Assembly (NCBI GenBank): GCA_963823665.1
Contig: CAWGMQ010000005.1
Span: 512,001 to 576,000, forward strand
DNA from: an uncultured Planctomycetota bacterium
GTDB taxonomy: Bacteria; Planctomycetota; Planctomycetia; Isosphaerales; Isosphaeraceae
DNA length: 64,000 bases
Direction: 5' to 3'
Of this stretch, positions 1-64,000 are shown piece after piece. A program made the position numbers and the translations under genes. The notes under the pieces are model-generated. The model was not told where the DNA came from. It was given only the letters and a program-made list of their open reading frames with translations, and searched no databases. Position 1 is the stretch's first letter. Each line of letters starts with the position of its first letter.

Positions 1-1
1 A

Positions 2-3000
2 ACACCAGCCGAAGTCGCCGAGGCACTCAAACCGTTCTTCAAGAAGGCGGGCGCGACTGCGAAGCCCGAGGTTTCAACGCTCGAGCAGCCTGGCCCCAGA
101 GCCGAGAGAATTCAGAACCTTTCCACGGTGACCGACCCGGCGATCAAGACGCCTCGACCGCCGAAGGGATCGCGGGATTCGCTCTCGTCGGTCTCGAAGA
201 CGGAATTGCCGGTGCCTCGCTTGCTCACTCAGCCCGAGCAAGCAGCCGAACCTGGCGAACTCGTCCCCGCAGTCGGATCCGCCAGTCGTCCACGGTGGAA
301 CTCGTGGCCGATGCTCGCAGCGGCCGGCGACTTTCGGCTGTGTCATGCTCGGGATCATCATCATTGTCATTGCGAATAAGGGTGTCCTGACGGTAGAAAC
401 TGCCAACGGCAAATCGACCATAACCATTGAAGACATGAACCAGCAGTCCGCGGGCTCGCTCCCACCTTCGAGCGATGCCGCCAATTCCACAGCGACCAAG
501 TCGGCGTCGCCGCCCGAGACTTCCCGACCCTCCGCCGAGCCGGTAGCGGATGTCCGGCGCCCCGATACGGCGCCTGCGGCAGAGAAAACGGCGCCCATGG
601 ATGAGGCTAAGACGCCAACGATCGGTGCATCAGGCGCCGGTCTTACCTCGGGAACGCAGGTGCGCCCGCAGAAGCCGGCGGTTGAGACCAACTCGATCGG
701 TATGAAGCTAGCGCCGATCCTGGCCGGCGAATTCGACATGGGTTCGTCCGATGACGACAAGGATGCCAGTCTAAACGAAAAGCCGCAGCACCGGGTGCGG
801 ATCAGCCCATTCTACATGGGAGTGACCGAGGTCACGCAGGCCCAATACGAGGCGGTGATGGGTACAAATCCGAGCGGCTGCGCGTCGACGGGCTATCACA
901 GGGAGGCGTGCGCCGGACGGTCGACGAGCGAGCATCCAGTCGAGACGGTTTCGTGGTGGGACGCGATCCGGTTCTGCAACGCCTTGAGCGCCAAGGAAGG
1001 TCTCACTCCCTATTACGAGACGAACGGGGAGAAGATGGAGATTCCGGACAGGAAGGGCCCCGGCTATCGGCTGCCGACCGAAGCGGAATGGGAATATGCC
1101 TGCCGGGCCCGGACGACGACGAGATACTTCTTCGGCAATGACCCATCATCCCTGGGTAAGTATGCATGGTTCGGCGAAGACGAGCGAGGGCCCACACACC
1201 CTGTCGGTGGGAAAGTTGCTAACGACTTCGGGCTGTGTGATATGTACGGTAACGTCGGGGAGTGGTGTTCCGATTGGTTCGATGCAGGTCACTATCTCAA
1301 TTCAACGCGGGTTGATCCGCTTGGTCCCCCCGCGTCAGAGTGGCGAGTGAGGCGCGGAGGCAGCCACGCCCACCCAGCCAAGGAGTGCCGGTCGGCGTGG
1401 CGTTCCCGGGAGGATTACAATTCCTGCCAGGGCTTTCGGGTGGTCCGAGGGCAGCCCACCCAGATCAAGAACCAAGCAGAGACCTCGCGGCGTGGCTCGT
1501 CGCCGCCCCAGGAATCGAAAACGTCGCTACAGGCGTCAATCGAGGCGAAGTCCGTCGCTTCAGCGGCGGAGAGGCCCAAGCCGAACTCACGGGAGCCTGA
1601 GGCGAATCTTGCTCAGACGCCACGCGGAGATTGGGCAAGTCCCACCTCGGGGATGGGCTTCGTGCGGATTAAGGGAGGCGAGTTCGACATGGGCTCGCCC
1701 GATGGCGATAAGGAAGCCTTCAACACCGAGAAGCCCCCACACCAGGTGCGGATCAGCCCGTTTTACCTGGGATTGACCGAGGTCACCCAGGCGCAATACC
1801 AGACGGTGACCGGGAAAAATCCGAGCCACTTCTCGGCAATGGGGGCCGGCAGAGACAAAGTCGTCGGCCAGGCGAGCACGCGGTATCCCGTAGAGAATAT
1901 CTCGTGGCTGGACGCTGTCCGATTCTGCAACGCCTTGAGCAAAAGAGATGGTTTCGCGCCCTATTACAGAGTCGACGGCGAGAAGGTCGAGATTCCGGAC
2001 CGGAAAGGCTCCGGCTACCGGCTGCCCACCGAGGCGGAATGGGAATATGCTTGCCGGGGAGGCAAGACGACCAGGTTCTCGTTCGGCAACGACGCCCCGG
2101 CCGTGGTCGAATACGGATGGCTCGGCGGGAACTCGGGTGGCAGCCCTCATCCCGTCGCCCAGAAGCGACCTAACGACCTCGGGTTGTATGATATGCATGG
2201 GAACGTCTGGGAGTGGTGCTCCGACGGTTGGGACGAGGATTATTACAAAAAGGCGCCCGAAGATGACCCGACTGGAGCCTCCGGCGCTCCGAACCGCGTG
2301 TTTCGTGGGGGCAGTTGGGACTCGGAGCCCCGCGAATGCAGATCAGCGAATCGTTATCGGTTCGCACCCGAGAACAAGAGTTACTTCCTGGGCTTCCGTG
2401 TGGCTCTCAACCTGCGCGACGAGAACCAAGGATCTGTCAGGAAAAGTGACGCCCGCACTACCGTTGCCGAAGGAATCGAAAACCTCACAGCCGTTAGGCG
2501 AGACGAGAGATGCCGGCGCGCTAACCCTGCCACCAGCTGTTAAGCCGCCGCCGGTGTCGACCAACACGATCGATATGAAGCTCGCCCTGATCCCCGCTGG
2601 CGAGTTCATGATGGGTTCGCCCGATGTCAACTCTCCTCCGGAGGAGCTGCCCGAGCACAAGGTGCGAATCAGCACGCCGTTTTTCCTTTGCGTCACCGAG
2701 GTGACACAGGCGCAATACGAGGCAGTGATCGGGAAAAACCCGAGCTTTTTCTCGCCGACGGGCGACGGAAAGGACGTCGTCGCCGGCCAGCCGACCGGTG
2801 AGTATCCGGTCGAGCAAGTCTCATGGCTTGATGCAATCGCATTCTCCAACGCGTTGAGCAGGAAAGAGGGTCTAGCTCCCTATTACCTCGTCAACGGCGA
2901 AGACGTGAGAATTCCGGACCGGAAAGGGCCCGGTTACCGGCTGCCGACCGAGGCGGAGTGGGAATATGCTTGCCGGGCGGGAAGGTCGGGGAAGTTCCCC

Positions 3001-4146
3001 CCTGGCGACCCGATGATTGAATATGGTTGGTTTCGAGCAAACTCAAACGGCAGCACTCACCCGGTCGGCAAAAAGCGTCCCAACGAGTTTGGGCTGTACG
3101 ATATGCACGCGAACGTCTTTGAGTGGTGCTACGACGGGTTCGCATTTGACTATTACCAGCGGTCGCCGGTGGACGACCCGCAGGGACCAGATCGAATGTC
3201 GACCAGAGTCGCACGAGGGAGCGGCTGGCGCAGCCCGCAGCGAAAGACGTGGTGGACACGATTCGAGGGGAGGGACCCCCACCAACGGCACTTCGTCTTG
3301 GGCTTCCGGGTGGCCCGGACTCAGTCCGCAATCCCCGTCAGTGACAGGGCTCCGGAGCCAAGCGCCGTAGCCGCAAAGTTACTCGGCGAAACGGCGAGTC
3401 AGCCGCCTGCAACTCCATACGTGAAGGGCTCTCCAGAAGAGAAGCTCAACACTCGCGGTCTTTCGCGAGCAGGCGCGTACTTCGTCCTCGCATCGGAAAC
3501 CGAAATCCTCGAAAAGTTCGAGAAAGTCAGACCGCTTATCGCCACTATGGCGCAGCCCTTCAACATGTTCGCGCAGGCCCTGCGCAACGCGATGCTGCTG
3601 GCCGATGCGGAGGCGACCTACATCGAGATGAAGGCCCGGGTCGACGAGGCCAACGCGGTGTTCTCAAAGATGCCGAATGGGGCGAGGGCCAATTCTCAGG
3701 AGAAGCTGGATTATCAGGCGGCCCAGGCGTTCCGAGACGAACTTACCCAGGAACGCGACAACGCCTCGCGCACGGTCGAGGCGATCCGGGCCCAGCAAAT
3801 CCCGGCCGGGCGCAAGGACGAGCTCGTGAAGGACTTCAAGGCAAAGTGGTCCGACTTTCTCAGGGCGACCGATGAGCTCACGCCGTTGATCGACATCGCG
3901 CTGGGCGAATATCGAAAACTACGGTCCGATCCCTCCGTGACGAATGCTCTGGCCGCGTTAAGCCGCTCGACAAAAGCGGCGGAACACCTCGGGCCCTCGA
4001 AGAATCTTCAGAAAGCTCTCGAAACGATCAAGGAAGCCAAGAGGGCTTACGCGCCCGAGACCGCCGCACCGAAGAAGAAAACGCGTCCCGCGAAAATGAC
4101 CCCGACTGCCCCACCGAAAAACAAGGGGCAGGCGACCAAGCATTGA
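2..4146 (+). CDS. C-terminal part of a probable Ser/Thr kinase with a TM segment and three SUMF1/FGE-sulfatase domains; frameshifts near 327 and 2420; 5' end outside window
   Basis: Frame from base 2 reads TPAEVAEALKPFF (typical kinase-domain end); hydrophobic MLGIIIIVIA; three copies of F.MGS...E.P.H.V.I...TEVTQAQY...YRLPTEAEWEYACR...GFRV across ORFs 345..2543 and 1948..4146. Confidence 0.75.
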
Positions 4147-4227
4147 GAGAAGGTCCGAATTGCGGAGATTGCGCGTCAAAGCGATGTCGCCGGCATTCCA
4201 ACCTCAATCAAGAAGGAACCACAAAGC

Positions 4228-5190
4228 ATGTCACAAACTCCAAGACCGGCACCCCCCCGCCCGCCGGAAGAACATTCCGGCACCTTGATCGAGCCGGTTC
4301 CTCAGACGCCGGGGCGAAATTCCGTCGCGCATCAGCCAATCGAGCGCGCCGGCACCGTGCTCGAGACCGATGACGAGATACGACACGCGCTGCTCGCCAG
4401 TCACAAGGCTCGGCAGCCCGGCCCGGCCGTCTCGATCGAGCCCCTGGCACAGGCGCCTCCCGCCCCCGTTCAACCCCCCGCGCGGGCCGCCGGCGCCTTC
4501 CGCCCGACCATCCGCCCCCCCATCGCCCTGCTCACTATATTTGACGACGGCAAGACCGACGGCGAGGTCATCCGCATTCGCGACCATCGGTTCATTATCG
4601 GCCGCACGGAAGGAGACCTGACCATCCCGATGGACGGCCGGATCTCGGCACGCCACGTCGAGATCACCCATCAAGTGGTCGGCGGGATTCACCGCTGGGT
4701 TGTCACCGACCTGCAAAGCACTCACGGCCTTTACGTCCGCGTGAGCAAGACCCTGCTCGCCGACAAGGCAGAATTCCTGGTCGGCAACGGCCGTTACCGG
4801 TTTGATGCCGCCCACACCACTGCCGAGCAGACACTCGACGAGCTCCCGAAGGAAGGTCGGTTCAGCCAGACCGAAGGCTGGTCCGAGGGAACAAGCCCAT
4901 TCCGCCCCGCGGCTGTCACCGAGCTGCTCGGCCCCGATTCCGGCAACCGAATGCTACTCACCAAGAACGAATACTGGATCGGCTCGGACCCGGCTTGCCC
5001 CCTCTGCCGGCCCGATGACCCATTCTGCGAGCCGCGACACGTGCGGCTCTATCGGAAAGACAAGGGATCCTGGCACGCAGAGCACAACAAAACCATCAAC
5101 GGTCTCTGGCTGCGAATGCCCCAGATCACGGTCGAGTCAATGGCGCAGTTCCAAATTGGTGAGCAGCGGTTTCAGCTCAGGGTCAAGTGA
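4228..5190 (+). CDS. Double FHA domain protein
   Basis: IIGR...ISARH...DLQSTHG motif and a second degenerate IGS...EPRH...TING copy; Pro-rich N-terminus. Confidence 0.85.
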   Translation: MSQTPRPAPPRPPEEHSGTLIEPVPQTPGRNSVAHQPIERAGTVLETDDEIRHALLASHKARQPGPAVSIEPLAQAPPAPVQPPARAAGAFRPTIRPPIALLTIFDDGKTDGEVIRIRDHRFIIGRTEGDLTIPMDGRISARHVEITHQVVGGIHRWVVTDLQSTHGLYVRVSKTLLADKAEFLVGNGRYRFDAAHTTAEQTLDELPKEGRFSQTEGWSEGTSPFRPAAVTELLGPDSGNRMLLTKNEYWIGSDPACPLCRPDDPFCEPRHVRLYRKDKGSWHAEHNKTINGLWLRMPQITVESMAQFQIGEQRFQLRVK

Positions 5191-5197
5191 GGATGTC

Positions 5198-6220
5198 ATG
5201 TCACGAGAATCAATGACGCTTCGATGGAGCTCGCCCATGATGCGAACATTCTCGGTCGCGATGCTTGCCTTGGTCTTCTCGGCCGCGACCACGCGCGCAC
5301 AGTACCCTTTCATCGGTGCGGCCTCGACACCCGAGGGCGATTACCTGAGAGGTGTTGGAGTCGCAGCCGCTGGCCTCGGTCTTTACAACGAGCGAACGGC
5401 CGTTGCAGACCAGATCAACACCCAAACGTTCATGATGCTGAACGACTACATGCTGAATCTCGCCAAGAACGAGAGCCTGGAATACGCCGCGCAACGCAGT
5501 GCCGAGCGGGCAAAGAACGCCGAAAACTACAGAAAGATCGAGGATCGCATTCACAACAATCCTGAAGCGATCGACGTGCTCAATGCCAGCGCGCTCAACG
5601 CCAAGCTGTGGGAATTGCTCGACCCCAAGGTTTCCGATTCCGCTTCCCGCTTCGCCAACGTGCCGCTCGACCCAGACATCATCCGGTGCATCCCCTTCAG
5701 GCTTCCCAAGAAAGGAGACACATTCTCGATGAACCGGCTCTTGCTCAAAGGCGACAACTGGGTTGTGGCTTTTCGCGTTCCGAGTTTTGCCGCGCTCCGT
5801 CGCGCATATGAGCACGCGGTCGACAATGCTCTGGAGCTCGCACTCGACGGGAAATGGAAGGACAGCGCGATCGTAGATATTGAGAATGCTGTCAAGGACC
5901 TCGAGGACAAGGTGCGATCGTCGCCCCACTTGTCCGCGCCGGAACACCTGAGGGAGGCCAACGAAGCCCGCGAACAGCTCAAGCACCTTGGCCGGACGGC
6001 TCGGCTTTTCCAAACGGTCGAGATTCAGCGAGTGCTCGCAGAAATCGACAGCTACAACGGGACGACGGTCGACGATTTCCGGCGCTTCATGCTACGGCAC
6101 AATCTCACTTTTGCCAGCGCCGATTCGCCCGACGAGAGGACTATCTATCCAAAGCTTTACACGGCCCTCCTGGAACATCGCAACAAGCTCATTGTCGAGG
6201 TCAAGGATCCGGGGAAATGA
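5198..6220 (+). CDS. Secreted hypothetical protein
   Basis: ATG 7 nt after previous stop; signal peptide VAMLALVFSAATTRA; 340 aa open frame. Confidence 0.7.
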   Translation: MSRESMTLRWSSPMMRTFSVAMLALVFSAATTRAQYPFIGAASTPEGDYLRGVGVAAAGLGLYNERTAVADQINTQTFMMLNDYMLNLAKNESLEYAAQRSAERAKNAENYRKIEDRIHNNPEAIDVLNASALNAKLWELLDPKVSDSASRFANVPLDPDIIRCIPFRLPKKGDTFSMNRLLLKGDNWVVAFRVPSFAALRRAYEHAVDNALELALDGKWKDSAIVDIENAVKDLEDKVRSSPHLSAPEHLREANEAREQLKHLGRTARLFQTVEIQRVLAEIDSYNGTTVDDFRRFMLRHNLTFASADSPDERTIYPKLYTALLEHRNKLIVEVKDPGK

Positions 6221-6239
6221 CACGTCCGGGAGTTCAGCC

Positions 6240-7400
6240 GTGTTGATCCGACCCACTATTGTCGGTGTTTTGCTCAGCGCGTTCGTGGCCGGCTCGGCAT
6301 GGCTCGTCCACCGCCGGGGTCAGGCGTATCGCGAATCACTGGCAATGGCCAGGCGTCCGCGCACCGCCGCGGGCAACGCGGCGAGGCCCGATTCCGGGAT
6401 AGCCTCCTCGAAACCGGCGCACGCCGACCCGAAGCCAGAGGCTCCGCCAACTGCGGCGGCGAAGCCGGCACAAACGGCCGAGGCATCGTCGGCCCCGGCA
6501 CAACAGACGGACCAGACCGCATCGCACACATCGACCGCCGCTGCCGTCCCGGCTGCCGCTGTCCCAGCGGTCCCGGCGCGACAAGAGACGTCGTCCGGCC
6601 CGCCGCCATCGGTGCCCGCATCGCCGCCCCCCGCTGACAAGAACGTTGCCATGTCCGCGTCGCAATGGAAAAGCGACAAGTTCTGGAGTCAGGATGCGCT
6701 GGTCAAGCAGTGGCCCCTGGACGATCTGACGACCGAACACGAACAGCAGCTTGGCGCGGAGTTGAACAGCCTCATATTAAAGTTCAACCCGCTGGATTCA
6801 GGGTCCGGCCTGAGGCGCGTCAAGGAAGTGGCCGAGCCGCTGCTCGCCCGGCTGGCGCTCAAAGGCGCTCGATACCAGTTCTTTGTTCTCGATTCGGAAG
6901 TACCCAATGTGTTTTCACACCCCGGCCGGTACGTGTACTTCAGTCGTAAGCTGCTCGAGCTAATTCCGGAGGAAGAGCCGAACTTGCTGGAGTTCGCACT
7001 CCTGCACGAGATCGCTCATGTCGAGCTTCGGCATGCAATCAACTGTCTGAAAGACAAGCGCGTCCGACAGCTCGGTGACGGCACGCTCCAGAAGATGTAT
7101 TTCTTGATCATCCCATTCGGGTATCCCGACAATCTCGAGCTCGCCGCCGATGCCTGGGTGTACCGGCAAATGGCGCAGTTCGGCCGTTCCGAACACGACC
7201 GTCTGAAGTATCTCCGAATACTCGACCGTTACGCCAAGGACCACGGGTTTGAGCACGGTCGCGCCAAGCCCCAGGACCTCGCGAGCGATAAGCGTGCCGG
7301 GCCCGAAACGGCGAGCGGGTTCTCGCCCGTGGAGAATCACCTGCGCTCGCATCCCGCTGCTTACGACCGCATCAGGCACTTGAAGCAACTGACGAAATAG
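6240..7400 (+). CDS. M48-family zinc metallopeptidase with N-terminal membrane anchor
   Basis: PNVFSHPG, HEIAH (HExxH), ELAAD and SHP..YDRI motifs; Ala/Pro-rich linker. Confidence 0.8.
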   Translation: MLIRPTIVGVLLSAFVAGSAWLVHRRGQAYRESLAMARRPRTAAGNAARPDSGIASSKPAHADPKPEAPPTAAAKPAQTAEASSAPAQQTDQTASHTSTAAAVPAAAVPAVPARQETSSGPPPSVPASPPPADKNVAMSASQWKSDKFWSQDALVKQWPLDDLTTEHEQQLGAELNSLILKFNPLDSGSGLRRVKEVAEPLLARLALKGARYQFFVLDSEVPNVFSHPGRYVYFSRKLLELIPEEEPNLLEFALLHEIAHVELRHAINCLKDKRVRQLGDGTLQKMYFLIIPFGYPDNLELAADAWVYRQMAQFGRSEHDRLKYLRILDRYAKDHGFEHGRAKPQDLASDKRAGPETASGFSPVENHLRSHPAAYDRIRHLKQLTK

Positions 7401-8775
7401 CACGCCTCGATGTCGCGAACAGGAACGCGGCCAGCGACGAGAGGCTGATCAGCATGGCCCCAAGAGCCAGCGAGTCGGCCTCCGGGCCCATCCGTTCACC
7501 CTGCGCCGTGAAAAACGGCTCGACCATGTCGCTCGGCGCAGATTGCGCCCCGTCCGGCAGCGACGGCTGCATGCGTGCGTCGGCCTCGAGCTCCAGCAAC
7601 GCCTCGAACGCCCATCGCGTGGGCATGAGCGCGGACGAGACTTGAAGGACCTGGTTCGCTCCGGCCAGTGGCCAAATCCACCCACCGGCCGCGACCATCA
7701 CCGCAAAGGCGAGCACAAGCGCGCCCGCAGCCCACGTCCGATTCGGGGCGGCTCGAAACGCGAACAGCCCGAGCGACAGGCCGACTGCCGACGCCAGGAC
7801 GAGTATTCCGAGCATAGCCAGCCAGGCTCCCTTCAATCCGCTTCCCGCATGGACGATCAACAGCAAGACGAAGCACTGCGCGACACACAACGCTGCGAGC
7901 ACGAGGAGATTCGCGCCGAGGGAAGCGGGATGCGTTGCGGTCGACGAGTCGCCTCTGGCCGTCAATCTTCCAGAAGCCGCCGGCCAAGCGGCGAGCGTGC
8001 CACCGAGCCAGATCGCCGCCAGGCTGAGCGCAAAAGCCACGTCCGCAATCGCTCCGCCGACGATGGTCCAGTTGTCACTGGTGATCGCCTCGGCGGGGCG
8101 ACGGCCCGAAGCGATGACGATCACCACGGCGATGATCGGAGACTGCGCCAGCAACGCCAAAAGCGAGAAGTCGATCGCGCGCCGTGACGTGCCAGCGTGC
8201 GTCACCACTTGCGTGGCGGCCGGCTCTGGGTCTACAACCGGCGGAGTAAAGGGGACTTCTCTAACAGGCGGAATCTGCGCGTTCAAGAGCCGCGCTGCCG
8301 GCACCGTGAGCGATCCGAACGAGACGATGTCCGTTTCCGCCAGCGGTATCGCGTTAGTGGCCTTCCGGTCCGGCGTGTTGACGAAGGTTCCATTGGAGGA
8401 ACCGAGGTCTTCGATCAAAACTTGAGACCCTGAGATGATAAGCCGGGCGTGGTGAGTCGAGATCCTCGGGTCGTCGAGGACGATGTCATTGTCAGCGCTC
8501 CGGCCAATGCGGACGACTCGCGCGCCGGGCGAGGCGGCAACCATCGTCCAGGGCATGGGCACGGTTGCTCCCAGTGTGATCACATCGTCAGCCGTGACGC
8601 GCGTTTCGGCCGTGATTCGCGTGCCGTTGACATAGGTTCCATTCGACGCGCCGAGGTCGCGGAGCAGATAACCGCCATCGCCCGTTTCCGTGAGCCGGCA
8701 GTGGCGGCCCGATACGGTTGCTCGCGCGACGACGACGTCGCATTCGGCGCCGCTCCCGATGATCCAGGTTCGCAT
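7372..8775 (-). CDS. Two FHA domains fused to an ABC-2-type permease domain
   Basis: IIGS..VSGRH..DLGASNGTYVNG and IGR..ISTHH..DLGSSNGTFVN, then about six TM helices ending in PTRWAFEAL. Confidence 0.8.
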   Translation of the reverse strand: MRTWIIGSGAECDVVVARATVSGRHCRLTETGDGGYLLRDLGASNGTYVNGTRITAETRVTADDVITLGATVPMPWTMVAASPGARVVRIGRSADNDIVLDDPRISTHHARLIISGSQVLIEDLGSSNGTFVNTPDRKATNAIPLAETDIVSFGSLTVPAARLLNAQIPPVREVPFTPPVVDPEPAATQVVTHAGTSRRAIDFSLLALLAQSPIIAVVIVIASGRRPAEAITSDNWTIVGGAIADVAFALSLAAIWLGGTLAAWPAASGRLTARGDSSTATHPASLGANLLVLAALCVAQCFVLLLIVHAGSGLKGAWLAMLGILVLASAVGLSLGLFAFRAAPNRTWAAGALVLAFAVMVAAGGWIWPLAGANQVLQVSSALMPTRWAFEALLELEADARMQPSLPDGAQSAPSDMVEPFFTAQGERMGPEADSLALGAMLISLSSLAAFLFATSRRAISSVASSA

Positions 8776-8973
8776 GAGTCGCCCCTTGAGCAGAGACTAC
8801 GCCCTCTTGACCCAGTGCGCGACAGCGTACCCCATTATCGAGAACTGCGCCCGACGCGCGTTCTTCCTCAGCGATTGGCCGCTCCAATCCCCCTGAAATC
8901 AGGCTTTCGTGAACAGCGACGGCGGCGAAGACCGCCAACCGCTGTCCGTTCGCCGCCGGCGCCGGTTTGGTAC

Positions 8974-9459
8974 TCACGACCCGGCGATCTGGGCGGTGAT
9001 GCCGTCGCTGTCGGGGAAATAGAGCCGGTCGCCCTCGCGCCGGGGTTTGAGACCGGCGGCCTTGAGCTTCTCTTCGGCCTTGTCGGCATTGTAATCGCGG
9101 ATGGTGTAGCAATAATGGTTCAGGCCCGGCTTCTCGCCACGGAAGAGCGTCAGGAAAAAGTCTTTATCGCCGCCGCCCAGGAAGCAGTTCTCTTCGCCGC
9201 TCTCTCTGAGGACCTTGAGCCCCAGGTGCTTGATGTACCAGTCACGCGCTTTCGGGACACTGGCAACGTCCAGGGCGATGTGATTCAGCCCGGTCGCCTG
9301 GAAGGTCGGCGCCGGTGTATCGCCCTGGCCGGCTTCCGCCGCACGCGCAGTCGCCGCCAATGCGGCTCCAAGCCCTATCAAGTGGGCTGCGAGCTGCCGG
9401 CGCGACATCAAGCCACGCTCGAAGTCCTCGATGAGTCTTTCGGCGATGTCGGATTTCAT
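8974..9459 (-). CDS. VOC/glyoxalase family protein with Tat-like signal
   Basis: MSRRQL + hydrophobic stretch; LNHIALDV...LNHYCY...YFPDSDG. Confidence 0.8.
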   Translation of the reverse strand: MKSDIAERLIEDFERGLMSRRQLAAHLIGLGAALAATARAAEAGQGDTPAPTFQATGLNHIALDVASVPKARDWYIKHLGLKVLRESGEENCFLGGGDKDFFLTLFRGEKPGLNHYCYTIRDYNADKAEEKLKAAGLKPRREGDRLYFPDSDGITAQIAGS

Positions 9460-9750
9460 GATGAGCCTCGTCTGGTTGACGGTGCGAAAGCCGAGACACG
9501 ACGCAGCACTCCCATCATGCCACCTCCACAAGGGACGTGCCACATGCGAGGTCGTGCGGATTGGAACAGAAGATCGCGAAGGGAAGTGTCGTTTCAACTA
9601 ACAGGAACGCTTCTGGCTGCGATAACTTGACCCTGTGAGTGCTCGGTGCCGAACTCGTCGCATTTCCGGACGCCTTGTTGGTTACAATCAGGCCAATAGG
9701 ACGACCTGGATTCATGAGTGTCGGCAGCACCGCACGGTAAGATTACGCTT

Positions 9751-10332
9751 ATGCTAGGTGACAGAAGGCTCCAGATTTTGGTGGTGGCCCATGTCGCTCT
9801 CGGGGTCGTTACCAGCGTCTTGGCACGCATCCAACTCCGAACGCCGTTCGGGCTGGGGCACATTCCCGTCGTGCCTTTCATCGCCTCGGCTCTCTGCCAA
9901 GCGCTCCTGCTCTCCCTGTGGGGGGCGGTTTCCGAGGCGAGACCGTGGATGCGGCTGGCTGGGCTGGTCGCTGGGGCGCCGAGTCTGGAAGCACCGGTCC
10001 CCTCCGACGGGAGACGGGGGGTCTTGGGCATCAGCACCATCACGATCATTGTGACCACGGCGTCCTTGCTCGTGGTGCGGTGGTTCGGGGTCAGATTTGC
10101 ACGACAGGACGCCCCCGGTCAGTCTGCAAGACAAGAGCCCGAAGGTCTGAGGTTCACGATTCGGGGCCTGATGACCTTTACGGCCGCCGTCGCCGTGATC
10201 TGCGCCGGGGCGAGGGCCTTGGAAGGAGCTCGGAGTCTTTTCCTGTTCATACTCGTCTGGGCGCTGTGTTTCGTTGGTGTCCTCGGCGTCAGACCTATTT
10301 TCAGGTTAATTCGTCCAGCAGCCATCCGCTGA
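9751..10332 (+). CDS. Hypothetical membrane protein, possibly 3'-truncated
   Basis: Several hydrophobic helices; RFTIRGLM motif before a TM helix. Confidence 0.5.
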   Translation: MLGDRRLQILVVAHVALGVVTSVLARIQLRTPFGLGHIPVVPFIASALCQALLLSLWGAVSEARPWMRLAGLVAGAPSLEAPVPSDGRRGVLGISTITIIVTTASLLVVRWFGVRFARQDAPGQSARQEPEGLRFTIRGLMTFTAAVAVICAGARALEGARSLFLFILVWALCFVGVLGVRPIFRLIRPAAIR

Positions 10333-10535
10333 AAGAACAGGACATACATTGCATTCTCGACGCGCGGCCTCAGTTCAGGCAACTCCGGCCGATCACGCCA
10401 GGAGTTCCACCCACGACGATGGCCCGCGTCCGTGTCAACGACCCTGCCGTATATCGCGGTGGCATTTCCCCTCTGAACGCTCGAGGTTCGTTGACCTTCT
10501 CACGTTCGAGCCCATCTTTCTAGGCCGACCTTCAT

Positions 10536-10785
10536 TCATGGAATAGAAAAGTACCCCACCAGATCGACTCCAGTACCATCCATTTCCATCCGGAGCTTGT
10601 TGTCTGTCAGGAAATTCATCCCCAACACAGCGGCCAGCTCGAGATGCGGATGCTGTGATCGCTGGCTCGCAAACTTCGCCACTACAGGAAACGGGCGGCT
10701 TGCTTTTATGCCCGTCCGATTATCAACGAGCTGCAAACGATATCCGGCATGCCTCGAGGATGCCTCGCGAGCAAAACCCCCGCTT
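10536..10785 (-). pseudogene. C-terminal fragment resembling a retropepsin-like aspartyl protease
   Basis: AVLGMNFL motif but no DTG/DSG and no clear start; directly behind the DUF5678-like gene. Confidence 0.35.
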
Positions 10786-10786
10786 C

Positions 10787-11101
10787 TTAGCGGGGCATGT
10801 CCAAGAGTGGGTCGACAACGCCCACCAAGGGGAGCTCCTCCGCGGGACGCCCCGTATTTTGTGCCGCTTCAGCGAGGACCAGCGCTGCGTCATTGCCATG
10901 GGCAACAATCTTGCGCTCATAGGGCACGACGAATTCGCCGAGATACCGAACCGACACGTCAGGATCCTGGCGCGCCCAGCGGGCATCTTCCAATCGCTGG
11001 AACTCTTTGGGCTCAAGGGGAAGCATAGTAATTCGAGTGCGCAGCAGCGCTTGCTTCGTCATTTCTAGAGAACAGGCATCTACCGGAAGCTTAGGTTGCA
11101 T
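10787..11101 (-). CDS. Small DUF5678-like protein
   Basis: YLGEFVVPYERKIVAHGND motif; AAGGAGG upstream of ATG 11101. Confidence 0.55.
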   Translation of the reverse strand: MQPKLPVDACSLEMTKQALLRTRITMLPLEPKEFQRLEDARWARQDPDVSVRYLGEFVVPYERKIVAHGNDAALVLAEAAQNTGRPAEELPLVGVVDPLLDMPR

Positions 11102-11737
11102 TGGCCCCTCCTTGGGCGAGTGGTGATTCCCTGCGGTTCCATTTACACCGTTGGTAGGCCAATTCTCGTTCGCAGGGCATTCAGAGACATTGTCGTCATT
11201 GGCCCGCGGCGTCCGCTCGCCCATCATCATGTAACCATCCTCCTTGAGAGGAGCGGATACGAAAAGATTTGCTCTCTTTCCATTGTCTGCACGCCCCGCG
11301 CCAAAACACAAGTGAAAGTGAAGATTTTGTGAAGGACAGGCGAATCAGCCGTTTAGTCTAGACACAGTGGTGAGCGCCTGCAACGAAAAAGATCAGAGCA
11401 GTACCCCGCAGGCCTGCTGACGCCCGCGCAAATGCGGCAGCCGTTTTCACCCCTCGTTTTCGGTCGATCGCCGAAAAACAAAGACAAGCATTGCAATGCT
11501 GACGCGCACGCGCGGATTGGGTGAACTCTGCCAACCACACCAGGAGACCCGAGCGTGGCGATTGCTCGTGCGCATTTCAGCCCTTGGCGCCTCCTGTTGC
11601 GGGCACGTCCCGCACCCTCGCCCGACGGCACCGACCGCTCCTCACCAACGCTTCCCTTCCACCCCGCGCCCCGTTTATCATGACCAATCACCCCCGCGTT
11701 CCGCCCGCTCCCGCGGCGGCCGGAGGCGCCCGGAGCC

Positions 11738-14701
11738 GTGCCGATGCCACGCCGCCCTGATGCACCCCGCGACCTGCTCCTCGGCCTGCTCGCGCTCGAC
11801 AACGGCATCGTCGCCCGCGACCAGCTTCTCACCGCCTTCGACACATGGACCGCGTCCGATCGCCCGATGGCCGAGATCCTCACCGAGCAAGGGGCCCTGA
11901 GCCCCACGCGCCGCGCCCAGCTCGAGACCCTCGCTGCCGAGCACCTCGCCACCCACAGCCATGACCCCGCCAAGAGCCCTGCGACGCTCGACCTGAACAG
12001 CACGACCCAGGCAGACCATTTGCCCGCTGAAGGGTCAGGCATCGACGCCACAATCGTCCACATCAGCGGCAACTCGGGAGCCGACGCCAACGACCGCGAC
12101 GCCACCTTCACACTCCGCACCACCGCGGCCGGCAGCGAGCGCTTTCGCGTCCTGAGACCGCACGCCCGCGGCGGGCTCGGGGCCGTCTTCGTAGCGCTCG
12201 ACAAGGAACTGAAGCGCGAGGTGGCACTGAAGCAGCTCCTGGACCGCCACGCCGATGACCCTGTCAGCCGCATGCGCTTCCTGGCCGAGGCCGAGATCAC
12301 CGGCGGGCTCGAACACCCGGGGATCGTGCCCGTCTACTCGCTCGGGTCAGACGGCGACGGCCGCCCCTACTACGCAATGCGCCTCATCCGCGGCGACAAC
12401 CTCCAGGAGGCAATCGATCAGTTCCACGCGGATACCACGCTCAAGCTGGACCCGGGCCGCCGTTCGCTCGAGCTGCGCAAACTACTGCGCCGCTTCCTCG
12501 ACGTCTGTAATGCCCTTGAATATGCCCACAGCCACGGCGTGCTCCACCGGGACATCAAACCCGGCAACATCATCGTCGGCCGGCACGGCGAGACCCTTGT
12601 CGTCGACTGGGGACTGGCCAAGCACATCGGCGAAGTCCAGCCGTCGCACGATCCAACCGAGCAGGCGCTCATGCCCGGTTCGGCATCCGGCAGCGCCGAG
12701 ACACTCCCCGGCACGGCGATGGGAACGCCGGCCTACATGAGCCCCGAGCAGGCCGCGGGTGACCTCGACCGGCTCGAGCCGCGCTCCGATGTGTACTCGC
12801 TCGGCGCCACGCTCTATAGCGTGATCACCGGCAAGCCCCCGTTCGACGGCGAGGTACGCGAGGTCCTCCGCAAGGTCAAGAGCGGCGAGTTCCTCCCGCC
12901 ACGGCAGATCGACCCGGCGATCGACCGCGCCCTCGAAGCCATCTGCTGCAAGGCGATGGCCGTGAAGGGCGAGGATCGCTATTCGTCGTGCACGGCGCTG
13001 GCCGACGACGTCGAGCGGTGGATGGCCAACGAGCCCGTCTCGGCCTACCGCGAGCCCTGGACGCGCGCCCTCAGCCGCTGGCTGACCCGGCACCGCACGG
13101 GCGTGACCGCGGTGGCGGCGGCCTTGCTGGCAGGCCTGCTCGGGCTGACGGCCTTGGCCGTCCAGCAGGCCCAGTCAAACGCGGCGCTCAAGCTTGCCAA
13201 TGGCGCGACCCTCGACGCGCTCGGCCAGGCGCGCCAGGCCGGCGATGCAGCCCGGGCCGCCCTGGTCCTGTCGGAACTGTCGCGCAAAGAGGCCGAGGCC
13301 GTGAGCGACTTCATGGTCGACGCGCTCAAGAAGCCCGACCCCTCGGTTGACGGCAAGGACGCCAAGGTGGCCGACGTGCTCGATCAGGCGGCAAGAGCGC
13401 TCGAGCAAGGGTTCGCCGGTTCGGCCCAGAGCCAGGGAGCACTGCTTGACGCTCTGGGCCGGTCGTACCTCGGATTGGGGCTGTACCAGAAGGCCGAAGA
13501 ATCCCACCGCAAAGCGCTCGAAACGCGTGAGAAAGCGCTCGGGCCAGCGCACGGCGAGACCCTCCGCAGTGCGACGCGTCACGCCGCGGCGGTGTGGTAC
13601 GCCGGCCGGCACGCCGAGGCGCTCTCGCTCCTGGAGCAGGCGCTGGCCCGGCAGCGCGAAGTGCTCGGGTTCGATGACGACGTCACGCTCGAAACCCGAG
13701 ACTGCCTCGGCTGGCGATACACCGCCATCGGCCGGGCCGACAAGGGGATTGCGATGCTTCGCGCAGTGGTTGACGCGCGCGAGTCAAAGCTCGGCCCGGA
13801 CCACCCCGATACGCTCACCAGCCGCAACAACCTCGCCGCGGTCTACTCCCTCGCCGGCCGGAACGACGACGCGATTCCCCTGCTCGAGGCGACGCTCCGT
13901 CAGAAGGAGCTAGCGCTCGGGCCCAACCACCCCGACACCCTCGCCAGCCGCAGCAATCTCGCCAGCGTCTACCACTCCGCCGGCCGGTACGCCCACGCGA
14001 TCCGCTTGCACGCCGAGACGCTCGGGCAGAAGGAGTCAAAGCTCGGCCCCGACCACCCCGACACGCTCATCAGCCGGATTCAGCTCGCGAGCGCGTATCA
14101 ATCGGCCGGCCAGTACGCCGACGCCATCGGCCTGCACCAGGCGACGCTCAAAGCGAGTGAGTCGAGACTCGGCCCCGGCCACCCCGACACGCTCACCAGC
14201 CGCGTGTCGCTCGCCGGTGCGTACGAGGCGCTAGGCCGCTGGCCCGAAGCCGAGGTCCTACGGCGCGAGAATCTGGCCCTCCGCCGTGCGCGCGAGAAGC
14301 CCGACAGCCCAGTGCTTGGCAGCGACCTTGTCGACCTCGGCCGCAACCTCTTGAAACAGGGGAAGGGCTCCGAGGCCGAGCCGCTCTTGCGCACCTGCCT
14401 GGCAATCCGGGAGAAGGCGATCCCCGACGACTGGCGGCGATTCTTGACGATGAGTCTGCTCGGCGGGGCGATCTTGGAAGAGGGTCGACACGCGGAAGCC
14501 GAGCCGCTCGTCGTCGCCGGCTACGAGGGGCTCAAGTTCCGCGAGGCGAAGATGCCCGCCGCAAGCAAGGTCTTGCTGCTTGAAGCGGCCGGGCAGGTGG
14601 TGAGGCTGTACAAAGAGTGGGGAAAGCCCGAGCAGGCCCAGTCGTGGGCCACGAAAGTCGGCCTGGCCGATCTGCCCGCCGACGTGTTTGCAAAACCGTG
14701 A
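11738..14701 (+). CDS. Ser/Thr protein kinase with TM helix and TPR repeats
   Basis: HARGGLGAV, VALK, HRDIKPGN, DWGLAK, GTPAYMSPEQ, DVYSLG; LGPDHPDTL TPR units. Confidence 0.95.
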   Translation: MPMPRRPDAPRDLLLGLLALDNGIVARDQLLTAFDTWTASDRPMAEILTEQGALSPTRRAQLETLAAEHLATHSHDPAKSPATLDLNSTTQADHLPAEGSGIDATIVHISGNSGADANDRDATFTLRTTAAGSERFRVLRPHARGGLGAVFVALDKELKREVALKQLLDRHADDPVSRMRFLAEAEITGGLEHPGIVPVYSLGSDGDGRPYYAMRLIRGDNLQEAIDQFHADTTLKLDPGRRSLELRKLLRRFLDVCNALEYAHSHGVLHRDIKPGNIIVGRHGETLVVDWGLAKHIGEVQPSHDPTEQALMPGSASGSAETLPGTAMGTPAYMSPEQAAGDLDRLEPRSDVYSLGATLYSVITGKPPFDGEVREVLRKVKSGEFLPPRQIDPAIDRALEAICCKAMAVKGEDRYSSCTALADDVERWMANEPVSAYREPWTRALSRWLTRHRTGVTAVAAALLAGLLGLTALAVQQAQSNAALKLANGATLDALGQARQAGDAARAALVLSELSRKEAEAVSDFMVDALKKPDPSVDGKDAKVADVLDQAARALEQGFAGSAQSQGALLDALGRSYLGLGLYQKAEESHRKALETREKALGPAHGETLRSATRHAAAVWYAGRHAEALSLLEQALARQREVLGFDDDVTLETRDCLGWRYTAIGRADKGIAMLRAVVDARESKLGPDHPDTLTSRNNLAAVYSLAGRNDDAIPLLEATLRQKELALGPNHPDTLASRSNLASVYHSAGRYAHAIRLHAETLGQKESKLGPDHPDTLISRIQLASAYQSAGQYADAIGLHQATLKASESRLGPGHPDTLTSRVSLAGAYEALGRWPEAEVLRRENLALRRAREKPDSPVLGSDLVDLGRNLLKQGKGSEAEPLLRTCLAIREKAIPDDWRRFLTMSLLGGAILEEGRHAEAEPLVVAGYEGLKFREAKMPAASKVLLLEAAGQVVRLYKEWGKPEQAQSWATKVGLADLPADVFAKP
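13781..14230 (+). repeat. 126-nt coding tandem repeat (42-aa TPR units)
   Basis: ctcggccc..accaccccga.acgctc..cagccg recurs near 13781, 13907, 14033 and 14159. Confidence 0.85.
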
Positions 14702-14717
14702 GCGGATCCAGCTCGGA

Positions 14718-14809
14718 ATCGGTTTAACGAGGAAATGATCGAAGTCACCCCCCATCGCGCGCGACCGGGTGTCTTCGGATGCAAAGGCCGTGAGAGCGAC
14801 GAGGGTCAT
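14718..14809 (-). pseudogene. Response-regulator receiver C-terminal remnant
   Basis: LVALTAFASEDTRSRAMGGDFDHFLVKP closely resembles LVAFSAYGSAESRSRAKEVGFDHFLVKP of 28712..29164. Confidence 0.65.
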
Positions 14810-14825
14810 TGTCTTGGGACGCGAA

Positions 14826-14844
14826 AAAGGTGCCAGGAACCTTT
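14826..14844. repeat. REP-like palindrome family A, copy 1
   Basis: AAAGGT-GCCAGGA-ACCTTT; second copy at 34394. Confidence 0.65.
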
Positions 14845-15081
14845 GTCCACACTCTGGACTTCCTGCTCGTTAATCGCATCTTGCGCCACACCCGCCCCCA
14901 AATTCCGCCGGTCTCCCCGCCAGGCATCAACCCAGCCCCGACCGTCGAGCTAATGTGGACCGTTCCCTTCTAAAGCCCTCAGGCTCGTTCACCATCTCAT
15001 TACCTCCAAGTCCAGGTTGCAACGCGCGTTCTTTTAGAGTCTCTTCGTCGTCGTCGTCTTCTATACATAGCGCAAAGTCTA

Positions 15082-15110
15082 TTGACTGATCATAGCCTTT
15101 AAGCTATACT
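15082..15110 (+). promoter_or_regulatory. Sigma70-type promoter with overlapping inverted-repeat operator
   Basis: TTGACT-17 nt-TATACT; ATAGC-N6-GCTAT at 15092..15107. Confidence 0.75.
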
Positions 15111-15116
15111 TGCGGC

Positions 15117-15489
15117 ATGTGGGAAGTAGCGACGACGGCCGAGTTCGACGACTGGTTCGCCGATCTGGGCGAAGACGCGCAGGTCGAACTCATCGCCAAG
15201 GTAGGGTTTGCTGAGGCTGTTGGGTCCGCAACTCGGGCGACCGCATGCGGACACGCTCAACGATTCAAAGCACTCCAACATGAAAGAACTTCGGGCGGAC
15301 ACGAGGGATCAGGTGTTGCGCGTCGCTTTCGCATTCGATCCCGATCGGTCGGCAATCTTGCTTCTGGGCGGCAACAAGTCCGGCGTCAGCCAGAAGCGCT
15401 TCTACAAGCAACTGATCGCCAGGGCGGACGCCCTATACGACGAGCACCTAAAGAAGATCGCCGCGCGAAAGAAAGGCAAGGGAAAGTAG
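15117..15489 (+). CDS. Type II TA toxin, RelE/ParE superfamily (Gp49/HigB-like); frameshift near 15205
   Basis: MWEVATTAEFDDWF...GPQLGRPHADTL.DSKHSNMKELR...RVAFAFDPDRSAILLLGGNK. Confidence 0.85.
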
Positions 15490-15490
15490 C

Positions 15491-15829
15491 ATGGCTAAAT
15501 CATTCGACGAACTGGTCAAGCGCACGACTACGAAAAAGACGCGTGACCGTGCGGCTGCTCGCACGGGGGAGCTCCTGGACGAGTTGCTGCTCAGTGAAAT
15601 CCGTGAGCAGGCGGGCAAGAGCCAGCGGCAAGTCGCCGACGCGCTGGGCATCAAGCAACCGAGCCTGTCGAAGCTGGAGAAGCAATCCGACATGCAAATT
15701 TCGACCCTGCGCCGCATCGTGAACGCACTGGGCGGGGAGTTGGAAGTCTCCGCGAGGTTCCCCGTGGGAACCGTGAAGATCGAGCCGTTCAATCCCAGAT
15801 CTCCCGCAGCCGCTCGGCGTGCTCGTTGA
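15491..15829 (+). CDS. XRE-family HTH antitoxin (HigA-like)
   Basis: SQRQVADALGIKQPSLSKLEKQSDMQISTL; 1 nt after toxin stop. Confidence 0.88.
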   Translation: MAKSFDELVKRTTTKKTRDRAAARTGELLDELLLSEIREQAGKSQRQVADALGIKQPSLSKLEKQSDMQISTLRRIVNALGGELEVSARFPVGTVKIEPFNPRSPAAARRAR

Positions 15830-16679
15830 AGCGGAACTTCTCCCGTTCCTTGCGGGGCTGCCGAACATCGCATACTCCCAGTCGAAGTACACTTTGAGGA
15901 ATTTGTTTAGATACCAGTTGAAGCCGACGTCGACCATCTGGGCTTCATTCGAGCAAATTGAGGCTGCCGAAGGATTCCTGGAATGAGAACTCGTATGAGA
16001 ATGGCCTGGTGAGGTGCCCGTAAAAGTAGACGCGGGTCCGAGGGCTCGTGATGCCGCTGCTGGCATAATCCTGATTCGGGTTTGCATAGATCCGCGCGTC
16101 GAGCTGCTGCATCGCACGGATGCCGAAGTTGAACTCGTCGTCGTCCGTACCCCACCGGAGCCCGTCGTTGGCGTAGTCGTAGTAGCCGCCCGCCAGCGAT
16201 AACTTGCCGAGTTGCCGATTTCCAATGACCTGGGCGCGCCCGGTCGTCGTCGGGTCGCCGCCGCCGGATGCCGACCCACCCCCGAGTGACGACGATATCG
16301 AGTACGATGTTCCGCCCCCGCCGACGAAGCCGCCGCCCTCGCCCACGTCGGGCCGCGGATCGATGGATGTAGGAGGGAACGGCTGACTCTGGTTCCGATT
16401 CGCAGACTTGAGCTCCTCGACCTCGTGTGAGAGCTCTGCGTTCTGCTTCGTCACCTCGTCGAGACGTTGCTCCATCCTCTGGAGGCGATCGAGCAGCTCT
16501 TGCTGGACATTCGAAGGAGAAACGGCTGTCGGTGGCAGGGCGTCAACCGGCGGAATGGGCGGCGATCCCCCCTGGCCCATGGCGCCACCGCACCAGCCAG
16601 CGAGCGTCCAGACCAGGGTCATCATCGAAAGCCAGCGAGACCTGCCGGAATCGATGATCCGAACCATTGGGATTCCCAC
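15830..16679 (-). pseudogene. OprO/OprP-like anion-selective porin with large internal deletion
   Basis: Signal peptide, coiled coil and first beta strands end at SFGSLNLL, then jump out of frame to C-terminal DVGFNWYLNKFLKVYFDWEYA. Confidence 0.7.
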
Positions 16680-17023
16680 CTGTCCGACTTATCGCGGAGA
16701 GCCGCACCGATCGGGCCAGGTTCTGGATCGCAGGAGGACAAAGATCTGAATTATATCCCGGGTGGGAAACGGGCTGGGATGTGCGATCCTATTCGCCTGC
16801 GTGGATGTTACCATTTGCTCTGAAACGAGCGATTTGGCGCGGGACCGCGGCCGCGAATTGACACATCTTCGTTATCGTCGACCTTGCGCACTGCCTTCAG
16901 CAAAAAATGCCAGTCGTGACGATTTTTCCGGATGCCAGGGTCTCGCGGAACGTGCCTTCGGGGCGTTTGCGATTCCTCCCCTGCACTGAGCTGCCGGGCG
17001 ACCCCATTCGAGAACGTCGACCT

Positions 17024-18199
17024 TCAAGTCCCATCCTTGGACGCGATGAACACGTCGCGGCGGGGGAACCGCTCGAACTGCGAAGCCGGCCTACCGAAGT
17101 TGGTGGCGAGCACGTCGGGCGGATTGCCGGCGATCCATTCCGACAGATCGATCTCCTCGTAGACCCCGGAGTTGAACCCGATGAGGACGCGGCACTTCCC
17201 GTCGCCAACGTTTTCGATCGAGTGCCCGTACCCTTGCGGGGAGAAACCGACGTCACCCTTCTCGAACGTCTCCGTCCGGTAGCGCCCGCCCGACCCGAAC
17301 AGTGTCATGCTGACCTTACCCTCGAGGATGTACTGCCACTCGTCGGCGCTGGGGTGCCAGTGCAACTCCCTCAGCGCACCGGGCTCGAGTTCGAGGACCG
17401 CGCCTGCCATGGTCTTGGAGATGGGAAACTTGGTGGAATCGACCAGCCACAGCCGGCCTCCCTTGTTGTTGACGCGCGGGTCGTTGGCGAGGAGCTGCCA
17501 CTTGTGCGTCGATGGCGGCTGTTTCGGGCCCGCGAGCGGGTCAGCCGCCCGCTTGGGCGGCACCGTGCCCCGCGCGAAATACACCTCCTTCTTCGGGAAC
17601 CCATCGAAGGCCGATTCGGGGAGGCCGAAGTTCTTCGCCAACAGCGCGCTGGGAGCGTGGCCCATCCAGTCGGTGATGCTGAAAGTGCCGAACTCGGAGA
17701 AGTAGCCGTTGTCGAAGATCAGGACGAAGTGGCACGGCTCGTGGCCGAGGCACTCCAGCATGTGGCCGTGGCCGCGCGGGAAATACCACACGTCCCCCGG
17801 CTCGAAGTCATTCGTCTCCGTGTACCCCCCCGGGCCGAGGACGGTCGTCCGGACTCGTCCCTTGTCCACGAACGCCCACTCGGCTGCGGTGGCATGCCAG
17901 TGGAGCTCGCGCATGGCGCCCGGGGCCAGCGTCATCGAAACCCCGGCGATCCCCTTCGAGATCGGAAGCTGCTTGACCGTGGCCTCTCTGGCTTCGCTGC
18001 CGTCGCTGATCTTCCCTTTCGACTTCTCCAGCTCGAACTTGAATGTCGGCAGCTCTTCACCCGCGAGTAGCGGGTCCGGGACGTTGTTCATGAAGCTCGG
18101 ATCGCCGGCCTCGGCAGCCCTCGGGCTCGCCAGCGCCGCGGCAGCCGCGGCGCTGAGCCCCGCACCCGCCAGGAATTCACGCCTCTGCAACTTGGACAT
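17024..18199 (-). CDS. oxdC: Oxalate decarboxylase-family bicupin with Tat signal
   Basis: QRREFL Tat motif; RELHWH..AEW and RELHWHPSADEW Mn-binding motifs; lid loop SEFGT keeps the Glu of B. subtilis SENST; AGGAGA RBS. Confidence 0.85.
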   Translation of the reverse strand: MSKLQRREFLAGAGLSAAAAAALASPRAAEAGDPSFMNNVPDPLLAGEELPTFKFELEKSKGKISDGSEAREATVKQLPISKGIAGVSMTLAPGAMRELHWHATAAEWAFVDKGRVRTTVLGPGGYTETNDFEPGDVWYFPRGHGHMLECLGHEPCHFVLIFDNGYFSEFGTFSITDWMGHAPSALLAKNFGLPESAFDGFPKKEVYFARGTVPPKRAADPLAGPKQPPSTHKWQLLANDPRVNNKGGRLWLVDSTKFPISKTMAGAVLELEPGALRELHWHPSADEWQYILEGKVSMTLFGSGGRYRTETFEKGDVGFSPQGYGHSIENVGDGKCRVLIGFNSGVYEEIDLSEWIAGNPPDVLATNFGRPASQFERFPRRDVFIASKDGT

Positions 18200-18605
18200 G
18201 GGAAGTCTCCTTGGTTGATCCGTGTGTGGGATGGGCACGGAGAGACTGCGATCAAAAGCGCCCGCTAATCGAGGATGCGTCACCCGCATTCGGCCGCCTG
18301 GTCTGTCTCCAGACGCACGATGACTGGGGCCTCCGCTAGTTACCTGGACAAGGAGTATCACAAATAACGAGGGAGCGTCCTTGCAACACTTGTACCGCGG
18401 AGGTCTTGCGGTGGCAAGGAGGGGAGTTACGCCGACCAGTTTCTCAGAGTTCGACGAAGCACGCGCACTTGGCACGAGAAATGCCCTCTGCGCTCCCATC
18501 ACGATCCGCATCGTGATTGTCGAGCGGCCACTTGATCAGTCCGCACACCGACCATACGCTGATGAAGCACGTCGTCGTCGAGATCACAGCGTCGGGGGCG
18601 GAATC

Positions 18606-19466
18606 ATGATCAAGATCTGCCGCAGGACGGGCGTTGCGAGCGTCGAAGTGGGGCGAGTGACCGGATCGCTCTGCGTGCCCTCGTCCGACGAGCTCTCGGT
18701 GGAGGAACCGCTGGAGATCCGCCTGGCGGCTCAGCCCGCGGACGCCGCGCCGACCTCGGTCGCCGTGACGATGCGGACGCCAGGCGACGACGTGGACCTG
18801 GCGGCTGGCTTTCTCTTCACCGAGGGAATCATCGCCGGGGCCGCAGATATCGAGAGCATCAGGCGAGCCGGCGTGAACGCCGTGGAGGCGAAACTTCGGC
18901 CTGGCGTCGTCCTGGACGCGGCCAGACTCGACCGTCACTCGTTCGTCTCTTCGAGCTGTGGCGCGTGCGGCAAGCGGTCGATTGCCGCGGTTCGCGTGGC
19001 GAGCCGCCACCCGATCACCCCGGGATTGCCGCGCTTGTCGCCCGAGGTGATTCACGGCCTGCCGCGGGCGCTCCGAATTAGCCAGTCAGCGTTTGCACGG
19101 ACGGGCGGCATCCACGCCTCGGGCCTCTTCGATGCTGAGGGCCGTCTGCTCGTGCTCCGGGAGGACGTCGGCCGCCACAACGCCCTGGACAAGCTGATCG
19201 GCTCCGAGCTGCTCGCCGGGCGCATCCCGCTGACGGGCGGGATAGTCCTGGTCAGCGGCCGGGTGAGCTTCGAGCTGGTACAGAAGGCGGCGATCGCCGG
19301 CGTCCCGGTGCTCGGGGCCGTCGGGGCCCCGTCAAGTCTGGCGGTCGACCTGGCCCGCGAGTGCGGGATGACGCTGCTCGGCTTCGTCCGCGATGCGCGC
19401 TTCAACGTCTACTCCGATTCCGGCCGGATCGATCCGGCCTACAACCTGACCCATTCCGCGTCGTGA
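18606..19466 (+). CDS. fdhD: Formate dehydrogenase accessory sulfurtransferase
   Basis: VEEPL, TMRTPG, SSCGACG, TGGIH, REDVGRHNALDKLIG. Confidence 0.95.
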   Translation: MIKICRRTGVASVEVGRVTGSLCVPSSDELSVEEPLEIRLAAQPADAAPTSVAVTMRTPGDDVDLAAGFLFTEGIIAGAADIESIRRAGVNAVEAKLRPGVVLDAARLDRHSFVSSSCGACGKRSIAAVRVASRHPITPGLPRLSPEVIHGLPRALRISQSAFARTGGIHASGLFDAEGRLLVLREDVGRHNALDKLIGSELLAGRIPLTGGIVLVSGRVSFELVQKAAIAGVPVLGAVGAPSSLAVDLARECGMTLLGFVRDARFNVYSDSGRIDPAYNLTHSAS

Positions 19467-19473
19467 GGTAATC

Positions 19474-22400
19474 ATGTTCAAACTTCCTTTCGTGGCCCGC
19501 TCGCAACCGTCGCGACCCCAGAACCAGCCCCTCAGCCCCCGGACTGCGGAGAAGTCCTCGCGGCTGCGCGGCGCGACCGTCACGGACGGGCTCTGTCCCT
19601 ACTGTGCCGTTGGCTGCAGCCAGCTCCTCTACACCAAGGCCGGCCAGCTCATTGACATCGAAGGCGACCCGCGTAGCCCGATCAACGAAGGCACTCTCTG
19701 CCCAAAGGGCTCGAACGCGTTGCTCCTGGCCCTCAACCCGCATCGCATGAAATCCGTGCTCTATCGGGCTCCCTACTCCGACAAATGGGAGACCAAGACC
19801 CTCGACTGGGCGCTCGACCAGATCGCCCAGCGGGTCAAGGCGGCGAGAGATGCCGACTTCACGGTGCGCGATGAGGCAGGTCGCACGCTCAATTCGGTCA
19901 GGAACATGGGGTCGCTCGGCGGTGCAACGTTGAACGTCGAAGACAACTACCTGATCAAGAAGCTGTTCTGCGGCGGGCTGGGAGTGGTCTCGGTCGAGAA
20001 CCAGGCCCGAACTTGACACTCCGCCTCGGTGCCCGGTCTGGGCGCCTCGCTCGGCCGCGGTGCGGCCACCAATTATCAGCAGGATCTGCCGAACAGCGAT
20101 TGCATCCTGTTCATGGGCTCGAACATGGCAGAGGCCCACCCCGTCGGGTTCCGCTGGCCCATGAAGGCCAAGGAACACGGCGCCACGTTGATCCACGTCG
20201 ACCCGCACTTCTCGCGGACGTCGGCGCTCTGCGACCTGTACGTCCCGATCCGGGCCGGCTCCGACATCGCGTTCTTGGGCGGCATGATCAACTACGTCCT
20301 GACCCACGAGCGCTGGTTCAAGGAATACGTCCTCCATTACACCAACGCGGCGACGCTGATCCAGGAGGGCTTCCAGGACACCGAGGACCTGGGCGGTCTG
20401 TTCAGCGGTCTCGACCCGGAAACCGGCGTCTATGACCCGGTGGGCGGACACTGGGGCTACGAGGGCTCGCTTGGTGACCGCGGCAGGCGGGACGGCCGCG
20501 ACGAGGAGCCCGGTGCCGACCGGTCCGACTCCCCGGACATCTCGCCGGAGAACCGCAAGGGAATCCACGGCTACGCCATCGACGGCGGCGCCCAGCCGCA
20601 CGACGCATCGCGGTCGGAGCCGACATCCGAAGTCAACGGCCAGCCGCCACGCGACCCAACCCTGCAGCATCCCCGTTGCGTCTTCCAGATCCTGAAGCGC
20701 CATTTCTCCCGGTACACGCCGGAGATGGTCTCCCAGGTGTGCGGTTGCTCGCCGGAGCAGTTCACGCGCGTTGCCGAGCTTCTCTGCGCCAACTCGGGCC
20801 GCGAGCGGACGAGCGTCCTGGTCTACGCCCTGGGGTGGACGCAGCATGCCGCGGTGCGCAGATGATCCGAGCCGGGGGGATCTTGCAGCTCCTGCTCGGC
20901 AACATCGGCCGTCCGGGTGGCGGTATCCTGGCCATGCGAGGCCATTCCAGCATCCAGGGCTCGACGGACATCGGGACGTTGTATGACGTCCTGCCCGGCT
21001 ATCTGCCCCAGCCCGCGGCCAGCGGGGCCCATGACACGCTCGATTCCTACGTCGCGCGAAGCGGTATGGCCGCCGGCTACTGGTCCCACTTCCGCGATTA
21101 CATCGTCAGCCTGCTCAAGGCGTGGTACGGCGACGCCGCGCGACCCGAGAATGATTTCCGGTACAACTGGCTGCCCCGCATCGAGCGCGATCACTCGCAA
21201 TTGCCGACCTTCAACCGCATGGCCCAGGGCGAGCTGAAGGGCTACTTCCTCTTCGGCCAGAACCCCGGCGGCGGCGGACTGAATGCGGGACTTCACCGCG
21301 CCGGGCTGCGTAACCTGGACTGGCTCGTCGTGGCCGACTGGTTCGAGACCGAGAGCGCCACGTTCTGGAAGAACGACCCAGCCGCACCGCCGCCGTCCGA
21401 GATCAAGACCGAGGTCTTCGTCCTCCCGGCCGCGGCCAATCCGGAGACCGACGGCACGCTGACCAACACCCAGCGGCTGCTCCAGTGGCACACCAAGGCG
21501 ATCGACCCGCCCGGCGACTGCCGCTCCGATTCCTGGTTCGTATACAACCTCGGCAAGCGGCTCAAGCAGCTCTACGCCGGCTCGACCGATCCCAAGGATC
21601 AGCCCCTGCTGAACCTCACCTGGGACTACGACTACGAGGAACAACCGCGGCTCCCCGACGGCTCGATCAGTCGCATCGCGGGTGATGCCGACGCCGAAAA
21701 AATCCTGATGGAGATGAACGGCTACAAGCTCGACGAAATCGACCCACGCACCGGCCGGCCGCGCCTGCTGAAAGGCTTCTCGGAACTTCAGGGCGACGGC
21801 ACCACCGCATGCGGCATCTGGATCTACAGCGGCGTCTTCCCCGAGCCGGGTCGCAACCGGGCGCGGCAGCGCAAGCGATCCGACAACCCGCTCGAGCCGG
21901 ACTGGGGATTCGCCTGGCCCGATAACCGCCGCGTGCTCTTCAACCGCGCGTCGGCCGATCCCGAGGGCCGGCCCTGGTCCCAGCGGAAGAAGCTCGTTTG
22001 GTGGGATGCCGAGAAGAGTCTCTGGGTGGGCCTCGACCGGCCGGATTTCGAGCCGAGCAAGCCGCCCGACTATCGCCCGTCGGCCGGCGCGACCGGCATG
22101 GCGGCCATCGCCGGCGACAATCCGTTCATCATGAAGCCCGACGGCGTCGCCTGGCTCTTCGCCCCAACCGGCGTCAAGGACGGCCCCCTGCCGACGCACT
22201 ACGAGCCCATCGAGTCGCCGGTCAGCAACCTGCTCTATCCCAATCACATGTGTACGCCGGGAGTGCGCCTCTTCCCGGGACCTCGCAATCGTCTGGCACA
22301 TACGCCCGAGACCGAGTTCCCCGTCGTGGCCACCACCTACCGGCTCACCGAGCACTACCTGAGCGGGCCGATGAGCCGGTTCAATTCCTGGCTCAACGAA

Positions 22401-22823
22401 TTGCAGCCCGAGATGTTCATCGAGATGAGCCCGGAGCTGGCCGCCGAGCGCGGGATCATCCACGGCGGCTGGGTGACGGTCACCACGGCGCGGGGCCGCA
22501 TCGACGTGCGCACGATGGTGACCAGGAGGATGCGACCGCTCGTCGTGAGCGGACGAGTGGTCCATCAGGTCGGCCTCCCGTTCCATTGGGGGTTCGCCGG
22601 ACAGGTCGTCGGAGGCAATGCCAACGACCTGACCTCCCTGGTCTGCGAGCAGAACACGAGCATGCACGAGGGAAAGTCTTTTGCCTGCCAGGTCGAGCCT
22701 GGAAGGCGCAACGGGCACACTTTGAAACCGACCGTGTCATTCGTGACCTGGCCCAACCGCAAACCCATACCCGATACGCCCGCCTCGGCCCAGCCGGAAG
22801 GGATATTCACCCATGGGCATTAG
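19474..22823 (+). CDS. fdnG: Selenocysteine formate dehydrogenase alpha subunit (FdnG/FdoG type); Sec at 20014-20016; frameshift near 20852
   Basis: CPYCAVGC...LCPKG; NQART-UGA-HS matches FdnG NQARxUH; GSNMAEAHP; RGHSSIQGSTD; TTYRLTEH. Confidence 0.92.
20028..20046 (+). promoter_or_regulatory. Bacterial SECIS hairpin
   Basis: GGTGCCC-GGTCT-GGGCGCC stem-loop beginning 11 nt after the in-frame TGA; GGUCU loop as in E. coli fdhF SECIS. Confidence 0.88.
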
Positions 22824-23851
22824 AGGAGCTCGAGCTGGCGGATCTGCCACAGACCGGCGACCCGCCCATCGGGCCGCTCGCTGCGATCATCAATCGCCTC
22901 ACCTGGCCGTTCCGCTACGGTCATGTTGAGCCCCAGCCGTCCACCGGCTTCTACACGGATACCACCGTCTGCATCGGCTGCAAGGCGTGCGAGGTCGCCT
23001 GCAAACAATGGAATCAGCTCGCCGCCGACGGGCTCGAGTGGACGGGCAACAGCTACGACAACACGGCTGAACTCTCGGCGACATCCTGGCGGCATGTCAA
23101 ATTCATCGAGCAGTTCGCCGCGAATCGACGGCCCTCAGGCCAACATGCAGCCGATCCGGCGGCAACGAGCCACGAACTGACACTTGACCATTTGCTGAAC
23201 GGGGGTGGGCCGAGTCGGTGTGGGGAGTTTCCCGCGGCAACGAGCCACGAACTGACCCTTGACCAGTTGCTGAATGGCGGCGGGGCCGGTCGGTGGTTGA
23301 TGATGAGCGACGTCTGCAAGCACTGCGTCGCCGCCCCTTGCCAGCACGCGTGCCCCACGGGCGCCATCATCTATAACGAGTTCGCGAACGTCTACATCCA
23401 GCGCGACATCTGCAATGGCTGCTCGTATTGCATCGCGGCCTGCCCGTTCGGGGTCATCACGCGCAGCGATTTCGATGGCCATTCGCACAAATGCACGCTC
23501 TGCTACGACCGCCAGAAGGACGGCCTCGTCCCGGCCTGTGCCAAGGCCTGCCCGACCGCGTCGATTCAGTTCGGCCCGATCGACGAGCTCCGCGAGCGGG
23601 CACGGAACCGGGTCCAGGAGCTTCACGCTCAGGGCGTCACGGGAGCATACCTTTACGGCGAACAGCCCACCGAGACCTATAGCGATCTCCATTCGTTCTA
23701 CCTGCTCGTCGATCGTCCGGCCGTCTACGGACTCCCGGATGCGCCCTTCAACCCGTGGCTCCACATGCTCGCAGATTACGGCAGGACCCTCGCCAGCGCG
23801 CTGGCCACGGTCGCCGTGATTCTCGCATTGCTATTGCTCCAGGAGGCATGA
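22813..23851 (+). CDS. fdnH: Formate dehydrogenase beta (4x[4Fe-4S]) subunit with C-terminal TM helix; start needs a 1-nt correction
   Basis: CIGCKACEVAC, CKHC....C..ACP, CNGCSYCIAACP, CTLC...PACAKACP. Confidence 0.85.
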
Positions 23852-23852
23852 C

Positions 23853-24774
23853 GTGGGGGAGAACGACAGGGCGCAGGCGATCGAGCCCGGCTATCTGTCC
23901 CAGGACGTGACCAAGGTCCCGGGCTGGCACGGGCTCGTCGCCTGGGACTTGCTCTTCAATAACCTGACGACCGGGCTTTTCCTGTTCGCCGCGGTCACCG
24001 AGCTGGCCGCGCCTGCGCTATTCGGCCCCGTGGCCAGAGTGGCGTATCCAGTCGCGCTGGTCTTCCTGCTCACCGACCTGGTGATGCTGGTGGCCGACCT
24101 GGGCGATCCACTCCGCTTTCATCACATGCTCCGGGTGTTCAAGCCCACCTCGCCCATGTCACTGGGCACATGGAGCCTCACCATCTATTCACTGCCGCTG
24201 ACCTTGATCGTGGCGGTCGAAGCGGCGCAAGTGCTCCACCTGCTGCCGAGCGAGTCGACGGCGCTGGAATGGGTTCGCAAGGCGGCGGTGGTCTTCGGTC
24301 TCCTGCCGGCCTTCGGCTCCGTGGCGTACAAGGGAGTGCTCTTCAGCACGTGCTCGCAGCCCGGCTGGAAGGATGCCCGCTGGCTGGGCGGTTTCATGGC
24401 TAATTCCGCACTCATGTTGGGTAGCGCCCAGTTGCTCGCCATCTCGGTGCTGACGGGAGACGCGCGGGCCGCCGCCGCTCTGAGCACCATCGTCGCGGTG
24501 CTCGCCGTACTCAGCCTGATCCCGACCGGTTTCGTCTTCCTGGAAATTCGCGAGACCCTCGCGCGAATTTACAGCGACCAGCAGATTTACCGTGCCCTTT
24601 CGCTCACCTTGGTCGCAGGTACGCTGGTGCCGGTGATCCTCCTGCTCGCCGGAGATGGCGCTCCTTGCGCTGGGCGCGGTGTTGCTCATTGTACTCGGTG
24701 CCTTCGCTGTTCGTTCGCTGTTTCTCAAGATACCGCACGCTTCTCACGAGAGTCGATCGAGGGACAAGGCCTGA
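23853..24774 (+). CDS. nrfD: NrfD/PsrC-family membrane anchor; frameshift near 24658
   Basis: LVADLGDPLRF...SPMSLGTW; true last helix LLALGAVLLIVLGAFAVR in shifted frame, stop at 24772-24774. Confidence 0.82.
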
Positions 24775-24881
24775 TTCCGGATGCGGAACCTCGAAATGGG
24801 GAACCTGCATTCTCTTCGTGGCCGCCACAACTAGAAGAGTTCGATGATGCAAAGCGGATGGATCGCTGGGGAGGGCACGTC

Positions 24882-26207
24882 ATGACCGATGCAGTGCTAT
24901 GGCATCGCATCCAGTTTGCCTTTACGATTACTTATCATTATCTGTTCCCCCAATTGACGATGGGGCTGGCCCTGCTCATCGTGGTATTCAAGTCGCTCGC
25001 CCTGTGGCTTCGCAACGAGTCGTACAACGAGGTTGCCCGCTTCTGGGCGCGGATCTTCGCCGTCAACTTCGCCATGGGCGTGGTGACCGGAATCCCGATG
25101 GAATTCCAGTTCGGCACCAACTGGGCGGCGTTCTCCCGTTTCTCTGGCGCAGTAGTCGGCCAGGCCCTGGCGATCGAGGGTCTCTTCGCGTTCTTCCTCG
25201 AGTCCGCGTTCCTGGGGCTGTTCCTCTTCGGCGAAAAGCGGCTCGGCTCGAGGGGGCATCTCGCGACAGCCGTCGCCTTGACCCTGGGCTCCTGGATGTC
25301 GGGCTACTTCATCATCGTCGCCAACGCCTTCATGCAGCACCCGGTCGGCTACCGGCTGGGAGAGGACGGAGTGCTCCATCTCGAGAGTTTCCGGGCCTAC
25401 ATCCTCAACCCCTGGGCGCTCTGGCAGTATGCCCACAACATGCTGGCCTCGGTCGTCACGGCGTCGTTCGTCGTGGCCGCCGTGGGAGCCTACTGGTCGC
25501 TCTTGGGCCAGCACACGCGCCACGCCGGGATCTGCCTGCGCGTGGGAGTGATCGCCGGGCTCGTCTCGAGCCAGCTCGTCGCCTTCCCGGCCGGTGACGG
25601 CGCCGGCAAGATGGTGGCAAAGCATCAGCCGGTCACGCTCGCGGCAATGGAGGGGCTGTTCGAAGGCGGACCGTACGCCGAGCTCGCCATCATCGGCCAG
25701 CCCGACGTCGCCGCCCGCAAGCTGGAGAACCCGATCGTCGTTCCCTGGATCCTCAGTTTCCTCTGCTACGGGTCGTTCGGAAGCACCGTCCACGGGTTGA
25801 ACGACTTCCCGCAGGACCAGTGGCCGCAGAACATCGAGTTGCTTTACTACAGTTATCACATCATGGCAGGGCTCGGGACGCTCTTCATCCTGACGATGGG
25901 AGTCGCAACGTTGCTCCTGTGGCGTGGGCGGTTGGCGACGACGCGCCCGATGCTCTGGGTGCTGATGCTGGCGTTTCCGTTCCCCTACATCGCGACGACC
26001 GCCGGCTGGTGGACCGCCGAGCTGGGCCGCCAGCCATGGGTGATCTACGGCCTCATGCGCACGGCCGACGCCCACTCGAAACTGGTCAATCCAGGCGACG
26101 TTGTCTTCACGGTGCTGGGCTTCGCCGGCCTTTACTTGCTCCTTGGCATGCTCTTCGTCATCCAGGTCCTCAAAGAGATCAACCGCGGTCCGGCCGCGTC
26201 GCATTAG
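24882..26207 (+). CDS. cydA: Cytochrome bd quinol oxidase subunit I (short Q-loop)
   Basis: RIQFAFT..YHYLF, EFQFGTNW, ANAFMQHP, ELGRQPW; GGAGGG RBS. Confidence 0.95.
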   Translation: MTDAVLWHRIQFAFTITYHYLFPQLTMGLALLIVVFKSLALWLRNESYNEVARFWARIFAVNFAMGVVTGIPMEFQFGTNWAAFSRFSGAVVGQALAIEGLFAFFLESAFLGLFLFGEKRLGSRGHLATAVALTLGSWMSGYFIIVANAFMQHPVGYRLGEDGVLHLESFRAYILNPWALWQYAHNMLASVVTASFVVAAVGAYWSLLGQHTRHAGICLRVGVIAGLVSSQLVAFPAGDGAGKMVAKHQPVTLAAMEGLFEGGPYAELAIIGQPDVAARKLENPIVVPWILSFLCYGSFGSTVHGLNDFPQDQWPQNIELLYYSYHIMAGLGTLFILTMGVATLLLWRGRLATTRPMLWVLMLAFPFPYIATTAGWWTAELGRQPWVIYGLMRTADAHSKLVNPGDVVFTVLGFAGLYLLLGMLFVIQVLKEINRGPAASH

Positions 26208-26217
26208 GACACCGACC

Positions 26218-27306
26218 ATGGAAGCAGCCTGGTTCGTGATCATCTCGGGTATGCTCGCGGCTTATGCGGTGCTCGACGGCTTCGACTTCGGCGTCGGCGC
26301 CATCCACCGAATCGTCGCCCGCACCGATCTTGAGCGGCGGACCGTGCTGGCGGCGATCGGCCCGATCTGGGACGGCAACGAGGTCTGGCTGATCGCGGCC
26401 GGCGGCGCGTTGTTCGTGGCCTTCCCGAATGTCTACGCAACCGCGTTCAGCGGCTTCTACATGGCCCTTTTCGTCGTACTCTGGCTGCTGATCCTGCGTG
26501 GCATGGCGATCGAGCTCCGCTCGCACCAGGACCATCCCCTCTGGCGGGAATTTTGGGATTCGGTCTTCATGTTCGCGTCGGGGCTGCTTGCCGTGGTGTT
26601 CGGCACGACCCTCGGCAACCTGATTCGCGGAGTTCCGCTCGGAAAAGACGGGCTGCGGGGTATGCCGCTATTTACGAACTTCCTGATCGGCGGCCAGCCG
26701 GGAATCCTCGACTGGTACACCGCGCTCGTTGGCCTGTTCACGCTCGTGGCTCTGGCAGTCCACGGCGCCTTCTACCTTGCATGGAGAACCACCGGGCCCG
26801 TGCGGGACCGCAGCCTGGCGTTCGCGCGCCAGGCGTGGAAGATCGCGCTCGTCCTGTGGGTGGCCGCCACGGCCGCGACCCTATGGGTGCGGCCCGAAGT
26901 CTTCTCGGGCCTCGCCTCACGTCCCTGGGCGTTCCCATTCGTCGGCATCGCAATCGCCGGGGCCTGGGGTGCTTTCCGGTTTCCGCGACTCGGCCAAGAC
27001 CTCGCGGCATTCCTCTCGTCGTCCGCGTTCCTGCTCGGCATGCTGGCCGCGACACTCGCGGGCCAATACCCGTACTGGCTGCGGTCGACCCTCGACCCGT
27101 CCTACAGTCTCACCGCCTTGAACTCGGCCTCCGACCACTACGGGCTGCGCGTAGCCCTGACCTGGTGGCCCGTCGGGATCGCGCTGGTCGCCGTCTATTT
27201 CACGTTCCTGTTTCGCTGGATACGGGGTAAGGTCAACGTGGAAGCTGAGCCGTCGCACGGGTCAGCCGTCGCCGGAGCGGTACATCCGACCGAAGAACGG
27301 ATCTGA
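26218..27306 (+). CDS. cydB: Cytochrome bd quinol oxidase subunit II
   Basis: YAVLDGFDFGVG, IGPIWDGNEVWL. Confidence 0.95.
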   Translation: MEAAWFVIISGMLAAYAVLDGFDFGVGAIHRIVARTDLERRTVLAAIGPIWDGNEVWLIAAGGALFVAFPNVYATAFSGFYMALFVVLWLLILRGMAIELRSHQDHPLWREFWDSVFMFASGLLAVVFGTTLGNLIRGVPLGKDGLRGMPLFTNFLIGGQPGILDWYTALVGLFTLVALAVHGAFYLAWRTTGPVRDRSLAFARQAWKIALVLWVAATAATLWVRPEVFSGLASRPWAFPFVGIAIAGAWGAFRFPRLGQDLAAFLSSSAFLLGMLAATLAGQYPYWLRSTLDPSYSLTALNSASDHYGLRVALTWWPVGIALVAVYFTFLFRWIRGKVNVEAEPSHGSAVAGAVHPTEERI

Positions 27307-27341
27307 CCTCAATTTCATCGAAATAGCGGAGCACGCCCAAC

Positions 27342-28095
27342 GTGTTTGACGCGTTTGAGTTGCGACCTCGATCCGGACCAGATCCGAAACATCGACTGGA
27401 TGCCAGCAAGATCGTCGAAACGGCGAAGAACCTCGCCGATGACATTAACACTCGGCTGCCGGGGAGCAGCCTGGCCGGGCTCGCTGAGGAGCTGACCAGG
27501 GTCGCGGTCGCGACTCGTACGCGAGGACGGCACGCGCGCCGGCCAATCCTGGCCATCAGGGCGGTCTCCGCCCTGGCGATCGGCCTGGCCCTCGTGGGGC
27601 TCTGGTATCTCGCCTGGCATCTCCACGCGAGGTGGGACTTCGGCAGCACGATCGGCGAGCTCTTCGGGGCGATCACCGCCGGGTTCAACCTCCTGGTCCT
27701 CCTCGCCGGCGCCCTGTGGTTCTGCGTGACCCTCGAGGCCCGGTTCAAGCGCAAGGAGGCTCTGGGGTACATCCAGGAGCTGCGCGAGTTCGCTCACGTC
27801 ATCGACGTGACCCAGCTCTACTACACCCCGAACCTGTACCAATCTCGCCAGGGGACCGCGCCCGGCAAGACGGCCATCGACGAGACCTACCTGCTCTACT
27901 GCACGCAGATGCTCGGCGTGATCAGCAACCTCGCGCCCCTCTACTCGCGTGGGGCGACCGGCGACTCGATCCTGCGCGGCATCGGAAGTCCAAATGCTCG
28001 CGATGGCCATTGCCACCAAGCATCTGGCCAAGGCCGAGGCCGCACGCAGGATGAGCGAGGAACTCCCAGGGTCGGGCCCGGAACCGGGCGGATGA
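27342..28095 (+). CDS. Hypothetical two-TM membrane protein; frameshift near 27978
   Basis: Two hydrophobic helices; ELREFAHVID; shifted frame continues SEVQMLAMAIATKHL to TGA at 28093. Confidence 0.6.
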
Positions 28096-28214
28096 CATTT
28101 CGCGAGGCCCCCTCGTGCAATTCGTCGGTCCCTGCTACCAAGACCCAGCAGGCAATTGACTCGAGCGCTGCTATACTGAAGTCATCGATCGATCATCGCC
28201 GAGGTGGACCAGCC

Positions 28215-28715
28215 TTGACTACCCTTACGATCACTCGCCGATTACCAACCCGCGCGGTGCGCCCTCGCGTGGTCATCCTCACTCTGCTGATCGCAGCCGG
28301 CGTCCTTGTGCCACTGATTGTGATGAGCTCTTTCGGAGGATCGCCCTCTTACGAGTACGAAATTCGCGGCACCGTCAAGAGTGCGTCGGACGGCACGCCT
28401 CTGAGCGGAGTGATCGTCGCGCTCAAATTAAATCCCCTGGGCCGTGCGACGAAGTCGGCCTGCGAAACGCTGCACCGCTTGGAGGTATCAAAGGCAGACG
28501 GTTCATTCCTGGTGCAAGCCCATATCAATGAGTACGAGTTCAGCCGCCTGCCCAGGTGGGTCCTGCACCTGACCAAGCCCGGCTACGAAGAGACGATCAT
28601 GGATATCAGCCAGCACGGAGCGCCCAAATCCGGTTCGTCCCCTTACTTGATCGCTGTCGCGGCCCACTTACGTCCCAGCGCATCCGACGCCGCGCCGCAG
28701 CCATCCGTCCGTTAG
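28215..28715 (+). CDS. Membrane-anchored carboxypeptidase-regulatory-like (beta-sandwich) protein
   Basis: TM helix then IRGTV..DGTPLSGV.V...ADGSF...KPGY. Confidence 0.55.
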   Translation: MTTLTITRRLPTRAVRPRVVILTLLIAAGVLVPLIVMSSFGGSPSYEYEIRGTVKSASDGTPLSGVIVALKLNPLGRATKSACETLHRLEVSKADGSFLVQAHINEYEFSRLPRWVLHLTKPGYEETIMDISQHGAPKSGSSPYLIAVAAHLRPSASDAAPQPSVR

Positions 28716-29164
28716 CCACCGTCGTCGCGATTCGCCGGAGGCATACCGACCCGCCTGCCCTCGACCAGTACAGACAGCAATTCCGCGAATGAAACGGGCT
28801 TGACCAGGAAATGATCAAACCCGACCTCCTTTGCCCGCGAGCGTGACTCCGCGGAGCCATAGGCGCTAAACGCGACGAGGATCATGGACTCGAATTTGGC
28901 GTCCGCCCGCAAACGGCGAGCGACCTCGTAGCCGTCGATGTCGGGGAGCCCGATGTCAAGCAGCACGACGTTCGGCTCAAACTCCGACGAAATCTTGAGG
29001 GCCTCGAACCCATCGGCTGCGGTCGCGACCTCGAATCCGGCCGATCGAATCATCTTGGCACAGACCCGAGCGGTGTCCAGATAATCATCCACGACCAGCA
29101 CCCGCGCTCCCCAGCGCGGGCCATCAGCGCCTTCACCACTTTTTAGTTCACTCGGGCCACGCAT
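28712..29164 (-). CDS. Stand-alone response regulator receiver
   Basis: VLVVDD, LLDIGLPDIDG, LVKP. Confidence 0.92.
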   Translation of the reverse strand: MRGPSELKSGEGADGPRWGARVLVVDDYLDTARVCAKMIRSAGFEVATAADGFEALKISSEFEPNVVLLDIGLPDIDGYEVARRLRADAKFESMILVAFSAYGSAESRSRAKEVGFDHFLVKPVSFAELLSVLVEGRRVGMPPANRDDGG

Positions 29165-29417
29165 GATTTGATAATCGCGACGGTATCACCGCGAAGGCTG
29201 ACGACGTAATCACTTATGGGAGAATACCCGCTCGAACGGTTGCCGCGAATTGTTCAAGACTATGGCACGCAACTTGGGTGCCAACCTGCGCTCCCAACTT
29301 CAGCCCTTGGCACCTTGACCTTGATTCGGCACGCAGAATGCGTGGCTTCCGAACTCATCATTCAGAAGCTTCCCTCCAGAACGACACCAATTGCCGGCAA
29401 CCCCTTGCGGAGGCGAG

Positions 29418-31253
29418 ATGTCCACTAAAGTGCAGGCGAGGCGAAAACCAACCGCACCAAAACGATCCAGCGAAATTCACGCCGGGATGGGTGCCGTTGT
29501 CCATGACGGTGGAACAGCCTTCCGGGTCTGGGCTCCGCACGCCGATAAGGTCTTCGTGACGGGATCTTTCAACAACTGGTCCGACGACCGCGATCCGATG
29601 ACCGCCGAGCCCGGTGGTTTCTGGTACGCAGACCTTGATCATGCTGGCATCGGCGCTGAATATCGTTACCTCATCCACAACGGCTCAAGTCAATTGTCCC
29701 GAATCGACCCTTACGCGCGCGAAGTCACCAACTCGATTGGAAACAGCGTCATTCACGACCCTTCGTTCCCGTGGGATGACGATCAGTTTGTCATGCCGCC
29801 CTGGAATGAACTGGTCATCTATGAGCTCCACATCGGAACGTTCAACGATGCCCCAGGAGGCGCTCCTGGTACCTTCGCCGACGCCGAAAACAAGCTCGGG
29901 CATTTGAGAGCAATCGGAGTGAACGCAATCGAGATCATGCCCGCCGCCGAATTTGCGGGGGATTTTTCGTGGGGCTACAATCCCGCCCACATCTTCGCCA
30001 TTGAGAGTTCCTACGGCGGCCCTCGGGCGTTCAAGCAGTTCGTGAAAAAAGCCCATCAAACCGGAATCGCGGTGATCCTGGATGTCGTGTACAACCACTT
30101 CGGACCCAGCGACCTTCATCTATGGCAGTTCGACGGCTGGAGTGAAAACGGCTTGGGCGGAATCTATTTCTATAATGACTGGCGGTGCGAAACACCCTGG
30201 GGAAAGAGCCGCCCGGACTACGGTCGCGGCGAAGTGCGTCAATTTATTCGTGATAATGCGATGATGTGGCTCGAGGACTATCATGTCGACGGCCTTCGGT
30301 ACGATATGACGCTCTACATGCGCCAGGTTCGCGGCGATGGTGGTTGCGAGCTTCCCGATGGCTGGGGATTGGCGCAATGGATCAATGGCGAGATCAACAG
30401 CCGGTTTCCCGGCCGGCTCACGATTGCTGAAGATTTGCAGAACAATGAGTGGCTCACCAAGGACGTCGGAGCCGGCGGTGCCGGCTTTGGATCTCAATGG
30501 GACGCAGGGTTCGTCCATCCCGTTCGGGCTGCCGTCGCCACCCCCGACGACGCGCAGCGCAGCATGCAGGCGGTGCGCGATGCCATCTGCCATCGCTACA
30601 ACATTGATTCGTTCGAGCGCGTCATTTACAGCGAGTCTCACGACGAGGTCGCCAATGGCAAGGCACGCGTCCCCTCGGAGGTTGACTCTGATTCTCCCGA
30701 GAACTGGTTCGCCAAGAAGCGATCCACGCTTGCGGCGGCACTCGTCTTCACATCCCCGGGAATCCCGATGCTATTCCAGGGCCAGGAGTTTCTCCAGTCC
30801 GGCTGGTTTCAAGACACCGTTCCGCTCGACTGGGATCTGACCGACGCCCATGAAGGGCTCGTCGGCCTCTACTGCGACCTCATCCGCCTCCGTCTGAACA
30901 AGACCGGCACAACCAGAGGCCTGTGTGGGCAGCACGTGAAAGTACACCATGTGAACGACCACGACAAAGTCCTCGCGTTCCATCGCTGGGATCAGGGCGG
31001 GCCGGGTGACGACGTGATCGTTGTGACGAATTTCTCATCACGAGAGTTCCACAACTATCGAATCGGCTTGCCCCAAGGCGGCGTCTGGAAGTTACGTCTC
31101 AACAGCGATTGGACGGGCTACAGCCCGGAATTTAAGAACCTTCATAGCTGCGACATGACCGCCAGCTCACCCGATTGCGACGGCGGTTCGTACCACGGCG
31201 AATTCTCGATCGCTCCCTACAGCTTTCTGATATTCTCTCAGGATAAATCCTGA
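29418..31253 (+). CDS. GH13 alpha-amylase family, glucan branching enzyme-like with CBM48
   Basis: FRVWAPHA, WGYNP, LDVVYNH, DGLRYD, IAED, ESHDE; GGAGG RBS. Confidence 0.9.
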   Translation: MSTKVQARRKPTAPKRSSEIHAGMGAVVHDGGTAFRVWAPHADKVFVTGSFNNWSDDRDPMTAEPGGFWYADLDHAGIGAEYRYLIHNGSSQLSRIDPYAREVTNSIGNSVIHDPSFPWDDDQFVMPPWNELVIYELHIGTFNDAPGGAPGTFADAENKLGHLRAIGVNAIEIMPAAEFAGDFSWGYNPAHIFAIESSYGGPRAFKQFVKKAHQTGIAVILDVVYNHFGPSDLHLWQFDGWSENGLGGIYFYNDWRCETPWGKSRPDYGRGEVRQFIRDNAMMWLEDYHVDGLRYDMTLYMRQVRGDGGCELPDGWGLAQWINGEINSRFPGRLTIAEDLQNNEWLTKDVGAGGAGFGSQWDAGFVHPVRAAVATPDDAQRSMQAVRDAICHRYNIDSFERVIYSESHDEVANGKARVPSEVDSDSPENWFAKKRSTLAAALVFTSPGIPMLFQGQEFLQSGWFQDTVPLDWDLTDAHEGLVGLYCDLIRLRLNKTGTTRGLCGQHVKVHHVNDHDKVLAFHRWDQGGPGDDVIVVTNFSSREFHNYRIGLPQGGVWKLRLNSDWTGYSPEFKNLHSCDMTASSPDCDGGSYHGEFSIAPYSFLIFSQDKS

Positions 31254-31259
31254 TCCGAT

Positions 31260-31302
31260 CCACGATGGGCAGCAAGACAATGTCACCTCGGCGCACCCTC
31301 AT
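31260..31302 (-). pseudogene. PemK/MazF toxin N-terminal stub
   Basis: ATGA overlap with upstream stop; reads MRVRRGDIVLLP then loses similarity. Confidence 0.5.
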
Positions 31303-31577
31303 GACTTTTTGTGGGTGTCGTAGTCGTTGTAGTCGTCCATGTCGGGATCGTCCCAGCCGGCAGCCGCCGCCGATCGGGCCGTGAGCCGATAGAGCTCACG
31401 AGGATCAAACTCCTCCCCATCAGCGATCAGGACGTTGAGCTTCTCGTATTGCTCGGCCCGCATCAGGACGTACTGCACGTTCGTGGCCGCATCAACGAGG
31501 TGGAGGGGGCATCCGCCCTCCATTTCGATGGCCTGCCGTAGATCGTCGGGAAGGTTGGTCGTCATGGCATCTTCCAA
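31299..31577 (-). CDS. Small acidic hypothetical protein, putative antitoxin
   Basis: YVLMRAEQYE...GWDDPDMDDY; coupled to the PemK-like stub. Confidence 0.6.
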   Translation of the reverse strand: MEDAMTTNLPDDLRQAIEMEGGCPLHLVDAATNVQYVLMRAEQYEKLNVLIADGEEFDPRELYRLTARSAAAAGWDDPDMDDYNDYDTHKKS

Positions 31578-31665
31578 GGTTTCGGAAAGCTGAGCTCAGT
31601 CTACCAGAAACCAGTCACAGAGCCCAGCGGAGAACTGCTCGTAGGCCGCGCGCCGAGCGCTCCGC

Positions 31666-34209
31666 TCAACGGATGTCCCCGCCGATCGGATCCCCTGGTG
31701 GTGGATTGGTCGTCGGCGTTCTTCGGTCAGTCGCTGCGGGTCGTCGCAGGAAACGTTCGATCTCCTCACGGATCGCGGTCCGATGCGCGTCGGCGGAAAT
31801 CCCCTCTCCCCGCCATGGATAGATCGGGTTCGCCAGCCGTCTCAGGGCTTCCGACGCCACCGCGCGCACCTCGTGACCCGCCGTATCGCTTTCTCCCAGT
31901 TCCATCAAGCGCTGGACGACCAGTGTTTGCTCGGCGCGGGCGATCGCCCGCGCCCGGCCGTCGCGGTTCGGGGCTGTCCGCCAGGTCTCCTCCACGAGCT
32001 TGGCGACGATTTCGGCAAAGTCGGGATACTTTGGGTCTCTGCTGTGAAATTCGTTGAGCCGCGCCGCTCGTTCCGTCTGAAGCAGCCCGCTCACTGCAAT
32101 ATCGGCCGCGACGGTCGCCGCGGCGATCGGGTCGAAGAGCTTACCTGTCGCTTTCTCGAAGAGATCGGCGGTTCCCGAAGGTTGATCAAACGCACGCGGC
32201 GGAATCAGCTCGAGGATTCGCGCGGGGAGAACCAGCGTCTCGGGTCGCAGCGTGCTGAGGACGGCCGAAAGCGCCTCGCGCTGGGCGTCGGCCGGCACGA
32301 TGGCGACGACGGGTTCCGGGCTCGCCTTCCCATCGTCCTTCACCGAGTAAGAGTAGTTGACCCCGCCCACGGACTTGAGCGCCGCGACGAGCTGGTATCG
32401 ATGGTGCAAATAGAGAGGCAGCAGCTTGGCTTCCAGATCCGCAAGCGGCGCACCCTCGGCGATCCTTCCCAGGCCGAACGACTCCAGCCCGATTCTGCGC
32501 ACCTCCATTTCGTGGCGCAGCATGGCCGCGGGGTTGTCGCCGTTATCCCACAGGCTGGCAAGCGGGTGCGCCGCGCCCGCGGGCCTGGCGTCGGCGTCCG
32601 ACACGAACAGCAGGCCGTCGGCAATTCCTTTGTGGACGATCGCGGCCAGCTCTTTCGCTTCGTCGGCACCGGGCGGAAAAGAGGCGTAAGCATATTTCGC
32701 GGCGAAGCAGTCGTAAGCCCCGATCCCTTTGCTGTAGGCGTCAGAGAGGTCGAGCTTGCCGTTCTTGATCTTCACGAGAGGCGCGGGGTAGTCCATCACC
32801 GAATTACGCCCCCGGGCGCTCGCGGCGAAGTTGTGTGCGAACCCGAGCGTGTGGCCCACCTCGTGTGCCGAGAGCTGGCGAATGCGTGCCAGAACCGTGT
32901 CGCGAAGCGCGGAGTTGCCGTCAAGATCCCCCAGGTATTCCGGCCCCGGGATCGCACCGGCCGCACAGCCGTCCCTGCCGTCCCCGCCCGCGGTCAGGCC
33001 CGCGCCGATCAAGGCGAATTGCCGTCCACGAAGCGAGTCCAGGCTGACGCGCCCGTTGAGAATCTCACCCGTTCGAGGGTCGACGACCGTGTGCCCGTAC
33101 GACCAGCCACGGGTTGCTCGGTGCACCCACTGGATCATGTTGTAGCGAAGGTCCATCGCGTCGGCATCGGCGGGCAGCACTTCGACCCGGAAGGCGTTGG
33201 TGAATCCCGCCGCCTCGAACGCTGACTTCCACCACGAGGCCCCGTCGACGAGTGCCTGGCGAATCGGCTCGGGCGCACCCGGGTCAACGTAGTAAACAAT
33301 CGGTTCAACCGGGTCGGAAATCGCCGCACTCGGGTCCTTCTTGGTGAGCCGGTGCCGGACGATCCACTGCCGCTCGACGCGTTGATCAAACGGCGTGGCG
33401 AAGTCGTAGAAGTCAACGGTGCCCACGCCGACGCGGGGGTCGGCCTTGCGCGGCTTGAAGCGGCCGTCAAGCGGCGGCAGCGCCACCAGTGAATGCCTCA
33501 ATCGGACGGTCACCACCTGCCCCGATGCCGCGGTCTCCGCCACGAGTTTGCCCGCTTCCCCATCGGTGGCGAACGTCAGGAGCGCCTCGACCTCGGTATT
33601 CCTGGCGAAACCCTTTGTGCGCGAGGGATCGATCGAGCTGCGATTCTCGTCGAGCTTGTAAGTCCCTTGCTTGGACGCGCGAAGACGCTCGGCCACGCCG
33701 TGGGCGTCGTGGAGGAAGAACTCGGTGGCATCGACGAGAATCCGGCCATTCTCTTCCGCCTCGACCTTGAATCCAGCTTGCACTGAGCTCGCGAACGACT
33801 CTTCCACGGCTCTCCGCTCGGCCGGATTATCGCTCAGAGCCCGGTACTTGAGATTGCGCTCGATGAGCAAAACCTTCGGGCCGATCCGCCGAAAGAACAC
33901 GACCTTGCTATCGCCGAGCTGCCCGCGGTCCAGGCCCACCGGGTTCGATCCGAGCCCGGAGGCGAGCGCGATCTGATAGAGGAATTCCGAGTCGAGCCGC
34001 TCGACCTTCATGAAGAGTTTCCCCGCGCGTTCGTCCCAGTAGAGAGGGAAAAACCCGCCAATCTCGCGGAGCCCCTTGGTTTTTTCGGTGATCGTGACCG
34101 GAGGGCCCGATTTGTCCTGCTCGGGCGGTTTCGTGCCGGCCCCTGTTTGTGAGGAAGGATCGAATATGAAGTAGCTCAGGAGCGCGAGCGTCAGTGTGAG
34201 AACGGTCAT
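31666..34209 (-). CDS. Secreted zinc metalloprotease (DUF5117/DUF4953 Met-zincin type)
   Basis: HEVGHTLGFAHN, SVMDY Met-turn, signal peptide. Confidence 0.9.
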   Translation of the reverse strand: MTVLTLTLALLSYFIFDPSSQTGAGTKPPEQDKSGPPVTITEKTKGLREIGGFFPLYWDERAGKLFMKVERLDSEFLYQIALASGLGSNPVGLDRGQLGDSKVVFFRRIGPKVLLIERNLKYRALSDNPAERRAVEESFASSVQAGFKVEAEENGRILVDATEFFLHDAHGVAERLRASKQGTYKLDENRSSIDPSRTKGFARNTEVEALLTFATDGEAGKLVAETAASGQVVTVRLRHSLVALPPLDGRFKPRKADPRVGVGTVDFYDFATPFDQRVERQWIVRHRLTKKDPSAAISDPVEPIVYYVDPGAPEPIRQALVDGASWWKSAFEAAGFTNAFRVEVLPADADAMDLRYNMIQWVHRATRGWSYGHTVVDPRTGEILNGRVSLDSLRGRQFALIGAGLTAGGDGRDGCAAGAIPGPEYLGDLDGNSALRDTVLARIRQLSAHEVGHTLGFAHNFAASARGRNSVMDYPAPLVKIKNGKLDLSDAYSKGIGAYDCFAAKYAYASFPPGADEAKELAAIVHKGIADGLLFVSDADARPAGAAHPLASLWDNGDNPAAMLRHEMEVRRIGLESFGLGRIAEGAPLADLEAKLLPLYLHHRYQLVAALKSVGGVNYSYSVKDDGKASPEPVVAIVPADAQREALSAVLSTLRPETLVLPARILELIPPRAFDQPSGTADLFEKATGKLFDPIAAATVAADIAVSGLLQTERAARLNEFHSRDPKYPDFAEIVAKLVEETWRTAPNRDGRARAIARAEQTLVVQRLMELGESDTAGHEVRAVASEALRRLANPIYPWRGEGISADAHRTAIREEIERFLRRPAATDRRTPTTNPPPGDPIGGDIR

Positions 34210-34393
34210 GCAGTGATCTCCCCAAAGAGGAGATGCCGAAGGTCGGCGGCCATGGCAAGACTCCGTGGCGCGACATCGCCCCGACTCGACCCCGAGCGGC
34301 GCCGGCTTGGAGGGAAACGTCGCGTGGGGAAGATTATCCCATACACGTTCGGCCTGTGCACCCCGCCGATCCACTTTCTCGCCTCTGGCCCGT

Positions 34394-34418
34394 GGAAAAG
34401 GTGTCAGGAACCTTTTCC
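34394..34418. repeat. REP-like palindrome family A, copy 2
   Basis: GGAAAAGGT-GTCAGGA-ACCTTTTCC perfect 9-bp stem. Confidence 0.7.
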
Positions 34419-34420
34419 CA

Positions 34421-34720
34421 TCAATTGCCACGCCGCTCGAGCATCCGACGAGTCACGATCATCCGATCCGAAAACCGGAGCCGTTCCACATCATATAGTG
34501 TCGTCACCTGCGTCGGGCCCGCCGGGCCCCGGCGCCGCACCACCACAATCTCCGATCCGTCAGATGCCCGGTTCGCGGTCACAACGTATTGCGACCGCCG
34601 GCCCCGAAACACGGCTGTGTCTCGTCCGCCGTCACCGTGGATCGTGTTGATGAGCCCGTTCACGTCGATCGTGTCATTGCCCGCCGCTGCGCAAATGACG
34701 TTATTGGCGCTGGAGCGGCC
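34421..34720 (-). pseudogene. Fragment of an RTX-like calcium-binding secreted protein
   Basis: GNDTI...IHGDGGRDTAVFRG..SQY...TLYDVERLRFSD; no credible N-terminus. Confidence 0.5.
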
Positions 34721-34817
34721 CGGATCGTGTCGGCTTCCCCCCCGCCCCAGATCACCATGTCGGGAATGAACTGCGGAGTCCCCAGTCCACGCAGCGTCTC
34801 TGACCGACAGCCCCAAT

Positions 34818-34844
34818 CATTGTCGCCCTTCGCTCCGCGAAGGG
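34818..34844. repeat. REP-like palindrome family B, intergenic copy
   Basis: CATTGTCGCCCTTCGCTCCGCGAAGGG; exact reverse complement at 61010..61036. Confidence 0.8.
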
Positions 34845-34856
34845 GAGTGCGTCATT

Positions 34857-36383
34857 TCACCTCACACGCCACTCGCGCTGCCCAATGTCCAGAATGAACC
34901 CGGTCGTATTCGAGGAATGAACCTCTTCGCCCTGAACGAAATCGACAACCGTGCCGCCGGTGATGAGGATCTCTGCCGTGCCGATCGGCGTCGCTCGATG
35001 TCCGTAGATCCACCCGGGGCTCTTGCCGGTCGTCACTAATGGTTCCATCCGGAACGTGCGCGTATCGAGCCGATACACGGGCGTGACTCCATATCTTCGC
35101 GTGCCCTGATAGCCCACCGATCCAATCAAGTAAATCTGCTCTCCCATCAGCGTGGCCGTATGAAAATCCGTTGGCGGAAACACCGCCTCCGGATATCCGA
35201 AAATCGTCACACCTCCTGCGCCATCGTGTACGAATACGTCGTTGTAAATGCAAAATTCCGGGTCGTAGAAGTCTTCGTGCTCACCCGCGATTTGTACGAT
35301 CCGCCCGTCCGGTAAGAGCGTCAGAGATTGCCCGAACCGCTGAGCGCACCATACAGGGCCGTTTTCTCGGGCTGCGGATGCGCGCCCAGCTTCACACAAC
35401 GTCTTCGCTTCATACGGACTGATGCCGGAGCGAATCATTGCCGTCCAGAATGGAATCTCCATTCTCTCCGGATTGCACGTACCAAACCGCCGCGCCCGGC
35501 CTTTCCGAAACTCCCTCGCCGATACCTTCAGCAGCTCTGCGTCGGATTCCGGCGCGTACCCCACGATCGCGCGCCTGGCTTGGTCGGGCAGCTCGAGCGG
35601 ATCGGCCCCGGCGTCCAGCAGCAACAGGGCCATTTCTCGAGTACAGGCGCTGTTCAAAGCCGTCTGGAATTGAGCGCCCTCGTTCACCTCCGCGCCGGCG
35701 TCCAGTAGCAGCCGCGCGATTTCCACGCTGCCCGACTCCACTGCCGTTACCAGTGCCGTTCTTCCAAAATCATCCTTCTGGGTTATGTCGATGCCAATTC
35801 CCAGAAGCCACCTGAGCATCTCTGGTTCGCGATTGAGAATCCCGTAGAAGAACGCGGGCGTGCCGCACCGCCCCCGTGCATTCACCTCCGCGCCCGCCGC
35901 GCGAAGTTTCTCGGCCGTGTTGATATCCCCCGTTTGCACGGCGATGATCCACGCCGTTCTCTCCCAGTGGTCGCGCTCTTCCAGATCCGGTCCGCAAGCA
36001 ATCGCGCGCTCAACATCCTCGAGCGTACCGAAGGCAACAGCCTCGATCAGCGGCGTGAACGCGACGTCGGCGGGATCAGCATCCAGGTCAAGCAAGCTCC
36101 GGACCGCATCAAATCGGCCAAGACGTGACAGGACGCGAACTGCCGACTCGCCATAAGCCGACCTGCCGCGCGGCGATACCCCGTTTGCAATGAGAAGTTC
36201 CAGAAGCTCGATGAGTTTCGCATCGTGCAACACGTCCCGACCGTGCACGGCGTTGATGAGCGCGTCATATCCGTTTTCGTCGCAGTACAGGACATTCGCC
36301 CCTGCGGCGATGAGCGCCCTTACCTCAGCCGGGTCTCCCGCACCAAGTGCTCTCCGCAGCGACGTCTCTTGCTCTGACAACAA
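34857..36383 (-). CDS. Ankyrin-repeat protein with Kelch-like C-terminal domain
   Basis: TPLIEA, GRTALVTA, LLDAGAEVN repeats; IAGEHEDFYDP, FHTATL, GHRAT; start (TTG) inferred from GGAGA RBS. Confidence 0.8.
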   Translation of the reverse strand: MLSEQETSLRRALGAGDPAEVRALIAAGANVLYCDENGYDALINAVHGRDVLHDAKLIELLELLIANGVSPRGRSAYGESAVRVLSRLGRFDAVRSLLDLDADPADVAFTPLIEAVAFGTLEDVERAIACGPDLEERDHWERTAWIIAVQTGDINTAEKLRAAGAEVNARGRCGTPAFFYGILNREPEMLRWLLGIGIDITQKDDFGRTALVTAVESGSVEIARLLLDAGAEVNEGAQFQTALNSACTREMALLLLDAGADPLELPDQARRAIVGYAPESDAELLKVSAREFRKGRARRFGTCNPERMEIPFWTAMIRSGISPYEAKTLCEAGRASAARENGPVWCAQRFGQSLTLLPDGRIVQIAGEHEDFYDPEFCIYNDVFVHDGAGGVTIFGYPEAVFPPTDFHTATLMGEQIYLIGSVGYQGTRRYGVTPVYRLDTRTFRMEPLVTTGKSPGWIYGHRATPIGTAEILITGGTVVDFVQGEEVHSSNTTGFILDIGQREWRVR

Positions 36384-36409
36384 TAGTCTCTCCCTCGTCC
36401 CCGTTTGCG

Positions 36410-38231
36410 CTACCGCGCCTTTGGCGCCGCCCCGGTCTTCAACCCCACCGGCCCCGTCGGCGTGAACGCCGCCCAGTAGAAAGGGTGCGCAGCACGGCCC
36501 GCCTCGCGGCGGGCTTTGATCACCGCTGGCTGCGCGAAATGAAGTGCGTCGCAATAGCTCCGTCCTGCGGCCAGCTCTTCCCAGGACCGAATCATCAAGT
36601 CCGCAGTTTCCTCATCCGGAACCTGCCAGAGTGAGGCGATCACCGTGCTCGCGCCCGCAAGCTGAAACGCCTCGCGCATACCCGCAATCCCCTCTCCTAG
36701 CCGCGGATCACCCAGCCCCGTCTCGCAGGCGCTCAGTACCACCAGCTCCGTCCCGCGGAGATCGATCCCCACCACCTCGAGGCCCGTGAGAATGCCGTCA
36801 TCGTCGTCGGGCGTCGCATTCAACAGCCGCTGATTCGCGCCGGCCAGCACCAGCCCGCAGCGCAAGAGCGGGTTCTCCATCGCTCGCGACCTCGGGCTTC
36901 CCGCTCGAGAGAATGCACTCGCTACGGCGCCAGGGCGCTGCGCTGGCGACTCCGGCCGCTGATCGGGCAGGAAAAAACCGTGCGTTGCCAGGAGCAGCAC
37001 GCGCTCCGAAAGCACAACCAGCAGCTTGCGAAGCTCGGCCTCAGCCTCGGCCTCACCCTTGCGCGTGATCTCCTCGGCGGAATTGCGCATCGCCTTCCGG
37101 TACTCCGATACCGCACGCTCGATCGCCTCGGCCGGGCCCAGATCGACGAGCCGAACTTCCCCCATCCCCTCCGGCGGAAAGACCCACGCGGCATAGCGTG
37201 CCGGCTGCCACCAGCTTACTTCTTTGCCGTGGTGGAAATTGAATACGCCGAACCGCGCGATCTCGACCAGCACGCTCTGGCGCTCGAGCGCCCGCTGAAT
37301 GATGCGGTCCGTCACCCAAGGGTCGTCTCGACTGCGAACGCCGCGAGCCTCCCTCAACCGCGCTGCCAGCTCCTGCTCTTGCCGGCTCAATGATTCGACG
37401 AGCGTCGCCCCGGCGGCGTTCTTGTCCGGCGCGGCCTCGTTCGAGGAGAGTGCCGCTTGCGCCAGCCGCGAACGAACGGCCTCGAGCTGGCGCACCGTCT
37501 CGACCATGTTCGAATCCCGGCTCTGCCGTGCCAGAAGCGTCCGTTCCGCCAGCGTCTGCTGTGCCCAAGCCCTTTCCGTTCAAGATCCAGTCGGCCGACC
37601 TCTGGACCGCACCGGAATCATTGCGCTGCTCGAGCCCGAGCGAATAGGCCGTCCAGAGCGACGCGCTGTCGATCTCCGCGAGGAAGATGAGCTGCTCGCG
37701 TTCCGACAACGCAAGCAGCACCTGCTGGATGTGGCCGCGAAAGCCTCGGCGAGCCCGGTCTTCGTTCTCGATCGCCTCGCGCGCCTCGGCCCGGACGTCT
37801 TCACCACGGGCAAGATAAAGCGCAGCAAGGTTGGTCAAGATCGCTGCGTACTCGAGGCTGGAAGTCCCGTAGGCAGCCTTCGTGATTTCGAGGGATTCGG
37901 CAGACAGTGGCTCCGCCTTGGCGTAGTCGCCGTGGCGCACGTAGAGCGAGCCGAGATTGCTCCGGCTGTCGACTGTCAGAAAGTTCTTCTTCCCCAGGAC
38001 TCGCTCCTTGATCCGCAATGCCAGAGCGAAGAGCTCTAGCTCGCGGAATTTCGCGCCCAGTGAAATCAGCTCCTGGCTGATCTGGGGAAGTGTTCGCGGC
38101 GCGGTTGCAGCCTTGGGCTGCGGCGTGGATTGTTTGGCCTGCTCCAGGGGCCCTTTGCCGCCCTCGCCACTGGCCTGCGCCGCCATCACCAGGCTCGCGA
38201 CCAAGCAAACTGTCCCGAACGGTGGCGGCAT
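36410..38231 (-). pseudogene. Secreted TPR-CHAT (caspase-like) protein with internal deletions and a frameshift near 37560
   Basis: ATHGFF, VLSACETGLG, SLWQVPD, HPFYWAAF; few TPRs; SERVL runs straight into LLATHG. Confidence 0.75.
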
Positions 38232-38234
38232 CGC

Positions 38235-39980
38235 TTATCTCCCGGATGCCGCTCCCAGCTTCGGTAGATCCAGGAGCGCCCAGTGAGGATATCCCAGAAT
38301 CTTGCTGAAGTGCCCCAGCGGCGGCCGGCGGCCATCCGGCTTCTGGTTGTACAGGATCGTGAGCTGCAGGTCGATCAAAATCGGATGTGCCGAAGCAAAG
38401 TAGCCGTGCCCGAGGAACGACGTGTTCACCTGGTCGGCATTGATGGTGTCGAGCCCATCGGCGAAGAAAGGCCCCAGGCCCACCGGCTTGTCCATATGCA
38501 GCGTACGCGACGCCAGCAGCGCGCGATCATACTGGCAGTAATAAAGCGTGGTCGAAGCGCTCTGACGAATAACCCCGGGCACAAGCGCGCTGAAGGTGGT
38601 AGCATCCACGTCCGGCGCCGCCAGCGCCACGTGCCCGAAGATCCGCCGCGCATCCCCCACGTTCTGCTCCAGCTCGAACTGCCGCGCCGCCTGGAGAAAC
38701 AGCCGGTTGCCCATGCTATGCACAATCGCGTGCACCTTGCGGCTCTTCTCCGAAGTACCAGCGGCGCGTGTAAGCTGCTTGAGCACTTCAACGAGCGCGC
38801 CGACGCTCCGGGCATTCTGAGTCTCGTCGTGCGCATAGCCGTCGAGCGCGCCCTGCGAAGGCCAGCTAAACGTCACACCCTTTCCGGCAAAGTTGAGGTC
38901 GTGCACAAGCTGAGCAGTCCGCAGGATCGCATCTTCAAGCGAAGTGTTGTAGCCGTGAACAAAAAGCAAGATGTCGTCTGCACCCAGCGTTTGAAGAAAG
39001 GCATCAAGCTCGAGCGTGGTGAAGGCCTCGATCAGAAAGTACTTTCTCGGGTCGCGGCTCTGCCACCAGTAGCTCGGCAGCTCGATCTCACCCCGCGTGT
39101 GGTGTTCGATGGGAATATTCACCAGGCACGACCCGTAGGTCACCTGCGCACCCGCTTCTGTCCCGAACCGCGTTGTTCCAACCGCCGCTGGCGCAGCCAC
39201 CGCGCGGTTGGTCGCGTAGAACATTAATCGCTTCGGCTTGCCCGTGGATTCGGCAAGGCTCGCCCACGGTTTCCCGTCGAGCGCCCGGGCGGACGACTCG
39301 ATTCCCGTTTCATCCGGCGGCGCATCCCCGCGAGTGTGCACGACTGGAGGCCTGGAAAACTCACCCGGTATCTCCACGTTCACGGCCCGCCTCTCATGGC
39401 GCACTTCCGTCACGTCCGTTTCAATCTCGACGTCCCGAGCGATGGGTTTCCCATCCTTGATCACATATGCCTTGCGCATCTCCCGCTTCGGCCGCACGGA
39501 ATCGATCTCGTCGCGCTGAACGGTTTTCGTCCGTGATCGCGTCGAGACGACCAGCGGCGACATGGGAGTGGCGCGGACAAAATCAACGCGCCCGTCGCGC
39601 ACCCCACGCAGCTCATACGCCAGCTCATAACGCCCGGGCGCCAGCTTGATGCTCGCAAACGGTACCACGAAGCGAGCGTCAAGCGCATTCCCGTCCTTGG
39701 ATCGCTCGAGTGTCAGCCGCGTCAACCAGTGGCCCTTTTCGTCGCGATGGCCTTCGTCACCGGCCACAACCGCGCTGACCTCGCCACCACCGCCTGCGCT
39801 TCTCACGAAAGCCCGCAGCTCAAGCGCAATTGAGTCCTCCCCCGGGAATAACAATACCGACACAGCGACCAGGTCGCCCGGCGGGTCGATTGACCCGTCG
39901 GCGATGAGCTCGAGCTTCAACAGCGTCGCCGCTCCCGCGGAGGTCTGAGTACCGAAGACCAGCGCCGCAGCGAGCAGCAT
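38235..39980 (-). CDS. Secreted DUF900-family alpha/beta hydrolase; start uncertain
   Basis: FYATNR, FVHGYN, FSWPS, HSMGN, LAAPD, GHGYF. Confidence 0.85.
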   Translation of the reverse strand: MLLAAALVFGTQTSAGAATLLKLELIADGSIDPPGDLVAVSVLLFPGEDSIALELRAFVRSAGGGGEVSAVVAGDEGHRDEKGHWLTRLTLERSKDGNALDARFVVPFASIKLAPGRYELAYELRGVRDGRVDFVRATPMSPLVVSTRSRTKTVQRDEIDSVRPKREMRKAYVIKDGKPIARDVEIETDVTEVRHERRAVNVEIPGEFSRPPVVHTRGDAPPDETGIESSARALDGKPWASLAESTGKPKRLMFYATNRAVAAPAAVGTTRFGTEAGAQVTYGSCLVNIPIEHHTRGEIELPSYWWQSRDPRKYFLIEAFTTLELDAFLQTLGADDILLFVHGYNTSLEDAILRTAQLVHDLNFAGKGVTFSWPSQGALDGYAHDETQNARSVGALVEVLKQLTRAAGTSEKSRKVHAIVHSMGNRLFLQAARQFELEQNVGDARRIFGHVALAAPDVDATTFSALVPGVIRQSASTTLYYCQYDRALLASRTLHMDKPVGLGPFFADGLDTINADQVNTSFLGHGYFASAHPILIDLQLTILYNQKPDGRRPPLGHFSKILGYPHWALLDLPKLGAASGR

Positions 39981-40230
39981 CCTCGTCGCGAAGACCACGC
40001 TTTTGGCCCAACCTGTACCGTAACGACTCGCACCCTCGTGAGCAAAACCACACCGACCACAATGACGGCCCAAACCAAACAAAGTCAAGTGCTGAGGCCC
40101 ATTGTCGCCCGCGCATGCGAGCTCTTCAACTGACCCTGCGAATCCTGACTCCCTTGCCAAAGCCCACTGCTCCAATTATTGTTGACGACATGTTGAACAT
40201 CGGGTTCCCTCCCGCCGGAGTCCCCCTCCG

Positions 40231-42609
40231 ATGACCCGACCAGATCGGAAGCTTGTGCGCAGGCCCACGACGCCCTTCTTGATCGCGATTGTGACCATCA
40301 CGATCTTCGCCAGCACGACGCGCGGCACAGACCCGCCTCGCAAAAGCACGGACGACGACGATCGCCAGTTCTGGTCCTTCCGCACGCTTCAAAAACCGCC
40401 GCTGCCGAAAATCACCGCCACGCACCGCGCCCGCACACCGATCGACCGCTTCCTTCTCGCGGCACTCGAGGCCAAAGGCCTCTCGTTCTCCCCCGACGCC
40501 CCCCGCCCTACTCTCGCCCGCCGCCTCTGCCTCGATTTGACCGGTATCCCTCCATCGCCTGACCTGGTCGACGCCTTCGAGAACGACAAATCACCAGGCG
40601 CCTACGAACGCCTCGTAGACCATCTGCTCGCCTCCCCGCAGTTCGGCGAGCGCGCCGGCCGCCACTGGCTCGACGTCGCCGGCTACGTCGACACCGTCGG
40701 CTTCGATACCGACGCAACCAACATCATCATGAGCGAAGGCAAGTGGCGCTACCGCGACTACGTCATCGCCGCGTTCAATCACGACAAGCCGTACGACCGC
40801 TTTATTACCGAGCAGCTCGCCGGCGATGAGCTCTTCGACTGGAGAAAAGCCGCGCACTGGACACCTGTTATGCGCGAAGCGCTGATCGCCACGGGTTATC
40901 TCCGCACCGCCCGCGACCTGACTCAGGAAGACGTCGGCGTGATCCCGCAAAACTTCTTCGGCATCCTCCACGACACGCTCGAAATCACCGGCACCGGCCT
41001 CCTCGGCCTGACGATCAACTGCGCCCGCTGCCACGATCACAAGTTCGACCCCATCACCCAGGACGACTATTATCGGATGATGGCCATCTTCGCGCCTGCT
41101 TACAACCCGCGGAAATGGCTTCCCGTCGTCCCCACCGAGACGAACAACAACGACCGCGGCCTTCCCGACGCTTCGCCCCCGGAGCTGGCCGCGATGAAGC
41201 AGGAAAACGCCGCACTTGAGCGAGAGCTCCAATCGCTCCACACTCAACTGAGCGACGTGCGGAAACCGTGCGAAGAGCGACTCTTCGCAGCCAGGCTCGC
41301 CACGTTGCCGCAGCCGATTCGCGACGACACCGCGGCCGCTGTGCGAACCGCGCCCGAGAAGCGCAACGAGGTCCAGAAATACCTGGCCGCGAAGTTCGCC
41401 GCCGCGCTCTCGGCCAAACCTGAGGAGATCACCGCATCCCTCCAGCCGGCTGAAAAAGCGGCTGCGGCCGCGCTGGAGGCCCGCATCCGCGCCACCGAAG
41501 CTCGTCGGCGAAAGTGGAGCAAGATCCAGGCTCTCTACGATGTCGGCCCGCCCCCGCCCACGCACTTGCTCCTGCGCGGCAACGAGCAGACACCCGGCCC
41601 GGAGATGTCCCCGGGATTTCTCAGCGTGCTCTGCGCGTCGGACGATGCGGCAATCGCCACACCGTCACCGCCATTCGAAGGAACCAGCGGCCGCCGCGCC
41701 GCGCTGGCCCGCTGGCTCACGCAGCCCGATTCGCCGTCGTCGGCATTGCTGGCTCGCGTGATGGTCAACCGCATCTGGACGCACCTCTTTGGTGAAGGCA
41801 TCGTTCCCACACAGGACAATTTCGGCATTCAAGGCCAGCCCCCAACGCACCCCGAGCTGCTCGAATGGCTCAGCTCCGAGCTGGTCGCAAATGGCTGGCG
41901 AATGAAACCTCTGATCCGATTGATGACCATCTCGACGGCCTACCGCCAGGCGTCTCGCCGCGGGCCGGAACAGGCGACAGCCGCGTCCGTGCCCGCCGAA
42001 TCGATCGATCCCGCCAACTCGCTGCTCTGGAGAATGCGCCTGCGCCGGATCGAAGCCGAAACGGTCCGCGACGCGATCCTGGCCACCAGCGGCGATCTGG
42101 ACCGGACCTGCGGCGGCCCGCCAGTCTTGATCAAGGCCCGTGCTGACGGAATGGTCACCGTCGCTCCGGGAGACCCGGCCCACCCCGCGCAGGCGTTCCG
42201 CCGCAGCATCTATCTCACCGCGCGCCGCGCTTACAACGTCTCGCTCTTGACCGTCTTCGATCAGCCGCTCGTCGCCACCAACTGCGTCCAGCGCAAGACT
42301 TCGGCACTGGCACTTCAATCCCTCTTCATGATCAATGACGCCTTCCTAGCCGAACAAGCGGATCACTTTGCGAGAAGAGTCGAGGGATCAGCGCGAGCCC
42401 ACGGCGTCGACACCGTCGAGCACGCATTCCGGCTGGCTCTCGCGCGGAAGCCGGCTCCGAGCGAGATTGCCGTCTGCCGCGATCTCTTGCAGAGTCAAGC
42501 CGCGCGGTTTCAATCGCGTGGAGATTCGCCAGCGGATTGCGCTCACCGCGCCCTCACGCAGCTTTGCCTGATTCTTTTCAATACCAGCGAGTTTCTCTTC
42601 GCCGAATGA
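40231..42609 (+). CDS. DUF1549/DUF1553 (PSD1) protein
   Basis: IDRF, LDLTGIPP, CARCHDHKFDP, ARVMVNRIW, PTHPELL, EFLF end. Confidence 0.93.
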   Translation: MTRPDRKLVRRPTTPFLIAIVTITIFASTTRGTDPPRKSTDDDDRQFWSFRTLQKPPLPKITATHRARTPIDRFLLAALEAKGLSFSPDAPRPTLARRLCLDLTGIPPSPDLVDAFENDKSPGAYERLVDHLLASPQFGERAGRHWLDVAGYVDTVGFDTDATNIIMSEGKWRYRDYVIAAFNHDKPYDRFITEQLAGDELFDWRKAAHWTPVMREALIATGYLRTARDLTQEDVGVIPQNFFGILHDTLEITGTGLLGLTINCARCHDHKFDPITQDDYYRMMAIFAPAYNPRKWLPVVPTETNNNDRGLPDASPPELAAMKQENAALERELQSLHTQLSDVRKPCEERLFAARLATLPQPIRDDTAAAVRTAPEKRNEVQKYLAAKFAAALSAKPEEITASLQPAEKAAAAALEARIRATEARRRKWSKIQALYDVGPPPPTHLLLRGNEQTPGPEMSPGFLSVLCASDDAAIATPSPPFEGTSGRRAALARWLTQPDSPSSALLARVMVNRIWTHLFGEGIVPTQDNFGIQGQPPTHPELLEWLSSELVANGWRMKPLIRLMTISTAYRQASRRGPEQATAASVPAESIDPANSLLWRMRLRRIEAETVRDAILATSGDLDRTCGGPPVLIKARADGMVTVAPGDPAHPAQAFRRSIYLTARRAYNVSLLTVFDQPLVATNCVQRKTSALALQSLFMINDAFLAEQADHFARRVEGSARAHGVDTVEHAFRLALARKPAPSEIAVCRDLLQSQAARFQSRGDSPADCAHRALTQLCLILFNTSEFLFAE

Positions 42610-44087
42610 AGCCACACAGATCGGAGCGTCTCATGCATAGATCGAGCCGCCGCGCCTTCCTGGAAGACGCCTCCCTCGGCTTCGGCTCACTCGCTCTGGC
42701 GCACCTCCTCCAGCAGGAAATCGCCGTCGCGCGCAGCCTCGATCCTGACACCGCCCCGCGCATTGATCTCCGCGCTCGCCCCGGCCACTTCCCTGCCCGC
42801 GCCCGCTCGGTGATCCTGCTCATGCAAGTCGGCGGCCCCAGCCAGATCGACCTCTTCGACCCCAAGCCCGAGCTGCAAAAACGCGACGGCCAGATCCAGC
42901 CGGACAACTTCGAGACACTCCAGCCCGGTAGCGAAAACAAGAAGCTCATGGCCAGCCCCTTCGCGTTTCGCCCGCATGGCCAGTGCGGAATGGAGCTCTC
43001 GAGCCTCATCCCTCACATCGGCTCGGTGGCGGATGACCTCTGCCTCGTGCGTTCGATGCACAGCGACAACAACAATCATCCGCAGGCGTCGCGCTGCCTG
43101 CTTTCCGGCAAGATCTTCCCCGGCCGGCCTTCGGTTGGATCATGGATCAGCTACGCCCTGGGCACCGAGAACCAGAATCTGCCGGCATACGTCGTGCTCC
43201 GCGACCCGGATGGTTACACCAACGGTGGCACCACGCTGTGGGAAAGCGGCTGGCTCCCGGCAATCTACCAGGGAACCGAAATCCAATCGCGTGGCGCAGC
43301 CGTGCTCAACCTGCACCCCGCGGCATCTCTGTCGAAGGGTATCGAGCGCAACAATCTCGACGCCCTGGCACGCTTGAACGAGGAACACCGCAAGCTCTAT
43401 CCGCACGAGTCCGAGCTCGAGGCCCGCATCCGCAACTACGAGCTGGCCGCGCGAATGCAATTGAGCGCCGAAGCGGTGCTCGATATCCGCGCCGAGTCAG
43501 CCGCCACGCGCAAACTTTACGGACTGGACGATCCCACGACGGCCAACTTCGGCACGCGCTGCCTGATGGCCCGCCGGCTGGTCGAATCCGGCGTCCGCTT
43601 CGTCCAGGTCCTGGTCCCCGTCAAGTCCGGCGGCATGCCGTGGGACCATCACGAACACATCAAGCCCGGCCTCGAAGCCATCTGCCCGCAGGTTGATTAC
43701 CCAACAGCCGGCTTGATCCGCGACTTGAAGCAGCGCGGCCTGCTCGGAGAAACAATCGTGATCTGGACCGGCGAATTCGGCCGTCTGCCGATCTCCCAGA
43801 AAGGCAACGGCCGCGACCACAACCGCAACGCGTTCAGCCTGCTGATCGCCGGCGGCGGCTTCAAGTCCGGCCACGGCCACGGCCACACCGATGACCTGGG
43901 TTATCAAGCCGTAGACGGCCGCGTTAGCTGCCCCGACCTGCTCGCCACGATCTTGAACCAGCTTGGCCTCGACCACAACCGATTGAAATACGCCCATCAC
44001 GGTCGCGAAGAATCCCTCACCGATTCACCCGTCACGCACGCCCATGTGGTGAACGAGTTGCTCCAATCGCCTGCCGGCGCGGCGTGA
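42606..44087 (+). CDS. DUF1501 protein with Tat signal
   Basis: SRRAFL, GGPSQIDLFDPKP, WDHH, GEFGRLP, GRDH; ATGA overlap. Confidence 0.93.
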   Translation: MKPHRSERLMHRSSRRAFLEDASLGFGSLALAHLLQQEIAVARSLDPDTAPRIDLRARPGHFPARARSVILLMQVGGPSQIDLFDPKPELQKRDGQIQPDNFETLQPGSENKKLMASPFAFRPHGQCGMELSSLIPHIGSVADDLCLVRSMHSDNNNHPQASRCLLSGKIFPGRPSVGSWISYALGTENQNLPAYVVLRDPDGYTNGGTTLWESGWLPAIYQGTEIQSRGAAVLNLHPAASLSKGIERNNLDALARLNEEHRKLYPHESELEARIRNYELAARMQLSAEAVLDIRAESAATRKLYGLDDPTTANFGTRCLMARRLVESGVRFVQVLVPVKSGGMPWDHHEHIKPGLEAICPQVDYPTAGLIRDLKQRGLLGETIVIWTGEFGRLPISQKGNGRDHNRNAFSLLIAGGGFKSGHGHGHTDDLGYQAVDGRVSCPDLLATILNQLGLDHNRLKYAHHGREESLTDSPVTHAHVVNELLQSPAGAA

Positions 44088-44177
44088 TCGCGACCACGGT
44101 TGTGAAGTCATGATTCAAACTTGGGCGCCGGCCGGTGCGATCACCAGTTCCGAGATCACGCCGTCCTGGGCCCGAAT

Positions 44178-44768
44178 TCATGCCGCGAAATCGTTCTCAG
44201 GAAACGGAAGTCCCACGATGGTGAAGCCTGACTTGGCTTTCTTGAGCACAGCCGGATCCAGATGCCGCGTCAGCTCCAAGAGGAAATCGGCGATGCCGCC
44301 AATCCACTTCCCCACGTGAATCTTCTGCCCATGAGTCGACCGTATCGTGAACCACTGCCACATCAAGCTGTACTTGACTTCCTCGACATCTTGCCACGCC
44401 ATGAAAAACCCGGGACGCCAGGGCGAGTGAAAGTCGAGCCCTTCCGGAGAGACCACGATCGAGAATCGCGTGAAATCCCACACCAAGGGGCCTGAAAGCA
44501 GGAAGAACAAGGCGATCATTCCACACAGGGCGTACTCGTCGTTCTGATCCTTGATCGGAATCTTGTAGACCAGAAAACACAGAAACAGCGCGAAAGCGAT
44601 CGCGAGCGAGATCACGGCAAACCGAGCGGCCGCGCTGTACCGAAAAATGAGGCTGCGGCCGTCCGGATCAACTTTCGGCCGCGCGCTCGCCGCTCCCCAT
44701 GCCAGTAAACCAAGGAAGCCCGCCGTGACCAGCGCCTGAGCCACCGTCCAAACCAAACGCGAAGACAT
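44178..44768 (-). CDS. Hypothetical membrane protein (three TM + PH-like domain)
   Basis: Open frame with RBS; paralogous fragment at 52900..53170. Confidence 0.65.
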   Translation of the reverse strand: MSSRLVWTVAQALVTAGFLGLLAWGAASARPKVDPDGRSLIFRYSAAARFAVISLAIAFALFLCFLVYKIPIKDQNDEYALCGMIALFFLLSGPLVWDFTRFSIVVSPEGLDFHSPWRPGFFMAWQDVEEVKYSLMWQWFTIRSTHGQKIHVGKWIGGIADFLLELTRHLDPAVLKKAKSGFTIVGLPFPENDFAA

Positions 44769-44990
44769 GGAGCACCCCCTCGATTCCGGTCACCCTCACG
44801 AACCGAATGCACCAATGGCTTTTCTCACTTCTCCGCGCGGCATGTCGTGCGCGATCCTTCACCGACATTTTTTCGGGATCACGCGCCTCACACAAGACAG
44901 TCCTCCCATCGGGTACAATACGGGCCAGTCCGTGGTCCGACTGGTGGGCATCCACCACGCCAAGATCACTTGCAGCCCGAGGGCGGATCC

Positions 44991-46517
44991 ATGAGCCAGG
45001 AATTGCAGCGAGAGCCCTCGACTGGACCGGGCCACTTTCTCAACGAGCTGCGCGAGACGTTCGCCCGCCGCGCGAATCACGATGCAGTCCTTTATAAAGA
45101 CCTGACCCTGACGTACGAAGCGCTCGACCTTCGGGCGCGGTGCTGCGCCGGTCTCCTGCGGCGCCTGGGCCTCGAGCCCGGCGACCGGGTGGCAATCGCA
45201 ACGGCCGAGAAGTTGTCGTTCCTGGTAGCACACCTGGGAACGCTCTTTGCCGGCGGCGTCGCCTTGCCGCTAAATCCGCGTTACACGGCCGGCGAGCTCC
45301 GGTTCTTTCTGGAAGACAGCGCCGCCCGCGTCGTCGTGGCCGGCGACGAGCAGATCCCGGTGATCGAATCGTTTCGGTCCGACCTGCCTGAGCTGCACGC
45401 TGTGCTGCACGACGCCGAAGCCTGGAATGCGCCACCTGCCAACGAGACCCTGCCCGAGCGGAATCACGACGACCCCTGCCTGATGCTCTACAGCTCCGGC
45501 ACGACCGGCCGGCCCAAGGGCGTCGTGCACTCCCACGCAAACCTCGCCTCGAGCCTCCGCGCCCTGCAACACGCCTGGAGATTCACCCCCGACGATGTGG
45601 TGGTCAACGTGCTCCCCCTGTTCCACATCCACGGCCTATCGTTCGCAACGCACCTGAGCCTCTTGACGGGTTGTCAGATGATTATGGAAGAATCCTTTCA
45701 TCCACGAAGGACCTTGGAGGTTGTGGGCAGGGGAACGGTCTTCATGGCGATCCCCACCTTCTATTACTCTTTCCTCGAGCAGTCCGAGTTCCGTGAATTC
45801 GCGCGGCAGTGGCGCGGCGTGCGGCTCTTCACCTGCGGCTCGGCGCCCATTCGTCCCGAGGTGCTCCCGGAGCTCGAGGCGATTCTGGGAAGGCCGGTCA
45901 TCAATCGTTACGGCATGACCGAGGGCCACGTCATCACGAGCTTGCCGCTGGACGGCCCGTGGCCGCAGGGCTCCGTCGGTAAACCCCTCGATGGAATCGA
46001 GGTCCGGGTTGTCAAGGATGACGGTAGCTCCGTGGGCGCAGGCGAGGTCGGCTCGGTGCAGCTCCGCGGCCCCAACCTGTTCCGCGACTACTGGCGCAGG
46101 CCCGAAGCCACCCGTGACGCTTTTGCATCGGGATGGTTCGACACGGGAGACCTGGGCAGCCGTGACGAAAACGGGTTCTTGACGCTCGTCGGCCGCAAGA
46201 ACGACCTGATCATCTCCAACGGGTTCAACGTTTATCCCCAGGTCGTCGAGCGGGTGATCAACGAATGCCCCGGCGTACGCGAGTCAACCGTCGTCGGTGT
46301 GCCCGATCGCAGGCGCGGTGAACGTGTAGTGGCGATCGTGGTGCGCAACGACGATGCGCTCACCGAGCGAGCAATTCGCAGCTACCTGCGCGAACACCTG
46401 GTGGATTACCAGCGGCCTGCCGACGTGGTGTTCGCGGCGAGCCTGCCCCGCAATGCGATGGGGAAAATGCTCCGTCGCGAGCTGCGAGACCAGTACACGA
46501 GCGAGCACCCGCAATAG
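44991..46517 (+). CDS. Acyl-CoA synthetase, malonyl-CoA synthetase (MatB)-like
   Basis: YSSGTTGRPKG, LPLFHIHGL, RYGMTE, LPRNAMGK; next to MatC-like carrier. Confidence 0.85.
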   Translation: MSQELQREPSTGPGHFLNELRETFARRANHDAVLYKDLTLTYEALDLRARCCAGLLRRLGLEPGDRVAIATAEKLSFLVAHLGTLFAGGVALPLNPRYTAGELRFFLEDSAARVVVAGDEQIPVIESFRSDLPELHAVLHDAEAWNAPPANETLPERNHDDPCLMLYSSGTTGRPKGVVHSHANLASSLRALQHAWRFTPDDVVVNVLPLFHIHGLSFATHLSLLTGCQMIMEESFHPRRTLEVVGRGTVFMAIPTFYYSFLEQSEFREFARQWRGVRLFTCGSAPIRPEVLPELEAILGRPVINRYGMTEGHVITSLPLDGPWPQGSVGKPLDGIEVRVVKDDGSSVGAGEVGSVQLRGPNLFRDYWRRPEATRDAFASGWFDTGDLGSRDENGFLTLVGRKNDLIISNGFNVYPQVVERVINECPGVRESTVVGVPDRRRGERVVAIVVRNDDALTERAIRSYLREHLVDYQRPADVVFAASLPRNAMGKMLRRELRDQYTSEHPQ

Positions 46518-46564
46518 TCCTCGGCCCGCTCGTCTTTAATCGCCGGAAGAGTACCACTACACCG

Positions 46565-47836
46565 ATGATCGACCTCGCCTGGATTTCCGTGGCGGCTCTG
46601 ATACTCGTGATCGTGCTGAGCTGCACGACTTCGGTCAATCCCGGGTTCGTCGCGCTGGCGCTGGCCTGGTGCATCGGAATCTATGTGGCGCCCGTCTGGG
46701 GCCAGCGCTTCACGGCGAGCGAGATCCTCGGCGGTTTTCCCACGGATCTGTTTCTGACCCTGGTGGGAGTGACGCACCTCTTCACCCTTGCGCGCGGCAA
46801 CGGCACGCTGGACCACGTGGTTCGCCTGGCGCTAAGAGCAACCAGGGGAAATCCCGGCTTGATTCCCATTGTCTTCTTCGGCTTGTCCCTGGGCGTCGCG
46901 ACGATCGGCGCGGGAAACATCGCGGCCGCCGCCCTGGTCGCGCCCCTGGCGATGGCCGTCGCGGAAACGGCCGGCATCTCCCCGTTCCTCATGACGCTCG
47001 TGGTCGCGCACGGCTGCGTGGCCGGTGCCCTCTCACCGATCGCACCGACCGGGATCATCGCCAGTCGGTTGATGGCCCGAATGGGCATGTCCGGCTTCGA
47101 GCGTCAGATCTTCCTGTCGAATCTGCTGGCCAATGCGCTCGCCGCGGGAGTCGCTTATCTCGCCTTCGGCGGCCCGCGGCTGTTCCGCGCCGGTCGACGC
47201 CAGCCGGCCGACTCCGCTGCGCTCTCGGCAAGTCCCAAGATGACAGCCGCGCACTGGTTCACCCTGGCGACGATCCTGGTCCTGGTCATCGCGGTCGTCG
47301 GTTTCCAGGCTCACGTGGGGATGGGAGCATTTGCCGCAGCGGTGGTGCTCACTCTGGCAAAGGTCGCCGACGAAAAACCGGCGGTGCAGGCCATGCCCTG
47401 GAGCGTGATTGTGATGGTCTCGGGCGTCACCGTGCTGACGTCGCTCCTGCAAAACACGGGTGGCATTGACCTTTTCACGTCGCTCTTGGCGCGCCTGGCC
47501 ACCCACCGCACAGTCTACGGAATGATCGCGCTTGTCACCGGGCTCGTTTCGGTCTACAGCAGCACGTCGGGCGTGGTGTTGCCGGCGTTTCTGCCCAGCG
47601 TTCCCGGGCTGGTCGCCAGGCTGGGCGGCGGCGACCCGCTGGCGATCGCGGTATCGATCTTGATCGGCGGCCACCTGGTCGACGTCTCGCCGCTTTCCAC
47701 GATCGGAGCTCTCTGCATCGCCGCGGCGCCGCCGGGTGCCGACCGCCGGCTCCTCTTCAACCGCGTGCTCGCCTGGGGCCTCGCGATGTCGGTGGCGGGG
47801 GCTCTGGGGTGCCATCTGGCCTTCGGAACGTGGTAA
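46565..47836 (+). CDS. SLC13/MatC-like dicarboxylate carrier
   Basis: FPTDLFLTLVGVT.LF..A..NGT, SPIAPTG, DVSPLSTIGA. Confidence 0.8.
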   Translation: MIDLAWISVAALILVIVLSCTTSVNPGFVALALAWCIGIYVAPVWGQRFTASEILGGFPTDLFLTLVGVTHLFTLARGNGTLDHVVRLALRATRGNPGLIPIVFFGLSLGVATIGAGNIAAAALVAPLAMAVAETAGISPFLMTLVVAHGCVAGALSPIAPTGIIASRLMARMGMSGFERQIFLSNLLANALAAGVAYLAFGGPRLFRAGRRQPADSAALSASPKMTAAHWFTLATILVLVIAVVGFQAHVGMGAFAAAVVLTLAKVADEKPAVQAMPWSVIVMVSGVTVLTSLLQNTGGIDLFTSLLARLATHRTVYGMIALVTGLVSVYSSTSGVVLPAFLPSVPGLVARLGGGDPLAIAVSILIGGHLVDVSPLSTIGALCIAAAPPGADRRLLFNRVLAWGLAMSVAGALGCHLAFGTW

Positions 47837-47885
47837 AGTGGTGGAGCCCCTGATCCCTCCAAGAGCCCGCCCGTACGGTACGAAG

Positions 47886-49124
47886 ATGAATCCTCTTGCC
47901 ACTGCCGCCCGCGTCTCTCGTTTGCGGCCAACGGCCGTCAACCGGGTCTTGCAGGAGGTGCGCGAGCTACAGGCCAACGGGCGCTCGCTCGTCTCGCTCA
48001 TGCGCGGGCAGCCGGACACTCCGACTGCGCCCCACATCGTGGAAGCGGCCACCCGTTCGCTCCGCTCCGGACGCACCGGCTATCCCAACAACCAGGGCGA
48101 GCCCGCGCTGCGGGAAGCGGTCGCTCAAGCTCTCCGCCGCGAACAAGGCCTCGAATACAACCCCGAGACCGAGATCCTCATCACCGACGGAGCGACGCTT
48201 GGCGTCCATGCGGCCTTGGGCGCGCTCCTGGAGGCGGAAGGAACGGTGCTGCTGCCCGATCCGATCTACGATGCCTACGAAGCCGTGATCCGCCTCTGGG
48301 GCGGTCGTCCTGAGCCCATCCCTACTCGGCTCCGCGACGGCCGGTTCACGATCGACCGAGGCAGCCTCGAAGATGCCCGAGGCGCAGGCAAACCCGTCGT
48401 CCTGCTCAACACGCCGTGGAACCCTGTGGGCACGGTCCTGACACACAGCGAGCTCACGGAGCTCATGAGCTTCGCCGCGGAAGCCGATGCTCCGGTGTTG
48501 AGCGACGAGATTTACCACGCGCTCGTCTATGACGAGCACCGGCACATTTCGCCAGCGGCGGTTTCACCGGATGGGCGAGAGCGCACCATCGTGATCAACA
48601 GCCTCTCGAAGACCTACGCAATGACCGGCTGGCGCGTCGGCTATTGTGCCGCACCGCAGACAATCATCGGCGCGATGCTCCTGGTCCTGCAGCAGTCGAG
48701 CCGGGGACCGGCCACATTCGTGCAGGACGCAGCCGCCTGCGCCTTGGCGTCCGATCAGGCCTGCGTGCGCCGGATGACCACCGAGTATCAGGCGCGGCGA
48801 GACCTGGTGCTCGAGCGCCTGCGCGGCATTCCCGGGGTTCTTCCGCTCATCCCGGAGGGAGGTTTGTTCGTGATGGTCGACGTCCGCGGGTTGAACCGCT
48901 CGTCGGATGAGATCCGCCGCTTCTTGCTTCTCGAGTCGGGCGTCGTCGTTCTGCACGGCGCTGCCTACGGACCGGGCGGTGAGGGGACATTGCGCGTATC
49001 GTTTGCTGCCGGCGGCGAGGTCCTGGAGCTTGGGCTCGAGCGGCTGCGCTCGGGCCTCGAACGCCTGGCTGCAGACCGACCAGGTCGAAGTGTAGTCGCC
49101 GGCGAATCTGCGGAATCAAGATGA
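47886..49124 (+). CDS. PLP-dependent class I/II aminotransferase
   Basis: NTPWNPVG, SDEIY, SLSKTYAMTGWRVG. Confidence 0.92.
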   Translation: MNPLATAARVSRLRPTAVNRVLQEVRELQANGRSLVSLMRGQPDTPTAPHIVEAATRSLRSGRTGYPNNQGEPALREAVAQALRREQGLEYNPETEILITDGATLGVHAALGALLEAEGTVLLPDPIYDAYEAVIRLWGGRPEPIPTRLRDGRFTIDRGSLEDARGAGKPVVLLNTPWNPVGTVLTHSELTELMSFAAEADAPVLSDEIYHALVYDEHRHISPAAVSPDGRERTIVINSLSKTYAMTGWRVGYCAAPQTIIGAMLLVLQQSSRGPATFVQDAAACALASDQACVRRMTTEYQARRDLVLERLRGIPGVLPLIPEGGLFVMVDVRGLNRSSDEIRRFLLLESGVVVLHGAAYGPGGEGTLRVSFAAGGEVLELGLERLRSGLERLAADRPGRSVVAGESAESR

Positions 49125-52117
49125 CGCTCACACAGCTTCCCGTACTTGATGCCCCGCCACCTTCCATCGACTTGCAGGCGCTCGAGCAGGCACTCAGGAG
49201 CGTCCTCGGCGCCGAGAGCGTCCGCGCCGATCGAGTCACCCGCGCGCTGTACGCGACCGACGCCAGCGTTTACCAGATCGTGCCGCTCCTGGTCGCCTTC
49301 CCTGCGACGGCGACCGATGTGCAGGCGATCGTGCGCGTCTGCCGCGAGTTCCGAGTGCCGATCACCGCCAGGGGAGGTGGAACCTCACAGGCCGGGCAGG
49401 CAATCGGGCCTGGCGTGATCGTGGACTGCTCCCGGCACTTCGACCAGGTACTTGAGATCAACCCGCCCAAGCGCTGGGCGCGCGTCCAGCCGGGATGCGT
49501 GCTCGACGATCTGAACCAGGCGCTCAAACCGCACGGCCTACTTTTTGCGCCCGACATCTCGACCTCGAACCGCGCCACGATCGGAGGCATGATCGCCAAC
49601 AACTCCTCAGGCGCGCGCTCGGTCCTCTACGGCAAGACCATCGACCACGTCCTCGAGCTGACCACCGTGCTCTCGGACGGAAGCATCATCCACCTGGAGC
49701 CGCTACACGCAGCCGAGTTAGAGGCCCGCTGCGCCCAGAGCGACCTGGAAGGGGCCAGCTATCGCGCGATCCGGCGGCTCGCCGCCGACCACGCCGGTGA
49801 AATCGAGCGCCGCTTTCCCCGGATCATGAGACGCGTCGGTGGCTACAATCTCGACGCTTTCGTTCCCGGTGCCACCCCAGGCGCGCCCACCTCGGATTTC
49901 AACCTCGCCCGCCTCTTCGTCGGCTCGGAAGGAACACTCGGCATCACCGTCGAGGCCAAGTTGAATCTGGTCGAGCTGCCGCGTGCGAAGGCGACGTTCG
50001 TCATCCAGTTTGCCGATTTGCTCGAAGCGCTTGCGGCCACGCCGTTGATCCTCGAGCACCATCCTGCCGCCGTCGAGCTCGTGGACAAGTGTGTCCTCGA
50101 TAGCACTCGCTTGAACGCCGAGGCCACAAGGCTCCGCGACTTTCTCGAAGGAGATCCCGCGGCGATCCTGCTCGTCGAGTTCTATGCCGATCGACCTGAG
50201 CTTCTGCCTCCCCGCCTTGCTGCCCTCCAGGACGACCTGAAGCGCAGTGGCCTGGGCGCGTACCATGTGGCCATCACCGACCCCGCCGCCCAGGCGCGCG
50301 TTTGGAAGCTGCGCACGATGGCGCTCGGGCTCTCCATGGCCGAGAAAGGCGACGCCAAGGCGATCTCGTTTGTCGAGGACACGGCTGTCGCCCCCGAAAA
50401 CCTGCGCGACTATATCGCCGAGTTTCTCGCCCTGATCGCGCGGCATCAGACCACGGCCGGCGTGTACGCTCACGCCTCGGTGGGTTGCCTGCACGTCCGG
50501 CCGGTCATCAACCTCAAAACGCCGGAGGGATTGCAACAGTTCGCGTCGATCGCCGAAGAAGTATCCGATCTGGTACTCAAGTACGGCGGAGCAATTTCCG
50601 GTGAGCATGGTGACGGTCTGGTCCGCAGCCCCTTTCAGGAAAAGATGTACGGACCGGAGCTCTACCAGGCGTTCCGCGAACTGAAGCAGACATTCGACCC
50701 ATCGGGCCTGTTCAACCCCGGCAAAATCGTCGACGCCCCGCCGCTGACGGCCAACTTGCGATACGGTCCGGGTTACGTGACGCCCACGCTGGCAACCACG
50801 TTTGACTTCTCCGCCGACGGCGGCGTGCTTCAGGCCGCTGAGCTCTGCGCGGGCGTGGGTGCCTGCCGGAAAAAGCGCGACGGCACGATGTGCCCCTCGT
50901 TTCAGGCCACGCGCGAAGAAAAGGACAGCACGCGCGGCCGTGCAAACCTGCTCCGGCTCGCGATGACAGGACAGCTCGGCTTCGAGGGCTTCACCGATCC
51001 TCACCTGCATGAGGTGCTCGACCTTTGCCTCGAATGCAAAGCGTGCAAGACCGAATGCCCGACCAATGTCGACATGGCCAGGCTCAAGGCCGAGTTTCTC
51101 GATCAATTCCACCGCAAGCACGGCACGCCGGTGCGCAGCCGCCTTTTTGGCCGGGTGGCCGAACTGGCACGGATCGGCTGCAAGCGGGCCCCGGTGTCGA
51201 ACTGGTTGGCCCGCCGCGCCTCGCTCCGCTGGCTGAATGAAAAACTCCTGGGAATCGACCGCAGGCGCCGGCTTCCTCCGTTTGCCCGCCAGACTTTCGT
51301 GCAACAGTTCGCCGCCGGAATGGCGCCCGACAATCCAGATCCGGAAGTCCTGCTCTTCCCCGACACATTCACGAATTACTTCCAACCCGAAATCGGCAGC
51401 GCGGCGGTCCGCTCGCTCCGCCGCGCCGGCTATACGGTCACCCTGGGTCCTGCCCCGCTGCGCTGCTGTGGCCGGCCGCTGATCTCCAACGGCATGCTCG
51501 ACCAGGCCGTGGCAAACGCGCGGCATAACGTCGAGCACCTCTTCGCGTGGGCTCAGCAGGGCCTGCCGATCACCGCCTGCGAGCCGAGTTGCATCTTGAC
51601 GATCCGTGATGATTATCCAGCCCTGCTCAAGGGTGACCTCCGTGCGCGCGCTGAAACCGTCGCGCGAGCATGTCAAACGTTCGAGGAGCTAATGGATCAG
51701 GCCCTGTCGCGTGAAACCGGGCGCCGGCTTGATTGGCAGCCATGCCCCACGCCGATCCTCGTGCAGTCGCACTGCCATCAGCGCTCACTCGTGGGTATGG
51801 GGCCGATGCTCCGGCTGCTGCGCCGGATTCCCGAGGCCGAGGTCATCGACCTCGACGCCGGCTGCTGCGGCATGGCGGGCTCGTTCGGCTACGAGCGCGA
51901 GCATTACGAGATCTCGCGCCAGGTGGGCGAGCAGCGGCTGCTACCGGCCGTGCGCCAGGCTGGCCCAGGCGCCATCATCGTCGCGCCCGGTTTCTCATGC
52001 CGGCTCCAGATCGAGCATTTCGCCGGCCGCCAGGCACTTCATCCCGCGGAGTTACTCGACCGCTGCCTGGACCTGGGAGAAACTCGCTGGGCCAAACGGG
52101 AAGGAACTGGTCTTTAG
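49121..52117 (+). CDS. FAD-linked Fe-S 2-hydroxyacid dehydrogenase (GlcD-GlcF fusion, YdiJ-like)
   Basis: RGGGTS, GSEGTL, SGEHGDG, CLECKAC..ECP, CCG motifs. Confidence 0.9.
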   Translation: MTLTQLPVLDAPPPSIDLQALEQALRSVLGAESVRADRVTRALYATDASVYQIVPLLVAFPATATDVQAIVRVCREFRVPITARGGGTSQAGQAIGPGVIVDCSRHFDQVLEINPPKRWARVQPGCVLDDLNQALKPHGLLFAPDISTSNRATIGGMIANNSSGARSVLYGKTIDHVLELTTVLSDGSIIHLEPLHAAELEARCAQSDLEGASYRAIRRLAADHAGEIERRFPRIMRRVGGYNLDAFVPGATPGAPTSDFNLARLFVGSEGTLGITVEAKLNLVELPRAKATFVIQFADLLEALAATPLILEHHPAAVELVDKCVLDSTRLNAEATRLRDFLEGDPAAILLVEFYADRPELLPPRLAALQDDLKRSGLGAYHVAITDPAAQARVWKLRTMALGLSMAEKGDAKAISFVEDTAVAPENLRDYIAEFLALIARHQTTAGVYAHASVGCLHVRPVINLKTPEGLQQFASIAEEVSDLVLKYGGAISGEHGDGLVRSPFQEKMYGPELYQAFRELKQTFDPSGLFNPGKIVDAPPLTANLRYGPGYVTPTLATTFDFSADGGVLQAAELCAGVGACRKKRDGTMCPSFQATREEKDSTRGRANLLRLAMTGQLGFEGFTDPHLHEVLDLCLECKACKTECPTNVDMARLKAEFLDQFHRKHGTPVRSRLFGRVAELARIGCKRAPVSNWLARRASLRWLNEKLLGIDRRRRLPPFARQTFVQQFAAGMAPDNPDPEVLLFPDTFTNYFQPEIGSAAVRSLRRAGYTVTLGPAPLRCCGRPLISNGMLDQAVANARHNVEHLFAWAQQGLPITACEPSCILTIRDDYPALLKGDLRARAETVARACQTFEELMDQALSRETGRRLDWQPCPTPILVQSHCHQRSLVGMGPMLRLLRRIPEAEVIDLDAGCCGMAGSFGYEREHYEISRQVGEQRLLPAVRQAGPGAIIVAPGFSCRLQIEHFAGRQALHPAELLDRCLDLGETRWAKREGTGL

Positions 52118-52360
52118 CGCGATCCTACTCAATCATGAGGGTGTGCGAAGCAAGCCTTCGTTGGCGGAGACTGAATAACATTGCACGATCACGCGACTCC
52201 CGTGCGTGGCACCAGGCTCGCCCGTAGTCCGGTGTAGCAGGCACACTCCGTGTGCCGTCCGCCGAGGTTGCCGGTCGGTGGCACTGGCCAGATTAGAGCT
52301 CCGCGCTCGAGCAAATCGCCGTCCCGGAATCGCAAAAGCCATCTTGAGGCGCAAACGACA

Positions 52361-52903
52361 ATGAGCGACGAAACCGGTCAGCCACTCCAAACTCACCTCG
52401 AGCGCCTGGCCGCGGCCTTGCCCGGCTTGAACGGCGCCGACGTGCACGCAGCGCCGAACCGACAATTATTCGAACAAATCATCGAATGCCTGGCGACTGA
52501 TTTCGAGCTGCTGCAGCAATTCGGTTTCTTCACTCTGGATCAGTCGTGCGCGAAAATCTGCGACGTTCTGGAGCAGAAGCAACTGGATCGCATCAAGACG
52601 TTCACTCATTGCGGGCAGGAGCACTCATTCCACGCCTTGCAGCTCTACGTGACCTGCCCTGTCTGTCGAAAGTTTAGGATGAAGACACGGCGTCTACTCG
52701 GGGAAGACGACATTCGGGAAGTGATTTCCACCGCCCTCCTCTGGCTTCAGATCGACCCCAGAACGATTCCCGGAGGAACCGCGCTTGCGACGACGAGCCA
52801 TTCAGCCACGTCAGGATGTGAAGAGTGGGCGTCACGCGGAGCACAGGAGATATGCGCATGCGCATCACATCGGCTGGGATCGCTGCCTGGTTCAGTCTTA
52901 TGA
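52361..52903 (+). CDS. Hypothetical protein with possible zinc ribbon
   Basis: HCGQEH...CPVC; GAGG upstream of ATG. Confidence 0.45.
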   Translation: MSDETGQPLQTHLERLAAALPGLNGADVHAAPNRQLFEQIIECLATDFELLQQFGFFTLDQSCAKICDVLEQKQLDRIKTFTHCGQEHSFHALQLYVTCPVCRKFRMKTRRLLGEDDIREVISTALLWLQIDPRTIPGGTALATTSHSATSGCEEWASRGAQEICACASHRLGSLPGSVL

Positions 52904-53170
52904 TCGCCGATACATGTATCGTCTGACACTGACTTGACCGGATCACGAACCACCACATCGCGGGATCATAAAAAACCTCGGTGATCTCTGGCCAAGCCAC
53001 GAAAAAGCCCGGACGCCAGGCCGATCGGAAGTGAAGTCCGTCGCTCGACACAACAATCGAGAATCGCGTGAATTCCCACAAGAGGAGCCCCTGGGGTATG
53101 ACGAAGAATCCGAAGACGGCGCAGAGGAGACACGGCTCGGTCCCATTCTTGGCCGGATGTTTGTAGTGAT
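52900..53170 (-). pseudogene. Fragment paralogous to 44178..44768
   Basis: WEFTRFSIVVSSDGLHFRSAWRPGFF vs WDFTRFSIVVSPEGLDFHSPWRPGFF. Confidence 0.7.
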
Positions 53171-53175
53171 ACGGC

Positions 53176-53868
53176 TCACGAACCACGACTCGCCCGCGGC
53201 TTGAGCTCAACCCGAACCCACTCGCGAAGACGACGCGCCCAGGCAGCCTTGTTGCGGCAATCCTCCTCATTCAACCAGTGCACGACTTCCTCACGGCGAA
53301 CGTGCAGGAACCGGCTTGCGTCCACCTCGGTGTAGGTATCGTCACGACCAAGCTGCTCGATCAAGACAGTTTCGTGTTCGAATCGCCAGATCTCCGGGAC
53401 CTTGAGCGCGGCGTAGATGCCAAGCCTGTCGATCTTCGACGGCGAGATATCGATTTCGATCGCCAGGTCGGGGTTGGGATAGTCGGCGACATCGTTGGAC
53501 TTGCGAGCAACGGCGCGGGCATGGGCCTCGAGTTTGTCCGCGGTGAACAGAAAGCAAAGATCGGCTTCGAGTCCGCGACTGAGTTCCGGGCGCTTCCAGG
53601 TCGTTGAGCCAAGCCCCTCGAAGTCGATCTCCAGCTCCAGGAGGACCAAGCTCACGAACAAGCCGATCAGCTCTTTCACCCGCTCGTGGATCGGCCCGAG
53701 CACCATGATTTCGATGTCCTTCCCGTCAAAAGCGACCCTGATCCCCGCCCCCTCGGTGAGCGCGTCGGTCAGACGATCATAGAGCTCCCAGGTCGCGCTG
53801 CGGACTGCGAATCGCTCCTGGGCCGGCACGGCGGGCTGCGGTCGCGGTCTTGCCATCGCGGTGGACAT
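53176..53868 (-). CDS. Uma2-family putative restriction endonuclease
   Basis: GLEAD..F, PDLAIEID, IYAALKVPEIW. Confidence 0.9.
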   Translation of the reverse strand: MSTAMARPRPQPAVPAQERFAVRSATWELYDRLTDALTEGAGIRVAFDGKDIEIMVLGPIHERVKELIGLFVSLVLLELEIDFEGLGSTTWKRPELSRGLEADLCFLFTADKLEAHARAVARKSNDVADYPNPDLAIEIDISPSKIDRLGIYAALKVPEIWRFEHETVLIEQLGRDDTYTEVDASRFLHVRREEVVHWLNEEDCRNKAAWARRLREWVRVELKPRASRGS

Positions 53869-54176
53869 GATGAAAGCCCCATGAATCAAGATGCCGATCG
53901 GATGATCGTGCGGCAAACTACTAAGTCTCAATTATACAGAATCAACGAGTTTCACGTAAACCGAGGCTCAAGTTCACGCGATGACGTGCTGCCGACCATC
54001 GTACCAGAGGCCCTGGCGAGATCTCCCGCGTTTCCTGGGGATTCCTGGCGTCAGGCCGATCGCGGACGGGCCGGCAGCTACGCCAAAATCGCTGATATAA
54101 TGTTAGGCACGCGAGGATTGGCGCCGCCAGCGGCGAGGGTCTTGCGCGGTTGCAACTTTTCAGCAAGGGAGGAGCC

Positions 54177-54989
54177 ATGTCATCTCGCTTGATACGCGTG
54201 GGGCTTCTGGCAGTCTTGGGCGTCGCGCTGGCAGGCGTGATCGCTTGGGCCCAGGACCGAAAGCCCGCCGAATCCGCGGGTCCACCCACGACCCCCGTCT
54301 TCAACCCGGTCGAAAGCCGGATGGTCGTCTCGAGCGCCAAGCCCGATGGATCGCATGCCGAGGCCGGAGAAGTCGTCTGCGAGCTCGACCCAGCCGAGCT
54401 GCGCGAGCGGCTGGCCAGTCAGGAGATCGTCGCCCAGGCCGCCCAGGCGGAGGTGCACGCAACCCGAATCGCCCGTGAAGTCGCCGTGATGGCGCTCCGC
54501 GAGTTCAAGGAAAGCGCCTACGCACAGCAGCTTGCCACCACCGAAGGTCAGATCAAGCTGGCCGAGTCGAAGCTCTCGCGAGCCCTGGACCGCGTCGATT
54601 GGTCACAGCGGATGTTTCTGAAGGGCTATGTTTCGCTCGCGGAAAAAGTCTCGGAAGATCTGGCTCTCAAGCAGGCCCGATTTGCACTCGAAGAGGCACA
54701 GAGCCAGAAAAAGGTCCTCATCGATCACTCCAGAGAGAGGGAAACCAAGGCGCTCACCGGCGCGATCGAATCGGCGAGGGCGCGCGAGCTGGCCGCCCAG
54801 GCCGCGCTGGCACGCGAGCAGACTTTGCAGAAGAAACTGGCCGGCGAGCTCCTCCGCTGCCAGGTCAAGGCTCCCGTGGCCGGCCGGGTCGACTACTCGG
54901 CCCCATTCGGCGCCGGGGCGGTTGTCCACGACGGGCAGTTGATCTTTCGCATCGTCAACGATGCCGCGGCGGGAGCCAAGGTGGAATGA
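54177..54989 (+). CDS. HlyD/MFP-like periplasmic adaptor (short)
   Basis: Signal peptide; GEVVCELD...coiled coil...VKAPVAG; GGAGGAG RBS. Confidence 0.7.
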   Translation: MSSRLIRVGLLAVLGVALAGVIAWAQDRKPAESAGPPTTPVFNPVESRMVVSSAKPDGSHAEAGEVVCELDPAELRERLASQEIVAQAAQAEVHATRIAREVAVMALREFKESAYAQQLATTEGQIKLAESKLSRALDRVDWSQRMFLKGYVSLAEKVSEDLALKQARFALEEAQSQKKVLIDHSRERETKALTGAIESARARELAAQAALAREQTLQKKLAGELLRCQVKAPVAGRVDYSAPFGAGAVVHDGQLIFRIVNDAAAGAKVE

Positions 54990-55022
54990 AGATGAGATGG
55001 CTTCGAGAATGGGAGATACCCC

Positions 55023-56372
55023 GTGTGCATCGCATCGATAACATTCACGTCTCTGTTCAATTTGATGACCGTTGCACTCGCGTTCGGCAGTCCGCACCAG
55101 ATGCAGCAGCCGGAATTGCTCGTCAATCCGGTGCCGGTCAACGTCGATTCTCTTGACGTGCAGAAGGAAATCGCGGGCCTCGCCAGGGATAGCAAGCCGC
55201 ACCTCCTCACCTGGGAATCGGCGTATTTGCTGGCCATGGTTCGCGCGCATTCCGGTGGCGGCGAGCTCTTGCCGTCACTCGACCCGGTGGCTCTGAGCCG
55301 GCAGGTTGATCGCCTGGGTATGGCCGACTTCTCTCGCTTCCGGAACGATCTCTTTGCCGGAGGAGCCTTCCGCGACCCTGCACCAGACATGCTCGCGCTG
55401 TCGGCCCGCCTCCAGATGATCGAAAACGCGCGCTGGCGTATCGCTTTCCTGGAGAACCTCACCAAGCTGCTCGTGGAGCGGATCCAGGGTGAGTCTTCGG
55501 GTTTGAGTCGTCTAGATCTGGACGTTGTTTTCGCGGCGCTCATCAAATGCCGTCAGCACTTCGATCACCAGAAAACTCTGTTCCGAGACGGGCTCGATGA
55601 GTTCAAGGTCGCACTGGGCTTGTCGCCGCAAGTGGCGGTGATCTTGGACCGAAAGCCGATGGCAGGGTTCCAGGAAGCTTTTGAGGCGGTCGCGACTTGG
55701 CTGCGGCAACCCCGTCGAAGCTCGGACGACCTCTACCAGCTCACCGACGCGGTGCCGGATCCGGACGAAGTCATCATCGAGGGCAAGCCCGCCCTCGGTG
55801 CGGTCCAGGGCAATCCGGATCAGTGGGTAGAAGCCCTGGCGAAAGCAACACGCCTGGCTCTCGAGAAGCGCGGCGATTCTGCCCAAGGTGCAGCGGCAGC
55901 GGAGGCGCGTGTCGGGCTCGAGCTCAAGGTTCGGCGCAGAGTTCGCCGCCTGGTCGAATTGCGTCGTGCCTACGTCAATGCCATTCAGCGTTACGCGCTA
56001 GCCGTTCGTATCCAGGATCAGGCATTCGAACGCCTGCTCGCGCCGCGTGCGGAGGGCAGTCCGCCACGATCTCAGTTGCTCGAGCAAGTCGTCGAACAAA
56101 CCGCCAGCTTCGCGGCAAGCGAGGATCAGTTGGTCGAGCTCTGGACGAGCTACCGTGCCGAGCGGCAGACGTTGTATCGTGAGATCGGCGTGCTCCCCTA
56201 CGCAGATTGGAATGCATTCTACGCAGACCTGGGAGCGCAGCGCGCCGCGGCCAAAAAGCCACCGGCCGCCGACGCTGCACCGCCCGCCGGCGTCGCTGGA
56301 GAACCTGCCCCGCCCCCACCCGCCCCTGACGCAAAACCAGCGAAGACGCCTCCGTCATCCGACAAACCGTAA
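55023..56372 (+). CDS. Hypothetical helical protein, possibly TolC-like
   Basis: LDEFKVALGL and ELWTSY...LYREIG segments; follows the MFP gene. Confidence 0.45.
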   Translation: MCIASITFTSLFNLMTVALAFGSPHQMQQPELLVNPVPVNVDSLDVQKEIAGLARDSKPHLLTWESAYLLAMVRAHSGGGELLPSLDPVALSRQVDRLGMADFSRFRNDLFAGGAFRDPAPDMLALSARLQMIENARWRIAFLENLTKLLVERIQGESSGLSRLDLDVVFAALIKCRQHFDHQKTLFRDGLDEFKVALGLSPQVAVILDRKPMAGFQEAFEAVATWLRQPRRSSDDLYQLTDAVPDPDEVIIEGKPALGAVQGNPDQWVEALAKATRLALEKRGDSAQGAAAAEARVGLELKVRRRVRRLVELRRAYVNAIQRYALAVRIQDQAFERLLAPRAEGSPPRSQLLEQVVEQTASFAASEDQLVELWTSYRAERQTLYREIGVLPYADWNAFYADLGAQRAAAKKPPAADAAPPAGVAGEPAPPPPAPDAKPAKTPPSSDKP

Positions 56373-56581
56373 ACAAATTCCAAGCCGCCGGCTCGCAGCG
56401 AGCGCTCCACCTCGCATCACCGATGACACCTTTCCTGCGGAGGGCGGGCCCTGCACTGCGCGCCCGCAATCGCTCGACATCATCCCATCTGATCACCCAG
56501 GTCGCAGAAGAAGATCCCTTGGTCCAGTACAATATGGTCCTGTCCGTGCTCAGCCGCACAGTGCAGCCAAGGGCAAATCCC

Positions 56582-56609
56582 GACAACTGACAACCAACAA
56601 CTGACAACC
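56582..56609. repeat. Heptamer tandem repeat (four copies)
   Basis: GACAACT GACAACC AACAACT GACAACC directly before the selB ATG. Confidence 0.7.
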
Positions 56610-56613
56610 CGTA

Positions 56614-58569
56614 ATGAACTACGTCCTAGGCACCGCCGGCCACATCGATCACGGCAAGACAGCCTTGGTCCGCGCCTTGACCGGCGTCGATACCGACCGC
56701 CTCCCCGCCGAAAAGCAGCGCGGCATCACGATCGACCTGGGCTTCGCATCACTCGAGCTGGGCGAATGCCACGTCGCGTTGGTCGACGTGCCCGGCCACG
56801 AGCGATTCATCCGCAACATGCTCGCCGGCGCCTCCGGTCTCGACCTCGCCATGCTCGTCGTCGCGGCGGACGACTCGGTCATGCCGCAAACGCGCGAACA
56901 CATGCAAATACTCACCTTGCTCGGTCTCTCCGCCGGAGTCGTCGCACTCACCAAGTGCGACCTGGTCGATCCGTCCTGGCTGGATCTCGTCGAAGAAGAC
57001 ATTCGCTCGCTCGTCCGCGGCACGTTTCTCGAAGGCGCACCGATCGTGCGGACCTCGGCGGTCACCGGAGCTGGGCTCGATGAGCTGAAAACCGCGCTCG
57101 AATCCGCTTGCCGCGCGGCTGCGCCCGCAACCGATCCCGGTCTGTTCCGCATGGCGATCGACCGCTCGTTCACGGTGCCGGGCCATGGCACGGTCGTCAC
57201 CGGCACCGTCGCCTCCGGTAGCGTCGCCGTCGGTGACGAGCTCGAGTTGCAGCCCCGCGGCCAAACGGTTCGCGTGCGTGGCCTGCACCGGCACGACCGC
57301 CCGGTCCAACACATCGCCCGTGGCTCGCGCGCGGCCATCAATCTGGTCGGCGTCCACCACGCCGAGATCACCCGCGGCCACGAGCTCGCCTCTCCGGGCT
57401 ACCTGGAAGCAACTCGTGTGCTGACGGTTGATCTGATCGCTTCTGACGACGATGCCGGCCGCCCGCTCAAGCACCGCGATCGATACAAGCTGCATCTTGG
57501 GACCGCGGAGGTTTCCGCCGTGCTCTCGCTGCTCGAACGAGCCGAGCCCGCGCCGGGCACCACCCGCCTCGCTCAGCTTTTGCTGGCAGAGCCCGTCGTG
57601 GCGGTGCATGGTCAGCCTTTCGTGTTGCGCGTCGAGAGTCCGCCCGCCACCATTGGCGGCGGCCGCGTCATCGGTCCGTCGTTGCGAAGGCTCAGGCGCA
57701 CCGATCAGCGAGCAATCGCCCGCCTCGAGCACCTGCGCGCGCAGGAACCAACCGCTCGGCTCCGCGGCGCCCTCGCGTCACTCGGCACTCGCACATGGAC
57801 CGAGCGGCGCATGTGCGCGGTCGCGGGCTTGAGCGCCGCTCAAGTGGAATCATCCCTTGCCTCGCTGGTCGCCTCGGGCTCCCTGGTCGAGCTTCCCGTC
57901 GGCCCACGGCGCACGATCCGCGTACTCGACGAGTCGGTCCGTGCTCTGGAAGATCGAATCCTGCGCGCCTTGGCCAGGCTTCACGAGGCACATCCACGCC
58001 AATCAACCATCTCGCGCACCCGGCTCGAGGCCGCGTTGCCTGACCTCGACAACAAGACGCTCGTGGCCGCCTTGATCGACCGCTTGAAAACCCTGGGCAA
58101 ACTGATCGGCGACGCGCGCACCGTCGCCCTTCCCGGATATGAGCCCAAGCTCAGCCAGGGCGAGCGCAAGCTCAAGCTCGAGCTCGCCCAGGCGATCTCC
58201 GCCGGTGGCTTCAGTCCCCCCGAGGTCGCCGATCTTACGGCCACAGCCGGCGCCCGCGCCCCCGTCGTGCCCGAGTTGCTCACCTTGCTCCGCGAAGAAC
58301 AGCGCGCCGTCTTGATCTCGCCAACCCTCTACCTCGACGCCGAGGTCGAGCGTGATCTCCGCCGCCGCGTCGCCGAGCGGCTCGATGCGGGCGGCACGCT
58401 CACCATGTCCGAGCTGCGCGAGCTGCTGGGCACCACCCGGAAATACGCGGTCCCCATCGGCGAATACCTCGACCGCATCGGACTCACCCTCCGCGACGGA
58501 GACCTGCGCCGCCTGAACGCCGGCGCGAGCCAGACCGCCCCTCCGGATGAAGCGAACGGCCCAGGTTGA
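56614..58569 (+). CDS. selB: Selenocysteine-specific elongation factor
   Basis: GTAGHIDHGKT, RGITIDLGF, DVPGHERF; C-terminal winged helix LGTTRKYAVPIGEYLD. Confidence 0.96.
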   Translation: MNYVLGTAGHIDHGKTALVRALTGVDTDRLPAEKQRGITIDLGFASLELGECHVALVDVPGHERFIRNMLAGASGLDLAMLVVAADDSVMPQTREHMQILTLLGLSAGVVALTKCDLVDPSWLDLVEEDIRSLVRGTFLEGAPIVRTSAVTGAGLDELKTALESACRAAAPATDPGLFRMAIDRSFTVPGHGTVVTGTVASGSVAVGDELELQPRGQTVRVRGLHRHDRPVQHIARGSRAAINLVGVHHAEITRGHELASPGYLEATRVLTVDLIASDDDAGRPLKHRDRYKLHLGTAEVSAVLSLLERAEPAPGTTRLAQLLLAEPVVAVHGQPFVLRVESPPATIGGGRVIGPSLRRLRRTDQRAIARLEHLRAQEPTARLRGALASLGTRTWTERRMCAVAGLSAAQVESSLASLVASGSLVELPVGPRRTIRVLDESVRALEDRILRALARLHEAHPRQSTISRTRLEAALPDLDNKTLVAALIDRLKTLGKLIGDARTVALPGYEPKLSQGERKLKLELAQAISAGGFSPPEVADLTATAGARAPVVPELLTLLREEQRAVLISPTLYLDAEVERDLRRRVAERLDAGGTLTMSELRELLGTTRKYAVPIGEYLDRIGLTLRDGDLRRLNAGASQTAPPDEANGPG

Positions 58570-58621
58570 TCCGACAACGAACATGATGGTGAACATGTCT
58601 TTCGAGTTAAGTGATATAAGA

Positions 58622-59942
58622 ATGAGACTTTACTCACTGGCGATCATGACGATCGCGACTGGCAGTGGCTTTGAGCGCCGGCTCCTCGCGCGCGCAAGTC
58701 GTGGTCCATCCTGAGCCCGCACCCGGGCCGCTCAACAATCCACTCAAGGGTTGGTGTCCCTACACCGATGCCAATCCGATCCGGCTGCCTTACTCGATGG
58801 TCTTTCTCTACGCCCAGTGGAAGGCGCTCGAGCCCGAGGAGGGCCACTTCGCGTTCGAACAATGGGAACGCACCGCCTGGTCCGTTCCCGAGGCCAGAGG
58901 TAAACATGTCGTTTTGCGTATCCACATCGACTATCCGTCCAAGCCTTCCGGACTGCCTGACTGGCTCAAGGATCAAGTGAAGCTCACGCGTTACGAAGAC
59001 CACGGCGGCGGCCTCTCGCCCGATTACGACAATCCCCGCATGGTCGCGGCGATGGAAAGCTTGATCGCCGCGATGGGCAAGCGCTACAACGGGAACCCTC
59101 GCGTCGCCTTCGTGCAGCTCGGCCTGCTCGGATTCTGGGGCGAGTGGCACACATATCCGCGCCCTGCTCTCTACGCCAAGCCCGCCACCGAGCGCCGGAT
59201 CGTTGATGCCTACCACCGCGCATTCCCGAGCAAGATTCTCATGGCCCGATATGCCCGGGATCACGCGGCCGCGCAAGCGTGGCTCGGATTCCACGACGAT
59301 CTCTTCCCCGAAGACACCGACAACGGCCAGGCCTGGTCTTTTCTCAGCGGAATCAAACGTAGCGGCAGAAATGACAACTGGAAACGCGCGACCCTGGCCG
59401 GCGAGATGGTTCCGAACCAGGCCAAAATTTGGCTCGGCCCGAAGTTCGATGAAACGCTGCGCGTAACCGAGCTCGGTCACTTCTCGTGGGTCGGCCCGTA
59501 TTGCCCGGCCCTGGAACAAAACGCTTCGACCGAGTTCCGGAAAGCGGCAGATTCCCTGGTGCGACGAATGGGCTACCAGTTCCGCCTGACCGAAATCCGC
59601 CATCCCGCAGCAATCAAACCGGGCGCCAACCTGAGTATCGCGATCACCGGCATGAACGAAGGCGTCGCCCCGTTCTACTACGCCTGGCCCGTCGAGCTGG
59701 CCCTGATCGATGAGAAAGAAAAGCTCGCGGCTCGCATCCCAATGCGCGCCGACATTCGCACGTGGCAACCCGGCCCATTCGAGATCAAGGGCGACGTCGC
59801 AGTGAAGCCAAACCCCGGCCGCTACAAGCTCGCATTGGGCATCATCGATCCCTGGACGAATCAGCCCGCAGTTCGATTCGCCAATGATCTATCAACAAAA
59901 GACGCCTGGACGGTGCTCTCAAACCTCGTAGTTGCGCGCTGA
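58622..59942 (+). CDS. Secreted DUF4832-type glycoside-hydrolase-like protein; probable frameshift near 58658
   Basis: NNPLKG, GFWGEWH, MGYQF, NEGVAPFY; MRLYSLAIMTIA signal start is one base out of frame. Confidence 0.72.
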
Positions 59943-59976
59943 CGATCGTGCGGAAAGCCGTACGGAACCGCACCAG

Positions 59977-60432
59977 TCAACGCACGCCGCAAATCGTTAC
60001 GCCGGCACGCATGGCAGCGGCCTTGAGGGGTTCGTCCAGAGTGGCAAGCTCTAGTCCCCGGCGGACAGCCAATTCCAGGTAGGCGGCGTCGTAGGCTGAG
60101 AGAGTGTACTGTCGTGCAAAGCTCATCGTTGAACTCCAGGCCTGGTCAGTCGTTTGATCATCGACGGCGATGGGCATCACTTCGAGATAGGCGATCATTC
60201 GCCCTGCCTGTGCCTGTGTGGAACGCTTTCGGAGCTCCCCCGCGATGAATGAATTGGCGACCTCGAGCGGCCAGTTCGCCGGCACCAGTGCGCCTCGACC
60301 AGGCAGTTGGCGCGCAACCATATCCGCATAGGCGTCCTTTTCATCGACAAAATACCACGCCATCACAATCGAGCAATCGAGAACCAACCGTTTGTCAAAT
60401 CGCTTGCCAGCCCTCTTCTTGCGTTTGCTCAA
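59977..60432 (-). CDS. vapC: VapC-family PIN toxin
   Basis: LVLDCS...EVAN...YDAAYLELA...LATLD. Confidence 0.92.
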   Translation of the reverse strand: MSKRKKRAGKRFDKRLVLDCSIVMAWYFVDEKDAYADMVARQLPGRGALVPANWPLEVANSFIAGELRKRSTQAQAGRMIAYLEVMPIAVDDQTTDQAWSSTMSFARQYTLSAYDAAYLELAVRRGLELATLDEPLKAAAMRAGVTICGVR

Positions 60433-60674
60433 CGCCGGCCCTCCTCGATCAACGCGCGAACGGTAAGATCATCGCCAAGCACCGGTCCATTCTCGTCTCG
60501 AAACGCGAGCATCTCCTCGACGAGAGCCGCTACGCCCTGTTCCACCCCGGCAGCAGGAACGATCTTCGCTATGGGCCTGCCGTGTTTGGTGATCGTGATC
60601 GTTTCACCCTTTTCGACACGGCCCAGCAAGCGAGGCAAATGAGTCTTGGCCTCGTAACTCCCAACGCTTTTCAT
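60429..60674 (-). CDS. Phd/YefM-family antitoxin
   Basis: YEAKTHLPRLL.RV.KGE.I.ITKHGRPIA. Confidence 0.92.
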   Translation of the reverse strand: MKSVGSYEAKTHLPRLLGRVEKGETITITKHGRPIAKIVPAAGVEQGVAALVEEMLAFRDENGPVLGDDLTVRALIEEGRR

Positions 60675-60871
60675 GCCAGAGTCTCCGGTTGGATCTAGTC
60701 TATCCTATCTAGTCTAAATCACGTCGACGATTTGGACAATCTGAAGAGCGCCCATTCGATGAAGCCAGCTTGCACGCGCATCCAATCCCACCTACAATTG
60801 TCGTTGCTCGCATCGGCCAGGCAGTCTTTAAAGCGAAAGCCGATTCGGCATCGGTCGCGCGAGGGTTTTTG

Positions 60872-62086
60872 ATGGGCGTCTCCATTCTGGTTTGCGGCTG
60901 CGGATTGAAAGTCCGCGCGGCGGGGGCTACCCCTGGCCGCCTGGGGCGATGTCCGAGGTGCGGTGGCGAGCTGCGCGTGCCCGATGTTGTGCCGCCGCCC
61001 GGTGGAAATCCCTTCGCGGAGCGAAGGGCGACAATGGGCGAGCTGGCCGGTTCGGTTTTCGAGCCGCCGGCGGAGGCGATTCGAACCGCCACGCGCGACT
61101 CCGACTCGGACTCCGCCGGCGCCGGCTATGGTCTCAAACCGTCCAGGGAGCACGCCGCTCGTAAAAAGAAAGAACGGCGGCGGCCCTCCGACATCACACC
61201 TCCTCGCACCGGTTTCATCGAAAAGAAATCCGAATTGCACGCCACCGGCGGCATCCTGCCTCCTTTGAAACAAACCGAGTCGTCGTGGTTCGCCAGCATC
61301 CTTTATCCGCTCCGAAGCGCCGACAGCCTGGCCGTGATCGCCTCACTCACGGCGATCCTCTGGCTCTTCACGGTCCTCGTACCGGAGTACTGCCTCGGTC
61401 TGATGGGCGATGCCGATCAAATGGGCGCGCCCACGCTCGGAAAACTGCTCGGCTTGCTCTCGATCTTGCCCGTCGGCTTCCTGCTTCCCTTCGCCGTCTT
61501 CTACTGGCTGCAATACCTGGGCCGGGTCGTGGTCTCCAGCGGCATGGGCGAGACCACTCCCCCGCGCACGCCCGACCGGAACTTCGAAGGCTTCTTGACT
61601 GGGCTCAGCCCGTGGTTCACGTGGCTCTTACTCGGCGTGGGCGTCGGCCTCCTTCCCGCCGCGCTCTGGCGAACACTTGCCGACGGCAACTCCCCGGCCG
61701 GGATCGTCCTCACCGTCGGCTTCGCCTGCCTCGCGCTCCCCTACATCCTGGTGGCCTTGCTGATGACGTTCATCCACGACGACGACCTGGCAGCCAAGCC
61801 CCTCGCCGTGCTCACCGCGCTCGTGCAGCTCGGCGGCTCGTTCCTGTTCCTCTGCGTCTTCGCCCTCTTTCTCATCGCCGCCGCCGCCGGATTGTTCGTG
61901 CTGGCGTTCTTGTTGCGAGCGAACTACTTCAAGACCTATCTACTCCTCTGCGCTCCGTGCTGGTCGGCCTTCGTATGGACCACGATCGTCGTGATGCGGC
62001 TGCTTGGAAACCACTACCATCCACGTCGGAAGATTCTTGGTTGGAACATCGACCGCCCGCGCTGGGGCGTCACCTGGAAGATCTGA
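60872..62086 (+). CDS. Zinc-ribbon plus multi-TM membrane protein (DUF4013-like)
   Basis: CGCG...CPRCG N-terminus; six hydrophobic helices. Confidence 0.7.
   Translation: MGVSILVCGCGLKVRAAGATPGRLGRCPRCGGELRVPDVVPPPGGNPFAERRATMGELAGSVFEPPAEAIRTATRDSDSDSAGAGYGLKPSREHAARKKKERRRPSDITPPRTGFIEKKSELHATGGILPPLKQTESSWFASILYPLRSADSLAVIASLTAILWLFTVLVPEYCLGLMGDADQMGAPTLGKLLGLLSILPVGFLLPFAVFYWLQYLGRVVVSSGMGETTPPRTPDRNFEGFLTGLSPWFTWLLLGVGVGLLPAALWRTLADGNSPAGIVLTVGFACLALPYILVALLMTFIHDDDLAAKPLAVLTALVQLGGSFLFLCVFALFLIAAAAGLFVLAFLLRANYFKTYLLLCAPCWSAFVWTTIVVMRLLGNHYHPRRKILGWNIDRPRWGVTWKI
61010..61036. repeat. REP-like palindrome family B, in-frame coding copy
   Basis: CCCTTCGCGGAGCGAAGGGCGACAATG encodes PFAERRATM. 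Confidence 0.8.
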
Positions 62087-62089
62087 CAT

Positions 62090-63150
62090 TCACCGTTTGA
62101 GCGCTGCCACCCATTCCTCATCCAGCTCCTCGACGCTCTTCCCGGTCAGCTCCTTGAAGATCTCCTTCTTGTAGCGCCCTCGCGCATCACCTTGTTCAGC
62201 TTCTGCACGAGCTGCTTGTCGTACTTCTCCGTGACGTAAGCCAGGAACGCGGCCGTCACGCGATAGCTGCCGTTGTAATGGGCGCGTTCGGGGTTGATTC
62301 GCCCGATCTTCCCCGGCTCGAACTTGAAAAACCGGATGTAGTCGCTCACTCCCTCCACCAGCCACCCGGGGTTGCCGCGCCCGTTGTAATGCTGCACCAC
62401 GTGTGTCGTCTCGTGAACCATGGCCCCGACATCGTCCGGGTGCTCTTGAAAGTACTTCACCGAGCCGGTGATTCGGCCCCCGGAGGCAAAGGCAACCCCT
62501 CGATAGCCGGTCTTCAGCGCGAGCGTCACAACCCTGGGCGGTTTGAAATCGTCGCTCTTGAGCTCCTCGTTGATCATGGGATACGCCCGCATGCAAGTTT
62601 TCGCCACGTTCTCGGCCCATTCTTTCATCTTGGGCTCGTCGGCAACATCGATGACGAACTCGACCGGATACTTGAAAACGGCTACCGGCGGATCCGATTC
62701 GACCGTCAGCTCGCGAATCGCCAGGTGATGATCCGACTTCGCGCCGGGCTGAATTCGCACGGCGACGATCGACTCGCCCTCGATCGTTGCCTGCGATTTG
62801 CCCTGGGCGAACGGCGCCATCTCGCGAAAGGACTTTCCATCCGCAGAGACCGCCAGCTTCCCCTCCTCGAGCGAGTCGCTCCCGTCAGCCCGACCCGTGA
62901 GCACACTGATCGACTTCACTTTCACCGGCTTGTCAAAGACCAGAGTGAAATGGTCTTTCGCCGCCGGATTCTGCTCCGAGGCGAAGAACGTGCTGGGATC
63001 GCCGTCAAACGCGAATTGCCGGATCTGCCCCTTTGCCGTGGCCAGCGTCGTCTCAATCGCGGCCACAACCGGCTCGGGCTTTTGAGCCAGGTCCGGTGGC
63101 GCAGAATCCAGATGCCATGCCAGTAAGAGCGCACAGATCGAGCGCACCAT
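62090..63150 (-). CDS. BSP-family (basic secretory protein) metallopeptidase with discoidin-like N-domain; frameshift near 62180
   Basis: AFDGDPST; HETTH, WLVEGVSDYIR, SYRVTAAFL; C-terminus FKELTGKSVEELDEEW in shifted frame. Confidence 0.8.
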
Positions 63151-63323
63151 TGCGATGTTCCTCGCGGCTTGACCATGAACCTTCACAGATTGGATCACTT
63201 TCCTGGAAACCTGGCAAGGCTCTCATCCGCCACCCGCTTCGACGCCTTGAGTCTCGCTTTCGATCCAGTCGAGCCGCTAGAATTCATCGTCTTTCGTCAG
63301 CGAACGAATGAAGGGGCCCACGT

Positions 63324-64000
63324 ATGCCAGACGCAATCGATCCGCATTCCGAACGCACGACAGCGGCGCCACCCGGAGAACCGACCCGGGAACAACAGTC
63401 CCTGTCGCCGGCGGCCCAGCCGGCCAACCCGGCTCAGCAAGAGAAGCCCCCCGCGGCGACCAATTCCGGCACGGAGACAGCGAAGAGCCAGCCTTCGCAC
63501 CCTTGGAAGAAGCAGTTGTTAATTCTGGTTCTCGCCAGCGGGGCAGTCGGCGGCGTTTACGCCTTGATCCCCACGATCAAGACCGCGCTCAACACCATCT
63601 CGACGGATGACGCGTATGTCAACGGCCACGTCACGTTCGTGGCGCCGCGGGTTGCCGGCCAGGTAAGCGAGGTGTTGGTCGATGACAATATGCGGGTGAA
63701 GAAAGGAAGCATCCTGGTCCAGCTCGACAAGGAACCCTACCAGGTCAAGCTGGCGATCAAGCGCGCCGCGGTCGTCGCCGCCCAAGCCGACTTGACGGCC
63801 GCGCAGGCCCGGATTCACGGTGTCGTCGGCCTGGTCCGCGCTGGCCGTTTCGGGCTTGAGCGCGCGATTGAGGACGTCAACACCAAGATCGCCGACCTAC
63901 GAGCCTACGTCGCCACGCTCGCGAGCCGGAAGGCAAGCCTCGAGCTGGCGCGCGCCAACTTGAAGCGAGGTGACGAGCTCTTGCCCGGCGGCGGCATCAG
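63324..64000 (+). CDS. HlyD/EmrA-family secretion protein, partial; frameshift in the N-terminal part
   Basis: STDDAYVNGHVTFVAPRVAGQVSEVLVDDNMRVKKG..LVQLD. Confidence 0.85.
   Translation, partial: MPDAIDPHSERTTAAPPGEPTREQQSLSPAAQPANPAQQEKPPAATNSGTETAKSQPSHPWKKQLLILVLASGAVGGVYALIPTIKTALNTISTDDAYVNGHVTFVAPRVAGQVSEVLVDDNMRVKKGSILVQLDKEPYQVKLAIKRAAVVAAQADLTAAQARIHGVVGLVRAGRFGLERAIEDVNTKIADLRAYVATLASRKASLELARANLKRGDELLPGGGI

Follow-up and report, generated by a model that had tools for sequence, protein, structure and literature searches.

The window considered here, that is, the whole stretch of 64,000 nucleotides that was analysed, belongs to a genome of 16.46 Mb in 12 contigs (92% complete) and carries a gene of the oxalate decarboxylase (OxdC) family placed head to head with an operon for a selenocysteine (Sec) formate dehydrogenase (FDH) and cytochrome bd. 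The individual features are the following:

15853..16679, minus strand: OprO/P-family porin pseudogene, 3' of oxdC (tblastn to an intact porin; PF07396 on locus L123)
17024..18199, minus strand: oxdC, 391-aa Mn bicupin of the oxalate decarboxylase family, twin-arginine peptide, lid SEFGT (TIGR03404)
18200..18605, no strand: divergent gap between oxdC and fdhD, 406 nt, with the junction of two modules at about 18422-18455
18606..19466, plus strand: fdhD, FDH sulfurtransferase (PF02634; TIGR00129 over cut-off)
19474..22823, plus strand: Sec FDH alpha subunit without Tat peptide, NF041513-like (one base short at about 20852-55)
20014..20050, plus strand: Sec codon TGA (20014-16) and conserved downstream hairpin in the SECIS position
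22813..23851, plus strand: fdnH, 4Fe-4S beta subunit with C-terminal membrane helix (one extra base at about 22824-25)
23853..24774, plus strand: nrfD, 8-helix PsrC-type anchor, predicted inverted (PF03916; two bases short at about 24666-69)
24882..26207, plus strand: cydA, cytochrome bd subunit I, 441 aa, intact (PF01654)
26218..27306, plus strand: cydB, cytochrome bd subunit II, intact (TIGR00203 over cut-off; PF02322)
27342..28050, plus strand: unnamed membrane protein travelling with the module (homologs in kin loci; end approximate)
56614..58569, plus strand: selB, needed for reading the UGA of FDH, outside the cluster (TIGR00475 over cut-off)

An earlier note on this DNA had described oxdC as divergent, across 406 nt, from a co-directional run of fdhD, fdnG, fdnH, nrfD, cydA and cydB, and the description holds: the start codons of oxdC and fdhD lie at 18199 and 18606, respectively, and the six genes follow one another on the plus strand. 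A scan for promoters and terminators yielded nothing above shuffled sequences, a sigma-70 promoter match being absent from the 406-nt gap. Elsewhere the host genome encodes two further genes resembling oxdC, another cydA and, far from the cluster, a gene of the YdeP type; at 92% completeness it contains neither oxc nor frc over cut-off (best 169 of 739 and 117 of 504 bits, respectively), in agreement with the proposal of a route apart from Oxc/Frc/OxlT, no FNT carrier was found in it, and the OFA/oxlT query gave only a 42-residue match.

The bicupin reaches 346.6 bits on TIGR03404 (curated cut-off 254.2), and the Tat signal previously claimed for it is recognisable in the twin arginine of its N-terminus, MSKLQRREFL. 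Its matches in the PDB are Synechocystis MncA (Sll1358; 3e-93) and B. subtilis OxdC (5e-83), with which it shares, when aligned to 2vqa and 5vg3, the two Mn sites (R-x-x-H-W-H…E…H) and the lid glutamate, residues which we take to play their customary roles in OxdC; it differs from both in the lid sequence, SEFGT, and in the linked FDH and bd genes, and carries Ile at the position of B. subtilis E333. The closest named relatives are Planctomycetota; among the best 80 of 498 relatives, a Tat-like peptide (simple pattern) is present in 75/80 and the SEFGT lid in 79/80. Both MncA and Agrobacterium OxdC are Tat-exported; to our knowledge, the purpose of bacterial OxdC has been unclear. In B. subtilis, oxdC is reported to be induced by acid, and its FDHs likewise (PMC2788229).

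The porin remnant noted after oxdC aligns with an intact OprO/P porin of 560 aa over its residues 42-230 and 500-536, about 810 bp having been deleted at 15949/15950 and the final 24 codons or so lost. Since the missing 810 bp or so are present in three relative loci (L035, L087 and L049), the deletion is, by this comparison, genuine, which the indels of the FDH operon probably are not (see below). Anion porins occur in 9/80 oxdC loci (best 80 of 498). A toxin-antitoxin pair adjoins the porin deletion.

The alpha subunit is, as anticipated, a Sec-FDH: an in-frame TGA at 20014-20016 lies in the context ENQART*H, common to 17/17 of the loci listed, and selA, selB, selD and tRNA-Sec are over cut-off in the genome; the folding of the hairpin after the Sec codon does not go beyond that of shuffles (z -0.91). 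The label fdnG stands only in part, an FDH alpha subunit being present whose best model is NF041513, not FdnG (TIGR01553), and which has no Tat peptide. On NF041513 the subunit scored as three separate pieces of 179.8, 359.2 and 836.5 bits, the cut-off of 1400 applying to the whole protein; the accompanying features of that type are found, namely the UGA at the catalytic site with the Sec machinery, and the beta subunit and 8-helix NrfD downstream. The cytochrome b556 gamma subunit FdnI is absent, its place being occupied by the NrfD/PsrC-fold protein.

Compared with intact kin, fdnG, fdnH and nrfD each carry one indel of 1-2 bases. These are probably assembly errors, because the one rpoB gene is likewise divided between two frames, because the assemblies of kin have breaks elsewhere in these genes and because, the Sec codon aside, premature in-frame stops were not seen; rpoC is in one frame in the same assembly. 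An apparent NrfD-CydA fusion (a 784-aa ORF) was rejected as the product of the 2-base gap, intact kin having two genes. Sequencing runs were also searched: 0/23 hold more than 0.16 of the window's words, and the four examined are mixtures of relatives' contigs, with the frame-keeping bases present and no piece across the junction, and therefore settle neither the strain's frames, nor its habitat, nor expression.

The compartment in which formate is oxidised is of relevance to any link with OxdC. A Tat peptide is absent from the FDH alpha subunit here and in 11/11 close relatives with a readable N-terminus, and is present in L081, L082 and L161; a paralog clade 52% identical has one. The NrfD, as modelled for the intact kin protein of L069 (pLDDT 78.8), is an 8-helix protein with a PsrC fold (best Foldseek match PsrC, 2vpw_C); the NrfD profile found no match among PDB sequences. 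In 6/6 Tat-less NrfD proteins Lys+Arg are more numerous on the N-terminal side (9-13 vs 4-6), and in the one Tat-linked NrfD the bias is reversed (5 vs 15), as counted by a simple hydropathy script which called 7 helices in two rows; the charge of the FdnH C-tail is mixed and weak. Because of the lacking Tat peptide and of the positive-inside rule applied to NrfD, the complex is likely inverted, with the N-terminal side of NrfD in the cytoplasm and FDH facing the cytoplasm. FDH and the predicted periplasmic OxdC would then likely reside in different compartments, so that the formate produced by OxdC would have to cross the membrane.

A comparable actinobacterial trimer (NF041513), with FdnG-like alpha, one-helix beta and 8-helix NrfD, has been presented for Rhodococcus equi, where it was modelled as exported in spite of a negative SignalP result and of a cytoplasmic PSORTb assignment for alpha (PMC13332983). 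Set against that model, the window complex would by charge bias be cytoplasm-facing, that is, inverted, and its operon is co-directional with cydAB. In E. coli, FdnGHI or FdoGHI together with cytochrome bd constitutes a formate oxidase, and the same succession of Sec FDH, quinone and bd may be read in the window; here, however, FDH lacks the Tat peptide and its anchor is NrfD, not the cytochrome b FdnI, for which reason a periplasmic redox loop would not be expected. The membrane protein that follows cydB has no Pfam or NCBIfam match; its homologs lie 3' of cydB or of oxdC in L065, L123, L133 and L166.

The relationship between the two halves of the locus can be read from close kin. Two loci (L035 and L087) match the oxdC side, 17022-18421, and two others (L066 and L069) match the fdh side from 18455 and 18468, respectively; on these alignments, an oxdC unit reaching to 18421 is joined in the window to an fdh unit running from 18455, both bringing upstream DNA of their own, and none of the close kin examined shows this junction. 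The fdh genes are linked to cydAB in 5/9 kin loci with the same FDH type, so far as these loci go a conserved unit of which oxdC is not part: the distance from oxdC to fdh is 248 kb in G001 (same genus) and about 1 Mb in G033, and the two lie on separate contigs in G021 and G030. OxdC and a close FDH subtype are both present in 14 genomes, linked in 3/14 (2/13 excluding the host genome); the Tat-less FdnG type and oxdC are linked in 0/7 kin, the contigs of one of them, G017, being short. None of 24 metagenome loci centred on FDH, most of them short or distant, contained oxdC. The "island" of the earlier note is thus not a conserved one, the divergent layout occurring in no close relative, the halves being unlinked in kin and the composition of the cluster not distinct (GC 0.63-0.67 vs 0.58-0.69 across the window). 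The co-occurrence of oxdC and close FDH subtypes at genome level (14/23 vs 3/38, p 1e-5) was set aside as evidence, because close Dps proteins behave similarly (8/9) and the subtypes follow kinship.

The pairing as such recurs far more widely. In the best 80 of 498 OxdC loci, drawn from one-per-species genomes and underlying all fractions of 80 given here and below, an FDH lies within 10 kb of oxdC in 16/80, against 0.19 expected from the FDH density of 61 genomes; the 16 comprise 4 Tat-less FdnG-type enzymes, 1 FdnGHI, 7 FdhF/YdeP and 4 FdhF of 985 aa. Proteins of the FdhF/YdeP kind are reported to function as FDHs in P. putida (PMC10308882). Near oxdC are also found fdhD (8/80), cydA (5/80) and FDH and cydAB together (4/80), and 64/80 loci have no FDH nearby (40/53 among loci of at least 19 kb). 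On a quick tree of OxdC, many of whose forks are open, a count by eye puts the FDH-bearing loci at 10-14 separate places. The gene order is variable: a complete Singulisphaera genome (L133) has ydeP-DUF7009-cydA-cydB-oxdC-dps, with gaps below 50 nt from ydeP through oxdC; L151 has oxdC-ccp-cydA-cydB-fdhD-fdnG-fdnH-nrfD, with gaps of up to 124 nt; and a Chthoniobacter (L113) has ydeP-OFA carrier-oxdC, the only PDB matches of the carrier being SfMCT and OxlT. The molybdoenzymes of L138 and L057, both of which score low, were dropped from the FDH count, that of L138 being a nitrate reductase with genes for nitrite reductase next to it; DUF1275, tried as a carrier, occurs among the 80 loci only in L101 and L102, and additionally in L214.

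Plasmids provide a further sample, in which 20 of 83 OxdC records, 1-2 per genus and with flanks of 7-8 kb, were picked blind to their neighbours. These loci come from other phyla and from different OxdC clades (39-51% identity), and contain FDH in 4/20, FNT in 3/20, full cydAB in 2/20, dps in 1/20 and a peroxidase in 0/20. The arrangements include ydeP/oxdC/cydB-cydA-fdhD with nothing between (Bradyrhizobium), oxdC-FNT-ydeP (Phyllobacterium), fdhF/fdhD-porin-oxdC with a porin of another family (Granulicella) and ydeP-cydAB…oxdC (Bosea). By gene content, the oxdC-FDH pairing recurs in shuffled forms across four bacterial phyla; the linkage that the earlier note had proposed to look for in other genomes is present in them far above chance, in other orders and in other phyla.

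No description of a bacterial oxdC-FDH-bd cluster was found in the open-access literature; subscription journals or supplements may mention the pairing. Two related routes are already known. In fungi, oxalate decarboxylase and an NAD-formate dehydrogenase are co-located and co-expressed, according to a review (PMC13409138), OxdC making formate and FDH oxidising it as proposed here; the present case differs in being bacterial, in its Mo/W-type FDHs (one type quinone-linked), in cytochrome bd and in its proposed course across a membrane. In bacteria, type V oxalate degradation consists of oxdC alone, a single step from oxalate to formate, and as described in PMC10192776 it is given no linked FDH, carrier or oxidase; types II/III (Oxc/Frc/OxlT) need CoA, and oxc and frc were not found in the host genome (92% complete). 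The oxalate route treated in PMC5116747 is likewise Oxc/Frc.

In the mechanism which we propose, oxalate would enter the periplasm through an anion porin (broken in the host genome) and be split by the predicted periplasmic OxdC to formate, with the use of one periplasmic proton; formate would cross inward via a carrier of the FNT or OFA type in genomes that encode one, or, when the pH is low, as formic acid. The Mo cofactor of FDH would receive its sulfur from FdhD, and the likely cytoplasm-facing FDH-NrfD would hand the electrons of formate to quinone, from which they would pass to cytochrome bd and to O2, the overall reaction being C2O4(2-) + 2H+ + 1/2 O2 -> 2 CO2 + H2O, with two protons consumed per oxalate. 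With FDH inside, there would be no FdnGHI-type redox loop, which would leave bd as the sole mover of charge, with about 2 per oxalate. No NADH would be gained with the quinone-linked FDH type, and no cell carbon; given also the consumption of protons, defence and maintenance energy would fit better than growth. The oxalate respiration of the earlier note is probable in outline, since the pairing recurs, and is better taken as a means of detoxification that yields a little energy than as a way of growing. On gene content and order, we regard it as somewhat probable that the locus represents a loose, recurring, CoA-free module leading from oxalate through formate and quinone to O2, with a role in acid/oxalate defence and maintenance energy.

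The same neighbourhoods may be explained by a general acid/oxidative stress islet, in which oxdC, FDH, bd, Dps and peroxidase would travel together under a shared regulon, the formate of OxdC not being the main substrate of FDH. Indeed, dps is found near oxdC in 7/80 loci (0.09 expected), an enrichment which in planctomycetes is about that of FDH, cytochrome c peroxidase in 9/80 and an aldo-keto reductase in 8/80; proximity of dps to FDH (2/8 genomes) is similar to that of oxdC to FDH (3/14; Fisher p 1.0), and YdeP is linked to acid resistance. Moreover, B. subtilis oxdC is described as answering external acid, not benzoate, and its FDHs as answering both (PMC2788229). As dps is enriched about as much, the distance counts alone do not separate coupling from a pool of stress genes. 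It is the kind of neighbour that favours coupling: formate carriers lie between or beside oxdC and FDH (FNT in L202 and L203; OFA in L113 and L136), anion porins are found, four FDH types replace one another beside oxdC, and on plasmids FDH is the commoner neighbour than dps. We consider the stress islet unlikely, though to be reckoned with; it overlaps in part with the coupling reading, since flux is compatible with an acid signal common to the genes.

The adjacency in the host genome could also be a chance junction of an oxdC-porin unit with the fdh-cydAB operon, in a locus which may be decaying. The upstream DNA proper to each half, the separation of the halves in the closest kin (248 kb in G001), the genuine porin deletion beside the toxin-antitoxin pair and the three indels are all consistent with this, but in many other lineages these partners are likewise found together, and the split rpoB, the kin assemblies broken elsewhere in the same genes and the lack, the Sec codon aside, of premature in-frame stops speak against decay, so that this account appears improbable. 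That the bicupin is mainly an oxalate oxidase, with peroxidase and bd oxidase clearing its H2O2 and formate a minor product, is very improbable: a di-haem cytochrome c peroxidase does lie within 400 nt of oxdC in 6/80 loci, but the host locus has none, and the lid keeps the glutamate and threonine typical of decarboxylases (SEFGT vs SENST).

The recurring FDH, carrier and bd partners make the purpose of OxdC directly testable in cultured strains; isolates that carry the cluster are Singulisphaera sp. PoT, Bradyrhizobium sp. 184, Phyllobacterium sp. 628 and Granulicella tundricola. Extended beyond this locus, the proposed coupling suggests, as a tentative possibility for which the odds are still somewhat adverse, that soil Planctomycetota, Verrucomicrobiota, Acidobacteriota and Alphaproteobacteria may share an unrecognised, energy-conserving, CoA-free oxalate respiration, made up of a porin, periplasmic OxdC, a formate carrier, an interchangeable FDH (one of them a membrane-inverted NrfD complex) and cytochrome bd, which surveys of oxc/frc would miss. 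Should such a flux exist, taxa overlooked by the oxc/frc markers would take part in the oxalate turnover of acid soils, unnamed porins and carriers would gain a substrate, and the membrane orientation of the Tat-less FDH-NrfD type would need revising.

In the oxdC loci of relatives (the best 80 of 498), a gene for a di-haem cytochrome c peroxidase is found less than 400 nt from oxdC in six, and hydrogen peroxide arising from a side reaction of OxdC may be removed by this adjoining enzyme. A DUF7009 gene repeatedly adjoins the FDH gene, fdhD or cydA and may encode an FDH accessory protein. Four alphaproteobacterial plasmids (L197, L202, L203, and L212) encode, in the neighbourhood of oxdC, a related sensor kinase together with response regulators, a candidate regulator of the oxdC module.

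Loci L116, L117, L130, L132, L151, L156: di-haem cytochrome c peroxidase directly after oxdC
L133:7129-7506 (complete Singulisphaera genome), also L067, L093, L116, L199: DUF7009 gene
L212:4640-13925 (Komagataeibacter plasmid): a divergent pair of oxdC genes along with a carbohydrate porin gene and the plasmid's own tatA and tatC

In the window itself, a gene pair which is likely a toxin-antitoxin module directly borders the porin remnant at its truncated end:

Window 15208-15829: Gp49-like (DUF891) gene and HTH gene

Within the Fe-S domain of fdnH a stretch of about 20 residues is duplicated (window 23140-23290); selB (window 56614-58569) lies 37 kb away from the Sec FDH gene, and selA about 60 kb from it on the opposite side, on the same contig.

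A Tat-bearing paralog of the FDH-NrfD complex was found at two loci:

L082:10698-17991, also L081: Tat-bearing FDH-NrfD paralog

In this paralog the charge bias of NrfD is reversed with respect to that of the Tat-less complex, and the two complexes are a natural pair for membrane-protein inversion studies.
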